From: Mobula hypostoma
Taxonomy: Eukaryota
Length of the DNA stretch: 64,000 bases
Direction: 5' to 3'
Assembly (NCBI RefSeq): GCF_963921235.1
Contig: NC_086107.1
Location: 109,866,001-109,930,000 of the forward strand
Made by a program: the position numbers and the translations under genes. Positions 1 through 64,000 of this stretch are shown here, in pieces. The notes under the pieces are model-generated. The model was given only the letters and a program-made list of their open reading frames with translations, was not told the DNA's origin and did no database searches. Within the stretch, counting starts at the first letter, position 1; every line of letters begins with the position of its first letter.

Positions 1-993
1 GCACCAGTCTAGTGAGCATTAGAATAGTCAGGCCTAGGGTCACAATGGCATGGATTGAAATTTCAATAATGGAGGGACAATGATGGAAGTGGAAATAACA
101 CCATCTGAGATCGAACAGTACACAGAGTTGAAAATTCAGCTTGGGAATAGCCGGCTTCAAGCCATCAGAGTGGCCAGAAGGGGTTGGAATTGGTGACAGG
201 CTGGGAATGGATGTTCACCTGCATAACTAGAGCTTCACACGGAACTGGAGGCAACGCGATGGAGGAGACCTGACGAAGGGTCTCGACCCAAAACATCGAC
301 TGTACTTCTTCCTATAGATGCTGCCTGGCCTGCTGCGTTCCACCAGCATTTCATGTGTGTGGTTCAAGACCTCCATGTGGCTGGAAGTGATCAAGATGCA
401 GCAGGCAGTTGTGCAACAAGGGGGCCAAGGACATGGCTGCTAGGTTGAAGGTTCTACCCGAGCCGACTGCCTGCCCCTCTTCTGGGGCTACATTTGTGCC
501 ATACTGCATGCGATCACTATGGATATAGCGGGGAAATTCTTTAGCCAGAGAGTGGTGAACTTGTGGAATTCATTGCCACAGGCAGCCGTGGAGGCCAAAT
601 ATTTAAGGCAGAGGCTGATTGGTCCGGGCACGAAGGGAAACGGGGAAAAAGGCTGGAGATTGGAAAAGAAAACAGATGAGCCGTGATGAAATGGTGAAGA
701 TTCGATGGGCCAAATGGCCTAATCTGCTCCCACATTGTTCATTTCAATTTCAACATGATTTGTGTTTTTTTTCCTTTCTCATGTGCAACAGGTATTGGTC
801 TTTTAATTCTATTTAATTGTGTTCTTTCAAGTTTTCTTGCTTTGTAAGCAGACAAATCACAAGGCGTACAATTTATACATTCTTTGATAATAAATGTACT
901 TTGAATCTTTGAATATTTTAAGGTGTTATGGCCTTATTTCCAGGAATGGTGGGCCCCCGCAGGGAATATAGATGGAAATAATTGAATTACCAC

Positions 994-1218
994 CTATATT
1001 AACAGTACTGGAATCCCTAACCTTTGTATGCATTTTGTGTTTAAGTTTTGTAGGTTTGTAAATAAAAAGGGCACGTCTGCAGACTTGAGGAAATGATGTT
1101 CAGGAACGGAAGAGGAGCAATGAAGCTGCCCGAGACCCTTAGCTCCAATCTTGCAGAAATGAAAACTGAGCCAGGGCAATCCCAATGAATTGGACAATGA
1201 AGAAGAGGCAATGGAATT
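994..1218 (-). CDS. candidate long terminal exon of KCTD17-like gene
   Basis: Acceptor gttgttctttgttgCAGTAG. The distal AG opens 74 codons in phase 0 ending CIQRLGIPVLLI*, reminiscent of the human KCTD17 C-terminus (..LQGLGVPI, from memory). Confidence 0.35.
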   Translation of the reverse strand, partial: NSIASSSLSNSLGLPWLSFHFCKIGAKGLGQLHCSSSVPEHHFLKSADVPFLFTNLQNLNTKCIQRLGIPVLLI

Positions 1219-1501
1219 CTACTGCAACAAAGAACAACACGGGTATAGAGACTCATTCATAGAGGTCAGTGTGCACACATGTACACACATGACATACAAA
1301 GAGGAAACATACACACACACACACAGACTTGTGCACAAGCATACTCCCACAGGAACCAAAGCTCTACTTATTCACCCTGAGGCTAGAACCTGCTCTGTGG
1401 GGTATTGCCGTCAGATCTACCACACACAAATGCAGAAATGATCCCACCACCAGCTCGTTCTACATCACTATCAGTTCTCACCACCGTATATGAGTTACAG
1501 T

Positions 1502-1546
1502 TTAGTCCCCGTCATTCATATCACAATCAGCTTCCTCGTCCTCGCC
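1502..1546 (-). CDS. candidate short acidic alternative terminal exon of KCTD17-like gene
   Basis: In phase 0 after an AAG it reads GEDEEADCDMNDGD*, acidic like the segment after exon 5 in human KCTD17. An upstream pyrimidine tract and two TGCATG motifs are present, but the acceptor is weak. Confidence 0.3.
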   Translation of the reverse strand, partial: GEDEEADCDMNDGD

Positions 1547-3041
1547 CTTTATCCAGCATGCAGCATGCACAAGGATTCAAATGTCAAACAGGAAAGACAA
1601 AATGACTACAGATTAAGAAACCAATAACTTTTACAGTTTTTTTTTTAAAAAACACTTTCAAGTTTCAAAACAAGTTATTTCCACTTTTCCTGGCAACATT
1701 AAATGCTTCCATTTGGTTTAGAGTCCACTTCGTCTCAGAGTAATCCCACTCTGTAATGTATTCTCCGCTATTTCCCTCAATTCTTCCCTATCCCAACACT
1801 CCCTTACAAGGGGGGCAAGTTACTGCGTCCAATTTACCAACAACTCCACTCATCTTTGGGATTGGTTGGGATGAAGCGGGTGCACTCAGAGGAAACCCAT
1901 GCAGCTACGGAGAGAACGAGCAAACTCCACACAGAGAGCAGCGGAGGTCACGATACAATATGGGTCGCTGGCACTGTCTGACACCGTGTAAGGTCACTCA
2001 GATGCATTGTGGGTCCTCTGGTGAGTGGAGAACCAGCTCCGCCGAGACAATGCAGAGTCGTTGCCATCACAACAGTCATGGAGGGTGTGGGAGTGGGCAA
2101 CTTCCATTATCAACAGGTCTGTCAGATGTTTTTATTTAAAACTCACTCACTACCACTATACTTGCAGCAAGTGCAACTCATGTAGCCTCTTTTTTTTTTA
2201 TATAATATAGCCTCCCCTTTTGTCATGATAAGGCCTAACTCAGGGTGGAAGAGCGTCTTATATTCTGTCTAGGTAGCCTCCAAACTGATGGCATAAGTAT
2301 TGATTTATGCCATCAAGTTGGAAGTTACCTAGATGGAATATGACATTAACTCCTTCCAGTAATATATTGTTCCTCTTCTTTCATTTCCCACTTGACCTCC
2401 TACCTCTTCTCCTCACCTGCCTATCACTTTCCCCTGGTGACCCTCTTTCATCCTTTTCTCTCATGGTCCACTCTCCTTTCCCATCAGATGCCTCCTTCTC
2501 CAGCCCTTTTCCTTTCCCACCCATCCCCTTAAGGATAAAGAGAAAGATTAGCTTTTTGTCACATATACATCGAAAAGTACAGAGAACTGCATCATTTGCC
2601 TGAAATCAAATCAGCGAGGATCATACTGGGCAGCCCACAAATGTTGCCACACTTCCGGCACCGATAAACATGCCCACAACTTACTAAACTGTGCGTCTTT
2701 TGCGGAAAGCACAGCACCCGAGAGGAACCTCACGTAGTCACGGGCTGATGGTACAAACTCCTTACAGGCAGCGACAGGAACTGGACCCCAATCGGTGGCA
2801 GGAGCCACAAAATGACGCGCTACTATGTTTATGGATTGAGACTTCAGCACGAGTCTTTACGATAGCTTTTACTTGACCATCACTAATGATTGTCCAATCG
2901 GGGTCCAATTCCCGCCCCTGCCTGTAAGGAGTTTGTACCATCAGCTCGTGACTACGTGAGTAAGTTCACTCTTCAGACCGAGTGGTTGCCAATCACCTCT
3001 GCCCAACCACAATGTCACCATGCAAAACACACCCAGCTCAC

Positions 3042-3167
3042 CTTCGCTTTTCGACTCGGTTCACAGCTTATCCCGTTGGTGGTGTTGTGTAGCTCCTTGG
3101 AAACAACACATAGAAACTCTGCCTGGTCTTCATTGCCATAGTTGTAGGAAGATCCAATGCTGACCAA
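3042..3167 (-). CDS. KCTD17: KCTD17-like coding exon 5
   Basis: tttcAG acceptor; [48 protein letters not shown] donor; 126 nt. Confidence 0.93.
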
Positions 3168-3899
3168 CTGAAATGAGAGCAGCGTGCACTGATATAGCCA
3201 TCGAATGCAGAGGCCCGTGGCATGCCAAGAGGCTGAAGCACAATGATCACTGAACCACAATGAAGGAAGTTACGTGGGATCACTCCAGGCTTAAGGAAGG
3301 GAGGTAGATAGACAGATGGCATCAAGGAAGAAAGTCCACGGACCGGAGTCCAAACAGCTGCCAACGGGGAAAGGGGAGGGAAAATAGTTTAAAGCAAAAT
3401 TCTTTGGAGCTCAGGGGAAGAGTGAGGGAATAGGATTCACGATGAGGCCACACTCAGGTTAGAGGAGCAACACCTCATATTCCATCTGGGTAGCCTCCAA
3501 TCTGACAGCATGAACATCAATTTCTCGAACCTCTGGTGATTTCTCCCCCCTCCCCCTCTCTTTTTCCATTCCCCATTCTGGCTCCCCTCTTACCCCTTCT
3601 CTTCTCACTTGCCCTTCTCCTTCTTAAGGTGCCCATCCTCCCTCCTCTTCACCTATAGCCCACTCTCCTCTCCTTTCAGATTCCTTCTTCAGCCCTTTAC
3701 CGTTTCCAGCCAACACTTGCCAGCTTCTCACTGCATTCCACTCCCCCACCATCCCTCTCACCTGGCCTCACCTATCACCTCCTTTTATGTACTTCTCCCC
3801 CGTCCCCTCAACCTTCTTACTTTGGAATTTTCCCCCTTCCTTTCCAGCCCTGATAAAGGTCCTTTGTCTGAAACGTCATCTCTTTATTCCTCTCTGTAG

Positions 3900-4818
3900 A
3901 TAGAGCATAGAACAGTACAGCACATCAACAAGTCATTTGGCCAACAATGTTGTGCTAAACCAATTAAATTAGTAATCAAATGGCCAACTAAACTAATCCA
4001 TTCTGCCTATAAAAGCTCAATATACCTCTGGTTTCCTCACATCCACGTGCCTATCTAAACATCTCATGTACCTGCCTCCCTAATGCACCACCCCAGGCAG
4101 CATATTTCAGGCACCCGCCACTCCATGTTAAAAAAAAATGCCCTTCACATTTTCTTTGAAATTATTCCCCCTCATCTTAAATGCATGCCCTCAAGTATTC
4201 GGTATTTCAACCCTGGGGAAAAGGTACTGTCTATCTACTCCTCTCATAATTTTATAAACCTCTATTGGATCTCCCCTCAGCCGCCACAGAAAACAACCCA
4301 AGTTTGTCCAAACTCTCCGTGCAGCACATGCAATCTAATCCAGGCAACGTCCTGGTAAACCTTTTCTGCACCTTCTCCAAAGCCTCAACATCCTTCCTGT
4401 AGTGGGGCGACCAGAACTGTATGCAGTACTCCAGGCATGGCCTAACTAGAGCTTTATAAACTGCAACACAACTTCCTGACTTTTGAACTCAATGCCTCAA
4501 CTATTAAAGGCATGCATGTCATATGCCTTCTTAACCCCCCTATCAATCTGTGTGTAGGCACTTTCAGGGAGCTATGAACTTACATCCCAATGTCCATCTG
4601 CTCATCAACACTGTTAAGAGTCCTGCCCTCTACTGTCTCTTTACATTTGACCTACCGAAGTGCAGCACTTCACATTTGGCCAAGTTAAACTCCATCTGCC
4701 ATTTCTCTGCCCATATCGGCAACTGATCTATATCTGTAATCTTTGTCAGTCTTCTGCGGTATTCACAACACTACCAATCTTTGTATCATCTGCAAACTCA
4801 CACGTACATTTTCATCCA
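3900..4818 (-). mobile_element. decayed CR1 3' fragment inserted in a PLE-derived repeat
   Basis: CR1 ORF2-end nucleotide motifs; it splits the PLE 3' unit, which resumes at 4819 (gatgctgcctgacctgctgag). Confidence 0.7.
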
Positions 4819-5265
4819 GATGCTGCCTGACCTGCTGAGTTCCTCCAGCGTTTTGTACATGCTGAGTGGAATTGAATGTTTTTAATTTTAAATATATATA
4901 GGGAGTAGTAGGACTCAAGCGCCAAACAGCTTCTGATGATGGTGCAACAAGTCTATAATTCTGTTCCAGTCCTGATGAAAGGTCTCAACCTGCAATGGTA
5001 ACTGTTCTTTTTCCTCCCTAGATGCTGAGCTCCTCCATTATTAATCTGTTTCTTTGTCCTTCAGAGTAGTGCATGCACCACTCTAATAGAGTCCTGTTGC
5101 TTCCTGTCAACTGCTCCTAATTCACTTCTAGATGGATTACACACATTGTGTTTTTGGCGGGAGGTTGTAGGGGAGTAGCGATGCTGAGTCTCAGCACTTT
5201 ATAAAGGGTCAGGATAAGTGAAAGGATCCCACTGTTCCTGACACCGAGAGAGTTGGGAGCCTCAC

Positions 5266-5361
5266 CTGCTCAAACTTCCAGCCGTCAGACATAGTGGAAA
5301 CCATTTGTGTCAGCTCTTCCTCCTGACACTGGAGAACTCGGTAAACATGTTTTGTAGGAAT
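5266..5361 (-). CDS. KCTD17: KCTD17-like coding exon 4
   Basis: ctgcAG acceptor; [38 protein letters not shown] donor; 96 nt. Confidence 0.93.
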
Positions 5362-5844
5362 CTGCAGAGATACAACAGGAAGGTATTGGTTAACAATTTC
5401 CATTAAACTGCAGCATTTGTACCTCATCCGTACTGATGGCTACCCTATATTCCTCATCACAAGGCCAATGCTTTGGTTAGTTGCATAATTCTGCTTCGGA
5501 ACAAGGAGTAATGAGCTTAAGCTAATTACATCTCAGGTTCAATTGAACCATGTTCACTTCTGTAAAATAACAGATTAAGATTAGATTTGTCACATGTGAA
5601 TCAAAACACACAGTGAAATGTGTCACTTGAATCAAGACCAACACAATACGAATGCGCTGGGGGCAGCCCACAAGTGTCACCGTGCTTCTAGCACCAACAA
5701 AGCATGCCTACAAACTTACTAACCCAAATCATTTGTCTTTGGAACATGAGGGAAAACTGGAACACCCAAAGGAAACTCGTGTGGTCAAAGGAAGGACGTA
5801 CAAAATCCTCACAGACCATGGCAGGAATTTAACCCTAATCACTA

Positions 5845-6215
5845 GTGTTGTTCCTCCAAGAGGACCACAACCTTGTCGTGGTTTGCGTCCCTCAATGACC
5901 CGGAGAGCTATGTTGGCTGGAGTCAGGGCCTTGTGCTTTGGCTCTTGGCAGGGTCATCCATGCCAAACAGGTCAAAGGGTAGCGGCCGGACTAAGAGTGG
6001 TCCACCGGTCCTCCAGGTTTGGGGGTTCAACTCAGGGCTAATAGCCCTTACTGGTAAAACAAAACTGTAGCGGAAACAGCAATGAAGAATCCTTGACAAT
6101 ACCGAAAACCAAGAGGAAGCTCCTGACACAATGAAGGAAGACCAGAACACCACCAGAGATGAGGACTTTCACTGCTGCCCTAAACGTTAAATGGCGTAAC
6201 TGGAGCCATAACAGC
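5845..6215 (+). mobile_element. bipartite RTE-derived non-autonomous element nested in a SINE
   Basis: RTE 5'-UTR-like CCTTGTCGTGG...CAATGACCC..GAGCTATG fused to an RTE-like 3' end (GCTGCCCTAAAC); related pieces at about 19770-20050 and 39960-40210. Confidence 0.55.
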
Positions 6216-7427
6216 ATTAGGCTAACCACTACGCTACTGTGCCGCCCTTGATGGGAGCTCTCTTACACAGAGAAATTAGTCATACATAAAGCCATTAGGA
6301 CTCTGGTTTATTTTAGTACAATATTTCCTTTCCTGGGGTGTACGGGGTGTCCAGGGAGGGGTAGCACCTCTGGTGAAGGGACTTGTCATGTCCATTCCAG
6401 GGCATCTCACTTATCTTTGGTCCCGACAGGACACTCAGCTCTGGCCTCTGGCTCCAAGTAGCTGTTTGCATGGGACAGTGCCCACACTCCAGTACACACC
6501 GAACTAAACCAGGGGAAGAGTAGCTGGCAGCTTCATACACTGGGAAGGTAGGGACATGCCTGTCCCAGCATGCCAAGTCAGCTCTGGTGGACTGGGTGGA
6601 TGAGATCTACAGGCAGATCAAACAGCCAGGAAGCCAGTACTTGCAACACTCCATGGAGAGTGGGGAGACATGACACAGTACAGACGATGCCATAGTCACC
6701 CACTGCAACCAAGGAAGACACCAGTTTGCGACGCTTGTTTGTAACACTGGGGTTAGACTTCGGAGGTCGCGAGAGTGGAACTGCCTCAGCGCAACGGCTT
6801 TTCCACTTTAAAAAACCCTACCGCACAGGTTTCCTGTCATCTTTGGATAGCCACCATTTCCTTTTCAACAAATAATCAAGACCATGGAAGTAGAGGTGCT
6901 GCTGTGAGCACCTCGAAGGAAGTAAAGAAGCTTTCTTTGTAATTGCACTTGTGTGCTGGGCCCAGGACAGATCCTCGGAAATGATACCACCAAGGAATTT
7001 AAAGTTGCTGACCCTCTCCACCTTTGATCGTCCAGTGAGGACTGGCTCATGGACCTCCTCCTGAAGTCAATAGTTTTGAATGAGAGGTTGTTGTTGTGGC
7101 ACCAATCAGATTTTCTATCTCCCTCCTCTATGCTGATTCAGTACCACCTTTGATTCGGTCAAGTTCAAATATGGCATCGGAGTTGTGCTTAGCCACACAG
7201 ACACGAGTATAAACTAGTTAAGAAACTGATTTTTCACACCATCACTGCTAATGTCACAGCTTTCCAGTCAGACTTTTAGATAGGATTGCCTGAACAGCCA
7301 AGGTCCAATAACAATTATAGACATAGCCATAAAGTGCCGCAGCACAGATACAGGCCCTTTGGCCCATCTGGTCTGCACCATACTGTTATTCTGCATAGTC
7401 CCATTGACCCTCAAAGGATATTTTGGC

Positions 7428-8076
7428 GGGAGGAGAAGATGGCGGCGCGACGCAGTGTGCGCAGCCTCTCCGGTGAATGATATCTAATCTGTCAAGTAGG
7501 GTGCCGTGCACAATTCTGATTTGATGGAGGAAGACGTGAGAGCACGGAGGAACATCTGGTGAAACTTCCGAAATGCCTGCTTTGCTGCTGCCGCTACTGT
7601 ATGATCTGAAATCTCCGGAGGGGAAGGCCCCGAATCCTCGGCTTTGCCTGTTGTTTGGCGGCCTGGGCCGAGGTCAAAGCGCTCGGCAGAGATGGTGCTC
7701 GGTGTCGGAGGCTCGGACAGACTCAGAGTTGGACTGTGGTTGGGTGTTTCCAGGACGCCGCATCGGCAAGTTTGCAGCACTGGAAGCTCATGGCAGGGAG
7801 AGTTTTCTCTCTTCTACTGGCTGCGTGAGATGATGGGCTATAGGGATTTTGATTCTTTTTTTTTTACCGTGCCTATGGTCTGCTCTTATCAAATTACAGT
7901 ATTGCTTTGCATTGTTGTAACTATATGTTATAATTATGTGGTTTTTATCAGTTTTAGTCTTGGTCTGTCTTGTGTTTCTGAGATAGCATACTGGAGGAAC
8001 ATTGTATCAGTTTTTATTGCATGCATTTCTAAATGACAATAAAACGAGGACTGAGTGTCCTCATAATCTAATCTAA
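7428..8076 (+). mobile_element. unclassified about 650-bp non-autonomous retroposon, copy 1
   Basis: Starts GGAGAAGATGGCGGCG (YY1-like) and ends AATAAA...(ATCTA)n; homologous to 42941-43627 and 49311-49926. Confidence 0.8.
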
Positions 8077-8112
8077 TATTTGAGGAAGTACATTAACAGG
8101 AAGGGTTTAGAG

Positions 8113-8193
8113 CAGGGGTTCCCAACTTTTTTTCATGCCATGGACCAATACCATTAAACAAGGGGTCTATGGACCCCAGGTTGGGAACTCCTG
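8113..8193. mobile_element. about 80-bp hAT MITE
   Basis: CAGGGGTTCCCAAC...GTTGGGAACTCCTG; degenerate 8-bp TSD gtttagag/gctttgag; related copy at 31439-31520. Confidence 0.75.
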
Positions 8194-9437
8194 GCTTTGA
8201 GGGATATTGGTCAAATGGGACTATCTTAGATGGACATTTTGGTCGGAATGGACAAGTTGAGCTGAAGGGTCTGCATTAGTGCTGTTATTCTGTGACTCTT
8301 CATAGAGTTTTGGTCACCTACCTACAGGAAAGATGTGAATAAGTATAGAGAAAATTTACAAGGATGTTGCTGGGTCTGGAGGACCTGAATTATAAGGAAA
8401 GATTGAATAGGTTAGGACTTTAATCCTTGGAACACAGAAGAATGAAAGGAGATTTATTAGAGGTATACAAAATTAGGGTATAGATAGCGTAAATGTAAGC
8501 AGGCTTTTTGCACTAAGGTTGGGTGCAAGTTAAGAGGGAACACAAGGGGAAATTCTTCACTCAGAGGATCATGAGAGTGTGGAACGAGCTGCCAGCACAA
8601 GTGGTGCATGCAAGCTCATTTCAACATTTAAGAGAAGTTTGGATAGGCACATGGATGGTAGGGGTACGAAGAGCTATGGTCTTGGTGCAGGTCGATGGGA
8701 GTAGGCAGTCTAAATGGTTTGGCACAGACTGGATGGGCCAAAGGGCCTGTTTCTGTGCTGTACTTTTCTATGACTGAAGTCCCTTTGCATCTGATTTTTA
8801 AAATGTTCTCCCTGAAAATAGCCTATGCCTTTATTCTTTCTATCAAAGTGTATAACCATACACTTCCCAACACTATTATATCTGCCACTACTTTGCCCAT
8901 TCTGCCAACCTTCTGCAGACTCCCTGCAGAATCAGCCACATCAGAACACATTCAGAAAGAAGAAAGAAGAAACAAGTCATCTTCAACCACAAGAATGGGA
9001 AATCAAGTGCTTCAGTTTCCTCCCACAGTCCAAAGACGTACCAGTTAGCAGGTTAATTGGTGATTGTACATTCTACTATGATTAGGCTGGGGTTACATCA
9101 GGGGTTGCTGGTTGGTGTGGTTCAAATGCCTGGAGGGACCTGTGCTGTGCTGTGTCTCTAAACAAAATAAATAACATGCTCAAGTCAACGATGACAAACA
9201 AGCCACAGTGACAATGTTCTACCTGGCCCTGCACCACCAAGCAGGTTCAATAAAAAGGAGAACGGTTCCTAATCCTTGTTCTAGGCATAGACTAGTCAAC
9301 TGAGCCTCACCAGATGATCAAACAGCCAGCAGACATTTCATTCATGTATAGGATGTGGGTGTCATTGGCAAGCCCAGAACTTGCCGTCCATCCTTAATAC
9401 AGAGGTGATAGTCCAATCGTCCACTCTGTTTCCTTAC

Positions 9438-9529
9438 CTGTGTGGGCTTGCAATCCCTTTCTTTGATCTTCTCTTTCACTAATTTGATCAAAGGCGCAAT
9501 GTTGTAAAACTCCGCTTCTTCCAGAACCC
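9438..9529 (-). CDS. KCTD17: KCTD17-like coding exon 3
   Basis: ttgcAG acceptor; (G)VLEEAEFYNIAPLIKLVKEKIKERDCKPTQ; GTAAGG donor; 92 nt, phase 1 to 0. Confidence 0.93.
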
Positions 9530-12500
9530 CTGCAACAGAGAAATATTCTGTCACCACGGACCTGCACGCAACTCAGATATGTGATTTGGTGCTACTCTGA
9601 CAGGGTTTTACAAAGCACACATCTGAAGCTATTATTTTCAAAATAACCATATATAATTGTATTACTTTTAACACTGGTTTTCTAGTAGTTTAGTTCCCAT
9701 CCTCAGCTTCGGTTTGCTGCTACCAGCCAGCGAGAAGCTGTTGGTATTGATGGTTGTCCATCGTGTCTGACGGTGACAGGAAAGCTGTACGGGAGAGCTT
9801 TTAAAGTGGAACAGCCATTGCACTGGAGCAGCTTCACTCTTCATCGCGCTTCCTGAGGATCCCTACCACCCCCACCCCCCAGGACTATCCCTCTTCTGCA
9901 CTGCTGCCACAAGTTTCACGAAATACGCGACTGATTATAAGCATGATTGTGATAGAAAGGATACCACAAAACTGAAAGCTGAGATGGCCTAAAACACTGA
10001 GTTGATTTAATTCTTTGCATTGAACCACAGAAAACGCGCTGAAGGATAATCAGGTCAGTAATTATACCCACTGGTCCACTGTATTCCTGAACTTTGAAGC
10101 ACTGCCTCAGAAATGTCCAATTTATTTCCACCACCCAGTCACGCTGCCCACATTAGAAATTTTCCCAACTCAGTCCATTTCTGTACCACAACAGCAAAGC
10201 ATGCTGGAAAACAGAATCAGAAAAATTTGCTGGAGATCCCCGGATCAACACCAAAGTAAATTATTATCACAGTACATGTATCGCACCATATAGAACCCTG
10301 AGATTCGTTTTCTTGCAGGCATACTCAGTAAATTCAAGAAACATAATTGAATCAATGAAAGACAGCACCTATCAGGACGGACAAACAACCAACGAGCAAA
10401 AGGCAACAAATTGTGCAAATACAGAATAGAAAAAAAATAATAAATAAGCAATAACTAGAGAACAAGATGAACGAGTCCTTGAAAGTGAGCCCACAGATTG
10501 TGGGAAGAGTTCAGTGATGGGGTGAGTAAAGTTATCCCCTCTGGTTCAAGAGCCTGAAGGTTGAGGGGTCATAACTGTTCCTGAACCTGGTGGTGCAAGT
10601 CCAGAGGTTCCTGTGCCTTCCTTCCTGATGACAGCAGCCAAAAGAGAGTATGGCCTGGGTGGTGGGGGTCCGTGATGATGGATGCTGCTCTCCTGTGACA
10701 GGATCATAATGAAGGAACTGGAGATAAATAAATCGATAACCTTTAGCCCAAAGGTCAAATCTATGACTGGCAAGTCTTGAGGTGAAGTTAGAGGCCAGAT
10801 GTCTGTGAGCCTGAGAGGTTGGGGCCAAGGACTGGAAGCCCGGAGGCAGCCTGTCCGGTGGGGGTAGGGGGTGAAGGGGGCTGTATGTGTGTAAGTAAGG
10901 AGATGGGTGGGTGGGAGAGGGTGTGAAAGGGACTTGTTTTGCTACTGTTGTGTTCTGATGTTGCTTGTGTTGTTCTGCTGGACACTGAGGGCAAGCTACA
11001 TTGGTGCCAGAATGTGTGACAACGGCTGAATGTCCTAATTATGCTCCTATGTCTTTTTTTTAAACAATAGGTGCAGGAGTAGGCCATTCGGCCCTTCAAG
11101 CCAGCACGGCCATTCGGCCCTTCAAGCCAGCACTGCCATTCACTGTGATCATGGTTGATTATCCACAATCAGTACCCCAAGTACTTATGGACACTTACAG
11201 GCTGCCCCCGGCACATTCTTGGGTGTGTTGATTGTTAAGGCAAATGACATAGTTCACCGCATGCTTTAATGTACATGTGATAAATAAATCTGTATTTGGT
11301 CTTTACACCATTTGTAGAAATATCAAGGCTCATCTGTTTCCTCAAGCTGCGGACATGCAGTAACTGAAATGCCCCCGTGCACATAGCCTTTTGTTACATG
11401 CAGCTAGAAAAAGTTTACAAAACGCGAAATGTTTTCTTTGTTGTACTGTATTTCATTATAACCTTCAATTAATACATAAAATCTAAAGTACATGAATTTC
11501 CATTCTAAATATTCATGCATATTACAAAAAAAAGCTTTAAAGAGCTGCGCAGTTTTCAGGTCATGTGAAAATTTCCTCCCTAGAGCTACAGTTGGCTTGC
11601 ATAGCTGCAAAGAAAAATTAGAGTGAACATTGGCAGGAAGTCACTTGACTCACTGGTTCACTGCTGGTTGTCTAGGTAAAGCAATACCTTAGCCCTAGTT
11701 AACCCAAAACATTAGCTGCTGCTGACCAGCTAAGCAGGTAAAGCATTTTCTCTTTTGTTCCATTACCTCCTGCAATTCTGAATGTGTACTTTAACATTTG
11801 AATTATTCCCTGAAGCGAAGAACTTAAGAACGTCACATGGAGCTCCCAAATTGTTCTCTGAAAGGCCAATAACAAGCAAGTGTTCATTTAACACACATCA
11901 AAGTTACTGGTATTTGATGTGTGTTGCTTGAATTTCCAGCATCTGCACAATTCCTGTTGCAAGTGTTCATTTAGTTGAGTTTGAGGAGATTTGGTTTGTC
12001 AACTAAAACACTTAAAAATTTCTACAGATGTACCTTGAGCATTCCGACTGGCTGCATCACCGATGGGTGGGGGGGGGGAGGGGGTGCTACTGCACAAGAC
12101 TGAAGTTGTAAAAACTTGCAGAATTAGTCAGATCCATCCTGGGTACTAGCCTCCATAGTATCCAAGACATCTTCAAGGAGCGGTGCCCTAGGAAGGCAGC
12201 GTCCATCATTAAGAACCAATACCCAGGACATGCCCTCTTCTCATTGTTACCATCGGGAAAAAGGTACAGAAACCTGAAGACACACACTCAGCAATTTAGG
12301 AACAGCTTCTTCCCCTCTGTCATCCGATTTCTAAATAGTGTTCGTGGGTTCAATGTCTATCTCATTACTCTTTTTATTTGTTTTTTTTTAAACACTACTT
12401 AACCATTTAATGGACATATATACTTACAACAATTCAATTTTTTCTCTATATTTATCACGTACCTCAATGTACTGCTGCTGTAAAGTTAACAAATTTCACG

Positions 12501-13525
12501 CCATGTGTCGGTGATAATTAAACCTGATTCTGAGGAGTTATTCAGTTACGAGCGATGAAATTATGGGGTTATACTATTAAAACAGAAATGAGAGGTCGAG
12601 AAAAGCCTTCAAATACCATATGCAACCCATTTCTAAAGTACTTTGTTGTAGGAACAAGCATTTTACACAGCTAAAATAATGTACAAGTGGTGAATGACAA
12701 TGAGGAAAGAGTGGGAGGAGTCCTTCACGGAGGATGAAGTGGTTTACTGCGAGAAATGTTTATGCCAGAGATTACTGACTGTTTAAGGACACTCATTCCC
12801 AGAACGGCACTACGAACAACAGTGGTCTGACCTGGGTTTTATTCCGACCACTGTAGGGAGTTTATACAGTTTTCCTGTGACCACATGGGTTTCCTCCAGA
12901 CACTTTTTCTGCCACATTCTGAAAAGATGTGTGGGTTTGGGTTTGACAAATTGTGGGCACATTACGCTGGTGCCGGAAACATAGTGACTCGTGTCTCTTA
13001 CGGGCTGCTTCCAGCACATCTTAGCCTCGTGTTGATCGTTGATGCAAAATGACGTATTTTACTTTATGTTTCAATATACACGTGACAAGAAACATATTTT
13101 TGGTCTTGACGACACTGGGTGCAAGGTTGTTGCTGTAAACCACTCAACTAGTATATCTCACTCCTGTATACCCTCTTGTCAGCATCTGAAATTCTGCCAA
13201 CAATAGTTGTACCACCAGCTAATTTATAGATGGCATTCGAGCTGTGCCTAGCCACACAGTCATGGGTAGAGAGAGAGTAGAGCAGTGGGCTGAGCGCACA
13301 TCCCTGAGGTGCACCAGTGTTGATCGTGAGCCAGGTGGAGATGTTATTTCCGATTCACACAGATTGTCGTCTTCCGGTTAGGAAGTCAAGGATCCAGCTG
13401 CAGAGGGAGGTACAGAGGCCCGGATTCTGGAGCTTTTCGATCAGAACTGTAAGAATGAATGTGTTCAATGTTGAGCTGTAGTCAATAAACAGCATCCTGA
13501 CATAGGTATTTGTATTTGTCTAGGT

Positions 13526-14252
13526 CAGCGGTCCCCAACCACCGGGCCACAAAGAATGTGCTACCGGGCCGCGAGGAAACGATATGAGTCAGCTGCACCT
13601 TTCCTTATTCCCTGTCACGCACTGTTGAACCTGAACATAGGGTTGCCAACTGTCCCGTATACTGGGCTAAATTGGTTTGTCCCATACGGGGCCACCCTTG
13701 TCCCGTACTTCCTCCGCTAAGGTAGAGCATTCCTATGAAACCTTTCGTGCCTTAATGGCATGAAGCAAAGAAGCAATTACCATTAATTTATATGGGAAAA
13801 ATTTTTTGAGCATTCCCGGACCCAAAAAATAACCTACCAAATCATACCAAATAACACACAACACCTAAAATAACACCATCATATAGTAAAAGCAGGAATG
13901 ATATGATAAATACACAGTCTATATAAAGTAGAAATCATGTATGTACAGTATAGTCGAGAAGATGAAGCCAAAACCGATTTGTGGAATAAAATCCGCACGT
14001 ACGCGCATGCGCACACAGGTGCCCGCACAAGGCTTCATGATCATGGTAGTCTTCCTGGGGTAAAGTGTCCCGGGATTTGACTGCTACTTTTGTCCCTTAT
14101 TTGGGAGTGAGAAAGTTGGCAACCCTAACTGTAAACGACATGTTCAGGTGATTTTAACCCTACTTGAACACCCCCCACCACCGGTCGGCTGTCTGCAAGA
14201 ATATTGTCAATATTAAACCGGTCCGCAGTGCAAAAATGGTTGGGAACCCCTG
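13526..14252. mobile_element. composite hAT (Charlie-like) non-autonomous element, copy 1
   Basis: TIRs CAGCGGTCCCCAACC / GGTTGGGAACCCCTG; 8-bp TSD gtctaggt/atctaggt; internal TAGGGTTGCCAAC...GTTGGCAACCCTA element at 13638-14127. Confidence 0.9.
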
Positions 14253-14848
14253 ATCTAGGTGATCCAAGGTCGTGTGGACAGTCACTGAGATCACAGCTGC
14301 TGTAGGCCTATTGCGGTGATAGGCAAATTGCAATGGGTCCAGGCAAATGTGGTCAAAGTCCAAAATTAATATTTCTCATCTGTATTCACCACGGCGTATG
14401 ACATGAAAGATATTGAATTCAGGGAGCAGTATGTGGATAACCTGGATCTGGTCAGTGTTAAAGAGGCAGTTTTAGAAGTCATGGGACGTGAGGTCTGAAA
14501 AATCCCCAGGGCCATTTGAGATCTTGCTCAGCTGTTTTGGGAAGCAAGGGAGCAGATGTGAAAGAACCATGTTTTAAGGGGGATTTCAGGGGACTTTATT
14601 TTTATTTTGTATTTTTTTTAATACAGTGGTAGATATTTGGATCTTGCTGCCAAAGGTGATTGAATCAGATACAATCTCCGACATTTAGACAGCTAAATAG
14701 GCAAGGCATTGAAAGATACTGACCCAGAGAAGGCAAGACCACAAGACACAGGATGAGAATTAGGCCACTCGGCCCATGAATCTGCTCTGCCATTCCATCA
14801 TGGCTGATTTAATACCCCTCTCAACTCCATTCTCCTGCCTTCTCCCCA

Positions 14849-15719
14849 GTTTAACTATCTCAGTTTTACATCTATCACAATGACTATCAACATCAGAAAA
14901 GATTTTAGAAAGTCTTTCCTTCGTCAAATGATAAATGTACAATTTTAAATTGAATCAATGAATGGCTAGCACAAATTGAAGAAGAGTTAACCAACTTCAA
15001 AATCCGCATCCAATCCTCCGTCACAAAAGTCAAATTGAGTTCCTTTTCCCAATCTTGTTTAATCTTAGATAAAGGACGCTTATCCTATTGTAATAATAAA
15101 TTATAAATTCTTCCAAAAGAACCCTTGATCGAAGGATTCATACTCATAATAGTATCTAACAGGTCAGCCTCCAATATGTAAGGAAAATTACTTAAATATT
15201 TTTGTAAAAAATGTCTAACTTGAAGGTATTGCAGAAAGTGTGAGTATGAAAGAGAATATTTATCAATTAATTGTTCAAAAGACATCAATCTATCTTCTTT
15301 AAATAAATCCAAAAAAGAATTAATACCTTTATTTTTCCAAAGTAAAAAAAATTGGATCACTCAAAGAAGGCTTAAAAAAAGTAATTTTGATAAATTAAAC
15401 TACAAAGTTTAAATTTTTTAAGATTAAAAAAATTGCGGAACTGGAGCCAAATTTGTAAAGAATACTTAATCACAGGATATAGGTTTAAATTAACAACTTT
15501 AGCTAATTGCATAGGTAAAGCAGCTCCCAATAACGAGGTTAAATAAAACTGCTTTACAACTTTCAGTTCCAGGTCTACCTAAATTGGCCGAAGACTCTCA
15601 TCAACCCAATATAACCAAAAAGACATGTATCGCACATTAACAGCCCAATAATACATTCTTAGATTAGGCAAAGCAAGACCTCCAACCTTTTTCCAATTTT
15701 TGTAAGTGACATTTATTAA
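14849..15719 (-). mobile_element. L1-type LINE ORF2 C-terminal fragment
   Basis: KGINSFLDLFKEDRLMSFEQL...FLQYLQVRHF and CDRC zinc-knuckle remnant; AT-rich; flanked by a TTCTCCCCA duplication. Confidence 0.8.
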
Positions 15720-16390
15720 TTCTCCCCATAAACTTTGATGCATTAATCAAGAACCTATCAATCACTTCTGTAAATATATCCAACGGCTTTGCCTCCACAG
15801 CAGTCTGTGGCAATGAATTCCATAGATTCACCATCCTCTGGCTAGAGAAATTTCTCCTCACCTCATCTGCTCTAAAGGGACGTCTTTCTACTCTGAGGCT
15901 ATTCTGAGGACATCCTTCTATTCCTATTCTGTGCCCTCTAGTCCTAGACTCCCCAATATAGGAAACATCTCCACATCCACTCTTTGTAGATTGTTCAATA
16001 TTTGATAGTTTTCAATGAGATTCCCGCAGTCTTCTAAATTCCTGCGAGTACAGGCCCACAGCCATCAAACGCTTCTCATACGTTAACCCTTTCATTGCTG
16101 GGATCATTCTAGTGAACCTCCTCTGGACCCTCCAATGGCAGCACATTCTTTCGAAGATAGGGGTCCCAAAACTGCTGGCAATACTCCAAATGGGGTCTGA
16201 CCGATGCATAATAAAGCCTCAGAATTACATCTTTGCTTTTATATTCTAGCCCTCTCAAAATGAATGCTAATGTTGCAATTACCTTCCTCATCACCAACTA
16301 AACCTGCAAGTTAACCTTTCAGGAATTCCGCTTGAGGACTCCCAAGTTCCTTTGCAAGTCTGATTTCTGAATTTACTCCTGGTTTAGAAA
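15720..16390 (-). mobile_element. decayed CR1 3' fragment
   Basis: VRPHLEYCQQFWDP and RVQRRFTRMIP remnants; its 3' UTR continues at about 14735-14848. Confidence 0.8.
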
Positions 16391-16873
16391 GGAGGCAAAT
16401 AGAATTAGTAGAGATGAGTAAAAAAGTTGGGCACGGATGTGATGGGCTGAAGGGCCCACTTCAATGCTGTACAACTCTCTATGTTTGTAAACAAATACCA
16501 AAATGGTAAAACTGTGGCATCAGTCCTAGAGCCAATATAGGATGATGACCGACTGGGAGTTGTTAGAATAAGATAAACCCAACCTTATCAACTGCATTAA
16601 GTTCAGGTTCAAGTTTAATTTCCATCAACCATACACGAATACAACCAAAAGAGACAGTGTTCCTCCAGGGACCCCGTGCAAAACACGGTGCACACACACA
16701 AAGTATCAGTAAAATACAGTCACACAAAGAAAGGTCCAAGTCCCTGAGTCCATGAAGGTTGCAGCAGTCTGCAGTTGAACACAATACAGCTCGTCTTCTG
16801 CCCAGCAATCACTGGAAGGCACCAGCATGGATCCTGCATATCACCTCCAGCACCAAAACTGGTGCCCCTCTTA

Positions 16874-17381
16874 AGCCTGGTTTATACTTCTGCGTCAACG
16901 TGTCGCCGTAAGTACTGCGTCACTGCAAAGCCGACGCGGAACCCTACGTGAGAACCTGCGTTGCTGCGACGCGCACCTCGCCCAAAATGTAACCGCACGT
17001 CGCGGGAACACAGAACGCAACAGCTGTGATTGGTCCGCTTGGGAGCATCGCATTTCACCCTACGCTACAATAGCTTCCCACTGGGCGACTGAACAGCAGG
17101 GAAGGAACTCTGGCTGCAATGCTTTCCATAAAGCTTTTCAGACCTCCAAAATTATGGAGGACACATTTCGCTTTTACGAAAAGACGCTCGCGTTTTGCTT
17201 GTCCCGAGAAAGACTACTATGACCATGAAGCCTTGTGCGGGCAGGTGAGTGCGCATGCGTGACGTGCGCGAATTGCAGAGCAATGCAGACACACCAACGC
17301 ACAAATACAAATGCTCACAACACGCATAGGTAACTTGCGTAGGTTACGGCGTCGATTTAATGCATAAGTATAAATCAGGCT
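16874..17381. mobile_element. PIF/Harbinger-type MITE
   Basis: About 38-bp imperfect TIRs beginning AGCCTG(G/A)TTTATACTT; 3-bp TSD TTA on both sides. Confidence 0.85.
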
Positions 17382-19459
17382 TTAGGCAGCTGCAAACAGA
17401 TATCACCACGGCTTGAGGCCTAGTCCTCACTATAGCTGAGGTCATGCAGCTCCCCCTGCTATTGGTCCCACCAATTCCAAGAACTGGGCTTGTATCATTC
17501 CACATTACCAATGTCTAATAGGGTCCTGTGATCACAAAAAACAAGTGACTAAAGCAATCACTTGCTGTTAGACTGCACACTGCCCTCCTGCACCCACTCT
17601 GATATCTCTCTCTCTACCAGGCAGCACAGTCCACACTAATTTCCAGTTCCTTCAGCTTCTCCACCACAAACAACTTGCTGATAGGGCATTTAAAGTTTTT
17701 AATGTCCAGCAGGGTCTTGCGAACACAAAAAATGTTTTAAAAAGTTTAAATGTTTAAGAAGAGTTATAAAAAAAGACAACACCTTACATCAACACTTAGA
17801 AGCCACTGCATCCAAGTGAACTGTCATCTTACCATTAATATTTATTATTAATAAGTTACTCTTGTTGGATTTGACTGTTTAATTCTTATACTGGACTGCT
17901 TAATTAATATTTTCTTTGTAGTTTTCTTTGCATTTCATATGATAACTTGTATACAAGTAACTGTGCACCATGCTTCCTAGTAATAATAGTATGCATATAA
18001 TAATTTAATATGCCTCCAGTGAATATACACATACTGCATTATTTGAATGTGCTATCTCAATGATTGACTCTTATCTAAAAATTTGAATGGAATTTTCCTC
18101 ATCTCTCTAGTATAAAAATAGCTGGCAGCATCATTTTTTTACTTAGCTTTCTCTCTTTTCAACTCGTATACCCCCATCACTGTTCTGTCCTTTTCCTTTG
18201 TTCTATCAATGCATAATAAGACAATCGTGAAGCACCAGGTTTTATGCCTCTTTCCTGACCCCTAAAATAACCTTGGACTTAAACATCACAATCCAATACC
18301 CTCTTCGCAGATGAAATGGAAGTGGACACTGTACAAGCTTGTTACAGCCCATCACTGAGCTTATCTGAACAGGACTCTTACGTGATAGCAACTATGTGCC
18401 AATTTACTAAGTGCACAGATAATAAATTTATAAGTTTCATTAATTTTTACATACAGTACATTGCAGTAACAGTTATGAGAAATAAGAAATCCCAACACAA
18501 GGTGCAACTAATATTTTTACAAATAAGTATACATTTGGACTTGGAAAAAGACAAACAACCTTATCAACCAATCCCAACCACCCTCTTGTCCTCTCCCACA
18601 AAAAGTTAACCCCCTTAACTACTGTTACGATTATATATTGTATTTTTTAAAAAAGATTAAAGATCAACATTATTTGTCACATGTACTTCAAAATATACAA
18701 AGTAATGCGTCATTTGTGGCAAATTAAATCTGCACGGATTGTGTTGGGGGTAGCCGACAAGTGTCACCACACTTCCAGTGCCCACAACTTACTAATCCTA
18801 ACCACGTGTCTTTGGAATGTGGGAGGAAACTACAGCACCCAGAGGAAACCCAAACAATCACAGGGAGAATGTACAAACTCCCTGAAGGCAGCAGCAGAAA
18901 TCGAACCTCGATTGGTGATAGCAGGCGCACTAAAACAACTGTGCTAACCACCATGCCACCATGCTGCCTCCTGTTTTGTGGGAGTGTACTCCTTTCACCA
19001 TCCCTGGTGGAAAATTTCTCTCCCAACTTTATTTGCAGTGTGCTTTGCACCTTGGCCCTGGAGGAACACTGTTTTGCTTGGCTATATTCAAGTAGAGTTG
19101 AATGATAATTAAATTTGAACTGAACTTGAAGTCAGCAGCACCAGAAACTTCATGCAAGCTGCTTTTCCAAGGGACTTACCCAATGACCCAGTGAAACAAA
19201 TACAAAAACTTCAGTGAGAAACAAACTGCTGGAGGAACTCAGTGAGTTAGCAGCATCTCCAGAGGGACATGGATATTTCAGGATGAGACCCTTTATCTGA
19301 ATTGAAAAGGGGTTATAGCTAGTACAAGTTGGTGAGGGTGTAGGGTAGAACAATGATTGGTGGGACATCAACACGAGTATTAGGGAAGGAAGGAGCTGTG
19401 TTGATGGGATGGCCTCCACTTGAATCATGCTGGGACCAGGATCTTGGAGAATCACATGA

Positions 19460-19755
19460 ATGGGTGCTACGGTAACATAGTGATTACCACGACGCTATTA
19501 CAGCTTGGGGTGTCAGAGTTCAATTCTGACATAGTCTGTAAGGAATCTGCACATTCTCCCCATAGAATGCGTGGGTTTTCTTCAGGGTCTCCTGGTTTCC
19601 TTCCACAGTCCAAAGACGTACCAGTTAGTAGGTTAATTGGCCATTGTAAATTGTCCCATGGTTAGCTTGGAGATAAATCAGGAGTTGCTGGGCGTTGCAG
19701 CTCAAATGGCTGTCAGGGCCTATTCTGTGCTGTATCTCTACACAAATAAAAATAA
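19460..19755 (+). mobile_element. HE1/HER1-like chondrichthyan SINE (representative of about 10 copies in the window)
   Basis: GGTTTCCT(T/C)CCACAGTCCAAAGACGT...GGTTAATTGG core and (AAAT)n tail; related copies at about 2530-2830, 5570-5845, 9010-9175, 12805-13090, 18650-18965, 20580-20865, 51580-51815 and 56150-56410. Confidence 0.65.
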
Positions 19756-21444
19756 ATAATTAGTCTCCTGTGCCTAAGCATAAAGTGAAAGGGAAGTTAA
19801 GTGCAACTCTGCCATGGACAGTCCCATGCCCGGCTGCAAAAGGAGGAGGCTTCAAGATGAGGCTAGCAACCCCATCCCATAAGAACACAGAGCTGCAAAC
19901 AGAAGCTTCAAAGACCTCATCCCTGGGAGAGAAAGGATACACCAAGATGGGCTACACCTGGAGACAACGTGAAAGACTGGCCCAGTGCAGTGGACTCTGG
20001 GTAGCTGCTGACGGCAGCCTACGCCCCAGAGGGGTGATGGGCTTAGAAGGAAAGTGCAGAAGAGGTCTGGATGTCTCCAGAACTAAAATCTTCAAAGTTT
20101 AGAAAGCTACAAGTATTTATCTTCTGGAAACATGGACACAAAATTGAAAAGGGTGATGAAAAAAGGACTGAAGGTGTTATATGTGGGATCTGAAAAGGAA
20201 GGTGGAGCACAGAGTCCAACTTTTGACCACCCTCCCCTCTTTACACTGGATATCAACCTTTTATTCTCAATCCAGAAGGGTCTCCACCTTAAATGCTGAC
20301 GACCCATTTCACCCCAGAGTTCCTCCAGCACCTTGTTTCTTGCTCCCTATTCCAGCACCTGCAGTCTCACGTCTCCAGAAAATGCAGAGGATGGATTCAA
20401 TATGGATATAACAGAGCACATCCTACTTCACATCAACAGTGGACAGTCCAAATAATTCTTAAAAAGTAACAAGTCAGAGAGGAGGTTCCGAAGGATTTTG
20501 AGAACCAAAGTTCAAAAGTTCTAAGTAAATATTTTATCAAAGTACATATATGTCACCATATACTGCCTTAAGATTCATTTTATTTATTTACTTAGCAATA
20601 CAGCACAGAATAAGCCCATCCAGCCCCTCAAGATGCGATGCCCAGCAACCTCAGATTTAACCCTAATCTAATCACAGGACAATTTCCGATAGCCAATTAA
20701 CCTACTAACCGGTAGGTCTTTGGACTGCGGGAAGAAACTGAGGCACCCGGAGAAAACCCACTCATTCCACAGGATGAATGTACAGAGAGTGCCTGGATTG
20801 AAACTCCAAACTCCGACACCCCAAACTGTAATAACAACGCACTAACCTCTACACTACTCTGGCGCCCCTTTTCTTGCGGGCATTCACAGTGGAAGAAATG
20901 CAATAGGATCAATGAAAAAACTATGCACAGACACTGGCAGCTTACTAGAATTTAGAGGTGAGGTCCAAATAAAATCAAGGATAATGTAACTGCCAACCAC
21001 AAAAAGCACCGCTGCTAGTTCAGCAGAGAAATTTTAAACTCGAGCAAGTCCAGACTGTAGCTTTTTAAGGATACACTGACAAGATTTGTAAACGAGTCAG
21101 GATGAAGCAACCCCTCATTACCTTCATCAGTCGAGGCATCGAGTTCAAGAGTCAGGAAATATACCGCAGCTTTATAAAACTCTACTAGGCCACATCGACA
21201 AGACGATAAGAGGCATATATCGAGTGGGTCGTCAGAGACCTTTCCCCAGGGCAGAAATGGCTAGTACAAGAGGACATAATTTTAAGGCAATTGCTGGAAT
21301 GTATAGGGGGATTGTCAGAGTTATGTTTGTTACACAGAGAGCGGTGAGTGTGTGGAACACCCTGTCAGGGGTGGTGGTAGAGGCAGATATATTAGAAACT
21401 CTTGGATGGGCATATGAATGATAGAAAAATGTAAGGTTATGTGT

Positions 21445-21740
21445 GGGCACGTGGCCAAGTGGTTAAAGCATTCGACTAGTGATCTGAAGGTCGTGAGTTT
21501 GAGCCCCAGCCGAGGCAGCGTGTTGTGTCCTTGAGCAAGGCACTTAATCACACATTGCTCTGCGACGACACCGGTGCCAAGCTGTATGGGTCCTAATGCC
21601 CTTCCCTTGGACAACATCAGTGTCGTGGAGAGGGGAGACTTGCAGCATGGGCAACTGCTGGTCTTCTATGCAACCTTGCCCTGGAGAGTGAAGACTTTCC
21701 AGGTGCAGATCCATGGTCTCGCAAGACTAACAGATGCCTT
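21445..21740 (+). mobile_element. tRNA-derived SINE
   Basis: A box TGGCCAAGTGG, B box GTTTGAGCC, central GTCCTTGAGCAAGGCACTTAA domain; near-identical copy at 56421-56713. Confidence 0.85.
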
Positions 21741-22786
21741 TTTATGTAGGAAAGAAGAGTTAGACAGATTTTAAGAGCATGTGAAAACTTTGACACAACA
21801 TCATGGGCCAAAGGGCTGTTCTGTGCTATACTGTCCTATGTTCTATCTGGTGTATTGCATTCAGTTCTGGTCACGCCATTTATAGAAGGGCTGGGAGGCT
21901 TCGGAGAAGGTGCAGGTGGAGTTTACCAGGATGCACCTTAGATGATAGTGCAAGTGCTTGTGGGGAGCGATTGAACAGGCTTGGGCTTTTCTCTCTGGAG
22001 TGGCAGAGTCTAAGGGGAGGTGATATAAATTTATGAAATTCTGAGAGGCATAGTTGGGATAGACAGCCAATATATTTTTCCTTGGGTTGAAATGTCTAGC
22101 GCGAGAGGCTATACATTTAATCTATGGGTGTGGTTAATTCAAAGGAGATGTGTTATAATGTACATGGAGGATGCCTGGAATGTGCTGCCTGGAGGTTAAA
22201 GAAAAATAGAAATGTTTCAGAAGTTCTTAGACAGGCACAAGAATGTACAGATAACGAAGGGATCCGCTATTCAGGCAATTTAAACGCCAGCCCAGATAAA
22301 GTAAGGGCTCCTCGCTCCTTAACGGAGAGACACTGCGAGACTGGCCCCGGCTGCTGTGCTTCGTGTCTGCAAACTTTGCGGCAATTTGCTCCACTAATAT
22401 GATGAACGAATATAGAGGGTTTGGGTCTAATCCAGGGATTTCGATCTAAAGACTCAATCTGGCTCTGAATGCTGTTGTTGCTGCTCACTTCTATTGTATG
22501 TATGATTTGTGTGTCCATCCCCCACTTTCTCTGTACGTTGGGTCTTTTTTTTTATTGAGTTCATTCAGCTTTCTTGCTTTCTTTGATAATTAACAGACTT
22601 TGACTCTTGATATGGACCATGTGTAGGCAAAAGTGATTAGTTTTCTTAGATGTTTCATTTCTAGTTTAATTAGTTCAGCATTACATTGTGGGCCGAAGGG
22701 CACAGTTCTGTGCTGGACTGTTCCACATCCTATGAAGGACAGAGTGGCCGAGTCCCATGTCCCAAAGCGAAAATTATGTAACTCAC

Positions 22787-22895
22787 CCTCCTCCGCCAGT
22801 TCCTTGTTGATGACAAGTTTGCCATGTCGGAGATAATTCAATATGGGCCCAAAGTACGTGGGGTCACGGTCAATCAAGTACGCCCCCGTCTCGTC
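22787..22895 (-). CDS. KCTD17: KCTD17-like coding exon 2
   Basis: ctcAG acceptor; [36 protein letters not shown](G); GTGAGT donor; 109 nt, phase 0 to 1. Confidence 0.93.
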
Positions 22896-23269
22896 CTGAG
22901 GAAGAAAGTCACTGTTTACTATTTCTGAATTCGCAACCTAACCAAGAGACGGAGCGCAAGAATCAGCCCCAGCGCGTGGTCTGCACAAGTCCTGTTGTAG
23001 ACGGTTATCTCTGCACAGGCATACAAAGTGTGCAGTAGATCTACAACAAGAAAAACAGTTCACACACTTGCTAAATTTATCACACAGACACCAACACCTG
23101 CACATCACAAACTTATGCAGTGTGCTTTGTGCATTGCCTTGCGCAATACGACACACCAGAGAATTGCCGGTTAAATGCATTAAGTTTATTTCCGGTAAAC
23201 AAGAAGCACACTCAGGATGAAGCTTTTAATTCTAGAACAACCGCAATGTCCTTTTCTTTCAGAATATAG

Positions 23270-24645
23270 GGTTTCTCTTCCACCACTATCTATACGGTAT
23301 ATTCTCCATTTCATGACCATCTGCCCTCACCCATCACCTCCTAAAACAACGGGGATAGGGCTCCCCTCGTCCTCAACTACCACCCCACAAATCCAACACA
23401 TGATTCTCTACAACTTCAGCCATCTCCCGTGGGATCCTACCAACAGGCACATCTTTCCTATCCATTCACCTCCACTTTCTGCAGGGGATTGCTCTCTACG
23501 CAACCCCGCTGGCCCTCCCGGCACATCCTTACGACTGCGACAAGTGCCTCGGCCCCTCCCTCACCACCATTCAGGCCCCAAACAGCCCTTCCAGGTGAGA
23601 TGACACTTCACTGCAAGTCAGGTGGGGCCATCTTTTGTATTTCATGGTGTGACCTCCTCAACATCGGCGAGACCCGACGCAGAATGAGTGGGATTGCTTT
23701 GTTGAGCACCTTTGTTCTGTCTGCCGCAACAGCAGGGATCTCCTGATGGCCACCCATTTCAACTCAACCACGCTGAAAAGTCAGTACGTGGCCTCTTCTA
23801 CTGGCACAAGAGGCCACGTGCAGGTTAGAGGACCAATACTTCATATTCTGTCTGGGTAACCTCCAACCTGATGGCACGAATATTGATGTCTCTAACTTCC
23901 AGTAAGACTCCCCCGTCTTCCACCCCCCCCACTCCATTCTAATGGCCCACTTCGTTTTCTCCTCCCTTGCCCTCACGACTCCACCCCCCCATAATTCCAT
24001 TGCCCACTTTCTTATCCTATCAGATTCTTTCTTCTTCAACCCTTTACCTCTCCCACCTATCATCTCCCAACTTTTCACATCACAGCCCTGCTCCCCCCCC
24101 CATCCACCCACCTGGTCTCACCTATCCCCTGCCAGTTTATACTTAGTCGCCAAACAAATTGAATAGAGTGTACAATCATCACAGTGATATTTGATTCTGC
24201 ACTTCGTGCTTCCTGGAGTACAAATTGATAGTAAATATTAAAAATTTAAATTATAAATCAGAAATAGAAAATAGAAAATGGAAAGTAAGGTAGTGCAAAA
24301 AAACAGAGAGGCAGGTTGGATATTTGGAGGGTATGGCCCAGATCCGGGTCAGGATCCGTTCAGCAGTCTTATCACAGTTGGAAAGAAGCCTATCCCAAAT
24401 CCGGCTGTACGAGTCTTCAAGCTCCTGAGCCTTCTCCCGGAGGGAAGAGGGACGAAAAGAGTGTTGGCTGGGCGGGTGGTGTCCTTGATTATCCTGGCAG
24501 CACTGCTCTTCCCCCTCATCCCAACTTATTCTGGAAACTGCCCTCTTCCTTTCCAGTCCCAATGAAGGGTCTCCGCCTGAAATGTCGACTATTTATTCCC
24601 CTTCATCGCCTGACTTGCTGAGTTCTTGCAGCATTTTGTGCATCT
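23270..24645 (+). mobile_element. decayed Penelope-like element 3' part (GIY-YIG, pyrimidine tract, hammerhead remnant), interrupted at about 24140-24500 by a Rex-type 3' end
   Basis: GPKQPFQVR...IFCISWCDLLNIGETRRR, homologous to 60750-61680; hammerhead remnant at 24555-24590. Confidence 0.8.
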
Positions 24646-27629
24646 TGCACGAAACATAGAAGAGTACAATTCAGTAACAGGCCATTAACCAGCTAAAAAA
24701 AACAAATCAAAAACACCCAAAAGCTAATCCCTCCTACCTGCACCATGTCCATATTCCTCCACCTTCCTTACATCCATGTGCCTATCCACATCACTTAAAA
24801 GCCTCTAATGTATTTGCCTCTACCACCACACCAGGCAGCACATTCCAGGCATCCACCACTTTCTGAATAAATACTTACCCCTCATGTCCCCCGTGAACCT
24901 ACCCCCTCCCACCTTCAATGCATTCTCTCTAGTATTAGATATTTCAACCCAAAGAAACAGATTCTCTCTGTTCACTCTATTTTCGTTGACATCCAACTGT
25001 CTTGAAGGACTATGCGATGACGATATCAATCCAAGCCTGGGCGGAAGGTTATGGAGATGCCCAGTTGTCAAGATCCCCCTCTCGACCTCACCGGTGTAGA
25101 CCAAAGGAAAGCTTATGAAGCAAAACGTTTGGCACCAGATTGGCTGCAGGAGCTGCCGGGAGGATGTTCAATGACGTCCAACCGCCTTAGGGGCTCCACT
25201 CCAGATTGTCTGCCTGGGTTTACTCCCGTAGCCTTCGTCTCTCCTGAGGCTGCCCACAAAGTAGTGGGGCTAATTACCAATAACTGGTGCCAAAATGGCT
25301 GTTGTGATGCATCTAGTGTGGTAGTGTAGTGGGTAGTGCTCGTCATTCTCACTTTCAGCTTCTACTGCTGGCTAGCAGTCTTGCAAAAAGGAGAGCTGAA
25401 CATGTAAGTCTCTCCCTGCCAGTACATAGCCTCTCCAACAGCAAGCCTCATGCAGTACCTCCTCGCTGGCAACACACACAAACTGAACTCCTTTCGGACG
25501 CAGGCTGAATTACAGAGGACAGGGAGGAGGTCTGGCCCCTGCGTATGTAACACACAGGCCCACCAGTGTGTGCACATGCCCTGGTGCTCGTGAACCAGAT
25601 CCACTCTATCTATGCCTCTCATTATCTTGTAAACCTCTATCAAATCTCCCCTCAGCCTCCAGAGAAAACGACCAGAGTTTATCCAGCTTCTCGTGATAGC
25701 ACGTCCTCTAAACCAGACCGCATCCTGGTGAACCTCTTCTGCACCCTCTCCAAAGCTTCAACCCCTTTCTTCTAAAGGGGCGACCAGAACAGAAATTCTT
25801 TCTGTCGCAGAAAGTAATCTCACAACCGCAGGAAGAAACGGGACAACTAGGGGAGACCAAATAAAAGCACCACGGCACAACAGATTGAATGGAAACCACA
25901 GGAGTACAGTTGTATCAGATAACTCTGAGCATTGTCCATCTGTCTTCCTCTTAACATAGGGACATGGCACAGCTAAGACTCAAGTCAACCTGTGAAAATT
26001 TTTTCCACGTAGAGAGTGAAGATGTAGAGGTAGACACAATTTCAATGTTTAAAAGGCATTTGGATAGAACAGATTTGGGCCAAACACGGGGAAATGGGGC
26101 GAGCTCAGGTAGGCAACTTGGTCGTCAGATGCCTGTTTCTGAGCTCTACGAGTTTATAGCTTTGTGAAGACTGTACAAAACTTACTTCACAGGATCTACG
26201 AGTAAAACTAAACATTTTTTCCTGAAGATTTCCTCAGGATTTTTCCTGCAATGCCACATTCACAACTCTTATAATTCCTTATGTAACTCTGCTTTGAGTA
26301 AAGCTTTTATTTGTGTAACAAATTTAATAATGGCTCTTAGAAGTTAAATCTTCAGGCTGGAACAATTGGCTTAATTAACATTGATTTTTTGAACTTTTGA
26401 TTATTGCACTCCCTTCACCATTCCTGTTTCATCTCACGTTATCTCCTCACCTGCCCATCATTTCCCTCTGGGGCTCCTCCCGTTCCCTTTCTTCCATGGT
26501 CTTCTCTCTTATCAGATTCCCCCTTCTCCAGCCCTTTATCTCATCTACCAATCAACTTCCCAGCTCTTTACTTCATTCCCTCTCTCCTCCCAGATTAATC
26601 TATCACCTGCCACCATGTACTTCTTCCTCCCCCCAACATTCTGCCTTCCCTTTCTTCCCAGTCCTGAAGATGGTAGATACATTAGGGACATTTAAGAAAC
26701 TTAAATGGCTGATAGGAAAATGGACGGTCAGTAGGATGGAAGGGTTAGATAAGATAACGAGTAGGTTAAAAGGTCGAGACAACATTGTAGGTCAAAGGGC
26801 CTGTGATGTTCTATGCTCTATGATGAAATGGTGGAGCTGATTCAATGGGCTGAATGGCCTAATTCTGTTCCTCTATATTATGGTCTGATCCTTGAGCTCT
26901 ACCACCATCTCTGGCAGTGCATTCCACACACCCTGCACTCTCGAAGAACAACACACAACACACCACATACGTCGCCCTGTTCTGTCACATTCTTCAATGG
27001 CCCTGTGGCGATATCCTCTTGAAAGATGTGTATTAGACCGTAAGACATCAGGACAGATTTCAGCCTTTCAGCCCATTGAGTCTGCTCTGCCATTTGATCA
27101 TCTGAAACCTTAATGGTTTGATGCTCAGCACGACTCACAGACCTCTTCCAACTAACGTACATAATGAGAAAATATTCTGCAGAACTGAAGGACAACAGAC
27201 TTGATATAATACTCCACAAATGCTGCTTGACCACAGTGAACTCCACTTTTTGCTTCAGACTTTCAGCACCTGCAGTATTATACTCTTCAAAATTTTCAAT
27301 CTAGATCGCAATTCCTTCCAGATCCAAAGAGCTGACCGACACTCACCATCTGGAACTGCTGACCAGGAGGTTTCTACAAAACTAGTAGCATCCCAGATCT
27401 AAATCATTCCCTCCACAGGAGCCTGGAAGAAGTGATGGTGGCATGCAGGGAAGCAGTGCCTACTCTAGCTCCCAATAATGGTGCTAGCTTTAAGTTCTTA
27501 GATAGCGTTTCAAAGTTTCTAGTCAGGGATTTCAGTCGTTGAAAGTTCCGCTGAACTCTTGGACAAAATTATACAGGGATTTTATGGACAACAGACCTGG
27601 TGACAGTGACTTGACCTGCAGCTCAGCCA

Positions 27630-28650
27630 AGGAAGTGGCAGGCGCTGGCAGTGTGAGAGGAAGCTAAGCCGTGGGGAGAGAGCTGGGGTACCAGCGAGGC
27701 TGAGAGCTAACCTGACCAGACCGACAGCACCACCACTTTTCCTGGCCAACGGCCACTCACTAGATAACAAAGTGGTCTCACTGGGACTGAGAATGAACAC
27801 ACAGAAAAGGGATGAGAAACTGCTGCATTCTGGCTTTCACCAAAACGTGGCTAAACTACAACATGCCCAACCAGCATTTCAACTTGACGGGATGACTATC
27901 CTGCACAGACAGGAATTCCCTGTCGGGAAAATCCAAAGGAGGTGGAATCTGTGTGTACATTGGTGCACAAACTCATCTGTAGTTAGTAGTCACTGTTCTG
28001 AGGAAATTGAGCACATTACAATCAAATGCAACCATATTACCTGCTCAGGGAGTTTACTGTGTTCATCACTGCTGTCAACATCACCCCCCCCCCCCCACCG
28101 AGTGCAAACACCAAGGGAGAACTTTATAATATCACCAGCTCTCTACAAAACAAGCATCCGGACAATCTCTTCGTAATTGCAGGAGACTTCAATCACGTTA
28201 ACCTGCAGGGAATTTTACCCAATTTCCACCAACATGTCACCATGACCACAAGAGGAACAAACAGACTGGACCATGTTTATACGAACAGACAAAGTACTTA
28301 CAAATCTCTCCCATACCCTCATTTTGGCTTCTCTGACCACATCTCTGTAATGTTAATCCCAGCATACTCACCGCTGCTGAGAAACCAGTCAAGAGGACGG
28401 CCACTCTGTTGTCTAATAAGGCAATCTCTATGCTTCTGGCAGATGTTCAAAAAGGCCACCACAAACGGAAAAGGCACAGACCAAGGAATATGCCTCATCT
28501 GTCACTGGCTAGATGAGTAAGTGTGTAGACATTGGTACCTCAAGAACAACCATCTCACAGCCCAACCAGAAGCCCTGGCTGAATGCTGAGGGGCACTCCT
28601 TACTGGAAGCCCGGGACACAGTCTTCAAGTGCGGTGACAGAACAGCTCTC
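27630..28650 (+). mobile_element. decayed Rex1/Babar-type LINE (APE endonuclease region)
   Basis: FVIAGDFNHVNL...TRGTNRLDHVYTN...FGFSDH motifs. Confidence 0.75.
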
Positions 28651-29059
28651 TGAGCAGCCAGTAATATCATGAAGGATCCTACACACTATGCTCATAGACT
28701 GTTTGTCCCACTCCAATCAGGGAGGCTACATCCACACCAGGACCACCAAACTCCAAAACAGTTCCTTTCCCCAGCAGCAAGACTGATCAACACCTCCACC
28801 CACTGACTCCACCACTACTTTATTATTTCCCGCCAGTCTCCTTATGTACAGCCCAGTGTCACTTTATGGACACACAATCGATGTATACAAGCTATCTTAT
28901 ATATTTATACTTATTGCGTGCTTTTTAAATTACTATTGTGCTCTCTATCTTGTTTTTCTGTGCTGCATCGGATCCAGAGTAACAATTATTTTGTTCTCCT
29001 TTACACTTGTGTACAAGAAATGACATTAAACAATCTTTGTTACAAGCTACACATGAAAA

Positions 29060-29477
29060 CAGAGGATTCCGGTTAACTGGGACACAGAAAATTAAGCGAT
29101 TTTTCCAATAAGATTAAGTTTCATGGAAATAGTTTACAGAGACAAACTACGTTTAACTTCATCAGCGATCCCCGATGAAGTTGGCGGAGCTTGTCATTAA
29201 ATCTGTTATAATTGACACGTGTAGCTGGCTGGAAGCCAGAGAAGAGTTTATTCACTATTTAAAACTCCTTACTCTAAGTACGGTGTAGTGTCTAACGGCC
29301 ACACAAGTGCACACGACTGACGTTAGTTAGAAACTGTTTGACAACTGTCTCCTGTCCCAATTAAGTAGCACAGTGTCCCAAATAAACAAAGGGAATCCTG
29401 GCTATTTTCTCGATTATTTTTTGTTCTTTAAGAGCTGTCCCAAATAACTGGCTTCCCCAATTAACCAGAATCCACTG
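29060..29477 (-). mobile_element. shorter pogo/Tigger-like MITE of the same family
   Basis: Same TIRs; the interior is the reverse complement of about 32110-32340. Confidence 0.75.
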
Positions 29478-32101
29478 CGTCTGGAACTTCGTTAATCCTT
29501 GCCTTGCCACAACTTCCACAATGTCCAGACAGGGATAGCTTACAGATAGTGTGCAGTCAGCCCAGGCTAGTGAGGTCTTTCAAGAAAGGTCTTTGAAGAG
29601 CATGTATATTAGGGGACCCAAGCCGTTTGGTATATCCAGCCAGGTAACATGCACTTTCAGGATCTTGTAACTTCTGCCTGATGGGAGAGGGGAGAAGAAT
29701 GAATGTCTGAGTTGGGTGGGTCTTAGATTATGCTGGTTGCTTTACTGAGGCAGCAAGAAGTGCAGATTTATTGGATATAAATATATTTATTAATCAGATA
29801 TACAAAGTATACAGTGAAAGGCATTTAAAAAATGCTGGTGAACGCAGCAAGCCAGGCAGCATCTATAGGAAGAGGTACAGTCGACGTTTCGGACCGAGAT
29901 TTATACCTCTTCCTCTAGATGCTGCCTGGCCTGCTGCGTTCACCAGCAATTTTTATGTGTGTTGCTTGAAATTCCAGCATCTGGAGATTTCCTCGTGTTA
30001 GTGAAATGCATTGTTTACCTTAAGATACAGAAACCTGAAAGCATGTACTAACAGGCTGAAAGACAGCTTACCAAGACAAGATTATGATGTAAATAAAGGA
30101 TTCTACTTGCTATTGGTCAACTACTTGACTAACGCTGAAGTATTATTGGCCCTTAGCGTGTAGATCCTATTGGCGTTTAATACAAGTATACCGCAGTGTG
30201 ATTGGTGATTCATTATGTAAATGAGAAGTCTGAACCTACACAAAGTTACCAAGCTTTCACTCAACATCAGTAAGACCAAAGAACTGATCATGAACTTCAG
30301 AACGGGTAAGATGAGGGAGCACACACAGCAGTCCTCATAGAGGGATCAGAAGTGGAAAGAGTGTGCAAATTTAAATTCCTGGGTGTCAATACCAGGACCC
30401 AACGTATTGATGCAGCTGCAAAGAAGGCACAACAGCGCCTGTACTTCATTAGGAATTTGAGGAGATTTGGTTTGTCACCTAAAACACTTAAAAACTTCTA
30501 CAGATGTACCGTGGAGAACATTCTGACTGGCTGCATCACCGTCCAGTACTGGGGGCGGAGTGCCATCGCACAGGATTGAAATAAACTGCAGAGAGTTGTA
30601 AAATTAGTCAGATCCATTATGGGTATGAACCTCTGTAGTATCCAGGACCTCTTCAAGAAGCAATACCTACAGACTTCCTACAATTCATGTTTTTTTTCCT
30701 ATTATTATGCTGCAAAGACAACAAGTTTCACAATGTATGCAGGTAACATTATACTGGATTCTGGTCAGTATCTGTGTACAACTGGTCAATTTCAGTATAA
30801 AAATAGCATTTCTTTGTTCAAGCTTTGGAACAGTGTGGGTGACAGGGGCCATGCTGTTTTCCTTGTGCACAAATACAGTAAATAAAGTGCAGCTGAGAAA
30901 CAAGTGCAAGTTTTCAGAGTCCAGTTAATCGCGACGACACCCTATCATTCTCATTCTCATTTAGTTACATTACTGTTACGCCCGCACATAACAAGAATGA
31001 CAACATAGTATGATTAAACAATCTTGCTTGGTCATGTTAGTACAGCACATGCTGGACAACTTACAGTGCAGGAGCAATGAATTGTGCCTATCAAGACAAA
31101 AATACGCAACTCAAAGACCCGCACCCAAAAGAGAGTGAGCCCTCCACGCATAGGAGGTTCAGTCGATTCACTGCATGGTCGCACGTGCACTTGCCACATT
31201 CTCGTAAGCGATCCAATACAGCTCGACTGCCTCTTGCAAACTCTTTTTTCCTTTCAACACTTTCCCCTCATCTGTTTCTAACCTACATGCATAGATTTTC
31301 CAATTCTCCAAAATAAACACGGTATCCACATCCCCATTCTCTTAGACGACAAACGTAAGAGATTCTGCAGATGCTGGAAATCAACGGGAACGCGCACAAA
31401 ATACTGGAAGAACTTAGCAGGTCAAACAGCATATAAGGCAGGGGTTTTCCAACCTTGACTATGCCATGGAGCCTTACGGTTAACCGGGGAAGGGTTCGTG
31501 GCCCCAGGTTAGGAACCCCGATTCTAAGGAGACGGTTCCAAGTCAACTTGCCAGGCCGAGACACTTCATCAGAACTGGAAAGGAATGAGGAAGACATCAG
31601 AATAAAAAAAAGTGAGGGGAGGGGAAGGAGGACCAGCTAGAAGGTGATAGGTGAAACCAGGTGGGTGGGGGACATGGGATGAAGTAAGAAGCAGAGAGGT
31701 GATAGGTGGAAAAAGTAAAGGGATGAAGAATAAATCTGATAGGAGAGGAGAGTGGACCATGGGAAAAAGGAAGGGGCGCATGAAGAGGTGATAGGCAGGT
31801 ACAGGAGAGAAGGGGGAGAGCAGAGTAGGGGTAATGAAGAAGAGGGAAGAAGGGGAAAAATTAAATGACATAATTTTCCACTTTGGGTCTGATATTCTCA
31901 AAAAAAATAAATGATAAGCTAGAGGACGTAGGTAGAGTATTGCTCGACAACTGAGAGGATTAATCCAGCCCATGGGATGGCTGGTGGAACATCAGTAAGT
32001 GATTTATGCGGAAACAGGATATTCACAATGGAATACCGGTGGGGTTGCAACCAGAATTCCACAGATCCCAATTATCCAAAAAAAACACAAAATCACTAGT
32101 A

Positions 32102-32905
32102 CAGTGCATTCCGGTTAACTGGGCCATCATTAATCAGGGAAGCTGCTTATTTGGGAAAAGTCTTAAAGAACACAAACTAATCAAGAAAATAGCCAAGACT
32201 CTGTTTCTTTATTTGGGACACCATACCACTTAATTGGGACAGGAAACTGTTGCTGAACAGTTTCAAACTAGCATCAGTCCCGAGCACTTGCATGGCCGTT
32301 AGATACACGCCATGCTACAAGCAAACAGTTTTTACAATAGCGCCAGTTGCGTGTGTTTGTGTTCAAAAATTAATGATTTTTGTCACTGATAATTGGTGAA
32401 AAATAAGCAGTAGGACAACCCCAAACAGTTCTGCTCACTGCGGCTTCAAGTATTCAGGCTTGGAGATGCCAGAAATGGCCGGGAATGAAAAGCAGACGAG
32501 TTCACTACTTCAACAAGTTAGAAACTCTGAAGAATTGGGAGGTATCAACAATCATGTTAAATGTTACAATGAAAATGAAGATTTGGACGATGCAGTCATC
32601 AAAGCATTGTATGAAGGCAGTCCATTATCTGCACTGGGTGTCTGCGCTGATTTTGTTCATTTACAGACAGAAGAATGCAACATGGATGAATTCAGATGAA
32701 TGCATTTTTTTTTAGTATGGCAATAGTATTGGTAGCATTCTAATTTGTTTGCTATTTCATTCAACTACATAATGTTAGTTTGTTTTTTTTAAAAAAAATA
32801 GCCTTTTAATTATTTCCATTAAATTTCAGCTAATTGGGGTAGTCATTTAATTGGGCCAATATATACTACCGGTCCCGATATGTCCCAATTAACCAGAATC
32901 CACTG
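32102..32905 (+). mobile_element. pogo/Tigger-like (Tc1-mariner) non-autonomous element
   Basis: TIRs CAGTG(C/G)ATTC(C/T)GGTTAA(C/T)TGGG; TA on the left flank; acidic transposase C-terminal remnant at 32460-32699. Confidence 0.75.
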
Positions 32906-34599
32906 TGTGGTCTAGCCAGCCGGTGGTGTAGTGGCATTAGCACTGGACTTTGAGGCGAATGGTCCTGGGTTCGAATCTAGACCCCTCCTTGCATGCTTTC
33001 CATCCATATTGGTTTGAACATTGATCGGGGGACAGCAACTCCCCAAGAGTTAACAGCACTTCCGATCAAGATGACACTAGCAAACAACAATTCCTCAGGC
33101 AACATCGATCTTCCAGATAGCAAATCGTTCCAATTATTTCACTCTTCCTACGTCTTCTGCTTGCTCTTTTTCTCTTGTGTTACGGAAACTACTGGAGCCT
33201 GTGACGTGCAGTTTGAATCTCAATTGAAGAATCCATCCCTGTGCTGTGTCCGGCGAGCTGCCTCGTGAAGATCAGAGACCTGGGGGAGGTTCAAGAGCAC
33301 AAACTGACTCGTGGAAAAGTCTAGAGACGAGGCGTGGGGATGCAAATGACTCCATCTCGAAGCAGTGAGGAAGATTGAAGCATCAAGGTGAACGCAGAGC
33401 AGGTCAGCGATCGCTCCCAGCAGCCGGATCAGCTCCTTCAGACCCGAATCAGCCATCACTCTTTACTGAAGGACTGAGCTCATGCAGCCACTCCCCTCAT
33501 ACGCCGGCAAAAAGACATTTCCCATACTTTGAGATTTATGTGACTATTGCACGGTACTTTACATTGGCTTCCTTCAGTTTTTCAGTGTTTCCTTTCTTGT
33601 GGACGACTGGCGGATGGGTGATCTGTTAATTTGTTGAGTGTAAGATGGGAGGTTGGGGTTTAGTGTGACTGTTTTGTTCTTTTCAGCAAGTGAGGGGGTC
33701 AGGGGTTATTATGTGTAGAGGGATTGTTATTGCGGCCTGTTTTTGCTGTGGGCAAGAGGGGGATTTTGGGGCCTGCGAGTTCTGTTTTTCTTTTTTTGGG
33801 CTGGGGGGGTTGATGTCTTTTCTTTCATCGACACCCATGGTTTTTCTGTATTTCATGACTATCTGGAGAAGTTGATATCAGAGTTGTATCAACATGCATA
33901 CCTTAACAATAAAATTAACCTTTGAAGCAATAGATAAGGAATAGAAAATGACAGTTCAAAACAGAATTGCCCGTTTGGGGAAAAAACAGCAGGGAACGAT
34001 TTCCATCCCATCTCAAAAAGTCACAAGGGACTGAAAGTTCAATTCTAATAGAAAGTGAGGGAGCATTTTTCTACAGACATACCATGGCGAACATTCTAAC
34101 TGGCTACATCAGCATCTGGTATGATGGGGGAGGGGGGGTGCTACTACACACGATTGAAACAAGCTGCAGAGAGTTGTAAACTCATCAGCTCCATCATGAG
34201 TACCAGCCTCTGTAGTATCCAGGAGTGATGCCTCAAAAAGGCAGCGTCCATCATTAAGGACCCCCATCACCCAGGTCATGCCTTGTTCTCAGGAAGGAGG
34301 TACAGGAGCCTGAAGTCACACACTCAACGATTCAGGAACAGCTTCTTCTCCTCTGCCATCTGATTTCTGAATGGACATTGAACCCATGAACACGACCTCA
34401 CTACTTTTTCAATTTCTATTTTTGTACTACTTAAAATAACTATCATATATGCTTACTGTAATTCATAGTTTTTTTTTCCTATCATGTATTGCATTGTACT
34501 ACAACTGCAAAGATTACAAATTTCACGATATATGCCGGGGTGATATTAAACCTGATTCTGATTGAAGGGGCGATGTCTTTCAGATCAAATGCTAGACTG

Positions 34600-35660
34600 T
34601 GGCGGACGCAGATAAATGCCATGGCAAACATTTGAAAGAAAGAGCAGAAGGCGGGAGCTAGTAAGTAGCGAAATCGCAACCCAGCGAAGCACACGAACCC
34701 GGTCTAACCACCATACATCAAAGTTGCTGGTGAACGCAGCAGGCCATTGCCCGGCTAGGTTTCGCGCCGCAAGAGCGCTACAGAAGTACTTCTGTGCTGA
34801 AAGTTACGAGATGTCCAGCGTTTGGTGCCTCTTGACACGGACCGCTCTGAGGGCACTGCCGCCGCTCCGCACAAGGCTGGGATGGTACTGAGAGTAAAGC
34901 CGGGACACTGAGCTCAGATACCCCTGACTACCACCAGCCACACGCCTTAAGCACCATCGTTAAACATAATGGACCCATCATAAACCACCCATCCCCTCCA
35001 TCCTCGGCTGTATTGACCTCCTCCCCCCAGTTCCACCCCTACAAGGAGCCGGGATCATTCCCCAGCTCTACATTCCCCGCCTTTCTCCAAACACCAGCAT
35101 CCCTTAGGCCGGCCGGCTCCCTCACACCCAACACCCAACTCCCGTAACCCCAACCCGACCTGCCACCGCAGGCCGCCGTCGCTCACCCGGTCGGACAACA
35201 GCTCGCCCTCCTCCTGGCACAGCCGGTACAAGAAGGACTTCTCCTCACGGCACAGGGTCTGCCGGGTGGTCAGGAAGTGCGTGCCCCCGACATTGAGCCG
35301 AACCCACTTGTTATTCGGCTCCTTCCCCTCCGCCATCTTCAGCTCCCATCCGCCGCCCCGCCCCCTCACGTCACGCACACCAAGCCCCGCCTCCGGCGTC
35401 GCGCGCTCATCGAGGTCCGCCCACGACGTCGGGAGCGCTCAAAACCCCCGCCCCTCACCGCGAACGTCGGGCCGCCTTGCCCTAAGCTCCGCCCCTCGGC
35501 CCGTCGCACTGTTCTCTGGGAGTTGTAGGTTAACAGGGTGCTGCTGGGTAGTGTAGTTTGCATCCGACCTCGGTCTGCTCCTTGTGTACAACACAAGTCG
35601 GCGACCGTGGCGGCTCCGAGATCCCGCAGCAGGGTCAACCGTTGACATATCATAAAGAAC
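34600..35660 (-). promoter_or_regulatory. CpG island / TATA-less GC-box promoter of KCTD17-like gene
   Basis: High GC and CpG density around exon 1; several GGGCGG boxes on the minus strand (about 35353, 35417, 35446, 35489) and CRE-like TGACGT near 35370. Confidence 0.8.
35187..35336 (-). CDS. KCTD17: KCTD17-like BTB/POZ (T1) protein, coding exon 1
   Basis: ATG in gaagATGG context; encodes [50 protein letters not shown], then a GTGAGC donor (phase 0). CREEKSF...SDR resembles KCTD17 more than KCTD5/KCTD2, and TEX33 is nearby as in human. Confidence 0.9.
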
Positions 35661-35801
35661 TGTAAGTCTTGGAATCACGGGATGGGCCCAAAACCTGTTG
35701 TTCCAGCAGAACCTTGCTGCTTCCACAAGCGCTGTGCGGCCTGCTGTTTCCAGCAATTTTATCTCAGGCTTCCAACATCTGCAGGTTTTTATATATGTTA
35801 C

Positions 35802-36365
35802 CAGACATCTCACCTCCCGGAAGTTCTGGGAGTCTCCTGCATATTGATAGTGGCTCCCTGATGCCCGCAAATTATATACAATATCCTGGAAATCAATTTT
35901 TGTGAGAGCAAGCGAGCGCGAGAGCAAGAGAGAGTGTGCGAGAGAGCAACCACGAGAGAGTGAGAGAGCGACCACAAGAGAGAGAGAGAGAGACAGCAAG
36001 AGAGAGCACACTATGGCAGAGTGTTCCAAAGAAAGAAAATATAAAACGTACGTAACAACAGACTACACTAAAATGTACCCCTGCCTAATAGGGGTCAAAA
36101 ATAATGACAGTGTTGCTCGCTGCACTGTTTGCAACAGTGACTTTTCTATTGCCCATGGTGGGTTAAGACTGTAAAAGACATGTCGAAGTGAGTTTAACAG
36201 GTGTCATTCGATCATTAGCACAGCTAATGTTATTTAAACTAGCTGGCTAGCTGCTAAGGAGCTACTCTATTGCAGACATCCCACCTCTCCCAGAAGTTCT
36301 GGGAGTCTCCCGCAAATCGATGGTGCTACCTCCCTAAAATGAGTTTTTGCAGGGTGGGATGTCTG
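35802..36365 (+). mobile_element. non-autonomous hAT-like element retaining a BED-type zinc-finger exon, copy 1
   Basis: TIRs CAGACATC(T/C)CACC / GGTGGGATGTCTG; flanks TGTTAC/TGTTGC; ATG at 36013, then ...ARCTVCNSDFSIAHGG; GTGAGT donor at about 36188. Confidence 0.8.
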
Positions 36366-37497
36366 TGTTGCAATAATTGAAAGTTAAAAGTTCAAATGTA
36401 TTATCAAAGGTTGTATACAATATACAAACTTGAGATCCATCGTCTTGCAGCACTCACAAAACAAAAACACAATAGAATTCACAATAAACCACACTCAACA
36501 AATGTGACTGCAGCTCGAAGGTGCAAATAACAGACGAGAGAAAATCTACAGATGCTGGAAATCCGACCAACACACACACAATGCTGAAGGAACTCAGCAG
36601 GCCAGGCAGCATCTATGGAAAAAAAGTACAGTCATTGTTTTGGGTCGAAACCCTTAGGCAACACTGATATTTCAGGCCAAAACACTTCAGCAGGACTGAT
36701 ATTTCAGGGCAAAACTCTTTGCCCAAATAGTTTTTGAAAAAGTAAACAAAAACACAAGGAACGTGAACTGCAGAGTCCCTGAGAGTGAGTTCACAGCTGC
36801 AAAGCCTGCTAAGGCAAATGAAGGCAGTTCAGGGACAATGTAATGACTAGCGTACGTAAAAATCTTGTGCTGTGCAATTTTTTTTGCCCAGTGACAACAT
36901 GTGTGCACTGAATAATTTCTTCAATAAAAACAGTATAAATAAGCCAGTTTGAAAATCGGCAGACAAGTCATCACAAACTTCATGTTGTCAACACCGTCCT
37001 CATCAGAAAGCGGAAAAGGAAATGTGATTGTGTACGATTGTGAAACTAAACACGCCAACGAGGTGGAGGGTGACAATCTTTTGTGCACAGTTTAAATCTT
37101 TTTTGTCAGCGCATTACCCAAGACTCCTGCACCTCCCACCCGATGGTAGTAGCAAGAAGAGAAGGAACCAGTCAAACAGGCAGACAGCGCTGAACACCTG
37201 TTCATTTTCCATTCTCTGCTTCGACGATGTTGAATCATGTCTGATGCAGTAATGGAGCCAACTGTGGGTTCGTCTTTCGCCGTCAGCCTCGTTGACCTAC
37301 ACTGTTTCCCCACACAGTCTCCATCCTCCCAGACACTGACAACACACGATCGGCCAGAGCAACTTAGCGGTTCGAGCAGCATCTGTGCGAGGAAGGGAAC
37401 TGTCGATATTTTGGGGGGCAACCCTGCATCTACTCCCAGTTACTATCGATTCCATGGCTTTGTCCCACCTCCCTCTCAATCCACTGGACTGAATTCC

Positions 37498-38561
37498 TAT
37501 AGTGTATTTAATATTTCAGTAATAGTTGAGTAATATTGTAAATATATTGTTTGATTGCAGAGGTATTTACAAGGATGTTGCCTGGATTGGAGAGCATGCC
37601 TTATGAGAATAGATTGAATGAACTCGGACTTTTCTTCTTGGAGCGACGGAGGATGAGAGGTGACCTAATAGAGGTGTATGAGATGATGAGGGGCATTGAT
37701 CAGATGGATAGCCAGAGGCTTTTTGCCAGGGCTGAAATGACTAACTCAAAGGGGCATAGTTTTAAGGTACCTGGAAGTAGGTACAGAGGGGGATGTCAGA
37801 GGAAGGGTTTCTAGAGTAGGTTACATGGTCGGCCCAACATTGTGACTCAAAGGGCCTGTCATGTGCTGTAGATGTCTATAGAAACATAGACATAGAAAAT
37901 AGGTGCAGGAGTAGGCCATTCGGCCCTTCGAGCCTGCACCGCCATTTATTATGATCATGGCTGATCATCCAACTCAGAACCCAGCCTTCCCTCCATACCC
38001 CCTGACCCCTGTAGCCACAAGGGCCATATCTGACTTCCTTTTAAACATAGCTAATGAACTGGCCTCAACAGTTTGCTGTGGCAGAGAATTCCACAGATTC
38101 ACCACTCTCTGATGTTCTATGTTTTTTTATGATTGATTAAGCAGTCTTTGTTTGTTTACATAATTCATTATGGGGAGGGAGGGAACGTCAACTCAGACCA
38201 TGAGAGGCCCGCGTCGGGCATTTTCATGCCTTACAAGGTGCAGATTGGAAGTCTGTGTGGGGCGCCACTCCTCGCACAGATAGTAGGGCAATGTGTGGTT
38301 AAGTGCCTTGCTCAAGGGCATAAACACACTGCCACAGCTGAGGCTCGAACGAGCAACCTTGAGATAACTAGACGACCGCCTTAACCACTTGGCCACGTGC
38401 CCAAATTCATTATGGGTTATATGTAAAAGTACGTGAATGGCGTACGTCATTACGTCACCAAGTCATATGTGAGCGCCTCACTAAAGAAAAAGTAAGTAGA
38501 CATGTTATCCCACCTCCTGTGTTTTTCTTTTGATTAGTTTCTGGAGTTACAAAACATGACA
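37498..38561 (+). mobile_element. solo LTR (about 250 bp net) with nested CR1 and SINE insertions
   Basis: T(A)...CA termini (the expected 5' TG reads TA); 5-bp TSD ATTCC at 37493-37497 and 38562-38566; the AT-rich pieces rejoin once the inserts are removed. Confidence 0.55.
38175..38403 (-). mobile_element. tRNA-derived SINE with the same head but a different 3' tail
   Basis: A/B boxes and central domain as in 21445; perfect 13-bp TSD AATTCATTATGGG (38162-38174, 38404-38416). Confidence 0.88.
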
Positions 38562-38884
38562 ATTCCATTTGCCACTTTTCTGCCCAGCTAACCAGACCAT
38601 AAGACACAGGAACAGAATTAGGCAATTCAGCCAATAGTTGCTGCTCCACCATTTGACTGTGGTTGATTTACTATCACTCTCAACCCCATTCTTCTGCCTT
38701 CACCCCTTAACCTCTGATGCCCTGACTTATCAGGAACCTATCAATCTCTGCTTTAAATATATCTAATGACTTGGCCTCCCTGGCTATCTGCGGCTACGAG
38801 TTCCAAAGGTTTGCCACCCCCGGCTAAAGAAATTCCTCCTCGTCTAAAGGGACGTCCTTCTATTCTGAGGCTATGCGCTCTGGT

Positions 38885-39535
38885 TTTAGTCATAGTCATA
38901 GTCATACTTTATTGATCACGGGGGAAATTGGTTTTCGTTACAGTTGCACCATAAATAATTAAATAGTAATAAAACCATAAATAGTTAAATAGTAATATGT
39001 AAATTATGCCAGGAAATAAGTCCAGGACCAGCCTATTGGCTCAGGGTGTCTGACCCTCCAAGGGAGGAGTTGTAAAGTTTGATGGCCACAGGCAGGAATG
39101 ACTTCCTGTGACACTCTGTGCTGCATCTCGGAGGAATGAGTCTCTGGCTGAATGTACTCCTGTGCCCACCCAGTACATTATGTAGTGGATGGGAGACATT
39201 GTCCAAGATGGCATGCAACTTAGACAGCATCCCCTTTTCAGACACCACCGTCAGAGAGTCCAGTTGCATCCCCACAACATCACTGGCCTTACGAACGAGT
39301 TTGTTGATTCTGCTGGTGTCTGCTACCCTCAGCCTGCTGCCCCAACACACATCAGCAAACATGATCGCACTGGCCACCACAGACTCGTAGAACATCCTCA
39401 GCATCGTCCGGCAGATGTTAAAGGACCTCAGTCTCCTCAGGAAATAGAGACGGCTCTGACCCTTCTTGTAGACAGCCTCAGTGTTCTTTGACCAGTCCAG
39501 TTTATTGTCAATTCATATCCCCAGGTATTTGTAAT
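38885..39535 (-). mobile_element. Rex1/Babar-type LINE 3' fragment
   Basis: MLRMFYESVVASAIMF..CWGS...SHPLH...RKSFLPVAIKLYN; AATAAA followed by a (ATGACT)n tail. Confidence 0.85.
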
Positions 39536-41235
39536 CTTCCACCCCCCCCCCCCGCATTATTGGAAACATCCTCACCAAGTCCACTCTACCCAGGCCTTTT
39601 AAATATTCAATAGGTTTCAATGAGATCCCATCTCATTCTTCTGAACTCCAGCAAGGCCAGTGTGAATGGAGCTGCAAATGAAACGTCTGTGCGCAATCTT
39701 ACCCATCGTACACCTTCCTCCCTCTCTATCCCCCCATGGAAAGTTAAGGGCACGTACGTGGGGAAGGATGTACCCATGTAATAGTTTACAGAACCAAGAG
39801 GTGTTTGGTTGTGTTGTAGAAGAAAAAATAGTGAGGACTGGTAAATGGATGAGGATTGTGCTAATGTGCTAACATGGAACCACAGACAAAGCCTCGAAGT
39901 AGAGATGTGGAATGCAGCAGTGAAGTTTCAGGAACTTCATTAATTGTGTTATAGTGTGCACCCTTTCCTTACCGACTGCATTTAGGGCAGCAATGAAGAT
40001 CCTCCATCACTGGCGGTGTTCAGAGCTTCCTTCATCATGTTAGTAGCTTCCCCTGGGTTTTCACTACTGTCAGTCATTCAAGTCCCGGGTAGAGACGCAG
40101 GAATACTGTCACACTTAGATGAAGAAGGATCCTTTCCTGTTTCTGTAACAGTTTTGTTTGACCAGTCAGGGTTGTTAGCCCTGAAATCAACCCCCGAAGT
40201 TGGAGGACATGTCCAATGGAAAATAGGATTTGCTGTTAGATCTGTGGATAATCATTATACTCTGTAATCAGGATCTACTCAGTTACTTAGTGAAGTCTTC
40301 CTGTAGCCACCATTCTGTTATCAAAAGGTAATTTTACTGGTAATCTCATCAACTGAGAATGTAACAGGGCTGCACCAAGTTCATGCTCAAGATAGATCGG
40401 ATTTGGGTGGATTCCTGGTGGGTGCTGGTTTTGTAATAAATCACCTGTTACAAGACCATAAACCTTAGGAGCAGAAGTAGACCATTTGGCCATTTGAGTC
40501 TGCTCCACCATTCCATCATGGCTGATTTATTATCCCTCTCAACCCCATTCTCCTGTCTTCTCCCCCATAACTGTGGAAACTTCTACTTTGAAAAGGCACA
40601 CTCGACAACTTCACACCCAAAGAAACAACTTTATCTCGAACGTCAAAACCGTTATGTATATACAGAGGCTTTACGACCCGTACAGCATGGCAGGAACACT
40701 ATATACAAAGCACACTGGAAGTAAAAAGAACAGAAGTAACCCCCCCCCCCCATTATCCTAATTAGTATTAACTTACTTTTAATAATGCTTACATTACCAA
40801 CAATAAACTTTGACATCCTCTATTGTGACGCTGTGCCTTCTGGTCCTAGACTCCCCCAATATAGGAAGCATCCTCTCCCCAGACGCCCTACCCTGGCCTT
40901 TCAACATTCGATAGGTTTCAGTGAGATCCCCCACGACTGAAGGCACCTGGGGGTGTGATGCCTCCTGCAGTAGAACAGCCATCTATTTGACGATGAGACT
41001 CACAAAAGCAACATTTCAGAATCAGGTTTAATATCACCGGCATATGACGTGGAATTCGTTAACTTTGCAGGAGCAGTACATGATAAATATAGAAAAGAAA
41101 CTGACTTACAGTAAGTCAGTAAGATAATTATTTAATTATCTTAAATAATTAAATTAAGTCATGCAAAAACTATTTTTTTTTAAAGTGGTGAGTTAGTGTT
41201 CATGGGTTCAATGTCCATTCAGAAATCGGATGGCA

Positions 41236-42193
41236 ACTTTTTTTGTTACTTACAAATTAGACACTAAATTCAATCTAAGATTTGTAATTTCGAAATCCTT
41301 CCAGGAAAACATATATTTTTTGATATTTTAAAGGACCCTCCTGACTCCAGGCGTCTCGTTTCTAAGTTTGTACGTTTGTTTGATGATTGCACTGTAGCGT
41401 CTACTGTGAAGATTAGAGACGCCTGGAGAGAGGAGTTGGGCATTGAATTATCTGAAGCTGCCTGGGACGAGTGTTTATCTATGATACAGGCTTGTTCTGT
41501 TAACAGCAGGCACCAACTGATCCAGTTGTCCACTGTCTCCATTACTCTAAACTTAAATTGCACAGGATTTACCCTTCTGTCTCGCCAATGTGTGATAGAT
41601 GCCAAGGGACGGAGGCCACGTAGTCGCACACCTTTTGGTTTTGCCCATTACTGACTGGATTTTGGTCCAAAATATTCGACTGGTACTCAAAGGCCTATAA
41701 AAGATCCTTCCCCTTGGAAGCTGGCCTCGCTATATTTGGTTTGGCTGCTTGCAATCTACTATTTGTTTCCCTGCAGCCATACAACAGTCTCTGATGCTGG
41801 GGATGATTGTTGCCAAAAGACTCATCTTGAGGGAATGGAAATCAGCTTCTCCCCCTTCCTTTCGGAGATGGATGGCTGATATGATCTCAGTCATACAGAT
41901 GGAGAAACTCAGGTTCTTGAGAACCAATTCAATTAAAAAATTTTCAGCTATCTAGGATCCATTCCTTGCCTACCTGGACAAGGCCGGGGGGCAGATGAGC
42001 GATTTCACCCCAGCTGATTTCTCACGACCCTTATTTGAGATTTAATGTTTAGTATTTTTGAGCACTTTGTATACTAGGCATCCCTCTAATGTTAAGTCCC
42101 TTTTTGCTTATTTCATTTTCACACATGTCTGACCTGGTATGTTCTTGTTGATTTCATTGTCTTATTTTTGAAAATAAAGTATTTAAAAAAAAA
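41236..42193 (+). mobile_element. 5'-truncated L1-type LINE with poly(A) and TSD
   Basis: KIRDAWREELG...AKRLILREWKSASPPSFRRW; AATAAA plus poly(A) at about 42173-42193; TSD AGAAATC(GG/AA)ATGGCA at 41221-41235 and 42194-42208. Confidence 0.85.
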
Positions 42194-42940
42194 AGAAATC
42201 AAATGGCAGAGGGGAAGAAGCTGTCACTGAAACATTGAGTGTGTGCCTTCAGGCTTCTGTACCTTCTTCCTGATGGTAGCAATGAGGACAGTGTTTTGGG
42301 GGACCTTGATGACGGACGCTGCTTTTCTGAGACACCACTCCCTGAAGATGTCTTGGATACTACAGTGGCTGGTACCTATGATGGAGCTGACTAATTTTAC
42401 AACTCTCTGTAGCTTACTTCGATCCTGTGCAGTAGCCTCCCTGTAAAAGATATTGATGCAGCCAGTCCAAATGCTCTCCACAGTACATCTGTAGAAGGTT
42501 TTTGAGTGTTTTAGTTGACAAACCATATCTCCTCAAACTCCTGATGAAATATAGCACCATTGTGCCTTTATAGCTGCATTGGTGTTGGGACCAGGTTAGA
42601 TCCTTAGAGATATTGACACCCAGGAACTTAAAGTAGCTCACTCTCTCCCCTTCTGATCCCTCTGTGAGGATTGCTTAGTGCTCCTCATCTAGCCTGTTCT
42701 GAAGTTTTCGTTCAGCTCTTTGGTCTTGCTGACATTGAGTGCAAGATTGTTGCTACGACACCACTCAACTAGCTGATACATCTCGCTCCTGTACGTCCTC
42801 TCGTCACCGTCTGAGATTCACTTAGGCAAAATATTACTAATGGACAGCATCACCATGCCAACATGTTCAGAGTCCAACGAGAGAAGTTGGATTAACCTGA
42901 TAATTTTGTTTAGAATGGTTACATTTGTGATTGTTGATTT

Positions 42941-43627
42941 TTAGATTTAGATTAGATTAGATTATGAGGACACGCAGTCCTCTTTTATTGTCATTTAGTA
43001 ATGCATGCATTAAGAAATGATACAATTTGTTCCTCCAGAATGATATCACAGAAACACAAGACAAACCAAGACTAAAAAAAAACTGACAAAAACCACATAA
43101 TTATAACATATAGTTACAACAGTGCAAAGCAATACTGTAATTTGATGAAGAACAGACCATGGGCACGGTAAAAAAAAGTCTCAAAGTCTCTTGAAAGTCC
43201 CATCATCTCACGCAGATGGTAGAAGGGAGAAACTCTCCCTGCCATGAGCTTCCAGCACCGCAAACTTGCCGATGCAGCATCCTGGAAGCACCCGACCACA
43301 GTCCGACTCTGAGTCCGTCCGAAAACTTTGAGCCTCCGACCAGCTCTCCGACACCGAGCACCATCTCTGCCGAGCGCTTCGACCCCGGCCCTGGCAACAG
43401 GCAATAGGCAAAGCCGAGGATTTGGGGCCTTCCCCTCCGGAGATTCTCGATCGCACAGTAATAGCGGCAGCGAACCAGGCATTTCAGAAGTTTCTCCAGA
43501 TGTTCCTCCGTGCTTCTCACATCCGTCTCCATCAAATCAGGATTGTGCACGGCCCCCTAGTTAACACATATGATATCATTTCGGAGCGGCCGCGTGCGCT
43601 GCGTCGCGCCGCCATCTTCTCCTCCCC
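42941..43627 (-). mobile_element. unclassified about 650-bp non-autonomous retroposon, copy 2
   Basis: Reverse-complement homolog of 7428-8076 with a longer (TCTAA)n tail. Confidence 0.8.
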
Positions 43628-43837
43628 TACAGTTTGATCTATCAGTTGGTTGCTACGGTTGGAAATGATGACACAATTTGAAGCGTTCGTGTAGACCAAA
43701 CCCAGTCTGGCCATGGTGACTGTCCATCATGAAGCTGTGTCTGTGGCAGACTCCACCCAGATCATAGGAAGCGTAAAGAAACGGCTTGATAAAAAAATAG
43801 AGCCACATCTTACACAATCATCAAAACTCATCAACAC

Positions 43838-44040
43838 CACTCCCTCTTTCTCCCTCTCCCTCCCTCTCTCTTTCTCTCCCCTTACTTCCCCCTCCTTCCC
43901 TCCTTCTCTCTTCCCCTCCCTCCCTTTCTCTCTCCCCTCCTTCCTTTTCTCTTTCCCTCCTTCTTTCTCCCTATACCTCTCCCCCCTCTCCTTCCCTCCC
44001 TCCCTCCCCCCCCTTTCTCCCTCACACATTCTCCTCACAC
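43838..44040 (+). repeat. about 200-bp polypyrimidine/polypurine low-complexity tract
   Basis: Almost pure C/T run (TCCC/TCTC units). Confidence 0.9.
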
Positions 44041-44513
44041 TCTTGACCAACCGGTACTACAGCACTTATGTGAATAATTGCAACCTCTATCTTAGTTTCA
44101 ACTTCAACATTGTCTGAAGCTCAGGCTCCATCTGATCAACTCCAGGCCAAACCTGCTCGAACTGCACACAAGCTCACTGTAGATGGATCACGGTGGTCTC
44201 ACCAGCCTTCGTTCCCATCTGAATAAAAAACCAGTTGTATAATCCTCCCACCACAAACAGAGTCGAGCACAGCTGCAGAATATACAAGGTCGTCCCCTTA
44301 GAACAGAGATGAAGAGGAATTTCTTTAGCCAGAGGTTCACAAGAATTAACCCAGGAATGAAAGGGTTAATGCATGAGAAGTGTTTGATAGATCTGGGTCT
44401 GTACTCGCTGGAGTTTCGAAGAATGATGGGGGACCTCATTTGAACATTGAAAGGCCTCAACAGAGTGGATGAGGAGAGGATATTTCCAATAGTGGGAAAG
44501 TTTAGGACTAGAG

Positions 44514-45302
44514 CAGCGGTCCCCAACCACCGGGCCGCGGACCGGTACCGGGCTGCAAAGCATGTGCTACCGGGCCGCGAGGAAACGATATGAGTCAGCT
44601 GCACCTTTCCTCATTCCCTGTCACGCACTGTTGAACTTGAACATACGGTTGCCAACTGCTCCGTATTTGCCGGGACATCCCTTATATTGGGCTAAATTGG
44701 ATTGTCCCATACGGGTCCGCCCTTGTCCCGTATTTCCCCCGCTAAGGTAGAGCGTTCCTATGAAACCTTTCGTGCCGAAATGGCGTAAAGCGAAGAAGTA
44801 ATTACCATTAATTTATAGGGGAAAAATTTTTGAGCGTTCCCAGACCCAAAAAATAACCTAACAAATCATACCAAATAACACATAAAACTGAAAATAAATA
44901 ACACTAACATATAGTAAAAGCAGGAATGATACGATAAATACACAGCCTATATAAAGTAGAAATAATGTATGTACAGTATAGTCGGGAAGATGAAGGCAAA
45001 GCCGATTTGTGGGGGGGAAAAAATCGGCACATACGTGGAAGCACACGTCACACAAGCGCACACAGGTGCCCGCACAAGGCTTCATGGTCATGGTAGTCTT
45101 TCCTGGGGTAAAGTGTCCCGGGATTTGACGGCTACTTTTGTCCCTTATTTGGGAGTGAGAAAGTTGGCAACACTAACTGTAAAAGACATGTTGAGGTGGG
45201 TTTAACCCTACTTGAAACCCCGCCGCCCCCCGGTCGGCCGGTCCGCAAGAATATTGTCAATATTAAACCGGTCTGCGGTGCAAAAGAGGTTGGGGACCCT
45301 TG
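44514..45302. mobile_element. composite hAT (Charlie-like) non-autonomous element, copy 2
   Basis: Same TIRs and interior as copy 1; perfect 8-bp TSD GACTAGAG (44506-44513, 45303-45310); nested element at 44644-45175. Confidence 0.92.
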
Positions 45303-45664
45303 GACTAGAGGGCACAGCCTCAGAATACAAGCACTTCTCTTTAGAACACAGATGAGGAAGGGCCAGTGTGGTGAACCTGCGGAATTCATTGAGGTGAACT
45401 CATTGGGTTTATTTAAAGTGGAGGTTAATAGGTTCTTGATTAGTAAGGGTGTCGAAGGTTATGGAGAGAGGGCCAGAGAATAGGATTGAGAAGGCTAATA
45501 AATCAGCCAGGATGGCTGGAGCACACTTGACGGGCTGAATAGCCTAATTCTGCTCCTGTGCCTTACGGTCTTATATAGTTTCAGCAAGCTTGCAACCTTT
45601 CCCCTTCCCTCCGAGAAAGGCTTCACCTACTAACCAGGGCCGTTGGATCCCAGCTGTCTCCTGT

Positions 45665-45989
45665 TTACAGCGGGGGCAAAGGCCGGTTGTAAAACTCCCA
45701 GAACATCTCGTCCTTCTTGTCGATGCAATTAGTGGTTATTTCACTTCCCGCTCTGCCGCCAGGCGCCACTGCCACCTTGGGCTTCGCGACAGGCCGCTTT
45801 GTCCTTGGGACGGTTGTCGGCAGCTTCGCAGTGACTTTCTTCGGCGCTTCGGGCTGCCCTGGCCGAGCCGTGGCTGCACGCCGGCGGGTCCGGGAGATGA
45901 ACTCAGGCCAGTCCCTCGTTAGCTTCGGCTGCTCTTCCAGGTACACTTGGACAACCTCTGCTGGGCCAGCAACGTGTCAGTCCGGGCAC
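45665..45989 (-). CDS. TEX33: probable TEX33-like terminal exon with apparent frameshift
   Basis: Acceptor ctctctgctgtttaaAG. The phase-1 frame gives GARTDTLLAQQRLSK-CTWKSSRS* (stop 45919-45921). A shifted frame continues YLEEQPKLTRDWPEF...DEMFWEFYNRPLPPL* to 45665. The sequence is GC/CpG-rich and non-repetitive. Confidence 0.5.
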
Positions 45990-46794
45990 CTTTAAACAGC
46001 AGAGAGGGCAGCGTGACCGAGGAATAGCGTCTATCCCTGTCATCAGCCAAGTTGGTTATGTACGTACGGAACAAGGGCAACAGAAGATCAAACGCTTTTA
46101 CAGAGTTGTGCCAGCTACAGTACATCCTGGGCAACAAAATGATGGAGGAACTCAGCAGGCCAGGCAGCATCTATGGAGGGGAAAAAAGAGTCGGCGATTC
46201 AGGCCGAGACCCTTCATCGGGACTGGAACGGAAGGAGGAAGCAGCCAGTATGGAGGATGAGGGGAGGGGAAGGAGTGTAAGCTGGAAGGTGCGGGTCTGG
46301 GTGAGCACACAGCCAAAGAGTCAGGGGGCAGCAGAGATCACAGAGGGGGAGCAGAGAGAGGGGGTCCCATCGAGGTGAAGATTTAAACTCCTTCAGGGTA
46401 GCCATTCCTCGAAGAGTCTTCACAGTGGAGCAGCAAGTCATTAACATAAGAGATTTCTACAGCCCCCTCCCTTTCCAGTCCGTATGAAGGGCTGTCGACT
46501 GTTAATTCCCTTCGATCGATGCTGCCTGACCTGCTGAGTTCCTGCGGAATTTTGTGCGCGGTGCTCCAAATTTCCAGCGTCTCCTGTGTTTACAGCTTAC
46601 AGCGCAGGAGCGACCGACCGGGCCCGCCGAGACGAGGACGTGCGCGCTCAAAAGCCCACAAAAATAGAGAGAAGGGGCCTTCCATGTATGACAGTCACAA
46701 TCGATACGCACGTGATCCCGCATTCTCGTAACTGATCCAATACAGTTCACTGGCAAGGTGCCTCCTTGCCCAAGCTTTGCCCCCGTCGCCACAG

Positions 46795-46975
46795 TGACTT
46801 GTGGCTCGGAGGGCTCTTTGTCCGAGTCAGGAGGTTCTGGGTTCGAGTCCCACTCCAGAGGTTGGAGCTCAGAACGTGGTAGGCAGTCCGAAGGGTGTGC
46901 TACATCACCAAGAGGTAGTGTTTTTTTTTCATGTCTGGCTTAAGTCCGCACTCTCAAGTGGATGGTAAAGACTAT
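46795..46975 (+). mobile_element. old DeuSINE (SacSINE-like) remnant
   Basis: GAGTCAGGAGGTTCTGGGTTCGAGTCCCACTCCAGAG head and ..CTCTCAAGTGGATG.. Deu-domain-like stretch; family recalled from memory. Confidence 0.5.
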
Positions 46976-47541
46976 GAAGTAGGACACTCCAGGTATGTTT
47001 GAAATGTGATCACCATTCCATCAGGGCCTCTACTTTCCTAGAAGTTTATGTACATTTGGCATGCCATCGCAAACTTTGACAAACTTCTACAGATGCCCAG
47101 TGAAGAGTATCCTGACTGTTTGGTATGGAAACACCAATGCCCAGGAATGAAGAAGACCACAAAAAGTGGTGGGTGCAGCCCAGTCCATCACGGGCAAAGC
47201 CCTCCCCATCATTGAGCACATTTACAAGGATCACTGCAACAAGAAAGCAGCCTCCATCATCAAGGACCCCCAGCAGCCAGGCCATGCTCTCTTCTCACTG
47301 CTGCCCTCAGGTAAGAGGGTACAGGAGCCCTCAGTTTCCACATGGCCAGGTTCAACAACAGTTTCATAGCTTCAGGATTTGGGGGAGTAGATTTAGGACG
47401 GAGATGAAGAGGAACGGTTTTTCCCAGAGAGTGGTGAATCTGTGGAACTCTCTGCGCAATGGAGGCTACTTCAGTAAATTTATTTAAGGCAAGGTTGGAT
47501 AGATTTTTGCATAGTAGGAGAATTAAGGGTTATGTGGAAAA

Positions 47542-48325
47542 CATAGAAACATGGAAAATAGGTGCAGGAGTAGGCCATTCGGCCCTTCGAGCCTGCACCA
47601 CCATTCAGTATGATCATGGCTGATCATCCAACTCAGAACCCTGTACCTGCCTTCCCTCCATACCCCCGATCCCTTTAGCCACAAGGGCCATATCTAACTC
47701 CCTCTTAAATATAGCCAATGAACTGGCCTCAACTGTTTCCTGTGGCAGAGAATTCCATAGATTCACCACTCTCTGTGTGAAGAAGTTTTTCCTCATCTCG
47801 GTCCTAAAAGGCTTCCCCTTTATCCTCAAACTGTGACCCCTCGTTCTGGACTTCCCCAACATCGGGAACAATCTTCCTGCATCTAACCTGTCCAATCCCT
47901 TTAAGATTTTATACGTTTCAATAAGATCCCCCCTCAATCTTCTAAATTCCAGTGAGTATAAGCCTAGTTGATCCAGTCTTTCATCATATGAAAGTCCTGC
48001 CATCCCAGGAATCAATCTGGTGAACCTTCTTTGTACTCCCTCTATGGCACGAATGTCTTTCCTCAGATTAGGAGACCAAAACTGCACACAATACTCCAGG
48101 TGTGGTCTCACCAAGGCCTTGTACAACTGCAGTTCTACAACCTTGTACAACTGTACTCGAATCCTCTTGCTATAAATGCCAGCATACCATTCGCCTTTTT
48201 CACCGCCTGCTGTACCTGCATGCCCACTTTCAATGACTGGTGTACAATGACACCCAGGTCTCATTGCACCTCCCCTTCTCCTAATCAGCCACCAAAAAGA
48301 TAATAATCTGTTTTCCTGTTCTTGC
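47542..48325 (-). mobile_element. CR1 LINE 3' fragment
   Basis: ORF 47614-48264 LYKALVRPHLEYCVQFWSP...RTRGHSL plus 3' UTR. Confidence 0.9.
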
Positions 48326-49310
48326 TAGGTGGAGATGAGTCCATGGTCAGATCAGCCATGATCTGATTGAATGGCGGAACAGGCTCGATGGGCCAGATGG
48401 CCGACTCCTGCTCCTATTTCTTGTGTTCAACCATTCGGGTCCTGTACTGGCATGGATAATTTCACTGACCATAACTCTAAACTCATTCTGCAAACTACAG
48501 ACAACTCATGTTCTCAGTATTACATTTTTATTTGCACAGTTTATCTTCTTCGGTACATTGGTTCTTGTCAGTCTTTCGAAGTTCAAAGTAAATTTATTAT
48601 CAAAGCACATATATATCACCCAATACAACCCTGAGACTCACTTTCTCATGGGCATTCACTTACAAGAAACACAATAGACTCAGTGAAAGACCGCATCCAA
48701 CAGGACGGACGAACAACCAGAGTGCAAAAGACAACAAACTGCAAATACCAAAAGAAAGAAAAAAATGGAATAATAATAATTAAATAAGCAATAAATATCA
48801 AGAACATCAGATGAAGAGGCCTTGACAGTGTATAGTTTTTATCATAAATTCTAAGTTCTATTTTATTTCTTGATTCTCCTAAGCACCTGAAAGAAAATTA
48901 ATCTCTATATGATGACAAATACACACTTTTGATAATAGATTTACTTTGACTTTAGTTTGATCCAGACAGCAGCACAGACCGAGTCAGAGCACAGAAACAG
49001 GCCCTTCGGCCCTACTCTTCCTTGCTGACCAAGGGGATGTAACCCATCTCTCCACTTTTGGCCCATATCGATTCCTGCCCTATTCCTCAGATGACACAAG
49101 GGGTGGTGGTATTGAGCATAGTGTAGAAGGTTGCCGTAGGTTACAGCGGGTCATGAACAGGGTGCAGAGCTGGGCTGACACGTGGCAGATGGAGATTAGT
49201 CCAGAAAACTGTAAAGCATCACTTTAGAAGGTTGATCTTGATGGCAGAGTACTGAGCTAATGACGGGATGCTCAGCAGCGTCGAGGATCTTGAGCTCCAT
49301 GTCTACTGCG

Positions 49311-49926
49311 GTAGGAGAAGATGGCGGTGTGCCTGCGTGTGCGCAGCCTTCCGGTGAAAAATGATATCGCATCTGTTAAATAGGGGCCGTGGACAATTCT
49401 GATTTGATGGAGACAGATGTGAAAGCACAGAGGAACATCTGGAGAAATTTCTGAAACGCCGGTCACTGCTGTCGTTACTGTGTGGTCGTGAATCTTTCAG
49501 AGGGTAGGCCTCAAAATCCCCGGCCTTGCCTGCTTTTGGTGACCGAGAAAGAGGTCGAATCGCTCGGACAGAGATGGCGCTCAGTACTTGGTGTCAGAGA
49601 GCTGATCAGAGTTCGAAGTTTTCGGATGACTCAGAGTCGGACCGTGGTCGGCATGGCAGGGAGAGTTTTTTTTCCTTCTCCCGTCTGCGTGAGATGTAGG
49701 ACATTTGAGAAACTTTGAACTTTTACTGTGCTCATGGACTTCTTCATCAAGTTATGGTATTGTTGCACTGTTGTAACTATATGTTATAATTATGTGGTTT
49801 TGTCAGTTATTTCAGTCTTGGTCTGTCCTGTGTTTTGTGATATCACAGCGGAGGAAATATTGTATCATTTCTTAATGCATGCATTACTAAATGACAATAA
49901 AAGAGGACTGCGTGTCTTCATAATCC
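49311..49926 (+). mobile_element. unclassified about 650-bp non-autonomous retroposon, copy 3 (diverged subfamily)
   Basis: Same head and tail; inserted in a CR1 fragment. Confidence 0.78.
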
Positions 49927-52129
49927 TAGACCCGTCAAAGCTGCCCCATAAGCTGATGAAGGAGTATGGAGTATTCGCCCTCATTAGTTGGGTGAAGGAG
50001 TTCATGAGCTGTGAGTGAGGTAATGTTGCAGCTCTATAGAACTCTAGTTCTATGGGCACTAGCCTCCCCCCCACGAGGACACCTTCGAAGGTTCACTAAT
50101 TCCTCTCCAGGCCTTGTGGTGCACTGGGCGGTGATCCTGCCATTTCTTCAGCATTTGCCCGTGGTTTTTTTACGAGACCGAGTTGTTAGCTCGGTGCTCA
50201 ACCCAGCACGGCTGGAAAGCGTGCAAGGAGCCGGCCGGATTTGAACCTGGGACCACTCACCTCGAAGTCTGGTGCAGATGCCACTACACCACCTGCGACA
50301 CATCTTCTGAATAATGAAGACTACCTCACTATTTTTTTTGCTCTCTTTTCTCACAACTTATTTAAACTTTTGTACATACTTTGTAATATATAGTACAGTA
50401 CTTTTACATAAAGTATATTTTATTGCGCTTTCCTGCTGCTGCAAAACGACAAATTTCACGACATTTGTCAGTGATAATAAACTTGATTCTGAATACTCCC
50501 AAGTGGGTAGGGGTAGGCTAGGGCCAAATTAGTGAGTTGCTTGGCGACTCAAAAGAACAGAGGGCCTGTTCTGCGCTGTATCTGGAAATAAAATTTTTTA
50601 AATATAAAATAAAAATGTGGTCCGACCAGGGTTTTCTGGAGTTGCAACTTTATCGCGAGGCTCTTGAACTCAGTCTGCTGACTAACGAAGGCCAACACAC
50701 CGTACAGTATCACCCCATCAACTTGCATGGCATCTTTGAGGGATCTGTGAACTTGGGATAGATAGTGCAAAAAGAGAGGAGAAAAATGTAGTGTTCATGG
50801 GTCCACTCAGAAATCTGATGCTGGAGGGGGAAAAGCTGGTCCTGAGTCATTAAGTGTGTGCCTTCAGGTTCCATACCTCCTCCTTGGTGGTAGCAATGAG
50901 AAGAGGGCATGTACTGGGTGATGGGTGGTCACGAATGGTGGACGTATCTTTTAGAGGCATCGCCTTTTGAGGGTGCCCTCGATGCTGGGGAGGCTAGTGC
51001 CCGTGATGGAGCTGGCGAGTTTACAACTTTCTGCAGCTTTTTCTGACCCTGTGAATTGATTCCCCCCCCCCACCCCATACCAGATGGTGATGCAGCCAGT
51101 CAAAATGCTCTCCACGGTACATCTGTAGAAATTTGCGAGTGTTTTTGGTGACATACCGAATCTCTTCAAGCTCCTAATGAAGTATAGCCCCCTGCCTTTG
51201 TAATTGCATTGATATGTCGGGGCCAGGGTAGACCTTGTTAACGTTGACAGCCAGGAACTTGAAACTGCTCACTCTTAATACTCCTGATCCCTCGATGAGG
51301 GTGGCTGTGTCTTCCCTCAACTTCGCCTTCCTGAAGTCCACAATCAATCCCTCGGTCTTACTGCCGTAAAGTACAAGGTTATTGCAGCACCACTCAACCA
51401 GCTGATCTATCTCCCTCCTGTGTGCCTCCTGCTAAACAATCAAACGTCTTCTTGGAACAGAGAAGAAATTTAGCCACAAGACGTGGTGAGCTTTTGGAAT
51501 ACTCTTCCCTCCAGGGCAGCTGATGCCCGGCTGCTTCACACTTAAAGACAAAACTATTGATTTTTAGGTACTGTGGGAGTGATGCTATTACAGCTCAGGG
51601 TGTCAGAGTTCAATTCTGAGTAAGCAAGTTTGTATGATCCTTCTCCTGTGGGTGTGGATTTCCTCCAGGTGCTCTGGTTTCCTCCCATAGACCAAAGATG
51701 TAATGGTTGGTAGGTTAATTGGTCGTAAATTGTCCAGTGATTAGGCTAGGGTTAAATTGACAGGTTGATTCCATGAAATTGAAAGGCCTATACCGTGCTG
51801 TATCTCTAAATAAATAATTTTTTAAATATACAATCTGATTGTGTCTCCAGCAATATCCTTTCCACCTAGTCTTTGTCTATGGATAACTTGTCATAAACTT
51901 ATTTTGTATTTCTATTTTCCTGTAAATGCCTACAAGATGCTGAATCACAAGGTAGTGTATGGTAGTAATAATGTACTTTGATTATAAAGTCTCGGACCGA
52001 GGGAACAGCCTCAGAATAGAAGGACATCTCTTTAAAACAGAAACCAAGAATAATTTCTTTAGCCTGAGTGTAGTGAATCTGTGGAATTCATTGCCACAAA
52101 CACCAAAGTTATAGGGTATATTTAAAGTG

Positions 52130-52985
52130 ACTTGGACAGGTTGGGTGAGTGGGCAGATGAATGGCAGATGCAGTTTAATGTGGATAAATGTGAGGTTATC
52201 CACTTTGGTGGCAAGAACAGGAAGGCAGATTACTATCTGAATGGTGTCAAGTTAGGAAAAGGGGAAGTACAACGAGATCTAGGTGTCCTTGTTCATCAGT
52301 CACTGAAAGTAAGCATGCAGGTACAGCAGGCTGTGAAGAAAGCTAATGGCATGTTGGCCTTCATAACAAGGGGAATTGAGTATAGGAGCAAAGAGGTCCT
52401 TCTGCAGCTGTACAGGGCCCTGGTGAGACCACATCCGGAGTATTGTGTACAGTTTTGGTCTCCAAATTTGAGGAAGGACATTCTTGCTATTGAGGGAGTG
52501 CAGCATAGGTTCACGAGGTTAATTCCTGGGATGGCGGGACTGTCATATATTGAAAGATTGGAGCGACTGGGGTTGTATACACTGGAATTTAGAAGGATGA
52601 GAGGGGATCTGATTGAAACATATAAGATTATTAAGGGATTGGACACACTAGAGGCAGGAAACATGTTCCCGATGTTGGAGGAGTCCAGAACCAGAGGCCA
52701 CAGTTTAAGAATGAGGAGTAGAGAATTTAGAACAGAGTTGAGGAAAAACTTTTTCACACAGAGGGTTGTGGTTCTGTGGAATGCTCTGCCTCAGAAGGCA
52801 GTGGAGGCCAATTCTCTGGATTCTTTCAAAAAAGAGTTAGATAGAGCTCTTAAAGATAGCGGAGTGAAGGGATACGGGGAGAAGGCAGGAACAGGGTACT
52901 GATTGTGGATGATCAGCCATGATCACAGTGAATGGCGGTGCTGGCTCGAAGGGCCGAATGGCCTACTCCTGCACCTATTGTCTAT
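52130..52985 (+). mobile_element. CR1 LINE 3' fragment (5'-truncated, open ORF2 end)
   Basis: 256-aa ORF WQMQFNVDKC...LVRPHPEYCVQFWSP...RTRGHSL...FFTQRVV plus a typical 3' UTR. Confidence 0.92.
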
Positions 52986-54166
52986 AAGTGGAGGTTAATA
53001 GGTGGTTTATTAGTAAGGGCAAAGGTTACAGGGAGCAGACAGAGAATGGGGTTGAGAGAGACAATAATTTTGCCGTGATGGAATGGAGGAAAAGTCTCAA
53101 TGAGCCAAATAGGCTAATTTTGCTCTTATGTCTTATAAATTTACTTTGAGCTAAAGACAAGAGAGTGATTTTATTTCACTGTTTTACATCCTCAGTCGCT
53201 CTAGGACTTCTCCACTCTTTTCTCCATCTCCCCTAACGCTTTCTTGACTCTCTGGTGAATGATGTTCATCTGAACCCAGTGACCTAAAAGACGACAGATA
53301 ACTTTGCTAATATCAGGGTGCAAACTCGGAATCAAATCATCTTATCCTAACTTAACGACCAGCCCCCCCCCCGGCCCGGTTATGTGAGGGTTCCGTTTCG
53401 GAGGACGTTCCCCCGTAAGCCAATTGCTTTGCAAGTTGGAAACACTGATTTTCTAGACCTACCTATATTGTACTGTCCTGTACACACTTGCTGTAACCGT
53501 TCATTGCGTTGAATAAATAACACTACTCATAATTAAGTGATACGAGAGACCGCAGATGCAGAAATCAGGGACGTCATACAGAGCACTGGAAGAATTCGAC
53601 TGTCTATTTCCTTCCACGGATGCTGCCTGACCTGCTGAGTTTCTCCAGCATTTTCTGTGTTGCTGCCCATAATTCAGCTAATTGAATTTATGCCTTGCTG
53701 AATACCATTAAAAATGTTTATTTTTTATTATTACTAGATTGCAAAAATACAGAATTTGTGTGAAGTCTGGTTCCCATAAATTCAGGCCATTCATCACCCA
53801 GGGAGCTGCTTCCATCAAGGACATATGTACAGAAAAGGGCCAGTAACATCAGGAAGGATCCCACCCACCCTGCTCGTGGACTGTTTGTCCCACTCCCATC
53901 AGGGACAAGGCTATGTAGCATCCATGCCAGGACCAGCACAGCTCAGAGTTGTACATGGTGACATATATATACTTTGATAATAAATTTACTTTGTACTTGG
54001 AAAAACAGCAGGCGGATCAACACCTCCACCCACTAACTCCACCACTACTTCATTATTTTCTGTCAGTCACCTTATATACAGCCTAGAATCACTTTATGAA
54101 CATACGATCTATGTATATAAACTATCTTATGTATTTATACAACCCTGAGATTACAGGCATTCATAA

Positions 54167-54771
54167 CAGACATCCCACCTCTCCTGGAAGTTCCGGGAGT
54201 CTCCTGCATATGAATAGTGGCTCCCTGATGCCCGCAGATTATACACAATATCACGGAAATCAATTTTTTTGAGAGCGAGCGCGAGAGTGAGAGAGAGAGC
54301 AAGAGAGAGCGCGAGAGCGACCACGAGAGAGAGTGCACGCGTGAAAGAGAGCGAGAGCAGGCAAGCGAGCGAGAGCGCTTGAGAGCGTGCGAGCGACTAC
54401 GAGCGACCACGAGAGAGAGAGGGCGCGCGAGCGAGACCGCGCCATGGCAGAGTGTTCCAAAAAAATATAAAACGTACGTCACCCCAGACTACACTAAAGT
54501 GTACCCCTGCCTAACAGGGGTCAAAAATAATGACAGTGTTGCTCACTGCACTGTTTGCAACAGTGACTTTTCTATTGTCCATGGTGGGTTAAGACTGTAA
54601 AAGACATGTTGAGGTGAGTTTATCAGGTGTCATTCGTTCATTAGCATAGCTAACGTTATTTAAACTATCTGGCCAGCTGCTCAGGAACTACTCTATTGCA
54701 GACATCCCACCTCTCCCGGAAAGTGATGGGACTACCTCCCTGAAATGAGTTTTTGCAGGGTGGGATGTCTG
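54167..54771 (+). mobile_element. non-autonomous hAT-like element retaining a BED-type zinc-finger exon, copy 2
   Basis: Same TIRs and interior as copy 1; flanks TCATAA/TCATAG; GA-rich tract. Confidence 0.8.
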
Positions 54772-56420
54772 TCATAGTAAATCCAAGAAACAATAGAATC
54801 GGTGAAAGACGGCACCCAACAGGACGGACAAACAACTGATGTGCAAAGGACAACAAACTGAGCAAATACAAAAGAAATAACAATAAATAGATAAGCAATG
54901 AATATCGAGAACATTAGATAAAGAGTTATTGAAATTGACTCCACAGGTTCGGTGATGGGGTGAGTGAAGTTAATCTCACTGGCTCAGGAGCCTGATGTTT
55001 GAGGGGTAATGACTGTTCCTGAACCTAATGGTGGGTCCTGAGGCTCCTGTATCTTCTTCACGATGACAGAAGTGAAAAGAGAACACGGTCTGGGTGGTGG
55101 GGGTCACTAACGATGGACGCTGCTTCCCCGTGACAACGCTTCCTGTAGATGTGCCCAATGGCGGGAAGGACTTTACCCGTGATGGACTGGGCCGTATCCA
55201 CTACACTTTGTAGGACTTTCCATTCAAAGGCATTGGTGTTTCCATACCAGGCCATGATGCAACCAGTCAATACACTCTCCGCCACACATCCATAGAAATT
55301 TGTCAAAGTTTTAGATGTCATTCTGATTCGCCGCAAACTCCTAAGGAAGTAGACGTGCTGATGTGTTTCCTTCGTAATTGCTCGAACATCCTCTGAAGTG
55401 ATAACACCGAGTTATCTGAAGTGGCTGACCCTCTCCACCTCTGATAGGGACTGGCTCATGGACCTCTGGTTTCCTCTTCCTGAAGTCAGTAATCAGCTCC
55501 TGGTCTTGCTCACATTGAATGAGAGGTTATTGTGGCACCACTCAGCCAGATTTTCAATCTCCCTGACACTTTCTGTAGATACGGCCTGCTGACTCTTCTT
55601 TACTTCCCTTCACGTAGTGTAGAATGCTTACACCTCTAAGGAAGGGCATTCGGCCCATCAGATCTTTGCTGAAACGATCTTTTTCCCCTACAGGTTCTGA
55701 TTTGATTCTCTGGAATCTCCTCTTCTTTTCCCCTCCATGGGATTTAAGTTGGCCTGGAAACGATCCTGGTGAGGTTGTAACAGTCCTGCACCTTGAATGT
55801 TCCTCACCCTGTTCGTCCCCCTCACCCCACCCCTCACGATAGAGGAGACCAGAAGCCTGTCCTTAAGGAGAGAGGAAAAACAGGAGCAGGTCTGTGATTG
55901 GGGGAACTGATTAAATAACAAAACGTTCTAGATATAGGGTCTTGACCCAAAGTGTTGACGCTCCCTCTGTCTCCACGGAAGCTGCTCGACTTTGAGTCCC
56001 TCCTGCAGTTTGTGGAGTCTGCCTTTCACCTCGAGTTTATACTTTCTGCAAGGACACTGGCAGCTTCCAAGTTCTTACAGAGAGAGAAAGGGAGAAGCTA
56101 CTTGATGGACAGCTGGTAGTCGGCACGGTGAATTCCAGCTTTACCATCGGGCAGCACAGCAGCGTAGCAGTTAGCACAATGCCTTACAGTAGCCAGACCG
56201 GGGCTCAATTCCCGCTGGTGTCTGCAGGGACACCCGTGACCACGTACGTTTCGTCTGGGTCCTCCGGTTCTCCCACATTCCAAAGACGTACGGGTTAGTA
56301 AGTTGTGGACATGCTGTGCTGGTGCTGGCAGTGTGGTGACACTCGCAGGCTGCCCCCTACGATAATCCTCGTTGATCTGATTTGACACAAATGACACCTT
56401 TCACTGTATTTTTCGAGTGT

Positions 56421-56713
56421 TGGCGTGTGGCCAAGTGGTTAAGGCGTTCGTCTAGTGTCTTGAAGGTCGCTAGCTTGAGCCTTGGCTGAGGCAGCGTGTT
56501 GTGTCCTTGAGCAAGGCACTTAATCACACATTGCTCTGGAACGACACTGGTGCCAAGCTGTATGGGTCCTAATGCCCTTCCCTTGGACAACATCGGTGGC
56601 GTGGAGAGGGGAGACTTGCAGCATGGGCAACTGCTGGTCTTCCATAAAACCTTGCCTAGGCCTGTGCCCTGGAAACCTTCCAAGGCGCAAATCCATGAGA
56701 CTAACGGATGCCT
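56421..56713 (+). mobile_element. tRNA-derived SINE (same family as 21445)
   Basis: Direct homology to 21445-21740. Confidence 0.85.
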
Positions 56714-59306
56714 ATTATGTGTGACAAATAAAACCAATCTCATCTCATCTACAGCCTTGTATCTCTGCTCCAGCTACGAGTGTCCACTAGAGGGAGCAAA
56801 TACTGCACGGTGTCCAGAACACACATTGGTCGCTCTTTTAACTTACCGTTCGCTTTATTGCTGGAGTTCCTCTAGCACTTTGTGTAGCAGTTTATTTATT
56901 TGTTTGTGTTTGTTGATTTACTTATGCGTCTATTTATGAGAGAGAGAGAAAGAGAAAGAAAAAATAGAAAGAGAAAGAAACAGAGGAAGAACACACAACT
57001 ATAAACGCATAAGGCATCTTATAAGCGTAGATTGATTGTGTGTCCATAAAGTGACACCAGGCTGTAAGGCTGTACGCAGTGACAGTGAGAGTAGGAATGC
57101 GATGAGGTGGAGGATAAATGCGTGGCTGAGGGATTGGAGCAGGGGGCAGGAATTCAGATTTCCGGATCATTGGGACCTCTTTTGGGGCAGGAGAGACCTG
57201 TACAAAAAGGACGGGTTGCACTTGAATCCCAGGGGGATCAATATCCTGGAGGGAGGTTTGTTAAAGCCGTTGGGGAGAGTTTAAACTAGGATTGCTGGGG
57301 GGTGGGAACCGAACTGAAGAGACTGGGGAAGAGGAGGTTGGCTCACAAATAGAGAAAGCTTGGAGACAGTGTGAGAGGGAGGATAGGCAGGTGATAGAGA
57401 AGGAACACGCTCAGACCGATGGTTTGAGATGTGTCTATTTTAATGCAAGGAGTATTATGAACAAAGCGGATGAACTTAGAGTGTGAATCAGTACTTGGAG
57501 CTATGATGTTGTGGCCATTACAGAGACTTGGATGGCTCAGAGGCAGGAATGGTTACTTCAAGCGCCAGGCTTTAGATGTTTCAGAAAGGACAGGGAGGGA
57601 GGCAAAAGAGGTGGGGGCATGGCACTGTTGATCAGAGATAGTGTCACGGCTGCAGAAAAGGGGGATGCCATGGAGGGGTTGTCTCTGTGGGTGGAAGTTA
57701 GGAACAGGAAGGGGTCAATAACTCCACGGAGTGTTTTTTATAGACAACCCAATAGTAACAGGGACATCGAGGAGCAGATAAGGAGACAGATTCTGGAAAG
57801 GTGTAATAATAACAGGGTTGCCGTGGTGGGAGAGTTTAATTTCCCAAATATCGATTGGCATGTCCCTAGAGCAAGGGGTTTAGATGGGGTGGAGTTTGTT
57901 AGGTGTATTCAGGAAGGTTTCTTGACACAATATGTAGATAAGCCTACAAGAGGAGAGGTTGTACTTGATCTGGTATTGGGGAATGAACCTGGTCAGGTGT
58001 CAGGTCTCTCAGTGGGAAAGCATTTTGGAGACAGTGATCACAATTCTATCTCCTTTACCATAGCATTGGAGAGGGATAGGAACAGACAAGTTAGGGAAAT
58101 GTTTAATTGGAGTAAGGGGAAATATGAGGCTATCAGACAGGAACTTGGAAGCATAAATTGGGAACAGATGTTCTCGGGGAAACATACGGAAGAAATGTGG
58201 CAAATGTTCAGGGGATATTTGCGTGGAGTTCTGTATAGGTACGTTCCAATGAGACGGAAAGGATGGTAGGGTACAGGAACTGTGGTGTACAAAGGCTGTT
58301 GTAAATCTAGTCAAGAAAAGAGCTTACAAAAGGTTCAGAAAACTTGGTAATGATAGAGATCTAGAAGATTATAAGGCTAGCAGGAAGGAGCTTAAGAAAG
58401 AAATTAGGAGAGTCAGAAGGGGCCATGACAAGGCCTTGGCGGACAGGATTAAGGAAAACCACAAGACATTCTACAAGTATGTGAAGAGCAAGAGGATAAG
58501 ACATGAGAGAATAGGACCAATCAAGTGTGACAGTGGGAAAGTGTCTATGGAACCGGAGGAGATGGCAGAGGTACTTATTGAATACTTTGCTTCAGTATTC
58601 ACTACAGAAAAGGATCTTGGCGATTGTAGGGATGACTTACAGCGGACTGAAAAGCTTGAGCATGTAGATATCAAGAAAGAGGATGTGCTGGAGCTTTTGA
58701 AAAGCAAGTTGGATAATCACTGAGACTGGACAAGATGTGGGAGGCGAGGGAGGAGATTGCTGAACCTCTGGTGATGATCTTTGCATCATCAGTAGGGACG
58801 GGAGAGGTTCCAGAGGGTTGCGGATATTGATCCCTTATACAAGAAAGGGAGTAGAGATTGCCCAGGAAATTATAGGCCAGTGAGTCTTATTTAAGTGGTT
58901 GGTAACTTGATGGAGAAGATCCTGAGAGGCAGGATTTATGAACATTTGGAGAGGTATAATATGATTAGGAATAGGCAACATAGCTTTGTGAAAAGCAGGT
59001 CGTGCCTTTGAGCCTGATTGAATTTTCTGAGGATGTGACTAAACACATTGATGAAGGTAGAGCAGTAGGTGTAGTGTATATGGATTTCAGCAAGACATTT
59101 GACAAGGTACCCATGCAAGGCTTATTGAGAAAGTGAGGCATGGGATCCAAGGGGACATTGCTTTGTGGATACAGAATTGCCTTGCCCACAGAAGGCAAAG
59201 AGTTGTTGTAGAAGGGTCATATTCTGCATGGAGGTCGGTCACCAGTGGTGTGCCTCAGGAGGCTGGATGAACTCAGCAGGTCAGGCAGCATCAGTCAGAA
59301 ACGATG

Positions 59307-59342
59307 AGTCGACGTTTTGGGCCGGAACCCTTCGTCAGGACT
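59307..59342 (-). ncRNA. hammerhead ribozyme copy with G12A core mutation
   Basis: AGTC-CTGACGA-A-GGGTTCCGGCCC-AAAACGTC-GACT on the minus strand; GAAA has become AAAA. Confidence 0.7.
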
Positions 59343-61588
59343 GAAGAATGAAAGATGGGGAAGGGAAGAATGCCTGTACCGTCAGTTGATAGACCAGTAA
59401 TTTGAAAGACAAAGGGGTGGGGGAGGGGAAGCATTGACGTCATAGCCCTGAAAACAATGGGTGGTAGAAGAAGGAGGCGGAACCATGAGGGAGCTGGGGG
59501 AGGGGGTAGAGTGAAATAGGGATAGAGGAAGGGAGGGGGAGGGAATTACTGGAAGTTGGAGAATTCTATGTCCATACCAAGGGGCTGGAGACTACCTAGA
59601 CGGTATATGAGGTGTTGCTCCTCCAACCTGAGTTTAGCCTCATCATGGCAGTAGAGGAGGCCATGTATGGACATATCTGAATGGGAATGGGAAGCAGAGT
59701 TGAAGTGGGTGGCTACTGGGAGATCCTGTCTGTTGTGGCGGACGGAGTGGAGGTGCTCGATGAAGCGGTCCCCCAGTCTGCGTCGGGTTTCACCGATGTA
59801 GAGGAGGCCGCACCGGGAGCACCGGATGCAATAGATGACCCCAACAGACTCACAAGTGAAGTATTGCCTCACCTGGAAGGACTGTTTGGGGCCCTGAATG
59901 GTGGCAAGAGAGGAGGTGTAGGGACAGGTGTAGCACTTACGCTTACAGGGATAAGTGCCGGGTGGGAGATCCATGGGGATAGACGTGTGGACCAGGGAGT
60001 CGCGGAGGGACCGATCCCTGCGGAAGGCTGAGAGGGGTGGAGAGGGAAAGATGTGCGTAGTGATGGGGTCCTGTTGAAGGTGGTGGAAGTTGCGGAGGAT
60101 AATGTGTTGGATCCGGAGGCTGGTGGGGTGGTAGGTGAGGACAAGGGGAACTCTGTCCCTGTTGTGGTGGCAGGAGGATGAGGTGAGGGCCGAAGTGCGG
60201 AAATGGAGGAGATGCGGGTGAGGGCATCATTGATGACAGCAGAAGGGAAACCACGATCCTTAAAGAAAGAGGACACTTGAGATGTCCTGGAACGGAAAAC
60301 CTCATCCTGGGAGCAGATGCAGCGGAGACGGAGGAACTGGGAATAGGGAATGGCATTTTTGCATGTGGTGGGGTGGGAAAAGGTATAGTCGAGGTAGTTA
60401 TGAGAGCCAGTGGGCTTGTAGAAGATGTCAGTGGACAGTCTGTCTCCAGAGATGGAGACCGAGACATCGAGAAAGGGGAGGGAAGTGTCCGAGGTGTAGC
60501 TATGGGAACTCGCATGGGACCCAGCTACGCCTGCCTCTTCGTTGGTTATGTGGAACAGTCTGTGCTCCAAACCTGTTCTGGTACTGCTCCCCAACTTTTC
60601 CTTCGGTACATTGGCGACTACATTGGTGCTGCTTCCTGCACCCATGCTGAGCTCGTCAATTTCATTGACTTTACCTCAAACTTCCATCCAGCTCTCAAAT
60701 TCACTTACTCTATCTCGGACACTTCTGTCCCTTTTCGGCCCTCACCCCATCCTCCCGCCACCACAACAGGGACAGAGCTCCCCTTGTCCTTACCTACCAC
60801 CCCACCAGCCTCCGGATCCAACACATTATCCTCCACAACTTCCGCCACCTTCAACAGGACCCACCACTAAGCACATCTTTCCCTCTCCACCCCTCTCCGC
60901 CTTCCACAGGGATCGATCCCTCCGCGACTCCCTTATCCACACGTCCCTCCCCACGGATCTCCCACCCGGCACTTATCCCTGTAAGCGTAAGTGCTACACC
61001 TGTCCCTACACCTCCTCTCTTGCCACCATTCAGGACCCCAAACAGTCCTTCCAGGTGAGGCAACACTTCACTTGTGAGTCTGTTGGGGTCATCTATTGCA
61101 TCCGGTGCTCCCGGTGCGGCCTCCTCTACATCGGTGAAACCCGACGCAGATTGGGGGACCGCTTCGTCAAACACCTCCACTCCGTCCGCCACAACAGACA
61201 GGATCTCCCAGTAGCCACCCACTTCAACTCTGCTTCCCATTCCCATTCAGATATGTCCATACATGGCCTCCTCTACTGCCATGATGAGGCTAAACTCAGG
61301 TTGGAGGAGCAACACCTCATATACCGTCTAGGTAGTCTCCAACCCCTTGGTATGAACACAGAATTCTCCAACTTCCGGTAATTCCCTCCCCCTCCCTTCC
61401 TCTATCCCTATTTCACTCTACCCCCTCCCCCAGCTCCCTCATGGTTCCGCCTCCTCCTTCTACCACCCATTGTTTTCAGGGCTATGACGTTAATGCTTCC
61501 TCTCCCCCACCCCTTTGCCTTTCAAATTACTGGTCCTTCAACTGAAGCTACAAGCATTCTTCAAATCCTTCCCCATGTTTCATTCTTC

Positions 61589-61624
61589 AGTCCTGATGAA
61601 GGGTTCCGGCCCGAAACGTCGACT
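61589..61624 (+). ncRNA. minimal type I hammerhead ribozyme (intact core) in PLE 3' region
   Basis: AGTC-CTGATGA-A-GGGT(TCCG)GCCC-GAA-ACGT-C-GACT: stem I AGTC/GACT, CUGANGA and GAAA core, stem II, loopless palindromic stem III (ACGT), GUC cleavage triplet ending at 61620. Confidence 0.85.
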
Positions 61625-63012
61625 CATCGTTTCTGACTGATGCTGCCCGACCTGCTGAGTTCATCCAGCGTACTGAAAGTGTTGTTTTGATCTTTTACAG
61701 CATCTGCAAATTATTTTGTGTGCCTCAGGAATCTGTTCTGGAACCCCCTATTCTTCGTGATTTTTGTAAGTGACCTGGATGAAGAGTGGAGGAATAGGTT
61801 AGTAAATCTGCTGATGACACAAAGGTTGGAGGTGTTGTGGATAGTGTGGAGGGCTGTCAGAGGTTACAGCGGGACATTGATAGGATGCAAAACTGGGCTG
61901 AGAAGTGGCAGATGGAGTTCAACCCAGATAAGTGTGAAGTGGTTCATTTTGGTAGGTCAAATATGATGGGTGAATATAGTATTAATGGTAAGACTCTTGG
62001 CAGTGCGGAGGATCAGAGGGATCTTGGGGTCCGAGTCTATAGGACACTCAAAGCTGCTATGCACGTTGACTCTGTGGTTAAGAAGGAATATGGTGTATTG
62101 GCCTTCATCAATTGTGGGATTGAGTTTAGGAGCCGAGAGGTAATGTTGCGGCTATATAGGACCCTGGTCAGACCTCACTTGGAGTACTGTGCTCAATTCT
62201 GGTTGCCTCACTATAGGAAGGATGTGGAAACCATAGAAAGGGTGCAGAGGAGATTTACAAGGATGTTGCCCGGATTGGGGAGCATGCCTTATGAGAATAG
62301 GTTGAGTGAACTCGGCCTTTTCTCCTTGGAGCGACGGAGGATGAGAGGTAACATGATAGAGGTGTATAAGATGATGAGAGGCATTGATCGTGTGGATAGT
62401 CAGAGGCTTTTACCCAGGGCTGAAATGGCTAGCACGAGAGGGCACAGATTTAAGGTGCTTGGAAGCAGGTAGACAGGAGATGCCAGGGTAATTTTTTTGT
62501 TAAGCACAGAGAGTGGTGAGTGCGTGGAATGGGCTGCCAGTGATGGTGTGGAGGTGGATACGATAGGGTCTTTTTGATAGATAGATATACTTTATTAATC
62601 CCGAGGGAAATTTGGTAATTTTAAGAGACTCCTGGACAGGTACATGGAGCTTAGCAAAATAGAGGGCTATGGGTAACCCTAGGTAAATTTCTAAGGTAAG
62701 GACATGTTGGGCACAGCTTTGTGGGCCGAAGGGACTGTATTGTGCTGTAGGTCTTCTATGTCTCTATAAGGCGACTGACAGGAAATAATAAAGTAATGGT
62801 GGGGTTAGTGGGTGGAGGTGAGGATCGGGGGCTGAAGAAAACTGGTGCCTTTAATTGGCTTCAGGAGGGGATGAGGAATTCTCATCGACAAGGAGAAAAG
62901 AAGATCGTTTCACCCTCCCCCTCACATCAGCTTTTCTCTGTCCGTTCCTCAGAGAGGTAACGAGCCAGGAGAGACACACACGGACAGGGAGGAATACGAG
63001 GTCACACCATAC

Positions 63013-63123
63013 CCAGATCATCGGTGGTCCTGCCGTGCCAGTGTTCCAGATCCCGTCTGAAGCGGTCGACCACTTCCTGCGTGTAGGTGGACTGCGCCTC
63101 GCTTTTCCATCTGCTCGAGAGAC
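63013..63123 (-). CDS. TEX33: TEX33/CIMIP4-like internal (penultimate) exon
   Basis: cgttAG acceptor, GTATGG donor, 111 nt, phase 1-1. (G)LSSRWKSEAQSTYTQEVVDRFRRDLEHWHGRTTDDL(G) matches the recalled TEX33 motif SYTxxV...RDxxxWHGRxTDxLG. TEX33 lies close to KCTD17 in human. Confidence 0.75.
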
Positions 63124-63479
63124 CTAACGTCAGGACAACAGAGCACCCACCTGTCAGATTCCGCTCTGTCCCGAACTCTGTCCAGTACTTCAGGGGAGCC
63201 TGAGGGGAAACCCCCTCACTCGGGGGGTGGTGACGGTGCGGAACGGGCTGCCGGCGCAGATGGTAGGTGCGAGTCCGATTACAGGATTTAAGAGAAGTTT
63301 GGATAGGTACGTGGATGGAGGGGATTTGGAGAGCTGTGTTCCCGATGCAGGTCGATGGAGGTGGGCAGAATAATAGTAGACACAGACTAGAGGGGCCGAT
63401 GGGCCTCTTTCTGCGCTTTAGTATTCTCAAGGAATCTGTGACTCTATTACAAAGTCTCCAAAATTAACATGATTTGAAA

Positions 63480-63875
63480 AGCTGGCTCTGTTATTGGAGT
63501 CAAACTGGACACACTAGAGGCTGTGGTAGAACAAAGGACCCTACGGAAAATCCTGGCAATCCTGGACAATGTTTCCCACCCTCTGCATGCCACCTTGGCT
63601 GAATAGGGGAGCAATTTTAGTCATAGACTAAGACAACTGCACTGCTCCAAAGAGCACTATATGAGGTCATTCTTACCCTCAGCCATTAGGCTCTATAATG
63701 AGTCAATTAATAGCCGGGGAAGTGATGACCCCCTCCTGTTAGAGTGTTTATGGTAAATTATTTTTTATTCTTTGTACTTCTCTTCTAATATTTATATCTG
63801 TGCACTTGTAATGCTAATGTGACACAGTAATTTCCTTCGGGATCAATAAAGTATCTATCTACCTACCTACCTATG
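63480..63875 (+). mobile_element. Rex1/Babar-type LINE 3' fragment
   Basis: AILDNVSHPLH...RSFLPSAIRLYN remnant; AATAAA plus (ATCT/ACCT)n tail. Confidence 0.75.
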
Positions 63876-64000
63876 TCCGGCCTGGACTGGCCTGTCTAAT
63901 GCTGATGTTAGGTTTTGTGAAACGACAACTCTTCTTGTTTCCACACTGACCTGCTGAGTGTTCCCCCTTCTCTGTCTAAATTTCACCTTTTCACCGCCAG

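Follow-up and report, generated by a model that had tools for sequence, protein, structure and literature searches.

The window, i.e. the whole stretch of 64,000 nucleotides of Mobula hypostoma DNA that was analysed, contains exons of a TEX33/CIMIP4-family gene, a CR1-type LINE and, inside this LINE, an insertion of a Penelope-like element (PLE) carrying a hammerhead motif. The features of the locus are the following:

45668-45990, minus strand: second terminal TEX33-family exon (tblastn with a homolog)
53204..53287, minus strand: next TEX33-family exon, alternative terminal (tblastn with a homolog)
57085..59260, plus strand: 5' part of the host CR1-type LINE; start approximate; begins inside the ORF1 esterase, no 5' UTR
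59248..59260, plus strand: left target-site duplication, 13 bp, CR1 sequence
59261-61717, both strands: whole PLE insertion, a head-to-head inverted pair, delimited from arms, tail and flanking target duplication
59261..60493, minus strand: left arm, second copy of this PLE, inverted and truncated at its 5' end; frameshift near 60190
59307..59342, minus strand: sister hammerhead in the left arm, same sense as the TEX33-like pre-mRNA; A instead of G12 (a CpG site), C at position 7
60494..61669, plus strand: right arm, 5'-truncated Neptune-like PLE (RT fragment, linker, GIY-YIG, hammerhead)
61378..61590, plus strand: possible retained spliceosomal intron of the pseudo-LTR; the donor-like site overlaps the ORF stop and the acceptor AG would be the first two nucleotides of helix I
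61589..61624, plus strand: minimal type I hammerhead, predicted cut after C61620; fits the min-HHR consensus of PMC4209133 Fig. S3
61670..61717, plus strand: PLE tail, 48 nt, right arm only (arm comparison; repeat-family depth at 61685)
61718..61730, plus strand: right target-site duplication, 13 bp, identical to the left one, CR1 sequence
61718..62770, plus strand: 3' part of the host CR1-type LINE, which continues from the duplicated target; approximate end (high-copy depth stops near 62770)
63011..63124, minus strand: TEX33/CIMIP4-family exon, upstream of the insertion-bearing intron (PF15400, E 3.8e-9)

TEX33/CIMIP4 exons lie on both sides of the PLE insertion on the minus strand, and the insertion is therefore intronic. 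The two alternative last exons of this gene match different annotated isoforms in other rays. The 5' part of the host CR1 continues into endonuclease and RT sequences that are interrupted by many stops and frameshifts.

The insertion consists of two truncated arms that are 95% identical over ~935 bp. In the right arm, an RT core fragment (60494-60735), whose YIDD motif reads YIGD, is followed by an internal deletion of ~280 bp and then by a CX3CxxC linker and a GIY-YIG domain. The ORF, which contains one frameshift near 60859, stops at 61379-61381 and is followed by a pyrimidine-rich spacer, the hammerhead and a downstream hairpin. An autonomous PLE would have an intact ORF and direct tandem pseudo-LTRs; here, the arms are truncated, frameshifted and inverted only. 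Direct tandem non-coding units with a hammerhead in each, as found in non-LTR retrozymes, are likewise absent from 59261-61717. The insertion is a young and dead PLE copy. Its inverted left arm, its 13-bp target duplication and its one-sided 48-nt tail had been omitted from the preliminary description, which was drawn from the letters of the window.

Concerning the origin of this architecture, both nicked target strands would prime reverse transcription, one at the end of the tail and the other 48 nt inward; the truncated cDNAs made from them would then join in the middle to form the head-to-head pair. Two-strand priming would thus account for the inverted arms, the target duplication and the one-sided tail. 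The anole PLE protein was shown in vitro to extend both target strands, with two RNA start sites that define the tail (PMC11167929). The locus can be viewed as a clean genomic footprint fitting two-strand priming by a PLE.

Some other characteristics of the arms deserve mention. The ~280-bp deletion of the right arm begins ~23 bp from the inner edge of the inverted repeat (60714-60736 and 60471-60493) and enlarges the inter-arm spacer from ~220 to ~540 nt. A central deletion can stabilise a long palindrome, and the position of this one is as expected if such a stabilisation took place. A segment of 170 nt (61172-61341) does not show any difference between arms (P ~0.01 under random placement), which possibly reflects gene conversion between the inverted arms. 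At 61464, both arms carry a letter that is a minority in the family, and this weakly suggests one source template for both arms. The window also includes a miniature head-to-head insertion of two PLE 3' ends (29813-30012), whose pair at 29826-29999 is flanked by a 13-bp duplication with 1 mismatch and has a tail restricted to the plus arm. A probable older head-to-head pair of PLE 3' ends, for which no clear target duplication was found, lies at 46136-46590. On the minus strand, at 36580-36699, the 5' half of a degraded hammerhead is repeated in a short tandem duplication.

A GIY-YIG domain (PF01541) was detected in both arms by Pfam search, with an E value of 6e-5 upstream of the plus-strand hammerhead. 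A Pfam match to a spider toxin was dismissed (E 0.18, under its cut-off). The GIY-YIG domain is C-terminal and has two cysteines inside its motif, as in Neptune elements. The CX3CxxC linker ahead of it corresponds to the CX2-5CxxC linker described in Neptune and Nematis alike and absent from Penelope/Poseidon (PMC8557442). The nearest proteins are 81-83% identical and come from rays (Hypanus and Mobula), as do the homologs of the TEX33-family host gene. A more distant relative, L008, has hammerhead stems and a loop identical to those of the published Acropora digitifera Neptune example. This likeness favours a probable affiliation to Neptune over Nematis, the linker fitting both clades. Three annotated shark/ray proteins (P0001, P0005 and P0007) are gene models that include PLE remnants. 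One of them, P0005, reads through a similar hammerhead region, which suggests that the putative motif family spans sharks and rays.

The hammerhead starts 207 nt past the PLE stop codon and is preceded by a U-rich 5' flank, in the pseudo-LTR that follows the GIY-YIG ORF. Its stem I (AGUC/GACU, 61589-92 / 61621-24) comprises 4 bp and is followed by a CUGAUGA box (61593-99) and by one extra A (A61600). Stem II (GGGU/GCCC) also comprises 4 bp, with a UCCG loop, a closing U-G pair and the G10.1-C11.1 pair (G61601-C61612). GAAA is found at 61613-16 and a loopless palindromic ACGU at 61616-19; C17 corresponds to 61620, with a predicted cut at 61620|61621. The motif therefore has the CUGANGA and GAAA boxes, the NUH site and the extra nucleotide between 9 and 10.1 of PLE minimal type I hammerheads, as well as their palindromic positions 15.2-16.2 without loop III. 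It does not correspond to a canonical monomeric type I hammerhead as modelled in Rfam, its stem III having no loop and no Rfam model matching it. The preliminary description had reported exactly this fold and had interpreted it as a minimal type I hammerhead of a PLE pseudo-LTR, whose palindromic stem III works as a dimer. The letters read as claimed, an RNAmotif-type descriptor retrieves this one site, and the interpretation is supported. The same holds for its orientation: it is antisense to the TEX33-like intron, the gene having its exons on the minus strand, and sense to the host CR1, a plus-strand element.

That the motif results from a chance match to the hammerhead pattern might be argued from two results. 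None of the Rfam models, hammerheads included, matched the window at the gathering score, and a search of 61000-62200 at E<=10 returned no hammerhead, only an unrelated lncRNA model (E 0.71). Furthermore, the minimum-energy fold of the motif is unremarkable (z -0.69). Both are nevertheless expected since the motif would be unable to close stem III alone. By contrast, a structure descriptor that tolerated a helix II of 3-8 bp and 2-10 nt within stem III, run on both strands of the 64 kb, gave one match in the window (61589-61624) versus two in 300 dinucleotide shuffles, i.e. 0.007 per window. These shuffles, together with the location in a PLE pseudo-LTR and with the conservation borders and covariation described below, refute a chance match, whose probability we regard as negligible. 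Judged from its sequence, the motif genuinely belongs to the minimal type I hammerheads, as part of a Neptune-like PLE.

Conservation was examined in contigs of four public runs that matched 61300-63200 at 85% likeness. These contigs give neither strand nor RNA ends, and two runs marked 'RNA?' may be DNA. In the unique flank, organism A shows 0 differences in 428 nt and organism B 11 in 417. The summed depth of the motif exceeds that of the unique flank by four to five orders of magnitude and is ~10x that of the spacer upstream, neither value being a copy number. The PLE hammerhead family appears very abundant in rays. Many paralog contigs stop matching exactly at 61624 in all four runs, and paralog contigs begin matching at 61588 in one run. 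Hence, the conservation borders (61588/61624) are the edges of the hammerhead. Among the variant sites listed for 61300-61717, 10 have a family majority that differs from the window and none of them is in the motif. Among the contigs listed for the four runs, none bridges the tail-CR1 junction. The depth of the TEX33 exon is higher in run X16, which is at most a hint since this run is marked probably DNA.

More distant relatives were found at 79 metagenome loci. In 39 of them, the match reaches near the ORF end, and 32 of these have at least 250 nt downstream. A minimal hammerhead lies in sense orientation 100-264 nt after the stop in 6 of the 32 and in antisense orientation in none, and the descriptor has no match in the other 26. 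Helix I and II sequences of the six distant hammerheads differ and still pair through compensatory changes, and the palindrome ACGU is replaced by AUAU in three of them. The exact family pattern had 0 matches in metagenome and viral contigs, and no protein relative of the PLE was found in the viral collection. The hammerhead motif is conserved at the family level, with stems that covary in distant relatives. An absence of core conservation across genomic copies, which the preliminary description had given as grounds for abandoning its reading, is contradicted both by the borders in contigs and by the 6 of 32 distant loci.

The same description had also proposed that plus-strand transcripts could self-cleave at this site. 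This part is unsupported at the locus. In the predicted plus-strand fold of 59200-61800, all 36 nt of the motif pair with the left arm, and the duplex with this arm reaches -73.6 kcal/mol versus -10.1 for the motif alone. When the left arm is excluded, the pairing probability of stem I falls from 0.66-0.91 to <=0.01 in five of five longer contexts that include the flanks, partly because a second GACUG just downstream captures its 5' strand. The modelled active dimer (-14.7) is disfavoured relative to two folded monomers (2 x -10.1) and to an inactive co-fold (-25.3), nearest-neighbour energies being values that omit core tertiary contacts and protein help. Moreover, no tandem partner is present at the locus, and a transcript from upstream meets the inverted left arm first. 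Plus-strand read-through would therefore bury the hammerhead in a long duplex. A plus-strand transcript driven by the CR1 was also considered and rejected. The CR1 promoter sits in the 5' UTR, and this CR1 is truncated inside ORF1, broken and devoid of such a promoter of its own; its truncation and its stops make it unlikely to drive its own transcript. According to these models, there would most likely be little or no meaningful cleavage at this locus. In active tandem parents, two motifs would pair via their ACGU palindromes and by exchanging strands of stem I. Paired in this way, they would cleave slowly after GUC, probably aided by the PLE protein, as can be extrapolated from published work.

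The integrity of the plus-strand motif does not require any particular explanation. With a sequence model, 21 stretches of the window were recognised as related (12 of them being its own training set). Twelve stretches were aligned, and all 11 besides 61589-61624 are changed at one or more core or core-flanking positions, which bears out the earlier claim that this copy is the only core-intact one in the window. The C11.1-G12 CpG is altered in 10 of these 11 copies. Inspection by eye did not reveal a clear pattern of 5' truncation at the cut site among window copies. Between the two arms of the insertion, 14 of 76 CpG positions are different, as are 25 of 856 others. If the arms were identical at insertion and mutations were evenly split between them, as our estimate assumes, the neutral probability that one arm keeps all 30 essential positions is ~0.35, and that of exactly one intact arm of two is 0.46. 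The intact state of the plus-strand motif is therefore expected from the young age of the copy. Most likely, this hammerhead decays neutrally like its neighbours and selection at the locus is unneeded. Considering all these data, the best explanation (probability about 0.85) is that a genuine Neptune-like hammerhead is carried passively in a young dead insertion, most likely uncleaved and decaying neutrally.

Other explanations attribute an activity to the motif. It is possible, by analogy with D. virilis, whose 3' pseudo-LTR contains what transcription needs (PMC2377424), that the pseudo-LTR of the right arm drives plus-strand RNA that lacks the inverted arm. The motif carried by this RNA would be free, and the abundant family could supply partners in trans, so that it would be cleaved in vivo by pairing with another PLE transcript. 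The intact core fits this scenario, as do the extreme abundance of family members that share stem I ends and the weak cleavage of dimeric S. mansoni constructs (PMC4209133). However, the minimal hammerhead of S. mansoni has no activity as a monomer and low activity even in cis as a dimer (PMC4209133), and only 1 of 9 dimers of Xenopus retrozymes was cleaved (bioRxiv 10.64898/2026.07.22.740005). Moreover, the anole PLE ribozyme needs its protein, and its cut site does not coincide with RNA-seq ends in the data reported (PMC11167929). The loss of stem I with flanks (<=0.01), a co-fold in which the active dimer is not favoured and the sequestration of read-through RNA by the left arm also argue against trans cleavage, which we consider very unlikely. 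It could also be imagined that the host keeps the intact copy to trim antisense RNA of TEX33/CIMIP4, since the intact hammerhead is antisense to this gene and the broken one, with its G12A change, is sense. G12A inactivates hammerhead chemistry. However, the asymmetry between the arms is a single CpG transition, the commonest kind of change, and under neutrality no outcome is likelier than one arm intact and the other broken (0.46). In addition, at least 8 changes specific to the right arm have accumulated over the 290 nt that precede the motif, which corresponds to an ordinary decay rate. Retention by the host is therefore extremely improbable.

Another alternative is that the role of the hammerhead is mainly structural or coupled to splicing, cleavage being secondary: it would pair two templates for two-strand priming, or be switched by an intron. 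We regard it as unlikely, although several data can be put forward in its favour. In vitro, catalytic mutants did not impair insertion by the anole element, and its protein is modelled as a dimer extending both strands (PMC11167929). With regard to splicing, an intron of D. virilis Penelope ends at helix I (PMC4209133). In the right arm, pyrimidines make up 74% of the 213-nt stretch running from the ORF stop to helix I. The donor-like site at the stop is the best one in 61300-61590 (7 of 9 matches to the donor consensus), and the 3' end of the candidate intron has a pyrimidine tract and CAG, whose AG starts helix I. Two diverged copies in the window show both the donor-like site and the pyrimidine tract with CAG, and the ray gene model P0001 leaves the PLE frame exactly at the donor-like site. 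We therefore hypothesize that an intron extending from the ORF stop to helix I may be retained. On the other hand, the pairing of stem I also constrains the acceptor AG, distant relatives have no AG at helix I and most of them no GT at the stop, and no splice joint of this candidate intron is found among the 15 of 705 joints listed for the contigs of the four runs. As for a structural role, distant relatives retain the strict catalytic core, in agreement with selection for chemistry, and the 61464 variant common to both arms suggests one template source rather than two paired templates. A more speculative version, quite unlikely in our opinion, combines these ideas. The ray Neptune hammerhead would be a splice-switched RNA pairing device: splicing would rewrite stem I, the palindromic dimer would hold two templates in the protein dimer, and both nicked strands would be primed at once. 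If true, this would account for the repeated occurrence of head-to-head insertions flanked by 13-bp duplications and tailed on one side, and a single mechanism would connect the inverted architecture with the ribozyme and the retention of the intron. An intron ending at helix I, provided that it exists, would make it possible to test in a vertebrate why introns and ribozymes are both maintained in PLEs.

Passive carriage of a genuine hammerhead agrees with what is known of PLEs, and both this class of motif and the inverted architecture are already published. Among the metazoan PLE min-HHRs described by Cervera and De la Pena in 2014 (PMC4209133), the closest match is the Acropora digitifera Neptune example. 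The shared characters are the CUGANGAH box with an extra nucleotide, G10.1-C11.1, the loopless palindromic stem III, the short stem I, the U-rich 5' flank and the location behind the GIY-YIG ORF. That work also shows another minimal hammerhead, borne by the opposite strand (Fig. S4A). Such hammerheads number thousands in fish, coelacanth and frog genomes (PMC4209133). The host here is a ray, whereas the species of Fig. S3 of that paper do not include cartilaginous fish, and stem II (4 bp), known here from sequence, is shorter than in many vertebrate min-HHRs (PMC4209133).

The element resembles EN+ PLEs of the Neptune clade by its C-terminal GIY-YIG and its linker zinc-finger motif, and also by its head-to-head arms, one-end tail and short target duplication (PMC8557442, PMC3846280). 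Truncated copies in inverted orientation, a short duplication and a tail on one side only belong to the layout described for PLEs in these papers, and the tail is described in PMC11167929 too. It differs from these elements in that both arms are truncated and broken and that there is neither a direct tandem nor a 5' pseudo-LTR. Its tail (48 nt) can be compared with the 30-40 nt described, and its target duplication (13 bp) with the 8-10 bp of rotifer examples (PMC8557442, PMC3846280). As in the anole Poseidon_Ac (PMC11167929), the hammerhead lies in the pseudo-LTR; in the anole element, two priming sites define the tail and both strands are extended. However, Poseidon_Ac belongs to a different PLE clade and the copy studied here is dead. 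The ORF start of Poseidon_Ac lies within the ribozyme (PMC11167929), whereas the matching ATG, in the first hammerhead box, opens only a short frame here and was rejected as an ORF start. Non-LTR retrozymes also have type I hammerheads derived from PLE pseudo-LTRs, but they are non-coding direct tandem arrays, unlike the inverted coding remnant found here (bioRxiv 10.64898/2026.07.22.740005). These retrozymes were reported in one chondrichthyan (bioRxiv 10.64898/2026.07.22.740005). A literature search, with most subscription papers outside its reach, found no description of batoid PLE hammerheads. The documented range of PLE minimal hammerheads thus extends to batoids.

As a single copy, the hammerhead at 61589-61624 matters little. 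The likelier effect on the host comes from the 0.93-kb inverted repeat in the TEX33/CIMIP4 intron, which would form double-stranded RNA. The TEX33/CIMIP4 pre-mRNA would hold a 0.93-kb double-stranded stem (59262-61669, minus strand) ahead of the alternative terminal exons, and this stem might undergo A-to-I editing or give rise to small RNAs.
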